Assembly (NCBI GenBank): GCA_964620535.1
Contig: CAZUHN010000095.1
Coordinates: forward strand, 1 to 45,854
Reading direction: 5' to 3'
DNA from: an uncultured Nitrospinaceae bacterium
GTDB lineage: Bacteria > UBA8248
Length of the DNA: 45,854 nt
Shown: in pieces, positions 1 through 45,854 of the stretch
How the letters are laid out: every line of letters begins with the position of its first letter
Position numbering within the stretch: position 1 is the first letter of the stretch
The notes under the pieces: generated by a model
What the model was told of the DNA's origin: nothing
What the model saw: the letters and a program-made list of their open reading frames with translations, nothing else
The model's database searches: none
Made by a program: the position numbers and the translations under genes

Positions 1-1
1 C

Positions 2-505
2 TTTCTCGGGGGGCTTCTCGGAAACAATGGAACTCTCGTTGGGGCCGCGGTTGATGGCGTAAAGGGGTTTTCCGGTCTTCGTCGAGATGAGACCCCATTG
101 ATGCACCACCCAGACGACGCCTTTTTGGTTTGCTCTTGCCACATAAATAAATCGTCCGCTTCGTTCGGAGAGAATGGTCTGGCGGGTACGGTCGAGGTCC
201 TGGGTTAAGTCCTTGACTTGCTCCCGCAGAGCAACCTCGGCTGCCTCGGAAATTGCGCGCCGCTCTCCGAGATCCCTCATAATCGTATCGATTCGGTGCC
301 GGAGCAGGCGTTCTTGGGCTTGGGCGCTTTGGATGAACTCTTTGTTGGCCTGCTCCAATTCCTTTTCTCGTGCCCGGAACCGCTCTTCGAAGAGCACAAG
401 ACGTGCCTGCAGGGCGGATTTTTCTGCCCGCTCGGTAAAGAGGAAATTCCAAAGGGCTAAATCTACAACGATGAATAAAGAGAGGAGGATGGCCGTGACC
501 CGCAT
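2..505 (-). CDS. hypothetical membrane-anchored coiled-coil protein, 3' end off-window (possibly the C-terminal part of the broken FHA gene upstream)
   Basis: The minus-strand frame is open from ATG 505-503 to the window edge. It is absent from the ORF track because it has no stop. Hand translation: MRVTAILLSLFIVVDLALWNFLFTERAEKSALQARLVLFEERFRAREKELEQANKEF...AINRGPNESSIVSEKPPEK. That gives one hydrophobic helix followed by a charged heptad-like stretch. The frame is also open upstream of the ATG. Confidence 0.5.
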   Translation of the reverse strand, partial: MRVTAILLSLFIVVDLALWNFLFTERAEKSALQARLVLFEERFRAREKELEQANKEFIQSAQAQERLLRHRIDTIMRDLGERRAISEAAEVALREQVKDLTQDLDRTRQTILSERSGRFIYVARANQKGVVWVVHQWGLISTKTGKPLYAINRGPNESSIVSEKPPEK

Positions 506-649
506 GCCGAACTGCCATCGGGAACGCCGCAAGACTTCCTGGACAAAAGTAGAGGCAGTTTTTCCTTCGCTGGCTTTGCCTCCGCGATGGAGTCGCGGAC
601 CATGGCTTGAAGCATGCGGGCGTTCACGCTGCAGGTGGTGGTGTACATA

Positions 650-976
650 TCAAGCATTCCTATAAGTCCGGATTCGCCCTCGAAAACGAGGCGGGGTCCG
701 CCCGAGCCGAGTTCGATGAGGGTCCCCTGAGGTGAGTTTTGCCAAGCTGACGCATTTTCCGTTGAGGAAGGTCCCCTTGTCGCCGCTGTTGTCGTAGAGA
801 ACGAAGAAGCCGCACTCGAATGTAATCTCTGCGTGGACGGACTCGATTTCAAGTGATTCAATACCACCAATATTCACTTCGTTGTCTCCCGATGTTCCGA
901 TGCGAATCCGTTCTTGAGAAAACTCCAATTTGTCCCCCTCTTGGGGGACACCCAGGTAGGTGATGCTTATTTTCAC
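650..976 (-). CDS. FHA domain-containing protein, N-terminal segment (frame breaks near 720-727)
   Basis: FHA signature RIGTSGDNEVNI...SVHAEITFECGFFVLYDNSGDKGTFLNG. The expected end of the domain (GD-LIELGSGGPRLVFEG) continues in the frame of ORF 463..870. The start overlaps the plsC stop (ATGA). Confidence 0.7.
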   Translation of the reverse strand: MKISITYLGVPQEGDKLEFSQERIRIGTSGDNEVNIGGIESLEIESVHAEITFECGFFVLYDNSGDKGTFLNGKCVSLAKLTSGDPHRTRLGRTPPRFRGRIRTYRNA

Positions 977-1650
977 CGCGACTTTTTCACTGAAATTTTC
1001 GAATACGATGCCAGGTATTCTCTTTCTAAATTTCTGAGAGACTCTTCGGCGAGCCGTGCAGCGTGCTCGCGGGCTTCTCGTCCCCGGCCAGGCACGGGGC
1101 GAAGGAGTTCCCCCACGCGGATGGCTAGGAAAGAGGTGTCCGAAAGGGCACGTTGCATATCGATTAACGTATCGGATCCAGTGATATAGATTGGCAGAAT
1201 CGACGCTCCGCTCATTGTGGCCAAGGTGCCGACTCCCGCCTTGAAGCCTTTCTGCCCTAACGTGTCCACGATTCCGCCCTCTGGGAAGAGGGTGACCACG
1301 CCTCCGGCACGAAGTATCTGGAGGGCGGTCCGAAACGTGCTTCCTTGGGGTTTTTCCCGATTGACCGAAAAACCACCAAACAAGGTATTGACAAGGCGAT
1401 GATGGGTTTTTTCGAAGAGCTCGCGCTTGGCCAAGAAGTGTATGCGCCGGGGGATGAAAGCACCGAGAAGAATCGGGTCTAGATAACTTCTATGGGTAGC
1501 GACGAGAATGAGCGGTCCCTCTCGATGAATGTTTTCTATTCCCCTGACATCGTACCCGCCAAACGAGATCCAAAAGATTGCGCGAAAAAAAGCCTTAAGC
1601 CAGAAGGGTTGCCAGCAGGGCGGAATCTTTCCCGCTCCCTCATTCTCCAC
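973..1650 (-). CDS. plsC: 1-acyl-sn-glycerol-3-phosphate acyltransferase (lysophospholipid acyltransferase family)
   Basis: HX4D motif (ATHRSYLDP) and FPEGG motif. GTG start at 1650 is preceded by GAGGAGGGA. Confidence 0.85.
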   Translation of the reverse strand: MENEGAGKIPPCWQPFWLKAFFRAIFWISFGGYDVRGIENIHREGPLILVATHRSYLDPILLGAFIPRRIHFLAKRELFEKTHHRLVNTLFGGFSVNREKPQGSTFRTALQILRAGGVVTLFPEGGIVDTLGQKGFKAGVGTLATMSGASILPIYITGSDTLIDMQRALSDTSFLAIRVGELLRPVPGRGREAREHAARLAEESLRNLEREYLASYSKISVKKSR

Positions 1651-1662
1651 AGGTCTCCCTCC

Positions 1663-2242
1663 TCAGCTATTCATATCCCTCAGCCAGTTCGACACGCCGG
1701 CTATGGGAGTGTTGAAGGCGGCAGCCAAGTCCGCCGCAGCGTCGACAGGTACCAGTGATCGGATGTGGTTGCATTATAGAGAGAAAATTTGCCTCAGCCA
1801 GGAGGGCAGGCCGGCGCAGATTTGAACTGTCGGGTCTTCTCGCCCTAGGCTGGGGCCAGAGCAAACGTTCAATGCACCCAGGAAAAACATGCCTAGCCAG
1901 ACCCATAACGGAGTCCGTCCGGTATAGACATTGTGAGCAATTATTGTCTGGGGAATGCTGCTCCCCCTGGCCTCGGGTATATAATGCATGAGGAGACCCC
2001 CAGCTAAAAAGCGCCGGCAGCGAATATCAACAGAACAGCGTACCATAGCCGGAGGATGGAGGTTAGATCCTGGGAACCGAAAAGCCATAAGTGCATCCAT
2101 CGATGCTGAGATGGAAAAGGACTGCTGTCAGCCTAGCGACGACATCGACCATAATTGGCAATGAAGTAATATATGCCTTGCCAGGCAAAACCAAAACAAA
2201 GTAACCAGCTAAGAAGGTGAAGGCAAAACTTTTCCAGTTCAT
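1663..2242 (-). pseudogene. possible degraded small membrane-protein gene (pieces in three frames)
   Basis: Hydrophobic ORF fragments follow one another on the minus strand in different frames. The first is MNWKSFAFTFLAGYFVLVLPGKAYITSLPIMVD..., 58 codons from ATG 2242. It is followed by ..LWYAVLLIFAAGAF, then ..LAGGLLMHYIPE..PLWVWLGMFFLGALN, and a final piece ..AADLAAAFNTPIAGVSNWLRDMNS ending at TGA 1665-1663 just before the plsC RBS. No family was recognised. Confidence 0.25.
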
Positions 2243-2628
2243 TGCTCAATTGTTGGGGAGAGGAAAAACGTAGGATACTACGTTTCGTCTGAGCCGGAGT
2301 CATGCAATAACTCCCGGACGGTTGCCTTTGCATATGCATTTTCTGAGCGTCTGACTCGTAAATGTTCCGTTTGGTCTTGGTCAGGTTCAGGGGTTGAATG
2401 CTTTCGCCTTCAAGGTATCTTCAGGATAGTGTGACTCAAATTAGCAGGAAGAATTGAAACGGTTCATCAGATTTGGCAATTTGAAATGTTGGCTCAACGC
2501 GGCATAGCGATCCATTAAGAACATCTTGTTTGGAGGGATGATTGCAGAGGCCGAAATGTGGTCGGTGCACCTCCCGGCAGCACAAGCCGTACTACTATAA
2601 ATCATCTTCGGATCGGGAGGAATCGTTT

Positions 2629-3392
2629 ATGGTTGTTCTTGAGGGGCAATCTGCCATTGTGACCGGTGCTTCCAAAGGGATTGGCAGAGCTACAGCCCTG
2701 CGTCTTGCGTCCGCGGATTGCTCGGTTTTTCTCGCAGCAGACGGTCCGGCTGAGGCTCTGGAAGCCGCCGCCGCCGAGTGCAGGAAAGCGGGAAAAGTGC
2801 GGGTCGAATGGGGCCTTTTTGACCTTGCTGAGTTGGACGAAAGTAAAGCGATGGTGGAAGCTGCGCTAGAATGTTTCGGGAAGGTAGATATTTTGGTCAA
2901 TAATGCCGGCGTTCGTGCCCACAAGCTCTTGGGAGAGTTTACTCACAAGGATTTTGAGCACGTTGTGGGGGGGTAAACCTCCGGGCGCCCTTTTTTACTA
3001 GCCAAGCCGTTCTTCCTTCCATGCGGGCCGCCGGTGGAGGGTGCATCATCCACATTGCGAGCCAACTCGGCGTGGTCGCGGCAAAGAAGACGGCTATATA
3101 TGGAATGACAAAAGCCGCTCTTATACACCTTACGAAGGTGATGGCACTTGAACTCGCCCCAGCAGGGATCAGAGTAAATGCTATCAGCCCGGGTCCGATC
3201 GCAACTGAATTTCTTCTGGAACGCCTAAATAAGGATCCTGAAGAACGGGCTCAAAGACTTACGTATGTCCCAGCTGGGCGTTTCGGAGAGGCCGAAGAGA
3301 TCGCGGCCGCTGTCGTGTTTTTGGCCTCTGGGGAAGCGACTTTTATCCATGGGCAGAACCTTCTTGTCGACGGAGGATATGTAACACATTGA
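2629..3392 (+). pseudogene. short-chain dehydrogenase/reductase (SDR), split by a 1-nt frameshift at a G7 run
   Basis: N-terminal half has TGASKGIGRA and NNAG (ORF 2542..2976, likely ATG 2629 after GGGAGG). C-terminal half has S...YGMTKAA (YxxxK) and ends LVDGGY (ORF 3021..3392). Adding one G at 2967-2973 joins them as EHVVGGVNLRAPFFTSQAVLPSMRAAGGG. Confidence 0.8.
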
Positions 3393-3587
3393 GCTTAATT
3401 AAGGGGGTGTGATTTCCAGGAAAATTCGGAACGCCACCCTGCGTAACTATTTTCCTGGAGAACTTTCGGCAACAAAGGGTCACATTGCTTTGTATGTTCA
3501 TTTTCATGTTCTGTGTCGGTTTCCAGCCGTAAGCGGTTGAAAAAAAGCCGCTCCTTTTATTAATTTTAGATTGAGAGGAGATGTTTC

Positions 3588-4472
3588 ATGGCCATGAAAA
3601 TTGGAGTGGTCGGTCTGGGCATTATGGGAGGGGCATTTTCGGGGCACTTGCTGGATGCTGGCTTCGAGGTGGCAGGTTACGATCCAGTGGGAAAAATGTA
3701 TGAAAAATTTGAGGGAAAAAACCTTCGCCGGGCGAAATCTCCTGCAGATGCGGCGAAGGGGTCGGACCTTATTATGACCTCTCTCCCGAATTATAAGTTT
3801 GTAGAAGAAGCAATTTCCGGTCCGGAAGGTGTATTTGAAGGAATAGATTCCGGGGCAGTCATTGCGGACATGAGCACGGTTCCTCCGAGTTTTAGCCGTT
3901 CTTTGGCACAGTCTGCGGAGGAAAGGGGCCTTTCTTTGCTCGATAGCCCTGTCAGCGGAGCGGGGAGACAGGCACAAATCAAGGATCTTGTTGTGATGAG
4001 CTCTGGACCGAAGGCGGCGTTTGAAAAAACAAAAGTCGCTTTCGATGCCATCGGGAAGAAGACTGTGTATGTAGGCGAGAAAAACGGTTTGGCTGCGCAG
4101 TTGAAGCTTGTGATCAATCTTGTTTTGTTCGTGAACATGGCCGGAGCGGCAGAGGGCCTTACGCTGGGACTGAAGGCCGGAATATCTCCCGATATCATGC
4201 TTGATGCCCTCTGCTCTGGAGCGGCGAGTTCGAATGTGCTCGAGGTGCGGGGAAAGGATATGTTGGCAGACAACTACCCGCCTTCCGGTCCTATCTGGAT
4301 CGTACTCAAGGATCTGGATTGTGCAATCGCCTCAGCGGACGATATGAGCGTTCCCGTTCCCCTAGCGGGGCTCGTGCGAAACTTCTACATGGCCCAAAAG
4401 AGTAAAGGACGTGAAAATGAGGATGGGAGTTCGATCTTCCGTATTTTTAAAGAGCTGGCGAACATCACGTAA
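3588..4472 (+). CDS. NAD(P)-dependent beta-hydroxyacid dehydrogenase (3-hydroxyisobutyrate / 6-phosphogluconate dehydrogenase-like)
   Basis: N-terminal Rossmann motif KIGVVGLGIMGGAFSGHL, DSPVSG, catalytic-Lys region AAQLKLVINL. RBS GAGAGGAG lies upstream. Confidence 0.85.
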   Translation: MAMKIGVVGLGIMGGAFSGHLLDAGFEVAGYDPVGKMYEKFEGKNLRRAKSPADAAKGSDLIMTSLPNYKFVEEAISGPEGVFEGIDSGAVIADMSTVPPSFSRSLAQSAEERGLSLLDSPVSGAGRQAQIKDLVVMSSGPKAAFEKTKVAFDAIGKKTVYVGEKNGLAAQLKLVINLVLFVNMAGAAEGLTLGLKAGISPDIMLDALCSGAASSNVLEVRGKDMLADNYPPSGPIWIVLKDLDCAIASADDMSVPVPLAGLVRNFYMAQKSKGRENEDGSSIFRIFKELANIT

Positions 4473-4610
4473 GAGGAAAAAATCGGAGCGGGAGGAGTGC
4501 CCGTTCAAGAAGAGTTGGCAGGAAGTCGATCAAATAAAATCATCATGTCTTTTTCACGATTTGGTCGCCTGCCTCTCAGATCATCCGTATGGGGTCGGCG
4601 CGCATGATCA

Positions 4611-4979
4611 TTACTTGAACATGTCACCTAACTTTTCTTCAATAGTCTGTGGAGTGAATGGTTTAACGATGTAGTTATTCGTGCCGGATTGAATCGCTTG
4701 AGTAACATTTTCCCTTAAAGCTTCCGCAGTTACCATGAGGAAGGGAATCGTTTTCTCGTCTGCCCGTACTGCCTTGAGGAACTCTAGTCCGATCATCACC
4801 GGTATGTTCCAGTCTGATGTGATAAGTTCGAAATCGTCCGACTTCGCCATGCAGTATCCCTCCTCGCCGTTCTCAACCTCGGATACGTTTTCAAAGCCAA
4901 GTTGGCGTAACATATTGCGAACCACCTTCCGCATCGTTGTGAAGTCATCCACGATAAATATTTTCATCTTGTTGTCCAT
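4611..4979 (-). CDS. cheY: single-domain CheY-like response regulator
   Basis: IFIVDDFTTMRK (acidic pair), SDWNIP (phospho-Asp), LMVTAEA, YIVKPFT. 122 aa with no output domain. No other che genes are in the window. Confidence 0.85.
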   Translation of the reverse strand: MDNKMKIFIVDDFTTMRKVVRNMLRQLGFENVSEVENGEEGYCMAKSDDFELITSDWNIPVMIGLEFLKAVRADEKTIPFLMVTAEALRENVTQAIQSGTNNYIVKPFTPQTIEEKLGDMFK

Positions 4980-5741
4980 TTTGCCGTTTTCCGTCGGCCA
5001 TTCCGTTTCTCTCTTGCGTTATAAGAGAGGGCGTTAGACCTGCAAAATATTGACCGTTTCTAAGCAGATATTTCCTTGCTCCATTGACAAAAAGTATTGC
5101 GTTACCTTCAGTGCAAGGGTTCCATTTGGTTGAGAATGCGAGTCAGTTTTATTTGTATCCAGGACTTTCCATGAATGGCGATCTGGTCACTGTGAGTGGG
5201 GAAATACCAGATTAATAATATCTGGTAATCTCCTAAACTAGATTTTCTTGATAATTCTGAACCTCTATTGTTGCCCGCAGATTACTTTTGCATTGATCTT
5301 CTTTGAGGCAATCCCAGAACATTTCATGTTTCTTGAAATTCTTCAGCCCGTAATTTCATTCACCCCAACTCCCCTCATCTGAATCTATTATATCATGACC
5401 ATCTGGATAGCCTCAATTTCCTGGCAGTTGTTGTTGCTTTGAGATGTGCTCTGCATCAAGTGATGGGGGAGAGGAGAAGATCTTCGAACACCTCTGCTAT
5501 CCCTTTTGCGGCGGGAGAATCCGGGAAAACCTTAAAGACGTTTCGCCCGTTCGTAGATCCAAAAGTTAGGTTACTCGTTCATGGCCACGGTTCCCTCCGT
5601 CATTCGGGGAAAAGGTCGCACGGTGAAACAGATCTCGAAAGGCCCCGCCCTTATGATTCCCTTCACCACAGATTCCGGAGATTTCTTTGTGGAGGCGATC
5701 TCTGCAGAATAGCGGCCCGCCGGCCCCGCGCTCTTGTCAGA

Positions 5742-5993
5742 CTACTGACTCCGGATGACCGCGGATTGGATGATTTGCCGCGTTTCGTCGTCGTTCAGGG
5801 TTCTCAATTGCTCGAATGTGATGAGCGCAGATGTATCCGGATCCCCTCGCTCGCCCCACCAGACGCGAAAACTGTCGTCTACGTAGGTGAAGCGGAGATC
5901 CAAGTCCACGTTTGGAATCCCCTTATCCAATATCTTGCTTAATCGCTCGACGAGAACGCGTCCCTCCTGCCGCTGTTGCGCTACGTCACTCAA
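5742..5993 (-). CDS. hypothetical protein (83 aa), downstream of the MBL gene
   Basis: The ORF starts 6 nt after the stop of the upstream gene on the same strand. No family was recognised. The frame stays open beyond its TAG (see findings). Confidence 0.45.
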   Translation of the reverse strand: MSDVAQQRQEGRVLVERLSKILDKGIPNVDLDLRFTYVDDSFRVWWGERGDPDTSALITFEQLRTLNDDETRQIIQSAVIRSQ

Positions 5994-5999
5994 CGGCTT

Positions 6000-6791
6000 T
6001 CACCTCCCCTCTTTTCGAAATTCATACGATTTGCCTTGAACGAGCCACTGAAGACGTGGCTCACAAAGAGCCTGGACCTCTTCATTGATTTCGTTCCGGC
6101 AATGCGGTTTCACGTGAAACAGATATATTGGTACATTCGGCGGCATTTTCTTGATTTCCGCTTTGAGAGTACGGGGGGTCAAATGCATGGAAGCGTCCGC
6201 GACATCCTGAAGGCGATTGGGGAAAGAGACCTCCGTAATAATCGTATGAAGATCCGCGCAGTCTCGTCCCTTTTCCCAAATCACTTGTGTCGGCCCGCTA
6301 TCCCCCGTGAAAAGGACCGCGCCCTCGTCGTCACGCAGGATATAGCCCACCGCATTGACGTTGTGGTTTACAGGATAAGCGGTGAGTCGAACGTCCGAGA
6401 TAGAAAATTCATTGTTTTCGTGGATACTTAGGAATTCAAGGATCGGGTGTTCGCCCGACGTGAGCACAGAGAAGTCTGGCCACGTAATATCGTTGAAAAG
6501 ATATTTGTGGAGGTCCCCCAAAATGCTGTTGAGACTGATTACAGGGAGGCTTTTTTCCCGAAGGCCGAAAACGTTGTCGGCGATGAAAGGGATGTCACCC
6601 ACATGATCCAGGTGAACGTGCGTAAGAATAATCCCTTCCAGGGTGGCTTGTTCGGCCGTTGAGAGGGTGGACGCCGCACTTCCCGCATCGAGGAGGAGCC
6701 TGTCGTTGATGAGGAATGATGGCAGATAAAAACCGGGCTCTTTGCCCCCGCTGCAGCCGAGAACTCGAAGACGGATGGGCGGATCCTCCAA
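6000..6791 (-). CDS. MBL-fold metallo-hydrolase, class-II 3',5'-cyclic-nucleotide phosphodiesterase-like
   Basis: LRVLGCSGG...LLLDAGS...ILTHVHLDHVGDIP (HxHxDH). The length and layout match class-II cAMP phosphodiesterase-type MBL proteins. TTG start lacks a clear SD. Confidence 0.7.
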   Translation of the reverse strand: MEDPPIRLRVLGCSGGKEPGFYLPSFLINDRLLLDAGSAASTLSTAEQATLEGIILTHVHLDHVGDIPFIADNVFGLREKSLPVISLNSILGDLHKYLFNDITWPDFSVLTSGEHPILEFLSIHENNEFSISDVRLTAYPVNHNVNAVGYILRDDEGAVLFTGDSGPTQVIWEKGRDCADLHTIITEVSFPNRLQDVADASMHLTPRTLKAEIKKMPPNVPIYLFHVKPHCRNEINEEVQALCEPRLQWLVQGKSYEFRKEGR

Positions 6792-6913
6792 CGAAAGGGG
6801 TTAAAGGTAAAAGGTAACTCTATCCCCCTCCTTGATTCCTCAAAATGAATTTCACACAAAAATATAGTATAAAGTTCCCCATTTCGGAAACCGCTCCGCC
6901 TATCGTTTTGATT

Positions 6914-7639
6914 CTAGGCTCTTTCCCAGCGTCCACTTTTTGTGCGCCGCCTTCGGCCAAAATCCGTCATCCGGGCCACTTCCGTTCCCATGAATACAGG
7001 GCCATCCACGCATACCCGCCAGCCCGAGCAACTGCACTGGCCGCACAGGCCGACGGCGCATTTCATATAACGCTCAATAGCGTAATACGTCTTTTCCGGA
7101 GGGAGGTGAGGCATACAGGCCGCCATCATCCGCTCCGGGCCGCAAACAGCGTAGTGTTTCGCCTCGGCGGGGAAAAGATCGGTTATCAGACCTCGATGGC
7201 CCAGAGAACCGTCCTCGGTGGCGACGCGAACCGGGCCGAGACCCTTGAACTCCTCATAATAAAGAATTTCCTCGGCCGTTCTTCCGCCGAGGAGAAAAGA
7301 CGGTTCACGGGCGGCGAAGGCCAGTAGCCGGAGTTCCGCGATCCCGACCCCGCCTCCGATGAGGGCGGGGCGGTCGAGGTCGGGATATCCCTTGCCGAGC
7401 GGCCCCCGTATGCCGATTTCATCGCCAGGGGAAAGTTCGCATAATCCACCGGTGAAATCTCCCGCATGCTTTAAAGTGAACGCGTTGGGATAGGAAAGGG
7501 TGAAGGGTTTTTCTCCGACGCGGGGATGCCAAACCATGAAGAACTGGCCGGGGGCGCATTCGATTGCGAGGTCGAAAAAAATGGTTCTAGTGTAGTTACT
7601 CTCGCGGCGATTATTGGTGACTCGAACTATCTCACGCAT
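6914..7639 (-). CDS. pyrK: dihydroorotate dehydrogenase B electron-transfer subunit
   Basis: FAD/NAD-binding fold followed by a C-terminal 2Fe-2S Cys cluster (CGP....MKCAVGLCGQCSC). It overlaps pyrD by 8 nt. Confidence 0.85.
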   Translation of the reverse strand: MREIVRVTNNRRESNYTRTIFFDLAIECAPGQFFMVWHPRVGEKPFTLSYPNAFTLKHAGDFTGGLCELSPGDEIGIRGPLGKGYPDLDRPALIGGGVGIAELRLLAFAAREPSFLLGGRTAEEILYYEEFKGLGPVRVATEDGSLGHRGLITDLFPAEAKHYAVCGPERMMAACMPHLPPEKTYYAIERYMKCAVGLCGQCSCSGWRVCVDGPVFMGTEVARMTDFGRRRRTKSGRWERA

Positions 7640-8573
7640 GCGGGACGTCTAGAGCGGGCAGGCGGTGGGCGCCACCGACAAGGGATGTGAGGGATTCACC
7701 CTCCAAATAGGCGAGAATGCCTTCCCAGATGTTCCTTGTAAGGGCCGACGCTTCGGCGGTGCTTTTGCCGAGAAAGGCGGTGCCGATTCCCAGAATACAT
7801 GCACCGGCAAGAAAGTATTCCAGGGCGTCGCGCCAGGTGGAAATTCCTCCGTAAGCCACGATGGGGCATTTGTAACGGGCATAAACATCGTGGGTCATAC
7901 GCAAACTTATTGGCTTGAGCGCCGGGCCACTGATCCCGCCGGTAGTCCCGGTGAGAATCGCATTGCGGGTCCGAATGTCGATCGCGAGTCCCGGCCCCAA
8001 AGTGTTAGCGCAGCCAAAGGCGTCTGCGCCTTCCTCGATACATGCCTCGGCGACCGCCATATAGTCGGAATTGGGCGAGAGCTTGGCAATCAGGGCTTTG
8101 TCGGTCTCGCTCCTGGACAAGCGGACTACCTCGCCCGCGAGGGAGGGATGCTGGCCGATGCTTTCCATAATGGTTTCCTCTCCGGGGACTTTATTCGGGC
8201 AACCCAGATTCAATTCAATGGCGTCGGTGAAAGGAGACATTTTCCCCACGACAGAGGCGAACTCCTCGGGCGTGCCCCCGTAGACGGAGATGATGAGTTT
8301 GGACCGCTCGAAACGTGTCTCAGAAATATCTTGGATCCAATCCTCGGGGTTCTGGGTTGGGAGGGCCAAAGAGTTGAGGACGGGGCCACCGTGGTCTTCC
8401 GGGTAGACAACAACCGGATTTTCATTTCCGGCCTTCTCGACCGGCCCGACGGATTTTGTCACATACCCGCCCAGCGCCGCGCCGGAGCGCTCGAAGGCCA
8501 AAAAAACTTCGGGATAGCTTAAAATGCCGCTCGCGTTGATAAGAGGAGGGTGGATATCCGGCAGCGGTATCAA
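7632..8573 (-). CDS. pyrD: dihydroorotate dehydrogenase, class 1B catalytic subunit
   Basis: LINASG, VTKSVG, ELNLGCPN, ANTLGPG and GGISGPALKP motifs typical of class-1 DHODH. It is paired with pyrK. Confidence 0.9.
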   Translation of the reverse strand: MIPLPDIHPPLINASGILSYPEVFLAFERSGAALGGYVTKSVGPVEKAGNENPVVVYPEDHGGPVLNSLALPTQNPEDWIQDISETRFERSKLIISVYGGTPEEFASVVGKMSPFTDAIELNLGCPNKVPGEETIMESIGQHPSLAGEVVRLSRSETDKALIAKLSPNSDYMAVAEACIEEGADAFGCANTLGPGLAIDIRTRNAILTGTTGGISGPALKPISLRMTHDVYARYKCPIVAYGGISTWRDALEYFLAGACILGIGTAFLGKSTAEASALTRNIWEGILAYLEGESLTSLVGGAHRLPALDVPHA

Positions 8574-9013
8574 CGAGTTTCTCCCGAGGCTGGGAGAGGA
8601 AAGGGCGTTATCATCAAGAAAATAGTATAGTTGCTGGGGGCGAGGGAGGTAAAGTTCTACATTCTATTTTATGCGCATTGGCCGCATCTTTATGGATATA
8701 ATGCGGCCAAACGGCGTTTTCACCGTGTGGACCCTGAGAAATAGATTTTATATATGAAGTTCAAATAGCAGATTGGGTTATGAAGGAAATTTTGAGCTTT
8801 ACATATTATTAAAATAATAAAATATTTTCCTGGACGAAGCATTCTGCCCAAGCCGCGCAATTATATTTCGTTATTTTTATTGATATTTCTTACGAGGTTT
8901 CCCGCATCTGATATTTCCTCCCGCAGCTCAGGCGGGTCGGTGTCCGGGGTGGCTTTACCCCCAAGGGGAAGGGAACACGATTTTCGGAATTTCGGTTAGG
9001 AGGAAAAACGGTC

Positions 9014-9781
9014 GTGGTCTCCATTCTCATACTTCTTTATCTTGTCGCGGCGATTGCCCACCTCTACAACCTGTATTCAAAGCGTGACGCCCTGCTGTAC
9101 GTTGGCATCGGAACTCTGATCGCGGGATTCGTGTTCCATTCCTTCCTCCTCGGTTTCTACTACCTCTCTACCGACGAACATGATTGGGGCACCTGGCTGA
9201 ACTCCCTCGCCTGGGCGATTGTTCTCTTGTATTTGATCGTCTTCCTCCGCTACCGGGAGATGGCCCTCGGCGGGTTCGCCGTTCCGGCTGCCTTCGTCCT
9301 TGCGGGTTACGCCACCGCTTCTCCCGGCATATGGGGAAAAGGGTCGCAAACGGTCGAAGGGTTTCTTCTGGGCAGTCACGCCGTTCTCGCCATTCTCAGC
9401 GCCAGCACTTTTTTCCTTCTTTTCGCGGTGGCGCTGATGTTCGTCGTTCAGTCCCGCGAGCTCAAATCAAAACGGCCCGGGGCTTGGCTCCGCCGCCTTC
9501 CGCCGCTCGATGTGCTCGACGATCTCAGCCACAAGGCGCTCTATTTCGGTTTTACGTTTCTGACGGCAAGCCTTTTCTTCGGGTCTATGTGGGCATGGTC
9601 CAAGTACGGGGTCATATGGGCGTCGAAGCCCTTGAAGATTTGGCCTATGCTCGGCATCTGGCTCGCTTACGGTGTCTTGCTTTCTTGCCGCCTGACTCGC
9701 AGCTGGAAGGGAATGCGGTCGGCGGTTTTTTCCATGGCGACTTTCCTCGCTGTACTGGTTGCCCTGCTCGTCCACATCTAG
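9014..9781 (+). CDS. CcsA/HemX-like cytochrome c assembly family membrane protein
   Basis: Polytopic membrane protein with a W-rich segment (FFGSMWAWSKYGVIWASKPLKIWPMLGIWLAY). It sits immediately upstream of hemA, as in hemAXCDBL-type operons. RBS TAGGAGGA. Confidence 0.7.
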   Translation: MVSILILLYLVAAIAHLYNLYSKRDALLYVGIGTLIAGFVFHSFLLGFYYLSTDEHDWGTWLNSLAWAIVLLYLIVFLRYREMALGGFAVPAAFVLAGYATASPGIWGKGSQTVEGFLLGSHAVLAILSASTFFLLFAVALMFVVQSRELKSKRPGAWLRRLPPLDVLDDLSHKALYFGFTFLTASLFFGSMWAWSKYGVIWASKPLKIWPMLGIWLAYGVLLSCRLTRSWKGMRSAVFSMATFLAVLVALLVHI

Positions 9782-9798
9782 AAGGACGGAATAGCCCG

Positions 9799-11139
9799 AT
9801 GCCATTGATTCTCACAGGTGTAAGCCACCACAAAACACCCATCGAGATCCGCGAGCGCCTGCATTTCGCCGAAAAAGGGCTTCACGATTCGCTCGATCGG
9901 TTGGGGCGCTACAATGATCTCTCGGAGCGTTTGATTCTCTCTACCTGCAACCGAATGGAAGTTTACAGCTTCGCCGAGGAATTCGATGCGGGGGTGCGTT
10001 CCATCCGGGACTTCATCTCCGAGTTCCGCGGAATCCAAGCGGAGGAGTTGCGGAAGCATCTTTACGTTTGCCGCGATGAGGACGCCGTTCGCCATCTCTT
10101 CCGCGTGACGTCGAGTCTGGATTCGTTGGTAGTGGGAGAGCCGCAGATCCTCGGCCAGGTGAAGGAGGCCTACCGGATCGCGAACGAAGGCGGGCACACC
10201 GGAAAATCTCTCTCGGCGGTTTTTTCCAGCGCCTTCCGGGCGGCGAGGAAAGTCCGGGATCGGACAGGCATCGGAGAAAGCGCGGTGTCGGTGAGTACGG
10301 TGGCGGCCGAGCTGGCCGAAAAGATATTCAGCCGCCTAGCCGGGAAAACCATCTTGCTCTTGGGCGCCGGTGAGATGTGCGAGCTGGCGGCCCGCCACTT
10401 GATGAGTCGCGGAGCGAGCACGGTTTTGGTCGGAAACAGGACTTACTCCCGCGCCGAGGCCTTGGCGGCGGAGCTGAACGGCAGGGCCGTGCGATTCGAC
10501 CGCGTCGCCGAAGAACTCGTCGGAGCGGACATCGTCATCGCATCGACGGGAGCGCCCCATCTCATCGTAAAAAGGGAAATGCTCACGGAAGCCTTGCGGA
10601 AGCGGCGCGACATCCCCATTTTTCTCATCGATATCGCGGTTCCCCGGGATATCGATCCCGAGGTGAACAGCCTGGAGAACGTCTTTCTCTATGATATCGA
10701 TGACCTGCAGGGGGTCGTCACCTCCAACCTGCAGGGCCGGGAAGCCGAGGTCGAGAGCGCGAGCGCGATAGTCGAGGACGAAATCCAGGGTTTCGTCCGC
10801 CGGATGCGAGTGGAGGATCTCTCGGAAACCTTTTCCGCCATCCGGGTCGGCGCCGAAGCGCAACGCCAGGGCGAGCTTCAGAAGACGTTCTCCCGCCTCG
10901 CCTCTCTCGGAGAGCCCGAGCGCAGCGCCATCGACGCCATGTCGCGTGCGCTGGTGAACAAATTGTTGCATCATCCTTTCACCGCTCTTCGCGGAATGGC
11001 GGCAGAAGAAATCGGAGACGAATCCCTCGCAATGGTGAAGCGGCTCTTTGGACTGAAGGAGGAGTCCGGCGGAAAGGCGCAAGGAACCGAGGACGGCGAA
11101 GGCCAAACGCGCGATGAAAAGGAGCTCGGCTCTCCGTAG
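9799..11139 (+). CDS. hemA: glutamyl-tRNA reductase
   Basis: MPLILTGVSHHKTPIEIRERL...STCNRMEVY (catalytic Cys)...LLGAGEMCE. The track ORF 9184..11139 is over-extended through the upstream gene. ATG 9799 gives the normal length of about 446 aa. Confidence 0.9.
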   Translation: MPLILTGVSHHKTPIEIRERLHFAEKGLHDSLDRLGRYNDLSERLILSTCNRMEVYSFAEEFDAGVRSIRDFISEFRGIQAEELRKHLYVCRDEDAVRHLFRVTSSLDSLVVGEPQILGQVKEAYRIANEGGHTGKSLSAVFSSAFRAARKVRDRTGIGESAVSVSTVAAELAEKIFSRLAGKTILLLGAGEMCELAARHLMSRGASTVLVGNRTYSRAEALAAELNGRAVRFDRVAEELVGADIVIASTGAPHLIVKREMLTEALRKRRDIPIFLIDIAVPRDIDPEVNSLENVFLYDIDDLQGVVTSNLQGREAEVESASAIVEDEIQGFVRRMRVEDLSETFSAIRVGAEAQRQGELQKTFSRLASLGEPERSAIDAMSRALVNKLLHHPFTALRGMAAEEIGDESLAMVKRLFGLKEESGGKAQGTEDGEGQTRDEKELGSP

Positions 11140-12097
11140 GGGACGGAAATTGATCGGTAAAAACTCTTCCCGGCCGGGTGTCCTTCGCCTCGGCACGCGG
11201 GGAAGTCAACTGGCTTTGGCGCAAACGAGGCAAATGGCTTCCCGCCTCCGAGAACTTTGTCCGGAACGCGGGGTGGAAGAGGTCGTCATCCGCACCCGAG
11301 GCGATGAGATACAGGATGTGCCGCTTGCCCGGGTAGGCGGAAAGGGACTCTTTATCAAGGAAATCGAGGAAGCCCTCTTGGCGGGGCGGATTGACGCCGC
11401 CGTCCACAGTCTCAAGGACCTTCCCGGCGAGTTTCCCCCAGGGCTCGCCCTGGGCGCGGTGCCCGAGCGCGAGGTGCCCTGGGACGTTTTCGTGTCCAGA
11501 GGGGGCGAGTCCATCCGCGGCTTGGCGCCGGACAGCCGGGTCGGGACGGGAAGCCTCCGCCGGAAGGCCCAGCTGCTCCGCTTCCGGAGTGACCTTGCGG
11601 TGGTCGATATCCGGGGAAACGTCGATACGCGCCTCCGGAAAGTGGTGGAGGGGGAAGTGGATGCGACCATTCTCGCGGCAGCCGGCTTGAACCGCTTGGG
11701 GCTGGCGGATCGCATCACCGAAAGCCTTGCCCCCGAGCTCATGCTTCCCGCTGCGGGTCAGGGGGCGCTCGGAATTGAAATCCGGGACGGCGACGAGGAA
11801 ACGGCCGCCCTTTTGGCCCCGCTCGATCATCCCCAGACGCACGATGAAGTGAACGCCGAGAGGGAGGTGATGGCACGCCTCGAGGGAGGCTGCCTAATTC
11901 CCCTGGCCGTCTTGGCCGAGACACGTAGGGGCCGCCTCACCCTACGGGCGCTCGTTTCGAGCGAGGACGGGAGGCGCGTCGCCGAGGGAGAGAACGAGGG
12001 CCCGCCGGGGGAGGCCTGCGCCTTGGGCGGGGCCCTGGCCAATCACCTCCTGGCGAACGGGGGAAGGGAAATTCTCGCGGAGTTCCGGCATGGTTGA
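11114..12097 (+). CDS. hemC: hydroxymethylbilane synthase (porphobilinogen deaminase)
   Basis: LRLGTRGSQLALAQT, IRTRGD, DAAVHSLKD, RGNVDTRL, GGCLIP. The start is uncertain: ATG 11114 overlaps hemA, and TTG near 11150 is an alternative. Confidence 0.9.
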   Translation: MKRSSALRRGRKLIGKNSSRPGVLRLGTRGSQLALAQTRQMASRLRELCPERGVEEVVIRTRGDEIQDVPLARVGGKGLFIKEIEEALLAGRIDAAVHSLKDLPGEFPPGLALGAVPEREVPWDVFVSRGGESIRGLAPDSRVGTGSLRRKAQLLRFRSDLAVVDIRGNVDTRLRKVVEGEVDATILAAAGLNRLGLADRITESLAPELMLPAAGQGALGIEIRDGDEETAALLAPLDHPQTHDEVNAEREVMARLEGGCLIPLAVLAETRRGRLTLRALVSSEDGRRVAEGENEGPPGEACALGGALANHLLANGGREILAEFRHG

Positions 12098-13676
12098 ATC
12101 CGGGATCGTATATCTTGTCGGAGCGGGCCCTGGAAATCCCCATCTCGTAACCCGAAGGGGAGAAGAGGTGTTGGGACGGGCAGATTTCCTCGCCTACGAC
12201 GTCGCACTTCCGCCCCGTCTACTCGACTTTTGTCCCGGAGGTTGCGAGCGTATTAAAGTGGACAAAACCCGGGCGCCCAGAACCCGATCCACAATGGTGG
12301 AACGGGTGAAGGAAGGGAAAATTGCCGTCCGCCTGTACCGGGATGATCCTTTCCTTTCAGACCAAGGGGTGGAGGATGCAAAGGCCCTCGCCCGGGCAGG
12401 GGTGGCCTTTGAAGTCGTTCCCGGAATCCCGCACGCCCTGGCTGCTTCCACTTTCGCGGGGATCCCCCTTCTGCACGAAGGGATCGCGGACCGGTTCACC
12501 GTGGTGAACGTGAATTCCGCGGACGGGGGTGCCTTCGATTTCAAGGCCCTCGCAAAAGATGGAGGAACCCTGGTTTTCCAGGGTGAGGCGGAATCTGTTC
12601 CTCGACTTATCGAGAGCCTCCTGGCCGGAGGCTTCTCCCCCGATCTGGATGTCAGTGTCATTCTCGAAGGGGGCCTTTCCCTCCAGCGCGTTATCGAAGG
12701 GAACCTCGGAGGCATGGCTCGGGCCGTAGAAGAAACGCCCCTTCCTGGCAGCGCTGTTATCGTCGCGGGAAAAGTTAACCGCCTCCGCAGCGAGCTGGGC
12801 TGGCTCGAAGAGCGCCCTCTCTACGGCCGCAGAATCCTTGTGACGCGCCCCCGCGAACAGGCGGGCGAGTTCGCCCGGCACCTGGAGGATGCTGGGGCCG
12901 AAGTCAGCGAATGTCCCGCGATTCGGATCGCCGCCCCGCAAGATTGGGGCCCCCTCGATGCGGCCGTCTCGAAGCTCGATGCGTACGATTGGATTATTTT
13001 CACGAGCGCGAACGGTGTGCGGTTTTTTGCCGAACGGCTGCGAGCCGCGGGCCGGGATGCGAGGGCATTCGGCAAAGGCGCTCGCATCGTGGCCATCGGC
13101 CCGGGAACCGGGAACGCCCTGGAGGAGCATCTTCGCCTCCGACCGGATGTCCTTCCCGAAATATATGTGGCCGAGGGGATTCTCGAAGCCTTGGCGGGGG
13201 AGGAGTTGCGGGGCAAGCGCGTGCTCATTCCCCGTGCCCTGGAGGCCCGGGAGGTTTTGCCCGAAACCCTGCGGGAGCGGGAGGCGGCGGTGGAGGTAGT
13301 GGCCGCCTACCGGACCCTTTGCATCGAGGACCGGGAAACCGATTCCCTCCGCCGGGATTTGGCGGAGAACAGGTGGGACATGATCACTTTCACGAGTTCC
13401 TCGACGGTTCGGAATTTCGTGGATATGATGGGAGGCGGATATCCCGGAGAAGGTTCCGGGAAGGGAAGGGTCGAAGCGGCGCTCGCCTCGATCGGGCCCG
13501 TCACGAGCGCCACCCTTCGCGAATTCGGTTTCGCGCCTGATGTCGAGGCAAAGGATTGCACCGTACAAGGGCTGGCGCGGGCCATCGCGAATTATTACCG
13601 GGTCGCTCCAGCCGCCGAAAAAGGGGCAACTGTCCCTTCGGCGGAGCGTCACGGAAGGAGATATGACCATGGCTAA
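12090..13676 (+). CDS. hemD: fusion of a tetrapyrrole-methylase (SUMT/CobA-like, apparently degenerate) domain and uroporphyrinogen-III synthase
   Basis: The N-terminal half has VYLVGAGPGNPHL...EVVPGIP (methylase fold). The C-terminal half has GRRILVTRPREQAGEFARHLEDAGAEVSECPAIRI...WIIFTSANGV...ITFTSSSTV (HemD fold). It overlaps hemC by 8 nt and hemB by 14 nt. Confidence 0.85.
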   Translation: MVESGIVYLVGAGPGNPHLVTRRGEEVLGRADFLAYDVALPPRLLDFCPGGCERIKVDKTRAPRTRSTMVERVKEGKIAVRLYRDDPFLSDQGVEDAKALARAGVAFEVVPGIPHALAASTFAGIPLLHEGIADRFTVVNVNSADGGAFDFKALAKDGGTLVFQGEAESVPRLIESLLAGGFSPDLDVSVILEGGLSLQRVIEGNLGGMARAVEETPLPGSAVIVAGKVNRLRSELGWLEERPLYGRRILVTRPREQAGEFARHLEDAGAEVSECPAIRIAAPQDWGPLDAAVSKLDAYDWIIFTSANGVRFFAERLRAAGRDARAFGKGARIVAIGPGTGNALEEHLRLRPDVLPEIYVAEGILEALAGEELRGKRVLIPRALEAREVLPETLREREAAVEVVAAYRTLCIEDRETDSLRRDLAENRWDMITFTSSSTVRNFVDMMGGGYPGEGSGKGRVEAALASIGPVTSATLREFGFAPDVEAKDCTVQGLARAIANYYRVAPAAEKGATVPSAERHGRRYDHG

Positions 13677-14703
13677 GAGCGGATCTCTGTTGACCGGCTC
13701 GCGGGAGGATGTTTTCCACCGGACGCGCCGGACCCGCGAAAAAGAAACCCTTCGGCGGATGGTGCGCGAGACCCGCCTCTCTCCCGACGAACTGGTTTAT
13801 CCGATGTTCATCGTCGAAGGGGAAGGGGTGAAGCGGGAGATCTCCTCGATGCCGGGGCAGCATCAACTTTCGGTGGACCAGGCCGTAGAGGAGTGCCGCG
13901 CGGCGGCAGACCTCTCCATTCCCGCCGTCATCCTGTTCGGCATTCCCGACCGGAAGGATGACCTTGCCACGGGCGCCTACGCCGATGACGGAATCACCCA
14001 GAAGGCGGTGCGCGCCCTGAAGGAGGCTTGCCCGGAGGTTTGCGTCATCACCGACGTTTGTCTTTGCGAGTACATGGACCACGGCCACTGCGGCGTCGTC
14101 GAGGGAGGATATATCCTCAACGATCCTACGCTGGAGCTTCTCGATCGGACGGCGGTCAGCCACGCCCGCGCCGGGGCGGACATCATCGCCCCTTCGGATA
14201 TGATGGACGGCCGGGTCGGGACCATCCGGAACGCCCTCGACGAGGAGGGCTTTCATCAAATCCCCATCATGGCCTACTCCGCCAAGTTCGCCAGCGCCTT
14301 CTACGGTCCTTTCCGCGATGCCGCAGAGAGCACCCCCGCCTTCGGCGACCGAAGCTCCTACCAGATGGATCCCGCCAACGGGCGGGAAGCCCTTCGGGAG
14401 ATCGAATTCGACCTCGACGAGGGGGCGGATATCATCATGGTTAAGCCAGCCTTGGCCTACCTGGATATCATCTCACAGGCCCGGGACCGGGTGGGCAATC
14501 CCATCGCCGCCTACAACGTTTCGGGCGAGTTCGCCATGCTGTCCGCCGCCTCCCGGAACGGATGGATCGAGGCGGAGCAGGCCTTCATGGAAGCGCTGAT
14601 CTCGATCAAGCGCGCCGGGGCGGATATCATTCTCACTTATTTCGCACTGGACGCCGCCCGCCGGCTGCAAGGGGATCGGAAAACGCCTCTTTCCTGGATG
14701 TAA
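13663..14703 (+). CDS. hemB: porphobilinogen synthase (delta-aminolevulinic acid dehydratase), Zn-type
   Basis: Cys-rich Zn site DVCLCEYMDHGHCG, SDMMDGR, active-site Lys region YSAKFASAFYGPFRDA and MVKPA. ATG 13663 follows GGAAGGAG. Confidence 0.9.
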   Translation: MTMAKSGSLLTGSREDVFHRTRRTREKETLRRMVRETRLSPDELVYPMFIVEGEGVKREISSMPGQHQLSVDQAVEECRAAADLSIPAVILFGIPDRKDDLATGAYADDGITQKAVRALKEACPEVCVITDVCLCEYMDHGHCGVVEGGYILNDPTLELLDRTAVSHARAGADIIAPSDMMDGRVGTIRNALDEEGFHQIPIMAYSAKFASAFYGPFRDAAESTPAFGDRSSYQMDPANGREALREIEFDLDEGADIIMVKPALAYLDIISQARDRVGNPIAAYNVSGEFAMLSAASRNGWIEAEQAFMEALISIKRAGADIILTYFALDAARRLQGDRKTPLSWM

Positions 14704-14874
14704 AGGAAACAAAGGCCTGAGGCAGCAACGCCTATTACGCCTGGATCCGCCCCGTGAGGGAAACATTTCCTCACTTGCGGCGGCGTTTGCCCAAGCGATA
14801 GGGTGAGGAAGGTCCTTTCGCACCGAAAATCCGCTTATTGAATCCCTCGTTTGTTTGGGCAAGGGAGGATTTTG

Positions 14875-16062
14875 ATGCCGGATTCTGTTGTTTTTCTCTC
14901 GGGGGTCCGTACCCCGTTCGGCACCTTCTGCGGGACTTTGAAGGAAATGTCCGCCACCCAGCTCGGCGCCATCGCCGCAAAAGCCGCGATGGAGCGCGCG
15001 GGGATCTCGCCGGACATGATTGACCACACTGTTGTCGGGAACGTCATCCAGTCCGCGGCGGACGGCCCCTATATTGGCCGCCACGTCTCCCTTGCCGCGG
15101 GAGTTCCCCAGGAGAAACCCGGCTACTGCGTGAATCGCATGTGCGCGTCGGGCTTTCAGGCCATCGTGAACGGGGCGCAGGAGATCATGACGGGCGAGGC
15201 GGATATCGTCCTCGCCGTCGGCGCGGAGAATATGAGCCTCACTCCCCACGTTATCCGCAACACACGCTGGGGGATCGGCCTCTTCGAGACTCCGATGGAG
15301 GACGGCCTTTACAACGCCCTGACCGATCTCTATGTGAACGTCCCGATGGGGATGACGGCCGAGAACCTGGCGGAGAAATACGACCTACACCGGGAGATGA
15401 TTGACGAGTTCGCGGCCCTCAGCCAGGATCGGGCGAACGCGGGCTGGGAGAGCGGGCGCTTGGCCGAGGAGTGCGTTTCGGTCGAGATCAAAAAGCGGAA
15501 GGAGACCATACAATTCGATCGAGATGAGCACATCCGCCCCGGTTCCACGGCGGAGGCCTTGGCCAAGTTGCGCCCCGTCTTCAAGGATGACGGGGTGATC
15601 ACGGCCGGAAACGCGAGCGGGATCAACGATGGGGCCGCCGCGGTGGTGATCGCGTCAAAAGAGGCGGCGGAGAAGATGGGGCGCAAACCCCTCGGCCGAC
15701 TGGTTGCCTGGGGGGTGTCGGGGTGCGATCCCAAAATCATGGGCATCGGCCCGGCGGAGAGCAGCCGCATCGCTCTGAAGAAGGCGAGGCTTCAACTCGA
15801 CGACATGGATTTGATCGAGATAAACGAAGCCTTCTCCGCCCAGTACCTTGCGGTGGAGAAGGAACTCGGCCTCGATCGGGAGAAGACGAACGTGAACGGC
15901 GGGGCGATTGCGATTGGCCATCCCGTCGGGGCGAGCGGAGCGCGGCTTACCGCCACCATCCTGCACGAGCTTCGCCGGAGGGGCGGAAAATACGGCCTCG
16001 CGGGCGCATGCATCGGCGGCGGAATGGGGCTGTCTGTGCTCGTTGAGGCGTTTCCCGCGTAA
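14875..16062 (+). CDS. acetyl-CoA C-acetyltransferase (thiolase II)
   Basis: [12 protein letters not shown] (active Cys), [34 protein letters not shown] 14875 follows GGGAGGA. Confidence 0.9.
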
Positions 16063-16076
16063 GAGGGAAGGTACAG

Positions 16077-16862
16077 GTGTTGGGCTACGAACGTCTTTTA
16101 TTCGAGTCGGCCGGGGAGGTCGCCACGGTGACCTTTAATCGCCCGGACGTGCTGAATGCCCTTGATCTGGAGACGATGGAGGAGTTGGCCGACGCCACGC
16201 GGCGCGTGAAGACGGACCCGAAGTTGAAGGTGCTCATCCTGACTGGGACAGGCGAGAAGGCTTTCGTGGCCGGGGCGGACATTCGGCGGATGGCCGATAT
16301 GGCCTCCCGGGATGCGCGGGAATTTTCCCGGTTCGGCCAGCGCGTCCTCCGGGAGATGGAGACGCTGGGAAAGCCCTCCATCGCGGCCGTGAATGGTTTC
16401 GCCCTGGGCGGCGGATGCGAGGTGGCGATGGCCTGCTCCATCCGGTATGCCGCCGAGACTGCGCGCTTCGGCCAGCCGGAAATTTCCCTCGGGATCATTC
16501 CGGGCTACGGCGGCACGCAGCGCCTCGCCCGCCTCGTGGGATTGGGCCGCGCGTTGGAGATTTGCCTGACCGGCGGGATGGTGTCCGCCGGGGAGGCCCT
16601 TCGGATCGGCCTTGTGAACAAAGTGGTTCCGGCCGACACGCTCATGGATGAAGCGCGGACGCTCGCGGAGAAGCTCGCTGCGAATAGCGCTCCGGCGATG
16701 GATTTGATTCTGAAGGCGTGCAACGAGGGCATGGAGGTGGGAATCGAAGCGGGGCTCGAACTGGAATCGGTGCTGTTCTCCCTCGCCTTCAACAACGAAG
16801 ATCAGAAAGAGGGAATGGCCGCTTTCCTGGAAAAACGCCCGCCGAATTTCCGGGACTCCTGA
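16077..16862 (+). CDS. enoyl-CoA hydratase/isomerase (crotonase family)
   Basis: [45 protein letters not shown] start. Confidence 0.9.
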
Positions 16863-16871
16863 GGAACGACG

Positions 16872-17387
16872 ATGGCCCAAAAAACGGGTTTGCTCAAAGG
16901 GAAAAGAAACGCCAATTTGAACGGACGGGGCGGCGTTTCACAAAACGGAACGGCGCAGAGCAAAAAAAGCGTCCTTCCCCTTTTCCGGGAAAACGGCGCG
17001 AAGAATGGAAACCGCTGGTCGCGCCTCATGAAAAACGCCGAAAAGCAGTGCAAGAGGGCCCGAATTGATAAATGGATACGAGAAAATCTCCCGCCGCCGG
17101 GGACGCCCGAGTGGGAGGCGCTCTGTACAGGTTGCGGCAAGTGCTGCAACGACAAGGTGTGGTCGAGAAACCGGCTGGTTCTTCTGACGAGCGTTTGTTC
17201 TTTTCTTGACAAGGAAACCAAGCGGTGTGCCTGCTACGCCGAGCGTTTTGGACATGAACCCCTCTGCATGCCCATTGACGCCGAGATTGTCATGATGGGG
17301 GGACTCCCTGAGGATTGTCCCTACGTTGAAAATTTGCCGGATTACCGGGGTCCCCGCGAAGTGGACAAGACCCTCGACGAGTGGTGA
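16872..17387 (+). CDS. YkgJ/UPF0153-type Cys-cluster (CxxCxxCC) zinc/iron-chelating domain protein with basic N-terminal extension
   Basis: CTGCGKCC followed by C..L....KRCACY....P..C, as in the CxxCxxCC family. The first 60 or so residues are K/N/G-rich and low complexity. Confidence 0.6.
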   Translation: MAQKTGLLKGKRNANLNGRGGVSQNGTAQSKKSVLPLFRENGAKNGNRWSRLMKNAEKQCKRARIDKWIRENLPPPGTPEWEALCTGCGKCCNDKVWSRNRLVLLTSVCSFLDKETKRCACYAERFGHEPLCMPIDAEIVMMGGLPEDCPYVENLPDYRGPREVDKTLDEW

Positions 17388-17713
17388 TCCCGCGCACCGG
17401 GTTTCTCCGAATTCCATGCGCGATACATGATAAAAGCCTTTCTCCTCGGGCGGCTGCGGGAGAATGGCTCCGGACTTTGGCCGAACGGGCGCGTGAGTGC
17501 TTCTTCGCGATGCCGCCATTCCCCCGCAGCTGGGGGGCGAGGTGGAGCCGAATCCTCGGTCCCCCTCGTCACTTTTTTATCCAGAAATCCATGTCGGATT
17601 CCCGATTCAAAACTATGAAAAGAAATACATTAAATTCAGTGTGATAAGATGCCATACATAATGCATTTTGACGTATTTGAGTCGCTCGTTCTGTAGGAAT
17701 ATACTCAGAATGG

Positions 17714-18896
17714 GTGAATTTTCTCCCTTCACTGGAGGTCCCGTTGGCGGTTTCCACCCATCCCGAACTCGATGAGGCAGGCCGCGCCCTCCGCGGGCTG
17801 ACCAGGGATTTTGCGGAAAAAACCCTGGCCCCAGGGGCGGCCGAGCGCGATCGCACCTGCAAGTTTCCTCTCGATTTGTACAAGGAGGCGGGGGAGTTGG
17901 GCCTTCTCGGCATCCATTTCCCGGAAAAGTTGGGAGGCGGTGGGGCCGGTCATTTCGAGAACCTGCTTGTTCTTGAAGAGCTGGCCCGGGTGGACGGTAG
18001 CTTCGCCCTGACCGTTGGTGTCTCCGTGGGCCTGACGGGAGGGCACATTCTGGGCGGTGGCTCGGAAGAGCAAATTCGGCGGTGGGTTCCGCCCCTTCTC
18101 GAAGGCGGGCTCGGGGCCTGGGCGCTGACCGAGCCGAGATCGGGGAGCGACGCGGGCGCGCTGCACTGCCGCGCCGAACGGGAGGGTGATTCCTACATAC
18201 TGAACGGAACGAAGATGTTCATCTCGCAAGGTACGATGTTTTTGAGCATGACTGTCATGGCGCGAACGGGGCGGGGAAAAAAGGAAATCAGCGCATTCGT
18301 CGTTGAACCCGGCGACCTGGGTCGAGTGAGCCGTCCGCTCCACGGAAAACTGGGCATGCGCTCCATGGATACGGCGGAAGTGATTTTTGAAAATTGTCGT
18401 ATTCCGGCCGACCGCCTCCTCGGGGGGGAAGGGGAGGGATTCCTCCAAGCGATGGAAGCCGTCAGGGGGGGCGCGCGTGGGGGTTGGAGCCATCGCCGTC
18501 GGCCTCGCCCAGGGGGCGCTCGATGCGGCCGCCGGACGCGCCCGCGATCGAGAAGCCTTTGGCGACCCGATCGCCCAGTACGGAGCGATCCGCGAGATGA
18601 TCGCCGAGAGTGTGATCGAACTGGCGGCAGCGCGGGAGTTGGTTGCGCATGCGGCCCGCCGCCGAGACGCCGGGGAGGAATATCAGAAAGAGGCGTCGAT
18701 GGCCAAGTTATTCGCGACTGAGGCCGCCCTCCGCGTGTGCGACAGAAGCATTCAGATCCACGGAGGGTACGGTTACATGGACGAGTGTCCGGCGGGGCGC
18801 TTTTTGCGCGATGCCCGTCTGCTTACGATCGGAGAAGGAACGAGCGAAGTGCAGCGGATGATCATCGCGCGATCCGTCTTCGGCGGGCGCGTTTGA
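17714..18896 (+). pseudogene. acyl-CoA dehydrogenase, split by a 1-nt frameshift at a G7 run
   Basis: ORF 17714..18721 carries the N-terminal and middle domains (ALTEPRSGSDAGAL, ILNGTKMFISQG). ORF 18387..18896 carries the C-terminal helical domain (REAFGDPIAQYGAIREMIA..., IHGGYGYMDECPAGRFLRDARLLTIGEGTSEVQ). Removing one G at 18465-18471 joins them as QAMEAVRGARVGVGAIAVGLAQGAL. Confidence 0.85.
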
Positions 18897-18911
18897 AGCC
18901 ACGGCCCCGCC

Positions 18912-19868
18912 ATGCCCAATCGCCAGGATACGATAGCCGAACGCATTCTCGCTGGTGAAGTGCGGTCCGCGGCGCGGTTCATTTCTAAGATCGAAGACGG
19001 GGACACGGCTATCCAGCCGGTTCTCCGTTCGCTCTATGCGCATGGAGGGCGGGCGGCGATCATCGGGCTCACGGGTCCTCCCGGAGGAGGGAAAAGCACT
19101 TTGACGGACCGATTCATATCCCAGTATCGCAGCGAGGGGAAACGGGTGGGTGTGCTGGCGGTGGACCCGACTAGCGCATTCACCGGGGGGTCGATTCTGG
19201 GCGACCGGATTCGGATGAGCCAGCACTTTACCGACCCAGGCGTCTTCATCCGGAGCATGGCGACGCGCGGGTATCTAGGCGGTTTGGCTCGCACCACCGG
19301 GGACGCCGTGACGGTTCTGGACGCCATGGGATTCGACATTGTAATCGTCGAGACGGTGGGCGTTGGGCAGGCGGAGTTAGACGTCGCACAAGTGGCCGAT
19401 ACGGTGGTTTTGGTGCTCACGCCGGGCCAGGGAGACGACGTTCAGGCGGCCAAGGCCGGGATCATGGAGATCGCGGACATCTTTGTGGTCAACAAGGCGA
19501 AGCGCGAAGGGGCGGAAGGGACGATGAGAAATATCGAGGAGATACTCCATTTGAAACCGGGCGCGGGAGAGGACGCCTGGCGTCCCCCCGTTCTCAGGAC
19601 AGAAGCCATTGACGGCGAGGGAATCGAGGAGGTGGCGAAAGGAATCGAGGAGCACCGCCGCTATCTCGCGGATCATCCCGAAACCATGCGCCTTCGCCGC
19701 CGCGAGAAGGCGAGATACGCGTTGATGGAAATATTGAAAGACAAAGTGGCCGAACGCTTTCTCAAACGGACGGAACAAGGCGAGGCATTTGGAGCCATTC
19801 TCGACGATATCGCAATCCGTAAAAAAGACCCTTACGGCGTCGCTGAGACGATGTTGCAGGACAGTTAG
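18912..19868 (+). CDS. meaB: methylmalonyl-CoA mutase-associated G3E GTPase (MeaB/ArgK family)
   Basis: P-loop GLTGPPGGGKST, VLAVDPTSAFTGGSILGDRIRM, ETVGVGQ, VVNKA. Confidence 0.85.
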   Translation: MPNRQDTIAERILAGEVRSAARFISKIEDGDTAIQPVLRSLYAHGGRAAIIGLTGPPGGGKSTLTDRFISQYRSEGKRVGVLAVDPTSAFTGGSILGDRIRMSQHFTDPGVFIRSMATRGYLGGLARTTGDAVTVLDAMGFDIVIVETVGVGQAELDVAQVADTVVLVLTPGQGDDVQAAKAGIMEIADIFVVNKAKREGAEGTMRNIEEILHLKPGAGEDAWRPPVLRTEAIDGEGIEEVAKGIEEHRRYLADHPETMRLRRREKARYALMEILKDKVAERFLKRTEQGEAFGAILDDIAIRKKDPYGVAETMLQDS

Positions 19869-20005
19869 CGGCATACACGGGAGTGACCGCCCCGTTTCTT
19901 CTTGTTTGTGCAAGCAAAGGCGAGCCGAAGAAATTCGAACAGAATTTACTTTTCCCGGGAAATGCGCGGCGTGTATCTCGAGGTGAGAAAAGGAGGTGAG
20001 AAAAG

Positions 20006-20356
20006 TTGGCTGAAACAAGGGAGGCCGGAAATTTCCGTCTGGTATTGGTGACAACCAGTTCCGAGGAGGAAGCCACCGGGATCGCTAAGAGTTTAGTCGA
20101 AGAAGGTCTGGCCGCCTGCGCGAACATTATTCCGCGGATCCGGAGCATTTATCGGTGGAATGGCAAGGTGCAGGACGACCCGGAGTGTTTGGTTCTCCTG
20201 AAAACGGTTTTATCGAAAGTAGATGATTTGTCCGCCCGAGTGGCCGAACAGCACAGCTACGATGTGTCCGAGGTCATTTCCGTTGCCCTCGACCGGGGAA
20301 GAGAGTCCTATCTGGACTGGCTGTCCGGGTGCATCCAGCCGGCCCGGCGGGAGTGA
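20006..20356 (+). CDS. cutA: divalent-cation tolerance protein CutA
   Basis: Matches CutA1 family length and motifs: LVLVTTSSEEEA...LAACANIIP.IRSIYRWNGKV. TTG start follows AAGGAGG. Confidence 0.8.
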   Translation: MAETREAGNFRLVLVTTSSEEEATGIAKSLVEEGLAACANIIPRIRSIYRWNGKVQDDPECLVLLKTVLSKVDDLSARVAEQHSYDVSEVISVALDRGRESYLDWLSGCIQPARRE

Positions 20357-20435
20357 GTCCGGGAAGGGTTTACGGTAGATTCACTTTTTTCTTGTTTGTC
20401 CAACCGGTTTACGGAGAGAAAAGAGAGAAATGGGT

Positions 20436-21806
20436 TTATAGGATGGGGAGATAGGCATTGAGCTCGAAATCGGAGACGTGGACCCGGTAGCGCTCCCATT
20501 CGAGTTTTTTGTTTTCAATCAACTTCTCCATGATATATTCGCCCAGCGCCGTTTTTAGTAATTCGCTGTTTTCCGCAAATTTGATTGCTTCTCCCAGATC
20601 GCCCGGAAGCGCCTTGATTTCCCTTCGCACCCTTTCTTCCGGGCTGAGCTCGTAGACATTTTCCTCGACGGGCGCCACGGGAGGGTATCCTTTCTCGATT
20701 CCCGCCATTCCCGCCGCAAGACAGCAGGCGAAGGCGAGATAAGGGTTGCACGCCGGGTCAGGCGATCGAAGCTCGATCCGGGTGTCGGAGTCGCGTCCCT
20801 TTCGGGGGGTCGGAACACGGATGAGATCGCTCCGGTTTTTGTGGGCCCAGGAGATGTACATGGGAGCTTCGAATCCGGGCGCCAAGCGCTTGTAGCTGTT
20901 TGTCCATTGGTTCAAAACGATGGCACACTCAGGCGCATGCCGAAGTAGACCCGCAATAAACGCGAGGCACTCGTCTGAAAGGTTGTCCGCCTTTGAAGGA
21001 TCGTGGAAAACGTTTCGCTCGCCTTCGAATAGGGAAAGGTGAAGGTGCATCCCGTTTCCGTTGCTGTCGGCGAGGGGCTTGGGCATGAAAGTCGCAAAGA
21101 CGCCGTGGCGCATCGCCACTTCCTTTACCACGAGACGGTATGTCATGGCGTTGTCCGCCATGGCCAAGGCGTCATCGTAGCGTAGGTCGATTTCGTGTTG
21201 GCTGGGGCCCACCTCATGGTGGCTGTACTCCACGCCAATTCCCATGCCTTCTAGGGTGAGAACCGTATCCCGCCGGAGATCGCTGGCGACGTCGAGAGGG
21301 GTGAGGTCGAAATATCCTCCCCGGTCGAGCTTTTCTAAGGGCTGCTCTGACGATCTGAAATAGTAATGTTCGAATTCGGAGCCAACATAAAAGGTGAAGC
21401 CTTTGGCGGCGGCCTTTTCGAGGGCGCGCCGGAGGACGTAACGCGGATCCGCCGGGTAAGGCGAATCGTCCGGACGATTGATGTCGCAGAACATGCGAGC
21501 GACCACACTGCCGTCTTTGGGTCGCCAGGGGAGGACGCAAAACGTGGCCGGATCGGGCAGGGCGAACATGTCGCTTTCTTCGTTCCGCGCAAAGCCCTCG
21601 ATGGCGGAACCGTCGAATAAGTGTCCTTCAAACAGAGCGACCTCGAGATCCTCGGTGGTGATGGCGAAACTTTTGAGAAAGCCGAGAATGTCCGTGAACC
21701 ACATCCGGATGAAGCGAACATCCAGATCGCGTGCCTGGTTGAGGACAAATTCCTTGTCCCTTGCCTTAGATGACGGGGCCAATCGTTTCTCCGATTCCTG
21801 ACACAT
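20436..21806 (-). CDS. glnA: glutamine synthetase, type I
   Basis: FTDILG, FDGSAIEGF, YSHHEVGPSQHEIDL, NGNGMHLHLSLF, NSYKRL, IELRSPDPACNPYL. Confidence 0.9.
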   Translation of the reverse strand: MCQESEKRLAPSSKARDKEFVLNQARDLDVRFIRMWFTDILGFLKSFAITTEDLEVALFEGHLFDGSAIEGFARNEESDMFALPDPATFCVLPWRPKDGSVVARMFCDINRPDDSPYPADPRYVLRRALEKAAAKGFTFYVGSEFEHYYFRSSEQPLEKLDRGGYFDLTPLDVASDLRRDTVLTLEGMGIGVEYSHHEVGPSQHEIDLRYDDALAMADNAMTYRLVVKEVAMRHGVFATFMPKPLADSNGNGMHLHLSLFEGERNVFHDPSKADNLSDECLAFIAGLLRHAPECAIVLNQWTNSYKRLAPGFEAPMYISWAHKNRSDLIRVPTPRKGRDSDTRIELRSPDPACNPYLAFACCLAAGMAGIEKGYPPVAPVEENVYELSPEERVRREIKALPGDLGEAIKFAENSELLKTALGEYIMEKLIENKKLEWERYRVHVSDFELNAYLPIL

Positions 21807-22073
21807 TTGCCCGGCGCGGGCGGGAAAGAGTCTCCGGTTTCATCTCGCCGCCGGGGTTTTTCGAAGTCGGCACAGCCGCTTTTCCGCATCTTCCCCTTTT
21901 GGGAAATCTTCGGCGAATCGGCAGCACCAGCTCCGCCGCGAGGGGGGGATCACAATTGTCTTCATGCTAACCAAGCCTTGTTTCAGAAACGTTTCGGCAG
22001 GATTTCGCCGGGGTTAAATCCACGGGGAAACGAGATGGGAAGGAGGGCGACGGCGCTTCAGGGGGAGTTTTCC

Positions 22074-22751
22074 TTATCTCGTTCCTTCGTTGAACTTGTA
22101 GCCTACTCCTCGGACGGTGGAGATGAAGGGTCGGCCACCGACCTCGATCTTCGAGCGAATTCTGCGGATGTGAACGTCCACGGTTCGTGCCCCGCCGATG
22201 TAGTCGGCCCCCCAAACGAGATCGAGAAGCCGCTCCCGATCGAAAACATGCCCCGGGTTTTTCATCAATAGCTTGAGAAGCTCAAATTCGCGAAAAGTCA
22301 AGCTAACGGGAACGCCGTCAAGGCGGAACTCGTAGCGGTCCTCGTCGAGGATCAAGTTTTCGACCTCGCGCGAAGAATTCCCCGTTTTGTACGATGAAAC
22401 GCGGGATCGGGTACATAAGTTTTGAACGCGGAAGATAAGCTCTTCCTCCCGAACCGGCTTCACAATCGCGTCGTCGGCTTCGATGGGAGTGGACTGGTTC
22501 GGCAGACGGGCGGACTCCACGAGAAGCATGATGGGCATCGCGCTCCAGTTCCGAAGGTCTTTCACGGAAGGAAGGGCGGGGGCGTCGTCCAGAAGAATGA
22601 GCGAATAACCTTGTCCGCGTATTTCCCGCAGAGCCGTTTCTTCGTCCTCGACCACTTTGCAAAAATGTCCTTCGCGACGGAGGGAGCGAATGAGGACGTC
22701 GGCGAATTCGGCATCGGCTGTATAGATAAGTAGTTTTGCCATCCCGGACAT
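22074..22751 (-). CDS. OmpR/PhoB-family response regulator with atypical receiver domain
   Basis: C-terminal winged helix: LTFREFELLKLLMKNPGHVFDRERLLDLVW...RTVDVHIRRIRSKIE...TVRGVGYKF. The N-terminal receiver has LILLDD and IVKPV, but TAD in place of the acidic pair and V in place of the conserved T/S. No kinase gene is nearby. Confidence 0.85.
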   Translation of the reverse strand: MSGMAKLLIYTADAEFADVLIRSLRREGHFCKVVEDEETALREIRGQGYSLILLDDAPALPSVKDLRNWSAMPIMLLVESARLPNQSTPIEADDAIVKPVREEELIFRVQNLCTRSRVSSYKTGNSSREVENLILDEDRYEFRLDGVPVSLTFREFELLKLLMKNPGHVFDRERLLDLVWGADYIGGARTVDVHIRRIRSKIEVGGRPFISTVRGVGYKFNEGTR

Positions 22752-22836
22752 CCAATGCGTGCAATGAAGCGTCGGAAATGTAACGGGTATGTTTGCAGTG
22801 AATCTTAACTGATGTGCTGCTTCCGGTGAAAATAGA

Positions 22837-24093
22837 TTAGAGCTTTGAAATCTTGTGAGTCATGTCGACCAAACTTTCCAAGTTGTGAGCGGGCAAAAAA
22901 TCGTCGCAATACGGAAGGGCTGTCCGCATCCCGCGATCGATCGGCCGGTATCCGGGGCTGCCCAGAAGGGGATTTAGCCAAATCAGGTGACGACACTTTT
23001 TCTTAAGACGATCCATTTCGAGAGCAAGGAGGTCGGTGTCCCCTCGGTCCCAGCCGTCCGAGATGATGAGTACGATGGTCCGGCTGTTGAGAATTTGCCT
23101 GCCGTAGTCGTAGTTGAAAGTGCGGAGACAATTCCCGATTTGGGTCCCGCCGCTCCAGTCATGAACCTCATGGGAGAGGCGCGACAAGGCCACGTTCACG
23201 TCTTTATGTCGAAGGTAAGGGGTCGCGTCGGTGAGGCGGGTGCTGAATACGAAGGTCCAGAGTGATTTAATTTCGTGTTGTAGGCTGTAGAGGAACTGGA
23301 TGAGAAACTGGCTGTAACTATCCATCGAACCGGAGACGTCGCAAAGAAGAAGGATTTGTGTTTTTTGAATACGGCGCTTTCTGCGGAAGAGTTTGATCAC
23401 CTCGCCACCGGTCCGGATGCTCCGCTTCACGCTCCTCCGGAGGTCGATCTCCCGCGCGCTCGCCGCGGCCTTTTTTCGGCGACTAAGTCGGGTGGCGAGC
23501 TTCGGGATCAGTTTGGCGATCAGCCGCCGTAATTGGTGGATCCGGTCCCCTTGTATTGAGGAGAAATCCTTTTGTGACAATACCTCGACCGGGCTGTAGG
23601 CGGGGACACCTTCTTCGTCCTCTCCCCCCTCGCCCGGATCAGCTCCTTCTTCCGCCTCGTCGCCGGGAAGGCTCGAGCCCGTTTTGTTCTCATCGGTCTC
23701 TGACTCTTTGTCGTCCTGCGAGTCGCCCGGCCCCTCGCCGGCACCTTCAGCCAGTTCGTTCTCAAGCTCCGCGTCGAGCTCAAGGGAATCTTCCCCGGCT
23801 GAGACGTTTCCGCGCTCGTCAAACCAAAAGCGGCGAAAGATCGCGTCGAATATGACGCTTTCCTCCTGACTTGAAACTAGGTTGGATTTTGCTGCCACAT
23901 AGACATATTGCAGGTCTGTAATATCTAGATGATCAAAACTGTTGAAGAGGTCGATGATTCTGCCGGAGGTCGCCTTCAGGCCGGTTTTCCGAAGTATTCG
24001 GCAGAAGGCGGTGACTTCCCCCTGAATGCCGCCGCCGGGAAAACGGATGCGCCGTCGGGGGAGGGTGCCTGAAACAACAGGGCGGATTTTCAT
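22837..24093 (-). CDS. VWA domain protein, CoxE family
   Basis: N-terminal FCRILRKTGLKATSGRIIDLF.., an acidic low-complexity insert, then a C-terminal VWA domain with MIDAS-like LLLCDVSGSM...ISDGWD. Confidence 0.8.
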   Translation of the reverse strand: MKIRPVVSGTLPRRRIRFPGGGIQGEVTAFCRILRKTGLKATSGRIIDLFNSFDHLDITDLQYVYVAAKSNLVSSQEESVIFDAIFRRFWFDERGNVSAGEDSLELDAELENELAEGAGEGPGDSQDDKESETDENKTGSSLPGDEAEEGADPGEGGEDEEGVPAYSPVEVLSQKDFSSIQGDRIHQLRRLIAKLIPKLATRLSRRKKAAASAREIDLRRSVKRSIRTGGEVIKLFRRKRRIQKTQILLLCDVSGSMDSYSQFLIQFLYSLQHEIKSLWTFVFSTRLTDATPYLRHKDVNVALSRLSHEVHDWSGGTQIGNCLRTFNYDYGRQILNSRTIVLIISDGWDRGDTDLLALEMDRLKKKCRHLIWLNPLLGSPGYRPIDRGMRTALPYCDDFLPAHNLESLVDMTHKISKL

Positions 24094-24117
24094 AGGAAAT
24101 CCTGAGAACGAATGCGG

Positions 24118-25053
24118 CTATTCGACTTCAGGAGACAACTGGGCCGTCCCCACAAGGCGGTCGAACCCGTCCTCTTTGATCTGCTTAATGTCTTCTTGGT
24201 ATTTCAGGATGCACCCGATGGTTTCTTTCACGGAGTCGGAGTCGAGCTCTTCCTTATGGAGGGCGATGAGGGCTTGTGCCCAGTCCAGGGTTTCGGCAAC
24301 GCCGGGCCGCTTGTAAAAGTCCACCTTCCGTGCCTGGCCCATGAAACGACAGATCTGCTCGCCGAGCCGTTTTGTGATTCCGGGCACCTTTGTCAGGACA
24401 ATTTCCAACTCTTTCTCAAAACTGGGATAGTCCACCCAAAGGTATAGGCAGCGGCGCTTCAGGGCATCGTGAATTTCCCTGGTCCGGTTGCTTGTCAAGA
24501 CAACGAGCGGTTTGCGCTCGGCCATGATGGGTCCGAGCTCAGGAATGGTGATCTGGAAATCGGATAGGATTTCGAGCAGGAACGCTTCGAATTCCTCGTC
24601 TGCCCTGTCAATCTCATCTATGAGCAGCACGATGGGCCGCTTTTTCGAGTGGAGCAAGGCGCGGAGCAGGGGGCGTTCAATCAGATACTCGGGACTGAAT
24701 ATGTCTTTTTCAATCTGCTTGGCGTTTCCCTTGGAGCCCTCTTCGGTTTTGATGTGGAGGAGCTGCTTGGCGTAGTTCCACTCATAAAGGGCAGAGTTCG
24801 AGTCGAGACCTTCATAGCACTGGAGGCGAATCAATTCGGTGTCGAGGGAGGCGGCGAGGACTTTCGCCATCTCCGTCTTTCCGACACCGGCCTCACCTTC
24901 GAGGAAGAGAGGTTTTTCCAGCTTGATGGCCAGGTAAAGCGTTGTGGCAATTGCCCGATCTGAAATGTATTTATTTTGCCTGAAACATTCCTGAACGGCG
25001 TCAACGCTGGATAGATCGGGTAGCGGCAATTTTCGTTGTTTGGTGTTTTTCAT
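24118..25053 (-). CDS. MoxR-type AAA+ ATPase, CoxD-like
   Basis: Walker A LEGEAGVGKT, Walker B VLLIDEIDRA, and the typical MoxR length. ATG 25053 follows AGGAAGGA and avoids overlap with the upstream gene. The track ORF starts 31 codons earlier. Confidence 0.85.
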   Translation of the reverse strand: MKNTKQRKLPLPDLSSVDAVQECFRQNKYISDRAIATTLYLAIKLEKPLFLEGEAGVGKTEMAKVLAASLDTELIRLQCYEGLDSNSALYEWNYAKQLLHIKTEEGSKGNAKQIEKDIFSPEYLIERPLLRALLHSKKRPIVLLIDEIDRADEEFEAFLLEILSDFQITIPELGPIMAERKPLVVLTSNRTREIHDALKRRCLYLWVDYPSFEKELEIVLTKVPGITKRLGEQICRFMGQARKVDFYKRPGVAETLDWAQALIALHKEELDSDSVKETIGCILKYQEDIKQIKEDGFDRLVGTAQLSPEVE

Positions 25054-25079
25054 TTGGTTTGACGACACTATTTCCTTCC

Positions 25080-25712
25080 TTATGGAGCATGAACAACGGC
25101 GGCCGTTGCTTCGATTGCGTCGATGATTTTCACATAGCCCGTGCATCGGCAGAGGTTGCCGGCAATTCCGGCTTTAATTTCCTCCCGGGTTGGCTGGGGA
25201 TTGCTGTCCAGGAGGGCTTTCGCCGCCACAATCATACCCGGCGTGCAAAAACCGCACTGGATACCGCCATGCTCGATGAATTTCTTTTGAATTGGATGGA
25301 GATTGTCCACCGTCCCGATACCTTTGACGGTGGTAATCTCTCGTCCGTCGGCCTGGACTCCCAGGGCGCAGCACGCGTTTATGGCGATGCCGTCGAGCAG
25401 AACTGTGCACGCGCCACAGTCGCCGGCCTCGCACCCGTTTTTTACCTCGGTGAATCCGATGTCGCGGAGGAGGTAAAGAAGCGTCGTGTGCGCGGCCGCT
25501 TCGGTCGTTACCGTTTGTCCATTCACTCGAAAGGAGATCGGATGTTTTGTGGGGGGTGAATAGGATGTCTTTTTCCGGGCGGCGGTATTTGCTGGGCTCC
25601 GCTTTCTTGCGGGTTTCTTTTTTGATGATACGGCCTTTTTCCGGGCCGCTTTTCGGACGGCGGGTTTTTTCGCTATCTTCTTTTTTTTGCCCTTCGTCGA
25701 GGACGCCATCAT
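25080..25712 (-). CDS. [2Fe-2S] small subunit of a xanthine dehydrogenase/CODH-family enzyme (CoxS-like) with lysine-rich N-terminal extension
   Basis: VNG...GCEAGDCGACTV...NACC and CGFCTPGM...NLCRCTGY (two 2Fe-2S motifs). These are preceded by about 55-60 residues of K/A/R/P-rich sequence. Likely start is ATG 25712 (GGAGA 8 nt upstream), with GTG 25727 as an alternative. Confidence 0.85.
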   Translation of the reverse strand: MMASSTKGKKKKIAKKPAVRKAARKKAVSSKKKPARKRSPANTAARKKTSYSPPTKHPISFRVNGQTVTTEAAAHTTLLYLLRDIGFTEVKNGCEAGDCGACTVLLDGIAINACCALGVQADGREITTVKGIGTVDNLHPIQKKFIEHGGIQCGFCTPGMIVAAKALLDSNPQPTREEIKAGIAGNLCRCTGYVKIIDAIEATAAVVHAP

Positions 25713-25752
25713 GTCCGATTTCTCCACGCTTGATCCGGAAGATGGCAGGTCT

Positions 25753-26625
25753 TCAACCTGCCTCCAAAGGAAGTGGAATATCCAATGCCTGGGAAATCAT
25801 GCGCCGTGGCAAAACCTCGCACATCAGCTTGCGGTATTCGGCTGAGGCGCGAATGTCGTCGATGGGTTTTGCCACCGCTTCACAGGCCTTCGCCGCACGT
25901 TGGACGAGAGAGAGGTTTATTTCATTGCCTTCGAGTATTTTTTCGGCCTCATAGCAACGGATGGGAGCGGGGGTCACCGCGCCGAGAGAGATCCCGGCCT
26001 CTTGGCATATTTTCCCCTTCACTTTGAGCACGATCGCCACTCCGACAACGGTGATAGCCATGGCCCTTCGGCGAGCGAGCTTATAGTAGCCCCATCTATG
26101 GTTTTTCCCCGGCGGGGAGAACGATACCCCGGTGATGAGCTCACCAGTGCGGATGGCGGTCTGGCGATAGCCGGTTAAGAACTTGTCAAGTGCCAAGGTC
26201 CGTTTTCCTTTTCGGCTGACGAGGGTAACGTTCGCCTTGAGGGCGAGGAGGGGGGGAACGACGTCGGCCGCCGGACCTCCGCCTACGAGATTTCCCGCAA
26301 TGGTGGCCCGATTTCGGATTATTGGACCCGCGAATTTGGCGGACATGGCTGAAAGGATCGGCGTTTCACGGGTGATGAACTTGTTTTCCAGCAGGGCGGT
26401 CATTGTAGTGAGGGCGCCGAGTGTGATTTTCTTCTTGCCCTTCTTGATTTCGCGGAGGCCGGAAACTCGCATGAGATCAATGACGAGTTCGGGTCCTCTT
26501 TCGTGTTGGTGACGAAGGTCGGGGAGAAAGTTGGTTCCACCCGCGATAAACTTGTAATTTTTCCGGGCGGTGGATTTCAGCACACCGCTGACGGTGGTTG
26601 GGGCGACAAAATCAAATCCACGCAT
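25753..26625 (-). CDS. FAD-binding medium subunit of a xanthine dehydrogenase/CODH-family enzyme (CoxM-like)
   Basis: FIAGGTNFLPDL, ATIAGNL and a C-terminal CO-dehydrogenase flavoprotein-like domain (DDIRASAEYR). Confidence 0.85.
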   Translation of the reverse strand: MRGFDFVAPTTVSGVLKSTARKNYKFIAGGTNFLPDLRHQHERGPELVIDLMRVSGLREIKKGKKKITLGALTTMTALLENKFITRETPILSAMSAKFAGPIIRNRATIAGNLVGGGPAADVVPPLLALKANVTLVSRKGKRTLALDKFLTGYRQTAIRTGELITGVSFSPPGKNHRWGYYKLARRRAMAITVVGVAIVLKVKGKICQEAGISLGAVTPAPIRCYEAEKILEGNEINLSLVQRAAKACEAVAKPIDDIRASAEYRKLMCEVLPRRMISQALDIPLPLEAG

Positions 26626-26951
26626 GGGACGTATTCGTATCCTCGTGAAAGAGCTTCAGGCTTTCCCAAAAAGTCGAGAAATTGTGCCCTGGAACGTCAA
26701 ATGACGCAATCGAATAAGTCCGACCGAGCCGGAATTTGGAACTGGAAGACCAACGGGCACCGATTCGGACAGCTGAAAAAATCACGTTTTTCGCTCTCAT
26801 AGAGTGGGCAAAGTATCAATCAAATCATGTTGCCGTCAACCTCACAGACTCTTGCGAAAGGGGGAATGGTCAGCGTAAAATCCTTAATTATGTCAACTAC
26901 TTCCACTGAATACCTATTTCTAACTTCAAATTTTTTTCTTCCGGTCGGAAA

Positions 26952-28358
26952 GTGGTTGTGAACGCTCGGAAACCCCGACGGCGTATCGCAATCGCGAGCC
27001 TGGGATGCAAGTTGAACCAGGCCGAGGGCGAGGCGATGCGGCATCGGTGCACCAAGGCCGGCTACGAGATTGTACCATTCGGCCAGGGGGCGGACGTATA
27101 CGTGGTCAATACGTGTACCGTGACGGCGGAAGCCGATCGCGAATCAAGGCGGCTTGCCCGGCGGGCGAGACGTCTTGCGCCGGAATGGGGCCGGGTCGTC
27201 TTGGCCGGCTGCGCGCCCCAGGCCAATCCTGATGAAATGCACATTCCCGAAGCGGATCTGCTCCTGGGAAATGCGGAGAAAATCCATCTTCCACACCACC
27301 TGTCCCTACCTGTTCGGAGGAACGGGGGGGAGGCCCGATCGCCCGAGGTGCGCGTCGCGCCGATGGAAGATGGAACCCGACTTGAGACCTTCTCTCTGTC
27401 TCATTTTGAGGGCCGCACCCGCGCGTTGCTGAAAGTCCAGGACGGATGCGATTTCTCTTGTAGTTTCTGCGCGACGACTCTTGCCAGAGGGCCCAGCCGC
27501 TCGCTCGGTCCTGGAGCGTGCGCGGCCCAGGCTGAAAGACTCGTGGGTGACCGGCACATCGAAATCGTCATGACGGGCATACACCTCGGTGCGTATGGAC
27601 GCGATCTCGAAGAGCGAACCACCCTCAGCCGGCTCGTCAGGCGGTTGCTCGAGGTGAGGGGACTCGGGCGCCTTCGCCTTTCGTCTGTCGAGCCGGGCGA
27701 ATTGACGCGTGAGCTCATCCGAACGGTTTCGACTCACGCATATGAAAATGCAACTGAAGGAGAAGCATACGTATGCAGACATTTCCACATTCCGGTACAG
27801 AGCGGGGATGATGAGGTTCTCTCCAGAATGGGGCGAAATTACCGGTCGGAACCCTGCGCCAGCAAATTTGAAGAAATTGGGCGAAGGATTCCGGGCGTTT
27901 GCCTTGGAGCGGATTTCATCTCAGGATTTCCGGGAGAATCCGACTCGGCATTCGAGAGAACCCTCGAATGGGTAAGAGCGGTTCCGCTCGCGTATATGCA
28001 CGTTTTTCCCTACTCTCCGCGCGCGGGGACAGAGGCCGCCGCCATGGGAAAAAAACTTTCACCCGCAACGGTCCGTTCCCGGGTGCGGGCACTCGGCGAT
28101 CTTGGCGATCGAAAGTGGGCGGCCTTCGTGGCATCCCAAATTGGGGCGAGGGCGGAAGTCCTATTCGAGCGGCGACTGAAGGATGGCGGTTTTCTTACCG
28201 GACTGACCGATAATTACATCCGTGTTCTTGCCAACGGACCGGACGATTGGATTGGGCGGACCGTGCAGCTCCGCCTCGAGCCCTTTGGGCGGAATGAAGT
28301 CGGAAGACAGCCACGGACCTCCCGTTTTGAGAAGCTTTGGGGAGTTGAGCGCTTATGA
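26952..28358 (+). CDS. mtaB: radical-SAM methylthiotransferase, MiaB/MtaB family
   Basis: N-terminal UPF0004 domain (LGCKLNQAEGEAM...VVNTCTVT), a radical-SAM CxxxCxxC (GCDFSCSFC) and a C-terminal TRAM-like region. GTG start. Assignment to MtaB rather than MiaB or RimO is tentative. Confidence 0.75.
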   Translation: MVVNARKPRRRIAIASLGCKLNQAEGEAMRHRCTKAGYEIVPFGQGADVYVVNTCTVTAEADRESRRLARRARRLAPEWGRVVLAGCAPQANPDEMHIPEADLLLGNAEKIHLPHHLSLPVRRNGGEARSPEVRVAPMEDGTRLETFSLSHFEGRTRALLKVQDGCDFSCSFCATTLARGPSRSLGPGACAAQAERLVGDRHIEIVMTGIHLGAYGRDLEERTTLSRLVRRLLEVRGLGRLRLSSVEPGELTRELIRTVSTHAYENATEGEAYVCRHFHIPVQSGDDEVLSRMGRNYRSEPCASKFEEIGRRIPGVCLGADFISGFPGESDSAFERTLEWVRAVPLAYMHVFPYSPRAGTEAAAMGKKLSPATVRSRVRALGDLGDRKWAAFVASQIGARAEVLFERRLKDGGFLTGLTDNYIRVLANGPDDWIGRTVQLRLEPFGRNEVGRQPRTSRFEKLWGVERL

Positions 28359-29245
28359 GCGACGAGCAGACGCGCCTCGAGCCTTTCGATAAAGGGGGTC
28401 GGGGACTGGAAGGGGACACCGACCCGCGGCGGGTTATCACCCTTCTCACCGATTTCGGCGTATCGGACCATTATGTGTCAGTCATGAAAGGGGTAATGCT
28501 TGATATTAATCCAAATATCCAGATCATCGATATTTCCCACACCATCCGACCTTTTGAGATCCAAGAAGCGTCTGTAATCCTGGCCGCGGCCTATCACTAC
28601 TTTCCCAAGGGGACAATTCACGTCGGGGTGGTCGACCCAGGCGTGGGGAGCGATAGAAGGGGGATCCTCACTGTTACCGAAAATTATTATTTTGTCGGAC
28701 CGGACAACGGCATATTCTCATACGCTTTAGAAGATCCCGCCTACCTGTGGACACGGGAATTGCGGACGGTGGATTTCTTTCTGGATAGAGTGAGTTCAAC
28801 TTTTCACGGACGTGATGTTTTCGCACCCGTCGCCGGATATCTTTCCACGGAGGAAGCGGCCGAAAAGTTCGGACCCATCGTGTCCGATCCCATTAAACTG
28901 GCCAACGTCAAGGCCGATATGGATTCCCAGGGTACGATATGGGGTGAGGTGATATATATCGACCGTTTCGGCAACTTGATTACGAACATCGAAACAGGCG
29001 TTTTCTGGGAAGGGGAACTCCGGGTGGGGGAGGAAGAGAATGAGTGCATGCCGGTGATTGAAATCGGTGATAATATTATCAAGGGCATGAGCGAATATTA
29101 TCAAGAAACCCTGGAAGGTCAGATCGGCGCCCATTTCAATAGTTGGTCCCGTTTGGAGATTTTCGTTCCGGCCGGAAACGCCGCCCAAACCATACAAGTG
29201 AAAAAGGGCGCTCCGGTGTCTGTGCGGTTCGAGGTAAGCGCCTGA
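28355..29245 (+). CDS. SAM hydroxide adenosyltransferase family protein (DUF62)
   Basis: ITLLTDFGVSDHYVSVMKGVM...IIDISH...VVDPGVGS...FVGPDNG...FHGRDVFAP...YIDRFGNLITNI. The start overlaps the mtaB stop (ATGA). Confidence 0.8.
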   Translation: MSDEQTRLEPFDKGGRGLEGDTDPRRVITLLTDFGVSDHYVSVMKGVMLDINPNIQIIDISHTIRPFEIQEASVILAAAYHYFPKGTIHVGVVDPGVGSDRRGILTVTENYYFVGPDNGIFSYALEDPAYLWTRELRTVDFFLDRVSSTFHGRDVFAPVAGYLSTEEAAEKFGPIVSDPIKLANVKADMDSQGTIWGEVIYIDRFGNLITNIETGVFWEGELRVGEEENECMPVIEIGDNIIKGMSEYYQETLEGQIGAHFNSWSRLEIFVPAGNAAQTIQVKKGAPVSVRFEVSA

Positions 29246-29337
29246 GAATATTCCGGTTGCCTGATATTCGCGCGAGCTAACTGGTGGGGAGGGTGGGAGC
29301 GATTTCCTTCCGTCCCCTTTTCGAAAGGAGTGATTCG

Positions 29338-29994
29338 GTGATCCACGCTCCGGTCCGCTTCAAGGTGTTCAGCGATTTTCTTTGACCCTGGTGCTTCAAT
29401 TCGGCCGTGCGCCTGAACAAAATCCAGGATGAATATGGAGACAAGGTAGATATCGAGTATCGCTCGTTTCTCCTCCGCCCAGAGCCCGACCCGGACTGCG
29501 TTTTTAATGATTACAGGCGCGCGCATTGGATAAATGCAAACGACCAGCTCGAATCCGGCGATTTTCGAATGTGGGAAAGCGATGAAAAATTCCCCGTCTG
29601 CTCGATAGTTTCGGCCGAGGCGGGCTTGGCCGCCCGCGACCAAGGGAAGGCCTTTTGGGATCGCTTTCATTTGAATCTTCTGACCGCTTTTTTCACCGAA
29701 AACCGGAACATCTCCGACGCGGCCGTACTGATGGGCGTCGCCGAGGAGAGTGGCCTGGACGTTGATTCATTCCGGGACGATCTTGAGAGCGGTGTGAATC
29801 GCCGCCGGGTGGTCGAGGAGTATGTCGAAGCGGTAAACCGGTACGGCATTTCAGGGATCCCCTCCGTCGTCGTAAACGAGGAGGCAGTCATGGTGGGCGC
29901 GGTGCCGAGCGAACACTACCGGCACGTGATAGATAACATCCTAGAAACGGGAGTGCTTCCCAAAAAGTTCTCTGGTGACCTGCCGACGGTATGA
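29338..29994 (+). CDS. DsbA/FrnE-like thiol:disulfide oxidoreductase with in-frame TGA (candidate selenocysteine) in the redox motif
   Basis: GTG 29338 lies 7 nt after AAAGGAG. Translation is MIHAPVRFKVFSDFL-TGA(29383-29385)-PWCFNSAVRLNKIQDEYGDKVDIEYRSFLLRP..., and the TGA occupies the first Cys of the family motif SDFxCPWC. The track ORF 29407..29994 is the part after the TGA. The C-terminal GISGIPSVVV is typical of DsbA-like proteins. Confidence 0.7.
29400..29417 (+). promoter_or_regulatory. candidate SECIS-like hairpin downstream of the in-frame TGA
   Basis: UUCGGC-CGUGC-GCC(U)GAA is a 6-bp stem with one bulged U and a 5-nt loop containing GU, starting 14 nt after the UGA. Alternative pairings exist (GGUGC 29390-29394 with GCGCC 29409-29413; CCUGG with CCAGG). 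Nothing was evaluated computationally. Confidence 0.3.
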
Positions 29995-30044
29995 CGTAGG
30001 GAGCCGATACAAGGTCGGCCCGCCCGCGTGGTGAGGATTGCAAT

Positions 30045-31052
30045 CTGAATCATCCTGGTTTTTCCGGCTGTATTACCGATGTTCCTGGCTTTTCCCTGGG
30101 CCACTTTCATGACCTTGACGCGTTCACCGGCGTCACCGTCATTCTTTGTCCCGCCGAAACAACCGCCGCCTGTGAACTGCGCGGAACAGCCACTGCGACT
30201 CGCGGGATCGATGCCCTTCGCCCGGAGCATCTCGTTGGTTGGCCGCAGCACGTTGCCGGATACCTTGACGCCATCGTCTTCGCGGGCGGAAGCGCCTTCG
30301 GGCTCGCGGCGGCGGGCGGTGTGATGCAATTCCTCGAGGAGCGGGGAAGGGGCCTGTTCACGGGAAGATACCGTGTTCCCGCGGCGGCGGCGGCGGTTAT
30401 ATTCGATCTCAATTTCGGGCGCGGCGATGTACGGCCGGACGAGGCGATGGGCCGTGCCGCCTGCGAAGCGGCCACCGATAGAGAGGGGCCGCAGGGAAGC
30501 ATCGGAGCCGGAACGGGCGCGACCGTAGGAAAGTTATTGGGAATGAAGCGCGCCATGAAAGGGGGGCTCGGCACGGCTAGCATCATCCTTCCGGGAGGAG
30601 GGGTCGTTGCCGCGATCGCAGTGGTGAACGCCTACGGAGGAGTTCACAATGTTGAATCGGGGGAATTCCTGGCGGGGCCGCGAGCAGAGCCACCCGAAGA
30701 AGGTTTTGTCGATACCTCGTTGTATTTGAGGACAAAGGGTCGGCCCTTTGAGGGTTTTTCGGGCACGGAAGGAAACACAACCTTGGTTGCAGTGGCGACG
30801 GACGTGGCTCTTACGAAAACCCAAACCCAGAAGCTCGCCCAAATGGCGGCGAATGGATTGATTCTCACCGTGCGTCCTTCCTATACGACTGTGGACGGAG
30901 ACGTGGCCTTCGCCCTCTCTTGCGGGCGCCGGCAGGCCAACCTCGATGAGGTCGGAGCAGCGGCCCAGGATACCGTGGCGCGTGCCCTACGCCGTTCCAT
31001 CGTAGAAGCGAACGGTTTCGGTCTTCTCCCCGCCCACCGGGATTTGCGGTGA
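30045..31052 (+). CDS. peptidase family S58 / DmpA-like (P1 aminopeptidase family), start codon unresolved
   Basis: Family similarity runs from ITDVPGFSLGH (30072), through TGVTVIL, AIVFAGGSAFGLAAAGGVMQFLEERG, VIFDL, GAGTGATVGKLLG..MKGGLGTAS, to the self-processing site GNTTLVAVATD. There is no in-frame ATG, GTG or TTG between stop 29997 and 30321. CTG 30045 lies 7 nt after GAGGA. The track ORF 30321..31052 is N-terminally truncated. Confidence 0.75.
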   Translation: MNHPGFSGCITDVPGFSLGHFHDLDAFTGVTVILCPAETTAACELRGTATATRGIDALRPEHLVGWPQHVAGYLDAIVFAGGSAFGLAAAGGVMQFLEERGRGLFTGRYRVPAAAAAVIFDLNFGRGDVRPDEAMGRAACEAATDREGPQGSIGAGTGATVGKLLGMKRAMKGGLGTASIILPGGGVVAAIAVVNAYGGVHNVESGEFLAGPRAEPPEEGFVDTSLYLRTKGRPFEGFSGTEGNTTLVAVATDVALTKTQTQKLAQMAANGLILTVRPSYTTVDGDVAFALSCGRRQANLDEVGAAAQDTVARALRRSIVEANGFGLLPAHRDLR

Positions 31053-31113
31053 GGACGCAGGGCCAGTTGACGCCTCGGCGTACAGTATGCTTTTTTTGAC
31101 CGGTGTTTCGCTG

Positions 31114-31188
31114 GCGGGAATAGCTCAGCGGTAGAGCACTGCCTTGCCAAGGCAGGGGTCGGGGGTTCAAATCCCCTTTCCCGCTCCA
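31114..31188 (+). tRNA. tRNA-Gly (anticodon GCC)
   Basis: The cloverleaf folds by hand. Acceptor is GCGGGAA/TTCCCGC and the D arm is GCTC-AGCGGTA-GAGC. The anticodon arm is CTGCC-TTGCCAA-GGCAG, with GCC at 31146-31148. The T arm is GGGGG-TTCAAAT-CCCCT, followed by an encoded CCA. Confidence 0.9.
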
Positions 31189-31218
31189 GGGAAATCAAAG
31201 GGTTGGCGAAAGCCAGCT
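31164..31218 (+). repeat. direct repeat copy A: tRNA-Gly 3' end plus downstream hairpin (att-like)
   Basis: GGTTCAAATCCCCTTTCCCGCTCCAGGGAAATCAAAGGGTTGGCGAAAGCCAGC. The 26-nt core 31177-31202 is identical to 36091-36116. Confidence 0.8.
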
Positions 31219-31229
31219 CTTTTCTTTTT
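31202..31229 (+). terminator. rho-independent terminator after tRNA-Gly
   Basis: GTTGGC-GAAA-GCCAGC hairpin followed by TCTTTTCTTTTT. Confidence 0.55.
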
Positions 31230-31558
31230 GGCTCGGTGCCTAAATAGTGCCTATGGAGCATGTGACCTGCCCCCGATAGTGGTACCACCCCTCATGTTAG
31301 TCCTTCAGTCACCTCCTCAGGAGGGCGAAGCGTAGCTTGGCCGTCGAGAATCTTTTTTTGCGAAAACAACTCGCATTTATGCAGGAGCCAGGCTGCTCCA
31401 CGGTCTCCCGAAACTCAGGTCACGGTGGTCTCCCGTCCGCGCCGACTCTCCATGGGGAGTCGACACTCATTATCTTACTAGTATGGCAAGGAAGAGTTCT
31501 TATGGGATTGATACAAGGTCAGTAGAATGGTTTCAGAGGATCCAGGAAGGAGGACGTG

Positions 31559-33910
31559 ATGACAGGAGGAAACTTTTTGCAGAATAAGCCGTTTTGTCTG
31601 GAAGAAACAACGATTGATGAGTTGCACACCGCGATCAAGTCAGGGCAGACGACCTGCGTGGAGATCGTTCAACACTATATCGACCGCGTTCGCACCTACA
31701 ATGGGGGCGCCAGTATGCTCGTGACAGAAGACGGCGGTCCCGTCCCCGAAGCGCCGTGTGCCGTGCGCGGGAAGGAGGCGTTCTGCTTCCCGACGCAGAC
31801 CCTTAAGGCCGACACGGTCCTGCCTGATCTCGACAAGTACAAGGGGCCGCCGCTCGAATACGGCCGCATGGAGGCGACGGCCTCCGACCCCAGCGTGCAA
31901 CAGCAGTTAGGGATGATCGCTGGCATTCCGAACGCCGGGCAGCTGAACGCACTCGCCACCCTCAACATACGGGGCGAGCGTTCAGTCACCTGCCACGGTG
32001 ATTTCGACAGGCACCCCTCCGAGGGACCGCTTCCCCCCGGCGCCCCTCCCGTGTGCGACATGTTCCGCCGGATGCCCGACGCGCTCGAGCGCGCAGCCGA
32101 GCTCGACGCCATCTACGGGCGCAATCCCGATCTGGAAAAGATGCCGATGTACGGCGTTGTCTTCTCGTTCAAGGATTCGTTTGACACGAAGGACATGCGG
32201 TCCACGGGCGGAGGCGACGCGCGCTACGATATCGACTTTCCCGCACGCGATCACGCGCTGGTCGATCAGCTACGTAACAAGGGTGCGATCATCTTCGCCA
32301 AAGCGGTTTGTACCGAGTACAACGGACGGGCGGGTAATCCGGGCGGCCGCCACGAGCCCGAGAAAGTGCTGCCCTCGACGCTGGGCTACCAGCGCAGCAC
32401 CTGGGCCGGCAATCCCGTCAACCCCTACGACACGACGCGCGCGGCCTCCCTGGGATCGAGCTCAGGGTCAGGTTCCTCAGTCAGCGCCAATCTGGTGATG
32501 GCCAGTCTTGGCGAGGAGACGCGGGCGTCGACCCGCGGCCCGGCCAACCACAATGCCGTGGCGCTCATCCTGCCCCACAAGGCGATGCTCGGTTTCATCG
32601 GCGGTGCCATCGGCGCGGATATCTATTGCGACCGCACCGGCATCCTGTGTCGCACGATCGGCGATTGCGCCAAGGTCCTCGACGCCCTGGATGACCCTGT
32701 CGAGGGTTATTACGACCCGCGTGACCCCTTCACGACTGTGCCGCGCTCTTCGGTGCTGGGAACGCCCTACGCAAGCCATACGGCCATGCCGGGAACACAG
32801 GGCATCCTCAATGGCATGCGCATCGGGATCATCCGGGAGTCCATGATGATCTGGCCGGACTCGAAGAGCGAGATGCCGATCATCACCGCGGCCGCGAGGG
32901 AGATCAAGACAATTCTCGGCGGCAGACTCGGGGCTACGCTCGCGGAATCGACCGATCCCCTCTGGGAGCCAGACCCGGACATCGAGGTCATGAAGACGGA
33001 TTTCCGGCGCGCGCTCGCCAGGCTGGTGCCCGTATTCATGCCAGACATCCTGTTCCGACTGAGGCCGGACGGACAGCCCCTCTTCAAGGAGTTCGCGGCG
33101 GCGATCGTGCCGACCGAGTTCATGCCCGGAAAATTCTTCGGTACGGGGACCATGAAGCCGATCGACTACCTCGTCGAGCTGGCGGACGGAAGGATCACGC
33201 CCCCCTCGAACCTCGACCTTCCCACCGTCCAGCAGTGGGAGGTGTCGATGACGTTCCGATATCACATCCACCAGTACCTGTCCCGGCGCGCCGCTGACTG
33301 GAAGGCTTGCGGCTTCACCGAGACCCTCGTCGACTTCGCCTCCCTCAACGCGCGCTCCAAGTTCTGGGGAGACGATCAGCGCGCCGCCTTCAAGAACTGG
33401 GAGGAGGTGTCCGACCCCCGGAACCCCCACGGCCAGCGCCAATCCGTCAGCGAGCGCATCATGCTGCGCGAGCTGCTGCGCCGAGTGGACATGATGGTGA
33501 TCCTGGAGAACCATCTGGATGTGCTGGTCCGCCTTCACACGCCGTTTCCGCCGGGAAAGATCGGCGGTCCCAGCTCGTCGGGAATTTGGCATAATCTGCG
33601 CCCGGAATCATTCAACGGTCCGAACGCGGGTTTGACGGAGGTTCTGATCCCGGCGGGCTACGTCACCACCGTCTACGATCCGGTCTTCGCGCTCAGTCCG
33701 GATCGCACGCACTACGTGTCGCTCCCATCGGAGAAGCACGCCAAGATCCCGGATCCCGGGTTACCCTTTTCCCTTGTCTTTCGGGCCGAACCGGGCAAGG
33801 AAGATATCCTTCTGAAGGTCGCGTCGGCGTATGAAGCTGCCTCGAAACGCCGCATACCTCCGCCAGCTTTTGGCCCGCTGCCGGCGAAATCTCGTGGAGC
33901 CGCATCCTAG
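31559..33910 (+). CDS. large divergent amidase-signature (AS) family protein (about 783 aa)
   Basis: FSFKDSFD (catalytic Lys region), Gly/Ser-rich LGSSSGSGSSVSANL, and LGEETRASTRGPA in place of the usual GTDTGGSIRxPA. ATG 31559 follows AGGAAGGAGGA. Confidence 0.75.
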   Translation: MTGGNFLQNKPFCLEETTIDELHTAIKSGQTTCVEIVQHYIDRVRTYNGGASMLVTEDGGPVPEAPCAVRGKEAFCFPTQTLKADTVLPDLDKYKGPPLEYGRMEATASDPSVQQQLGMIAGIPNAGQLNALATLNIRGERSVTCHGDFDRHPSEGPLPPGAPPVCDMFRRMPDALERAAELDAIYGRNPDLEKMPMYGVVFSFKDSFDTKDMRSTGGGDARYDIDFPARDHALVDQLRNKGAIIFAKAVCTEYNGRAGNPGGRHEPEKVLPSTLGYQRSTWAGNPVNPYDTTRAASLGSSSGSGSSVSANLVMASLGEETRASTRGPANHNAVALILPHKAMLGFIGGAIGADIYCDRTGILCRTIGDCAKVLDALDDPVEGYYDPRDPFTTVPRSSVLGTPYASHTAMPGTQGILNGMRIGIIRESMMIWPDSKSEMPIITAAAREIKTILGGRLGATLAESTDPLWEPDPDIEVMKTDFRRALARLVPVFMPDILFRLRPDGQPLFKEFAAAIVPTEFMPGKFFGTGTMKPIDYLVELADGRITPPSNLDLPTVQQWEVSMTFRYHIHQYLSRRAADWKACGFTETLVDFASLNARSKFWGDDQRAAFKNWEEVSDPRNPHGQRQSVSERIMLRELLRRVDMMVILENHLDVLVRLHTPFPPGKIGGPSSSGIWHNLRPESFNGPNAGLTEVLIPAGYVTTVYDPVFALSPDRTHYVSLPSEKHAKIPDPGLPFSLVFRAEPGKEDILLKVASAYEAASKRRIPPPAFGPLPAKSRGAAS

Positions 33911-34243
33911 AACACATTCGGGCCGGCTGCGCTCCGCAATAAATTAGATCCTCAAGAATCTAGGCATTTATTGACTCACTGACCGCCGTCCTATCCAAAA
34001 ATCCGTACGGCGAACAGGTACACTTTCGGTTTGTCTCCGTTGATCTAGTGGGGTACAGCACGAAAAGAAATCCCAGAGGCTGGAACTTTTTATTCATATG
34101 GACGGATTCTCCCTTTTCAATTGAATGCAATGAAGAATGGTCAGATCGCAAACACTTGTAGAAAAGGGGGGGGCGGTTCAGTCTGGTTTTGGACACGACA
34201 GGTTGATGCCCGCGCCGGAAACGAGTTTTATCGCCAAAACCAA

Positions 34244-35662
34244 CTAGGAGACAGGCGGGCGACGGCTTCGAATCTCGGGTGTAGCTTCTTCGAATGCGTG
34301 GGCGATTCGAAGGAGAAGACCCTCGCTCCAGGGCGACCCCAGAATCTGGAGAGAGACGGGAAGGCCATCCGGGCTGAAACCGCTGGGGACGGCGATTGCC
34401 GGAACCCCCGTGAAGTTGTGGGAGCTAGTCAGTGGACCGCCAATAAATCGTAGTGACTTTTTCTGCCCGTTCACCTTTGTCACCTCGGTTTCGATGGGAC
34501 CTGTCACACAAGGATATGTGGGCAGTAGAAAGGCATCCACCGAGCGGAAGAGGTCGAGGATGGAGCGGCGGATCAATTCCTTCTCTCGGTGAGCCCAAAT
34601 GTATTCGTCCAACCTTATCTTTCTCCCGGCTTCGATGCGCTCGCGAGTGTCTTCTCCATACCCTTCGGGATGATTGGCGAAACGCTCGTGGTGCACGGAG
34701 AAAAGATCGGCGCGGCCAATGATGTCCCTTGCCTTCATAAGTCTATCCATTTCCGTGAAACGGACCTCCTTGATTTGTGCGCCCAGCTGGATGAACACCT
34801 TAACCGTCTCCTCGAAGGACTTCGTTACCACCGTGTCGATGTCTGTGGCCATGAAATCTTCGCAAAGGCCCAAACGCAGTTCCTTAACGCCTTTTTCGAT
34901 CTTGTCGCAGAAATCGGGAACCGTCCGATCTACCGAAACCGGGTCAAGGGGATCATAGCCCGCCATCCCCTGGAGGAGAAGCCCGCAGTCGCGCGCGCTG
35001 CGGGCAAGCGGTCCCGCGTGATCGAGACTCGTCACGTTGGGGTAGACTCCCCGGAGACTCACGAGTCCGTAGGTGGGTTTGAGCCCCACTACACCGCAAA
35101 GCGCCGCCGGCCCACGGATGGATCCGCCCGTGTCGCTCCCGGTGGCGGCCGGACAGAGGAAGGAGGCGACCGCCGCCGCGGAGCCTCCGCTCGACCCTCC
35201 AGGAATCATCTTCGGGTTCCAGGGATTGCGCGAATTACCAAAGAATGGATTCTTGGTGGTGGTGCCGGTGGCAAATTCATGTGTATTGCACTTCCCGATG
35301 AGGATCACCCCTGCCTCCTTCAGGCGGCGGATGGATTCGGCATCCTCGACCGGCACGTTTCCGCGGTAGAAGCTTGAACCATGGGTGGTGCGAACTCCCG
35401 CGGTGTCGAAGATGTCCTTCACCCCAAAAGGGATTCCGTGAAGAGGGCCGCGGAAATGACCGCGGAAGATCTCACCCTCTGCCACTTTCGCGGCCTGGAG
35501 CGCCTCCTCGCCGCATACGGTGATGAAGGCGCCCAGCTTTGAATTCAATGTTTCGATTCGCGCCAGATGTGTTTCTGCCACCTCAAGGGGGGACAGTTGC
35601 CTCGATCGGATGCGGCGTGCGAGCTCAAAGAGGGTGAGAAAACATAGCTCATTACTGCCCAT
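34244..35662 (-). CDS. amidase (amidase-signature family, GatA-like)
   Basis: Canonical motifs GIPFGVKDIFD, GGSSGGSAAAVA, ATGSDTGGSIRGPAALCGVVGLKPTYG. 472 aa. Confidence 0.9.
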   Translation of the reverse strand: MGSNELCFLTLFELARRIRSRQLSPLEVAETHLARIETLNSKLGAFITVCGEEALQAAKVAEGEIFRGHFRGPLHGIPFGVKDIFDTAGVRTTHGSSFYRGNVPVEDAESIRRLKEAGVILIGKCNTHEFATGTTTKNPFFGNSRNPWNPKMIPGGSSGGSAAAVASFLCPAATGSDTGGSIRGPAALCGVVGLKPTYGLVSLRGVYPNVTSLDHAGPLARSARDCGLLLQGMAGYDPLDPVSVDRTVPDFCDKIEKGVKELRLGLCEDFMATDIDTVVTKSFEETVKVFIQLGAQIKEVRFTEMDRLMKARDIIGRADLFSVHHERFANHPEGYGEDTRERIEAGRKIRLDEYIWAHREKELIRRSILDLFRSVDAFLLPTYPCVTGPIETEVTKVNGQKKSLRFIGGPLTSSHNFTGVPAIAVPSGFSPDGLPVSLQILGSPWSEGLLLRIAHAFEEATPEIRSRRPPVS

Positions 35663-36078
35663 GTCCGGACCTCAGCTTGTGGGGAAGGTGGACAGTGTGT
35701 CCCTCCTTCGGTTCTGGCTTCTCCGATAATTTCTGTTTCGATCTTTACTCGACGCTACGTGATTTCTTTGTGATCAACAAGCTCGCTGTTCAGCACCGTC
35801 GTGCTCGTGGCGTAGACCGCTTTTTTTATCAAGTTTTTGACAAAGCGGCCCCGCTTGGCTGTATATGGCGAATTGCCAATCAAGCGGCCACTGATTTCTG
35901 AAGAAGAAGTGGTCTACATCGAGTTGCTGATCAATAGGAAATCGTGCCGTAAGCCGGAACGGAGCCGTGAGATGGGGTGGGATGAAATCAGCCCAGATGG
36001 GATAAGCAAATTCCTTCAAGATTTTATTAACCGTGAAAAAACCATTCCCCCAAAGGTTTATGGGCGCTTTGGAATTAA

Positions 36079-36133
36079 GGTTCAAACCCGTTTCCCGCTC
36101 CAGGGAAATCAAAGGGCTGGTGAACACCAGTCC
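36079..36133 (+). repeat. direct repeat copy B: partial tRNA-Gly 3' end plus hairpin (att-like)
   Basis: GGTTCAAACCCGTTTCCCGCTCCAGGGAAATCAAAGGGCTGGTGAACACCAGTCC. It carries only the T-loop and 3' acceptor part of the tRNA and is followed by its own hairpin and T-rich run. Confidence 0.8.
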
Positions 36134-36263
36134 TTTATTAATTATGCATTTTCCCGTGTGACGCGCCCTGGATTTATCAGAAGTGCCTTTCTCCCTTTTT
36201 CCAGTTAAGATATATAAGTCTTCGTGACGAAAAATATTGGATTTCCATACCTTGGGGTGCAAC

Positions 36264-37250
36264 ATGAAGCTTGCGGCGTTCACTGCGCCTGACGCGCCGA
36301 ATGAGGAACGGGCTGGCTTCCTCGTTTCGGATGGAAGGCTCGCCGATGTGCGCGCCGCATATTCGGCCCTGTTGGCAGGGGACACGTCCGCGCAGGAAGC
36401 GGGGCGATCCCTTCCGTCTTCCGACTTGGCCGGTATCATCCAGGACGGCTCCCCGGCCTTGGATGTGCTCAAGATTCTTCAGGAACGCCTGGAGAGCGAT
36501 TTGGATAAAGGGAAGGAATTTTCCCAAGCTGCGGGACAAACCATTCTTTTTCCGCAGAACGAGGTCACCTTCCTTCCCCCTGTTCCGCGACCGGGCAAAA
36601 TCATCGCCCTCGGGATGAATTATAAGGACCATCTCGACGAAGGAGGCGATGTTCACCATGCCCCGATTTTCCCCATGGCCTTCATCAAAGTGAGTACTAC
36701 CCTCACGGGACACCTCCAGCCCATTCAGATCCCGAGGGGATCGACCCAGGTGGATTATGAGGTGGAGGTGGCGATGGTGGTCGGCCAGGGAGGCGCGAAC
36801 ATCGCCGAAAAGGATTGGAAAAAACATATATTCGGCTATACGATTTTGAACGATGTCAGTGAGCGGGAGGTCCAGCTGCCCGAATTGAAATCGGGCTTGC
36901 TCAACCTGGGAAAAAACTTCCCCACCTTCGGTCCGATGGGTCCTTGGGTGGTCACGGTCGACGAGGTGCCCAATCCCGAGGACATCGAAATTTCCTGCAC
37001 CGTCAACGATGAGCAGGAGCCGCGCCAGAGTTCGAACACCAAACATCTGATCTTCGGGATGTCCCTCCAGGTTGCCCATTTTTCACGGATGGGCCTCGAG
37101 CCCGGCGACGTGATCGCCACAGGAACTCCTTCGGGGGTGGCCGTTTTTCGCGATCCGCCCCATCCTTGGTGGCTCAAGCCCGGAGACGAGGTTCGCTGTG
37201 AGGCGTCCGGCATCGGAACCCTCGTCAATCCGGTGACCGCATCCGAGTAA
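36264..37250 (+). CDS. fumarylacetoacetate hydrolase (FAH) family protein
   Basis: GKIIALGMNYKDH, DYEVEVAMVVG, GYTILNDVSERE, GDVIATGTPSGV. ATG 36264 is preferred to the TTG 36237 of the track. Confidence 0.85.
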   Translation: MKLAAFTAPDAPNEERAGFLVSDGRLADVRAAYSALLAGDTSAQEAGRSLPSSDLAGIIQDGSPALDVLKILQERLESDLDKGKEFSQAAGQTILFPQNEVTFLPPVPRPGKIIALGMNYKDHLDEGGDVHHAPIFPMAFIKVSTTLTGHLQPIQIPRGSTQVDYEVEVAMVVGQGGANIAEKDWKKHIFGYTILNDVSEREVQLPELKSGLLNLGKNFPTFGPMGPWVVTVDEVPNPEDIEISCTVNDEQEPRQSSNTKHLIFGMSLQVAHFSRMGLEPGDVIATGTPSGVAVFRDPPHPWWLKPGDEVRCEASGIGTLVNPVTASE

Positions 37251-37354
37251 ATCGAAGTATTCGCCGGAAAAGGGGAAATCCCCCCCCCTCCCTGGCCGGA
37301 TGCTTTTCCTTCTCCGATTTTTCCCGAAGCGGCATTGCGGAAATACGGTTTGGC

Positions 37355-37383
37355 TTGACTTCGGATTTTGTTGCGCGGATAAA
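37355..37383 (+). promoter_or_regulatory. candidate sigma70-type promoter upstream of the formamidase-like gene
   Basis: TTGACT (37355-37360), a 17-nt spacer, then GATAAA (37378-37383). This would give a GC-rich leader of about 160 nt. Confidence 0.3.
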
Positions 37384-37552
37384 TAAAGAAACTTTTTCGT
37401 TTCCAGGGTGGTTGCCATAAATTCTGCCGGAGGACCTGCGCCCCTCGGCGGGGGGAAACTGCGGCTGAAAGAGTGGGAACCTTGTTGTTTGGCCGGCCAT
37501 CCCGCCCCGTTTCCGCGCACGGTCGGCGCGCACGCGAGAGGAGGAAAATGGT

Positions 37553-38512
37553 ATGAAGCGGATTCCCCGTGATCAGGCCATCGGATATCTCCTCAGCAAA
37601 GATATTCCTCCCGTCCTGCGCGTCTCGCCGGGCGAGGCGTTCGCCGTCGAGACCGAGGACAACGTCGAAGGCAACCTGCGGTCGGAGGACCGCCTCCCGA
37701 CCGTCGAGTACATTCCGGGCCTGGCCTTCACCCCTGGCAAGGCGAATCCGGTGGCGGGGCCTATCTACGTCGAGGGGGCCCAGAAAGGGGACACCCTCGC
37801 GGTCCGCATCGGCCGGATAGAGCCCGACGAGCAGGGAGTGACGTTTTTCGGGGCCGGATTCGGGCCTCTCGACGATTCGATCAAATGGCCCGAGCTGGGC
37901 AAACCTTTTACCAAGATCATCCGCCACGAGGCGGGGCCGAGTGGCACACGAAGGGACGGCAGGGCCATCTTCAACGAGAAAGTGAGCTGGGAACTCGAGC
38001 CCTTCATCGGGACCATTGCCACCGCGCCCGAGTGGGAAGGCGAGGCCGCGGTGCTCGGACAAGGCCTCTACGGAGGCAATATGGACGTGCGCGACGTCAA
38101 GGAGGGGAACACCCTTTTCCTCAACTGCTTCGTCGAAGGAGGGCTCCTTTTCGTCGGAGACGTTCACGCCTCTCAGTCTGACACCGAGTGGTACGCGGCG
38201 GCGAACGAATGCCGAGCAGAGCTTGAACTGCGCTGCGAGGTGATCAAGAATAAGGAGATTCCCAATCCGCGCATCGAAACGCCCGAGGCTATCATCCAGC
38301 TTTGCAGCGACAAGCCCCTCGAGGCCGCCGTCAACCGCGCCCTGACCGACCTGGTGGATTGGATGGTGACCGATTACGGCGTGGACGTGAAGGACGCCTA
38401 TATGTTCACTTCCATCTGTCCGGACGTGCGGATTCGCGTATACCAGATGTGTCCTCTCGGAAGGCTCCGCTTCACGGTTGGGGCCGAGATCGCGAAACGC
38501 CACCTCGTCTGA
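37553..38512 (+). CDS. acetamidase/formamidase family protein
   Basis: NPVAGPIYVEGAQKGDTLAVRI, GGNMDVRDVKEGNTLFL, GGLLFVGDVHASQSD. The length and layout match the FmdA/AmdA family. Confidence 0.85.
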   Translation: MKRIPRDQAIGYLLSKDIPPVLRVSPGEAFAVETEDNVEGNLRSEDRLPTVEYIPGLAFTPGKANPVAGPIYVEGAQKGDTLAVRIGRIEPDEQGVTFFGAGFGPLDDSIKWPELGKPFTKIIRHEAGPSGTRRDGRAIFNEKVSWELEPFIGTIATAPEWEGEAAVLGQGLYGGNMDVRDVKEGNTLFLNCFVEGGLLFVGDVHASQSDTEWYAAANECRAELELRCEVIKNKEIPNPRIETPEAIIQLCSDKPLEAAVNRALTDLVDWMVTDYGVDVKDAYMFTSICPDVRIRVYQMCPLGRLRFTVGAEIAKRHLV

Positions 38513-38526
38513 GGAAAGGAGGCGCC

Positions 38527-38748
38527 ATGCCCACAGTCGTGGTCCATCTGAGCGAGGGTCGCACCGACGACCAAAAGCGCGAAATCATCAATGACATAAC
38601 TCAAATCTTTCTCCGTCAGGAGGTGCCACTGAAGGGGATAACCGTCATCCTCAACGAGATCCCCAATATGCATTATGGCCTCTCCGGAAAACCTGTAGCG
38701 GATCTCTTCAAGTCCCCCGAGGACGTTTCCGCCTACTTCGGTACCTGA
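38527..38748 (+). CDS. 4-oxalocrotonate tautomerase family protein
   Basis: Begins MPTVVVHLSEGRTDDQKREIINDITQ (Pro-1 after Met, typical 4-OT pattern). ATG 38527 follows AGGAGG. It lies inside the longer track ORF 38302..38748. Confidence 0.8.
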   Translation: MPTVVVHLSEGRTDDQKREIINDITQIFLRQEVPLKGITVILNEIPNMHYGLSGKPVADLFKSPEDVSAYFGT

Positions 38749-38765
38749 GGCAAAAGGAGGACCGC

Positions 38766-39521
38766 GTGGACTTCACCGGAAAAGTGGCTCTCGTCACAGG
38801 GGGATCGCGCGGAATGGGAAGGGAGATAGCGGTCCGTCTCGCCCAGGCGGGTGCGGATGTGGCCGTGAATTACGTTTCGAATATAGACGCGGCAGGAGAA
38901 GTCGTCGCCAAAATCCAGGCTGCGGGCAGAAAGGGCCTCGCCGTCCAAGCGGATGCGCGCAACCGCGCCGCGGTCGAGGCCATGGTCGATCGGGTGCAGA
39001 AGGAACTGGGTTCCATCAACGTCCTCATCGTAGCGGCAGGCCAGCTCATCGTAAAGGATTTCTTGGATACGACCGAAGAAGATTGGGATCTCATGTGGGA
39101 TCTGCACATGAAGGGAAGCTTCCTCGTCACCTATCCGGTGGCGAAGAAGATGAAGGAAAACGGGGGCGGGAACATCATCCTCATCACCTCGAGCACCGCC
39201 GCCAAGGTGGCCGATCCGGGCATCGCGGCCTACGGCTCCTCGAAGGCGGGCCAGACGATGTATGCCAAATCCCTCGCCTTTGCCTTGGCCGGCGACAACA
39301 TCCGAGTCAACGCCGTCGTACCGGGAACCACCCGGACCGATATGGTCGCCGAATGGCTCAAGGATCCCAAGATCGAGGAGGCACTCATCGAGCCCATTCC
39401 GCTGAAGCGTCTGGGGACGGTGGAAGACGTGGCCACGGCCTGCCTCTTCCTCGCCTCGGACGAAACTTCGTTCATCACCGGCGCCGCCCTTCCCGTGGAC
39501 GGCGGCTTCACGCTCGCTTGA
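38766..39521 (+). CDS. SDR family oxidoreductase (FabG-like), paralogue 1
   Basis: TGGSRGMGREIA, YGSSK (YxxxK) and a C-terminal PVDGG. NNAG is replaced by VAAG. Confidence 0.9.
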   Translation: MDFTGKVALVTGGSRGMGREIAVRLAQAGADVAVNYVSNIDAAGEVVAKIQAAGRKGLAVQADARNRAAVEAMVDRVQKELGSINVLIVAAGQLIVKDFLDTTEEDWDLMWDLHMKGSFLVTYPVAKKMKENGGGNIILITSSTAAKVADPGIAAYGSSKAGQTMYAKSLAFALAGDNIRVNAVVPGTTRTDMVAEWLKDPKIEEALIEPIPLKRLGTVEDVATACLFLASDETSFITGAALPVDGGFTLA

Positions 39522-39545
39522 GGAGGGGTCTCCCTGAACGCACGG

Positions 39546-40292
39546 ATGAAGGACCAGGTGGCCGTCGTGACCGGCTCTTCCCGCGGCATCGGCCGAGGGG
39601 TCGCGCTCAACCTCGCCGGGGAAGGCGCCAGGGTGGTGGTCAACTACGTCAACCGGAAGGACAAGGCCGAGGAAGTGGTGGAGGAAATCAAGTCTCTCGG
39701 CGGCGAGTCGATCGCCTGTCAGGCAGATGTTTCCAATAAAGAACAGGTGGACGCCATGATGGCCGAAGCGGTCAAGACCTTCGGGCGGATCGATGTCCTG
39801 GTGAATAACGCCGGGATCGTGGTCTTCAAAGAGTTTTTCGATTTCACCGAGGAAGACTGGGACTACACCACGAATACCAATGTTAAGGGCGTGTTCCTGT
39901 GCAGCCAGGCCGCGGCCCGGCAGATGATGAAGACCGGCGGCGGGAACATAGTGGGGGTTGCCTCCATCTCGGGCGAGAAGGTCACCGCCACCACCCAGAC
40001 CGCCTATTGCGCCTCCAAGGGGGGGTACCACATGCTCATCAAGTGCATGGCGGTGGCGCTGGCCCCGCACAAGATCCGGGTGAACGCAGTCCTTCCCGGC
40101 GGCATCCCGACCGATCAGAACATCGAGTTCCTCCAGGTCCCCGAAATCCTGGAATTCTTCGTCAACCACACGCCTTTGGGGCGGGTCGGCACCCCTGACG
40201 ACGTGGCGGGTGCTGTGAAATACTTCGCCTCGGACGAGGCGAGCTGGGTGACGGGGGCCCTCCTCGTCATGGACGGAGGGTACATTCTCTAG
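39546..40292 (+). CDS. SDR family oxidoreductase (FabG-like), paralogue 2
   Basis: TGSSRGIGRGVA, NNAG, YCASK, VMDGG. Confidence 0.9.
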   Translation: MKDQVAVVTGSSRGIGRGVALNLAGEGARVVVNYVNRKDKAEEVVEEIKSLGGESIACQADVSNKEQVDAMMAEAVKTFGRIDVLVNNAGIVVFKEFFDFTEEDWDYTTNTNVKGVFLCSQAAARQMMKTGGGNIVGVASISGEKVTATTQTAYCASKGGYHMLIKCMAVALAPHKIRVNAVLPGGIPTDQNIEFLQVPEILEFFVNHTPLGRVGTPDDVAGAVKYFASDEASWVTGALLVMDGGYIL

Positions 40293-40337
40293 CGGCGCGC
40301 GATCTGCTGGAAGGGCGAGGGAAAGAGCATAAAGAGC

Positions 40338-40769
40338 ATGAAGATAATCGGCCTCCACCACTCCACCATCGGGGTGGGCGACCTGGACCGCTCCCTCGCT
40401 TTTTACCGCGATTTGTTGGGGTTAAAGGAGGTACGCGTCTGGGTGGAGTCAGACCCCCAGGTGGACCTGATCGTGGGGCTCGAGGACGCTCACTTGAAAA
40501 TCGCCCACCTCGATACGGGTGGGGGCGTCGTCGAGCTCATCGAATACACCCGCCCAAAGGGCCGGCCAATATCGCCCGCGTTCCGCCAGTGCGACGTCGG
40601 ACCCACCCACATCGCCTTTCTCGTGGACGACATCGAAGGCTTCTACCAGAAGCTCAAAGACGTCGGCGTCAAATTCAGCTGCCCGCCCCAGGAGCGTCCG
40701 AACGGATGGAAGGCTACATATTTTTTCGATCCGGACGGGAGCACCCTGGAACTCCTCCAAGAGCCGTAA
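40338..40769 (+). CDS. VOC/glyoxalase-bleomycin resistance family protein
   Basis: LHHSTIGVGDLDRSLAFYRDLLGL...THIAF...DPDGSTLEL. Confidence 0.85.
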   Translation: MKIIGLHHSTIGVGDLDRSLAFYRDLLGLKEVRVWVESDPQVDLIVGLEDAHLKIAHLDTGGGVVELIEYTRPKGRPISPAFRQCDVGPTHIAFLVDDIEGFYQKLKDVGVKFSCPPQERPNGWKATYFFDPDGSTLELLQEP

Positions 40770-40862
40770 GAGCGATCTCTTCCTGAAGGGGCGAATCCGT
40801 CCCGCGGTCTGATCCGAATGTAGCGAGAGAAGAGCCCGTTCGGGTGCGTTGCTCCGTTGGAC

Positions 40863-42149
40863 TCAATAGCCCGCGAGGCGAGGGAGCAGAAGGGAGAGCG
40901 CGGGAATGAAGGCCACCGCGAAAAGTACGATAATAAGCTGGAGGAGATAGGGGAGGCAGGCACGAGTGATCTGGTCCAGCCGGAGCCCGGAGATGGAACA
41001 AGCCACGAAGAGGCACAATCCCACCGGGGGGGTGAGGAGTCCGATCACGAGTCCGACGACGATGACCGTGCCGAAATGCACCGGGTCGATGCCCATCGCC
41101 TTGGCGGCGGGCAGCAACACCGGCACCAGCACGATGATGGCCCCGGAGGGCTCGAGCAGCATTCCGACGAGGAGCAGCAAGACGATGACGATGATCAAGA
41201 AAATCCACCAGGTGGTGGTCATGCTCGTGATGAATTCCGCGACCTGATCGGGGATTTGTTCATACGCGAAAACGAAAGCGAGAATCTTGGATGTGGCGAT
41301 GATCAGCAGGACGACGGCCGAGGTGATAGAGGTGTCGAGCAAGACTTGGGGCATTCGCGCGAATTGAATCTCCCGAAAGATGAAGGTGCCGATGAGGAGA
41401 GCGTAGAAAGCGGCGATGGCGGCGGCCTCGGTGGGAGTGGTGATCCCGAAGACGATTCCTCCCACGATGATGACCGGCATGACGAGGGCGAGAAGGCCGT
41501 CGCGGAACGCGGCCCATTTCTCCTCACGCGTGAAGGTGAAAGCGCCCCGCTCGACGTCGTGCACCCCCCGCCGGCGGACCAGGAACATGTTCAGCGCGAT
41601 CATCGTGAATCCGATCAAAAGACCCGGGATCACTCCCGCGAGGAAGAGTGCCCCCACCGACGCCCCTGAAACAAAGGCGTACACCAGCATGGGGATGCTC
41701 GGAGGGATAATGGGACCCATGGTGGAGCTCGAAGCGGTCACCGCCGCCGCGAAGGAAGGCTCGTAGCCGTCCTGCTTCATGGCGGGAATGAGCACCGAGC
41801 CCACGGCCGAGGTGTCCGCCACCGCCGATCCGGTGATGCCGCCGAAGAACATGCTGGTGACCACGTTTACCTGGGCCAGGCTGCCCCGTACGTTTCCCAC
41901 GATGAGGCGGGAGAATCGGACCAGCCGCTGGGTGATCCCTCCCTCGTTCATGAGGCGGCCGGCGAGGATGAAAAAGGGGATGCTTGTCAGCAAAAAAACG
42001 TCCAGGCTGTGGAAAATTTCGCTTGGCAGAATAATGAAGTCCAGGTCGGTGTAGGCCAAGAGGAAAACCAGCGAGGCCGCGCCCAGAACCACCGCGATGG
42101 GCACCCCGATTCCGAGGAAGGCCAAAAAGGATAATGCCAGAGTGAGCAA
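40863..42149 (-). CDS. dctM: TRAP transporter large permease
   Basis: 428-aa polytopic protein with typical DctM composition. It lies downstream of the dctQ-like and dctP-like genes. Confidence 0.9.
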   Translation of the reverse strand: MLTLALSFLAFLGIGVPIAVVLGAASLVFLLAYTDLDFIILPSEIFHSLDVFLLTSIPFFILAGRLMNEGGITQRLVRFSRLIVGNVRGSLAQVNVVTSMFFGGITGSAVADTSAVGSVLIPAMKQDGYEPSFAAAVTASSSTMGPIIPPSIPMLVYAFVSGASVGALFLAGVIPGLLIGFTMIALNMFLVRRRGVHDVERGAFTFTREEKWAAFRDGLLALVMPVIIVGGIVFGITTPTEAAAIAAFYALLIGTFIFREIQFARMPQVLLDTSITSAVVLLIIATSKILAFVFAYEQIPDQVAEFITSMTTTWWIFLIIVIVLLLLVGMLLEPSGAIIVLVPVLLPAAKAMGIDPVHFGTVIVVGLVIGLLTPPVGLCLFVACSISGLRLDQITRACLPYLLQLIIVLFAVAFIPALSLLLPRLAGY

Positions 42150-42190
42150 ATGGCTTCCTTTCTCCCGCGCGTCGGCTCAGGGGCGGACGC

Positions 42191-42685
42191 TCAGCGCAAC
42201 GGTTCTGAAAAGTTGCGGAGCAGGTTTTCGATCGATTGCAACGCCATCAAAGCGGCCCCGATCGGTATGCCGATGTAGACATAGCCATAGGCGATGGGCA
42301 GCGCGGTTGCCAGCTGGGTCATATTCTCGATGGCATAGCGCGTGCCGTAATAGATGACGAAGAGCCAAAAGATCAGGACGATTCCTTCAGACGCGAGAAT
42401 GCCCGCCCGGCGGAGCGCTGGCGTAAACATGTTCCGGAGTAGATCCAAGCTCAGGTGCTGCCCCCGCCGCATAGCGACGCTGGCCCCGAAGAAGGAAACC
42501 CAGACCAGCATGTAACGGGCCAGCTCCTCGCTCCAGGACAGGCTCGCGTTCATGACGTAGCGCTGGAATACCTGAAGCCAAACCACGAGGGTCATGACCG
42601 CCATGAGGAAGATGGTGAAGGCGCAGATCCCTCGGTCCAGGCGGTCGTTCAGCTTTTCGAGTCTGCACAGGAGCATCTCATTCAT
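42191..42685 (-). CDS. dctQ: TRAP transporter small permease
   Basis: 164 aa with four hydrophobic segments, positioned between dctP and dctM. Confidence 0.8.
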   Translation of the reverse strand: MNEMLLCRLEKLNDRLDRGICAFTIFLMAVMTLVVWLQVFQRYVMNASLSWSEELARYMLVWVSFFGASVAMRRGQHLSLDLLRNMFTPALRRAGILASEGIVLIFWLFVIYYGTRYAIENMTQLATALPIAYGYVYIGIPIGAALMALQSIENLLRNFSEPLR

Positions 42686-42783
42686 CCCATTTTGGTTTCC
42701 CTAAATCATAACAAACGGGCGCCCAGAGAGGGAACCCCTGAGCGCCCGCTGTTATTTATCAGGAAACCGTATTCTTTTTCGCC

Positions 42784-43830
42784 CTAATTGGGTCGGCTGG
42801 CGATGATTGCCTTTACCAGATCCTGCGCCGCCGTGCCCGAGTTGCCCCTCTTGTCCACTTCTTTTGCATAGCTGTGCCAGACTGGCTGGATTTTCTTCAT
42901 GAAAGCGCTCACGTTGATATCGGTGATGATCATTCCCTTCTTTTTCATGTCTTTCACCGCTTGGGTCTGTTTGCTGAGGAAGAGTTCGCGCTGGAAGGCG
43001 GCCGCCTCTTTGATTGAAGATTGAACCGCGCTCTTCACATCGGCGGGAAGGGAACTCCACCACTTTTTGGAAACGACTATCGGGCGCGGTTCGGCCAAAT
43101 AGGCGTTGCTCGGATTGGTGGCGTACTTGAGGTTCTCGTAAAATTTCATGTTCTTGATCGACATCCAGTCGACAGTCGATCCTTCGATGATTCCCTGCTT
43201 CAGCCCCATGTAAACCTGCCCGTAGGGCAGGGGAGTGGGGTTAGCCCCGAACGCTTTTAGGGCGGCGACCATCGCTTTATTGGGCATGGTCCGGATCTTG
43301 GCGCCTTTGAGGTCGGCGGGCGTGCGAACGGGAACCTTGACCGTCTCGATGGAGCTGTCCCCTGTGCTGAACCATGCGAGCACCAGGAAGTCCGACTGTT
43401 TGGCGACGATGGCGGCCATCTTCTTCCCGAGGGGGCCAGTGGCGATGGACGTCATGTGGGCTTGGTTCTTGATGAGAAAGGGGAGTTCCACGATATCTAC
43501 GATGGGGGCGAAACCCGCAAAGGCGCCCGCGCCGATGCCCATGTGGACCGTCCCCTGCAGGATGCCCTCTTCGATTTTCCGCTCATCGCCCAGTTGGCGC
43601 GAGTGGTAGAGCTTTACGTTCACCTTGCCGGCTGCCCTTTTCTCGACGAGCTCCTTGAACTTCTTCTGCCCATCATAATAGGGAAAGGCGGCGGGGGTGA
43701 CTGAAGCGAAGCGGATTTCCGTTGCCGCGTTCGCCGCCGGTATTGTAAGCAAGGCCACGGTCCAGATGGTGGCCAGAGGCATCCCAATCCACTTTGCGAA
43801 GAATATTAAGGTTCCACCTGGGGATCGCAT
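42784..43830 (-). CDS. dctP: TRAP transporter substrate-binding protein
   Basis: Signal peptide ...LLTIPAANAATEIRF followed by a DctP-like fold. ATG 43830 lies 8 nt after AAGGAG. The track ORF starts 16 codons earlier. Confidence 0.9.
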   Translation of the reverse strand: MRSPGGTLIFFAKWIGMPLATIWTVALLTIPAANAATEIRFASVTPAAFPYYDGQKKFKELVEKRAAGKVNVKLYHSRQLGDERKIEEGILQGTVHMGIGAGAFAGFAPIVDIVELPFLIKNQAHMTSIATGPLGKKMAAIVAKQSDFLVLAWFSTGDSSIETVKVPVRTPADLKGAKIRTMPNKAMVAALKAFGANPTPLPYGQVYMGLKQGIIEGSTVDWMSIKNMKFYENLKYATNPSNAYLAEPRPIVVSKKWWSSLPADVKSAVQSSIKEAAAFQRELFLSKQTQAVKDMKKKGMIITDINVSAFMKKIQPVWHSYAKEVDKRGNSGTAAQDLVKAIIASRPN

Positions 43831-44033
43831 GAAAAATCTCCTTCTAGCAATAGGTGAGAAGCACGCTGATAAGACCACTCGAAAAAATCGTACGTGTTAA
43901 ACTTTAGGCCCGCCGTCATCATTCGGGGGATGAAATTTTGCCGGTAAACTTTCCCTCTGCGCAGATGGGTACCCTTCCCCCCGTGTCAGCGATTCCCGCA
44001 ACATGACCAATAGATTATGTGGATATTCCAATA

Positions 44034-44062
44034 ATCTTATGGTTTCAGGAGTAAATAGTCAA
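44034..44062 (-). promoter_or_regulatory. candidate sigma70-type promoter for dctPQM
   Basis: On the minus strand: TTGACT (44062-44057), a 17-nt spacer, then TAAGAT (44039-44034). A G10 run (44089-44098, C10 on plus) lies about 27 nt upstream of the -35. Confidence 0.3.
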
Positions 44063-44104
44063 GTCGCGCCAGTCCAGTCTTTCTGTTGCCCCCCCCCCGA
44101 ATAT

Positions 44105-44485
44105 TTATTCTTTTTTCTCCAGGGTCATCAGGGCCCGTAAACCGTAATGGAGGGTGGGCAATCCCCCCGATATGGAGGCGGTTTCGAGGGCTTCCTGAAT
44201 TTCCATCTCACTGGCCCCCTTCTCCATCGCAGACCGCATGTGGGTGTGGACGGCGTCCATCGGGGCCATCCGGAAGCAGAGTATGCCGATGTGGACCAAT
44301 TCGCGGTACTTGCCCGGAAGGGTCCGTCCGTCAGCGAAGGTGACCGGCGCCATATGGGAATACGCCTCAAAATAGGCTGGATCCCGCTCGGCCCCAAATT
44401 CCCACTCGGGAAGCATATATCCTCGATCACCCCGCATTTTTCCAATTATGGCTTTCGCCCGTTCCTTTCGCTCGTTCTCGTCCAT
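44105..44485 (-). CDS. carboxymuconolactone decarboxylase (CMD/AhpD-like) family protein
   Basis: 126 aa with ...LPGKYRELVHIGILC....HTHMRSAMEKGASEMEIQEALETASISGGLP, the typical CMD helical core. Confidence 0.75.
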   Translation of the reverse strand: MDENERKERAKAIIGKMRGDRGYMLPEWEFGAERDPAYFEAYSHMAPVTFADGRTLPGKYRELVHIGILCFRMAPMDAVHTHMRSAMEKGASEMEIQEALETASISGGLPTLHYGLRALMTLEKKE

Positions 44486-44606
44486 GACGAGTCCTTTCTC
44501 CTACGTCCACCGAGCAAACAAGATCGGCGGAGCTTGAGTGGCGCGAATTCTCTTTTTTATCGAATGACCTGTCTGCCGCCGGGGGTCCGGCGGGAAAGCC
44601 TCCCTC

Positions 44607-45074
44607 CTAGGAGCGAACCTGGAGCGTGAGAATCGTCTCGATCGGTGCATCGTAGGTGAGCTCGTTCTGGTACAGCGCGGCGCGGGCATGCTTTCCCTTC
44701 TCCTTGCCGAAGACTTCCACCAAAAGATCACTCTCACCGTTCACCACCCATGGCGCCTCCTTGAAGCCCGGCGCTGCGTTCACGTAGCCGACCAGGCGCA
44801 CCACGCGGATCACCCGGTCTAAATCTCCGTCGAGGCACTGCTTCGCCATGGCCAGGTGGTTCAGACCCGTAAGGCGGGCCGATTGATAGCCCTGCTCTAC
44901 GGTCAGGTCCGTTCCGAGCTTTCCCTTAATGGGAACCTCGCCGTTGACTATGCCGATGGTGCCCGCCAGATGAAGAATCTCTCCCACGATGACGCCCGGA
45001 ACATAATTCGCTACGGCCTGTGGCACCTCAGGCAGCACGATCCCCAATTCTTTGAGTCTTTCCTCAGCTCCCAT
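44607..45074 (-). CDS. RidA/YjgF family protein
   Basis: LPEVPQAVANYVPGVIVGEILHLAG...KGKLG..LTVEQGYQSARL...V.GYVNAAP...AR.A...L.....IE. 155 aa. Confidence 0.85.
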   Translation of the reverse strand: MGAEERLKELGIVLPEVPQAVANYVPGVIVGEILHLAGTIGIVNGEVPIKGKLGTDLTVEQGYQSARLTGLNHLAMAKQCLDGDLDRVIRVVRLVGYVNAAPGFKEAPWVVNGESDLLVEVFGKEKGKHARAALYQNELTYDAPIETILTLQVRS

Positions 45075-45275
45075 AATACTCTCCTTTGGTTGTGCATCCG
45101 GAAACAGCTATTTTTTCGCGATACGGCTTCGCGTGACGCGATGTACTCAATCGGGTTTGCGGCAAAACGATTTTTATAATAAAAAAGCGAAGCTTCATTT
45201 CATGAAATCTGAATGTAACTTATTATTCGCAGATGAATTTCACAATCTGCTTCTTCTCCGAAAAGGAATTTTGAC

Positions 45276-45821
45276 ATGTCACAGCGCATTATGCTCACCT
45301 TTTCCCGGGGAGGCAGATTGACGGCCGATCTGCTTGAGAAAAAGGCACCCCGAACCTGCGACCTCATCACCCGCCAGCTGCCTTTGACGGGGCCCTCGTT
45401 TCACGCGCGGTGGACGGGGCGGGAGTGCTTCGTTCCCGTGAAATTGCGGAAAAAGCCCGATCGCGAGAATGCCCAGTTCCTCATCAGCCGGGGCGAGCTG
45501 ATGTACTGGCGCGAGTTTGAGCAAACCTACGGCCCCCACGAGATGGTTGGCGCCGAAGTCATCGCCTTCTTCTACGGCCCCGAATACCTGCGCGGAGAGT
45601 GGCGCGGCTACGAGCGTGGAAACGTCTTCGCCCAAATCCCCCAGTCCGAATGGGAACTTATGGAAGAACTCGGCACTCGCATCTGGAAAGAAGGCTCGGA
45701 GGAGATCAAGGTGAACCTCATTCGCCCGGCACGCGCTCCCGCTCCTCGGAAAACCTCCCGAAAGGTTTCGAAGCGCAAGGCCACCGCAAGGAAGAGCAGC
45801 AAGAAGAATTCCCGAGGATAA
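45276..45821 (+). CDS. DUF3830-like (cyclophilin-like fold) protein with basic K/R-rich C-terminal tail
   Basis: The N-terminal TADLLEKKAPRTCDLITRQLPL...HARWTGRE resembles the DUF3830 family from memory (not verified). The last 32 or so residues are RPARAPAPRKTSRKVSKRKATARKSSKKNSRG. Confidence 0.45.
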   Translation: MSQRIMLTFSRGGRLTADLLEKKAPRTCDLITRQLPLTGPSFHARWTGRECFVPVKLRKKPDRENAQFLISRGELMYWREFEQTYGPHEMVGAEVIAFFYGPEYLRGEWRGYERGNVFAQIPQSEWELMEELGTRIWKEGSEEIKVNLIRPARAPAPRKTSRKVSKRKATARKSSKKNSRG

Positions 45822-45854
45822 TTTGCGGAACCGGTGCAAAATATGGACAATCTT

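Follow-up and report, generated by a model that had tools for sequence, protein, structure and literature searches.

The gene examined here lies on the forward strand of the window, by which we mean the whole analysed stretch of DNA (45,854 nt), in a run of genes with the order MtaB, SAM hydrolase (DUF62), DsbA-like gene and Peptidase_S58. A mechanical list of open reading frames places the start of the DsbA-like gene at GTG 29407 and gives it 195 amino acids. The first-pass annotation had read the same frame further upstream, to a GTG at 29338 located 7 nt after AAAGGAG, with an internal TGA at 29383-29385, and every one of these coordinates proved correct. Read from GTG 29338, the frame gives VIHAPVRFKVFSDFL, the TGA at 29383-29385 and then PWCFNSAVRL, and it ends with the TGA stop at 29992-29994. 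Translation beyond the internal TGA gives PWCFNSAVRLNKIQ... and stays open up to that stop. The gene and its downstream neighbour have the following features.

29324-29330, + strand: Shine-Dalgarno (SD) sequence AAAGGAG, with a 7-nt spacer to GTG 29338
29338-29994, + strand: putative selenoprotein coding sequence for a DsbA/FrnE-like thioredoxin-fold oxidoreductase; 218 codons, GTG start, predicted Sec-UGA at codon 16, TGA stop 29992-29994
29383-29385, + strand: in-frame TGA, predicted selenocysteine residue 16 and first position of U-P-W-C; aligns with FrnE Cys22
29383-29394, + strand: predicted active-site motif U-P-W-C (Sec16, Pro17, Trp18, Cys19); all four columns are invariant in the ortholog alignment
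29407-29409, + strand: GTG (Val24), used by gene callers as the start of a 195-aa 'DsbA family protein'; without an SD and inside the loop of the candidate SECIS
29860-29862, + strand: Pro175 of the G-I-P-S-V loop, at the cis-Pro position of the thioredoxin fold; invariant in alignments and matching FrnE GITGVP
30045-31052, + strand: Peptidase_S58 (DmpA-like), the downstream partner; apparent conserved CTG start at 30045-30047 after an SD, GAGGA, at 30033-30037

At the column of the upstream start, orthologues carry ATG (17) or GTG (3), and an equivalent of GGAG/AAGGAG lies 5' of the homologous start in all orthologous loci. Adding the 23 upstream residues, with Cys in place of the TGA, lifts the Pfam DSBA score from 50.0 bits to 76.5 and moves the beginning of the profile match from position 19 to position 3. 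This gain in score and the extension of the match indicate that the upstream 23 residues belong to the DSBA domain (PF01323; COG2761; cd03024), for which the score of 76.5 bits compares with a cut-off of 25.6 and the match spans profile positions 3-188 of 191.

Only five residues precede strand beta-1 (MIHAP-VRFKVF), and because these leave no room for one, the protein appears from its sequence to lack a signal peptide. Besides Cys19, its other Cys residues are C54 and C88, and the C-terminus reads ...KKFSGDLPTV. A C-terminal CxxxxC of the FrnE type is absent from the window protein, which has no Cys after residue 88. Pro175 in G-I-P-S-V is invariant in the ortholog alignments and aligns with the GVP of FrnE; we take this residue to be in the cis conformation. 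The U-P-W-C motif aligns to C22-P-W-C25 of FrnE in a structure-sequence match (5cnw; numbering as in PMC8945050).

It had been proposed in the first-pass annotation that TGA is an ordinary stop elsewhere in the window and that any recoding is local. Indeed, TGA terminates 12 of the 28 Pfam-verified window genes, including hemC and the DsbA-like gene itself, and Trp is always encoded by TGG in these genes. The DsbA-like gene is the only one of the 28 with an internal TGA. A variant genetic code was rejected on the basis of this stop and Trp codon usage.

Conservation of the in-frame TGA

A protein search of a 5.8-billion-protein collection returned 47 homologues with 45-98% identity, all of which are ~190-195 aa long and cover ~89% of the query. 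All 47 are cut at or near the same point, most plausibly because the conserved in-frame stop misleads gene callers. Homologue DNA was taken from the 47 protein matches, from species-representative genomes and from metagenomes, and the upstream frame was then read. The homologues align from query residue 1-6 onward (tblastn; query residues 1-218). The alignment therefore reaches the N-terminus, as had been anticipated for a genuine upstream extension, and does not begin only at 29407.

The same alignment column holds TGA in 49 loci (L001-L025, L035-L050, soil subclade L063, L070, L075, L096, L102, L104, L118, plus L119). They include 18 GTDB species genomes (66-92% identity). In every TGA locus the TGA is preceded by a separate SD and, 14-18 codons before it, by a start codon. 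This recurrence in 48 loci other than the window, like the gain in Pfam score, places the pattern far outside chance. The divergent TGA subclades show ~37-57% identity. In a delta-proteobacterial-type subclade the motif is VYHDYC-(TGA)-PWCY, and in the soil subclade, at 37-41% identity, it is IIEYSDYL-(TGA)-PWCYPAAVRL. Furthermore, the GTG, the TGA and the hairpin all recur in an independent short-read assembly (L119), which matches the window at ~99% identity across 761 nt. The prospect that resequencing might reveal TGC or TGT at 29383-29385 is thus not borne out, as this second assembly keeps the TGA.

In 70 more distant loci, the TGA column is occupied by a Cys codon (TGC in 45, TGT in 25) within the motif SD(F/Y)LCPWC(F/Y). 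Together with FrnE Cys22, these loci confirm the original observation that the TGA falls exactly where the family motif has its nucleophilic Cys. Neighbour-joining groups all TGA forms in a single clade, with a large Cys clade as its sister. The distribution of the TGA clade fits one old Cys-to-Sec change that would have been maintained since. Upstream of the TGA, codons vary synonymously and the amino acids are kept (for example, Leu15 is encoded by five codons and Val10 by four), which argues that the 15 codons upstream of the TGA are translated in frame.

A candidate SECIS hairpin

Downstream of the TGA, the RNA can form the following two elements, of which the first is the candidate SECIS core.

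29400-29417, + strand: candidate bacterial SECIS core hairpin; lower stem 29400-29402/29415-29417, bulged U 29414, upper stem 29403-29405/29411-29413, apical loop 29406-29410 (CGUGC)
29387-29428, + strand: outer helix CCUGG (29387-29391)/CCAGG (29424-29428), which encloses the hairpin in the MFE fold of the window; present in the window and in locus L008 only, and of uncertain functional relevance

Numbering within the hairpin counts the U of the UGA as 1, which makes G25-U26 equal to 29407-29408. The lower stem then consists of U18-A35, U19-A34 and C20-G33, with U32 bulged, and the upper stem consists of G21-C31, G22-C30 and C23-G29 below the loop C24-G25-U26-G27-C28. The hairpin begins 14 nt past the TGA, and the spacing from the UGA to the loop is 20 nt (29386-29405). 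Its location, the bulged U and the GU-containing loop are all as first described.

Constraint at synonymous sites was assessed from codon entropy at conserved residues whose codons are at least 4-fold degenerate, and the zone of interest was defined as codons +1 to +10 after the TGA (six columns). Among 44 TGA genes, codon entropy is 0.64 bits in this zone versus 1.37 bits elsewhere (Mann-Whitney p = 1.6e-4), whereas among 62 Cys-form genes it is 1.38 bits in the zone versus 1.19 bits elsewhere (p = 0.92). As judged from codon usage, these values show extra nucleotide-level constraint on the 10 codons after the TGA, in a region that overlaps the GU-loop hairpin. This contrast between Sec and Cys forms in synonymous constraint illustrates how a putative SECIS can be superimposed on coding sequence.

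In the MFE fold of nt 10-45, 30 of the 32 unique TGA sequences place G25-U26 in an apical loop, compared with 19 of the 57 Cys sequences (Fisher p = 1e-8, uncorrected for phylogeny). Both G25 and U26 are invariant in all 32 TGA sequences. About one third of the Cys-form genes are able to form a similar hairpin, and on average Cys forms fold more stably over nt 10-45 than TGA forms do. In a gapless alignment of the 32 TGA sequences, 84.9% of cells pair in the hairpin named above, compared with 25-60% in slid registers. Shuffled alignments give 79.4% pairing, and none of 500 shuffles reaches 84.9%. The upper stem is nearly invariant among TGA sequences and is therefore uninformative for covariation, such that the lower stem alone is informative. 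There, pair 19-34 is unbroken in 32 of 32 sequences (UA 23, GC 6, UG 3), and pair 18-35 occurs as UA in 12 and CG in 3 and is unpaired in 16. A hairpin with a GU-containing loop persists in the divergent subclades as well, where its register is slightly shifted.

The core hairpin of the window has a folding energy of -4.2 kcal/mol (nt 10-45), and those of relatives range from -3.6 to -14.5 kcal/mol. A 63-nt fold of the window sequence, which uses the outer helix close to the UGA, reaches -12.1 kcal/mol and is no better than that of shuffled sequences (z = 0.19). RNAalifold returned zero consensus pairs for the gapless 48-column alignment of the 32 sequences, and Rfam gave no match to a SECIS family at the gathering threshold, nor at E <= 10 on 29300-29500. 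The outcome of the folding and covariation checks proposed in the first-pass annotation favours a SECIS element on balance. The GU loop in 30 of 32 sequences, the compensatory changes and the Sec-specific suppression of synonymous variation speak for such an element, whereas the hairpin is thermodynamically weak and yields no RNAalifold consensus.

Decoding of the UGA and its genomic setting

Searches for selA, selB, selD and tRNA-Sec found none of them within the 45,854-nt window or in the fetched flanks of homologous loci, and none of 29 fetched loci carries a tRNA-Sec. For the window, this outcome agrees with what had been noted from the sequence at the outset. A 92-nt 'tRNA-???' in loci L004 and L005 looks spurious and lies within recG. 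A scan of the window and of 15-20 kb flanks for a second selenoprotein gene with an in-frame TGA returned only noise. The most promising candidate, at 44538-44822 (UPVC), is antisense to a RidA-family gene and was rejected.

Relatives of the window gene carry the names Nitrospinota, Nitrospinaceae or Tectomicrobia bacterium, and GTDB clusters Tectomicrobia, UBA8248 and neighbouring phyla (PMC10839748). The database BSepDB admits genomes only with at least two of SelA, SelB and SelD, and three UBA8248 MAGs (named Nitrospinota, Nitrospinaceae or Nitrospinae), with Sec machinery and 48-54 selenoprotein genes each, are among the ten bacteria richest in selenoproteins (PMC13326102). From the organism names of its relatives, we infer that the window gene belongs to this selenoprotein-rich UBA8248 lineage.

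Given the comparative evidence described above, it is very likely that the UGA at 29383 encodes selenocysteine in a 218-residue cytoplasmic oxidoreductase of the DsbA/FrnE type with a U-P-W-C active site. What doubt remains about Sec16 stems from the weak hairpin and from the fact that Sec machinery is seen neither in the window nor in the flanks. If decoding follows the established bacterial Sec pathway, the hairpin (as a bSECIS) would be bound by SelB-GTP-Sec-tRNA(Sec) as the ribosome nears the UGA, and SelB would deliver Sec in competition with RF2. On the model of the thioredoxin/DsbA fold, Sec16 would be located at the N-terminus of helix alpha-1, where it would face the cis-Pro175 loop. 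The fold and the biochemistry of FrnE further suggest that Sec16 might serve as the nucleophile on substrate disulfides, with Cys19 resolving the intermediate via a Sec16-Cys19 selenenylsulfide. By the same reasoning, the enzyme would reduce or isomerise disulfides in the cytoplasm and would do so with greater reactivity than the Cys form.

Every public annotation treats the TGA as a true stop, such that a 15-residue leader peptide would be followed by a functional 195-aa protein starting from GTG 29407, without the first strand or CxxC. Genes of this genome do use TGA as a normal stop, and the lack of Sec machinery in the window and flanks would also be compatible with termination. However, GTG 29407 has no SD and resides within conserved coding sequence, and its conservation is explained by its position in the hairpin loop. 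The 15 upstream codons vary synonymously while the protein sequence they encode is conserved, and that sequence matches beta-1 and CxxC of the family. A product from 29407 would miss beta-1 and the entire redox motif, and the TGA aligns precisely to Cys in 70 homologues. We consider termination at this codon to be very unlikely. It is almost certainly wrong to ascribe the TGA to faulty sequencing or assembly, or to a recent nonsense mutation that has left a pseudogene. The window does hold at least one apparent frameshift, which splits an acyl-CoA dehydrogenase (17714-18721/18387-18896), yet the independent ~99% assembly (L119, 761 nt) shares this TGA, as do 18 species-level genomes and divergent subclades with identities as low as ~37%. 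Apart from the TGA the gene is intact, purifying selection acts on it both before and after this codon, and the TGA forms constitute one old clade.

It is also conceivable that the UGA is translated not, or not only, as Sec. Near-cognate read-through might insert Cys or Trp, or Cys-tRNA(Sec) might be used when selenium is scarce, with the hairpin serving to slow termination. This possibility, which we judge to be quite unlikely, draws on the same absence of Sec machinery from the window and flanks and on a weak hairpin that fails some published bSECIS thresholds. Nevertheless, sister clades have TGC or TGT, which are one base change away and give Cys directly, and it is difficult to see why a deep clade would instead have kept a leaky stop where the enzyme has an essential catalytic residue. 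A GU-containing apical loop that stays 20 nt from the UGA agrees with the SelB-dependent bSECIS model, and selenoproteins are already well established in this family (PMC1088965, PMC13188914).

In 38 of 46 Sec-form loci, but in 0 of 63 Cys-form loci, the next gene downstream is Peptidase_S58 (tblastn), and this conserved adjacency suggests a shared operon function. A bolder proposal, which we regard as doubtful, is that the Sec clade gave rise to a dedicated module of two genes, the Sec-form DsbA-like gene and the S58 gene (a DmpA-type self-processing Ntn-hydrolase). If such a module exists, the selenoenzyme might act on S58 specifically, as its redox partner or its activator, or perhaps both proteins act on one disulfide-containing peptide. 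Weak initiation at CTG might then also tie S58 output to ribosomes that have passed the Sec-UGA, which would make expression of the peptidase selenium-dependent. The literature that we found on the DsbA-like selenoprotein family makes no mention of a pairing with an S58 peptidase.

As to the start of the S58 gene, ~20 species, including that of the window, have no ATG, GTG or TTG before the conserved N-terminus. An invariant CTG is present in those ~20 species, 7-9 nt past a GGAG-type SD and a few dozen nt after the selenoprotein stop, and in three species there is an in-frame stop just upstream of this CTG. The idea that the S58 gene is frameshifted was rejected on examination.

NCBIfam has no model for the DsbA-like Sec family, and this gap accounts for the uniformly truncated public annotations. 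Its best match to the protein is a different seleno-lipoprotein family (41 bits versus a cut-off of 190). All 47 database homologues are mis-annotated in that the catalytic motif is missing, and those with names are called 'DsbA family protein' or similar. A family model with Sec at residue 16 would correct the whole clade, which comprises Nitrospinota/Tectomicrobia/UBA8248-type and delta-proteobacterial MAGs.

Comparison with known proteins and selenoproteins

The best match of solved structure is FrnE from D. radiodurans (DR_0659; PDB 5cnw/5cp1), a cytoplasmic DsbA-family disulfide reductase/isomerase, with E = 1.2e-10, yet the match amounts to 44.8 bits only. The two proteins share the CPWC region (WSDIACPWCY in FrnE versus FSDFLUPWCF in the window), the lack of a signal peptide and a cis-Pro loop of the form G-(I/V)-P. 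They differ in that FrnE has Cys rather than Sec and carries a C-terminal CxxxxC (residues 239-244) that the window protein does not have. This second motif helps to regenerate the active site of FrnE, and it is also missing in some FrnE homologues (PMC8945050).

A second-tier match is to YjbH/SpxH (Thioredoxin_5, PDB 6ghb), with E = 1.4e-7 over residues 4-182 and a Pfam Thioredoxin_5 score of 51 bits. YjbH/SpxH is a ClpXP adaptor for Spx in Firmicutes, whereas the window has no Spx context, and the match is weaker than that to DSBA. To our knowledge, there are no selenoprotein forms of YjbH/SpxH.

For the hairpin, the relevant standard is the bSECISearch model (PMC13188914, Fig. 2A), which calls for an apical loop of 3-9 nt, an upper stem of 4-16 bp, a G at loop position 1 or 2 with G or U as the next base, a distance of 16-37 nt from the UGA to the apical loop and an MFE <= -7.5 kcal/mol. 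The window hairpin resembles this consensus in that it lies in coding sequence right after the UGA, has a 5-nt loop whose second and third bases are G and U, and has a 20-nt spacing. In stem length and folding energy it is borderline. Only 3 bp are stacked directly under the loop, with 6 bp attained only across the bulge (many relatives add 4 bp), and the MFE is -4.2 kcal/mol for the core and -12.1 kcal/mol for the 63-nt fold versus the threshold of -7.5. The SECIS of E. coli fdhF has a bulged U beside the upper stem. A bulged U occupies a comparable position in the window hairpin, where it is on the 3' side.

Regarding the protein family, a DsbA-like selenoprotein (COG2761, UxxC) was first described from the Sargasso Sea metagenome by Zhang et al. 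in 2005 (PMC1088965), and others were later found in Anaeromyxobacter dehalogenans, Desulfovibrio desulfuricans and Desulfotomaculum reducens (PMC1794560). A 2026 review names the family 'DsbA-like protein form 1', UxxC (PMC13188914). Thus, the remark in the first-pass annotation that DsbA-like selenoproteins had been reported from metagenomic surveys was right (PMC1088965, PMC1794560, PMC13188914). By the sequence-level criteria of the field, namely a Sec/Cys pair, TGA-bearing orthologues and a SECIS-like hairpin, the window gene is an additional member of this known DsbA-like form 1 UxxC family (COG2761). Our knowledge of selenocysteine decoding and of DsbA-family chemistry is left unchanged by it.

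What differs from the earlier cases is the range of hosts, which here are Nitrospinota/Tectomicrobia/UBA8248-type MAGs; the comparison is with the published description of the family, whose examples are AACY01178397 and NIP15863.1. The window gene resembles DsbA-like form 1 in its Pfam and COG assignment, in the predicted Sec that replaces the first Cys of UxxC, in its widespread Cys homologues and in a SECIS-like hairpin directly downstream with G in a small apical loop. With the window gene and its relatives, this known selenoprotein family would gain a deep, monophyletic Sec clade.

Pairing of the DsbA-like gene with Peptidase_S58

Among all fetched loci searched with tblastn, a Peptidase_S58 (S58) gene lies directly 3′ of the DsbA-like gene (window 29338-31052) in 38 of the 46 loci with TGA at the active-site column (Sec forms) versus none of the 63 with a Cys codon there (Cys forms). 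The soil Sec subclade and locus L035 lack S58 at this position. The pairing seems to have originated within the Sec clade.

The S58 gene has no ATG, GTG or TTG ahead of its conserved N-terminus (GCITDVPGF.LGH) in the window (30000-31052, forward strand) or in the homologous loci L001, L006 and L008-L025. These sequences, from about 20 species, instead share an invariant CTG nine codons 5′ of ITDV, with a GGAG-type SD ahead of it. The window has the following features.

30033-30037, forward strand: S58 SD GAGGA, preceding the CTG
30045-30047, forward strand: candidate S58 start CTG

An in-frame stop is located immediately 5′ of this CTG in L016, L021 and L025, and the sister subclade comprising L037 and L044-L046 carries an ATG start. 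From these sequence patterns, the CTG looks like a conserved initiation codon. Gene callers cut S58 short, giving ORFs of 243 aa in the window and 277 aa in L006. The Sec-clade database homologues of the DsbA-like protein (P0001-P0047) are all annotated at ~190-195 aa, with starts placed on or close to the Val24 GTG in the SECIS loop, and none of the models in NCBIfam release 20 covers this family of selenoproteins.

Other genes in the window and in L004 and L005

An acyl-CoA dehydrogenase gene (17714-18896, forward strand) is divided over two reading frames.

17714-18721, forward strand: ORF with the N-terminal and middle domains
18387-18896, forward strand, different frame: C-terminal domain, 144 bits to acyl-CoA reductase/dehydrogenase models

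The split is a frameshift near 18400-18470: either the assembly has an indel here or the gene is a pseudogene. In the hemA ORF (9184-11139, forward strand), the GlutR_N domain starts only at residue 212, and the long N-terminal extension overlaps ORF 9014-9781. Probably the true hemA start lies far into this ORF, or the hemA reading has taken in a fused gene from upstream.

In the homologous loci L004 and L005, ARAGORN called a 'tRNA-???' of 92 nt in the recG coding region (positions 16758-16849 of those loci, forward strand). Its anticodon has two bases, and the call is probably a false positive. A 784-aa ORF (31556-33910, forward strand) matches the Amidase domain only in part, over residues 173-434 with 94.6 bits, and adjoins a much shorter canonical amidase (34244-35662, 472 aa). 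Neither of two large reverse-strand ORFs, 36836-38503 (555 aa) and 38733-40361 (542 aa), matches a Pfam or NCBIfam model; the pair sits with an amidase gene on one side and a TRAP transporter operon on the other.

A SECIS-like stretch in Cys forms

At nt 19-33 past the Cys codon, many Cys-form genes (L052-L117) have a GC-rich stretch, GCCGCGGUGCGGC, that encodes A-A-V-R-L. No synonymous-site constraint was found on this stretch. One possible reading of its fold is that amino-acid sequence and GC content produced it incidentally and pre-adapted the site for a SECIS; another is a fossil SECIS. As in the Sec-form SECIS, GU occupies an apical loop of the folded stretch in 19 of 57 unique Cys-form sequences.
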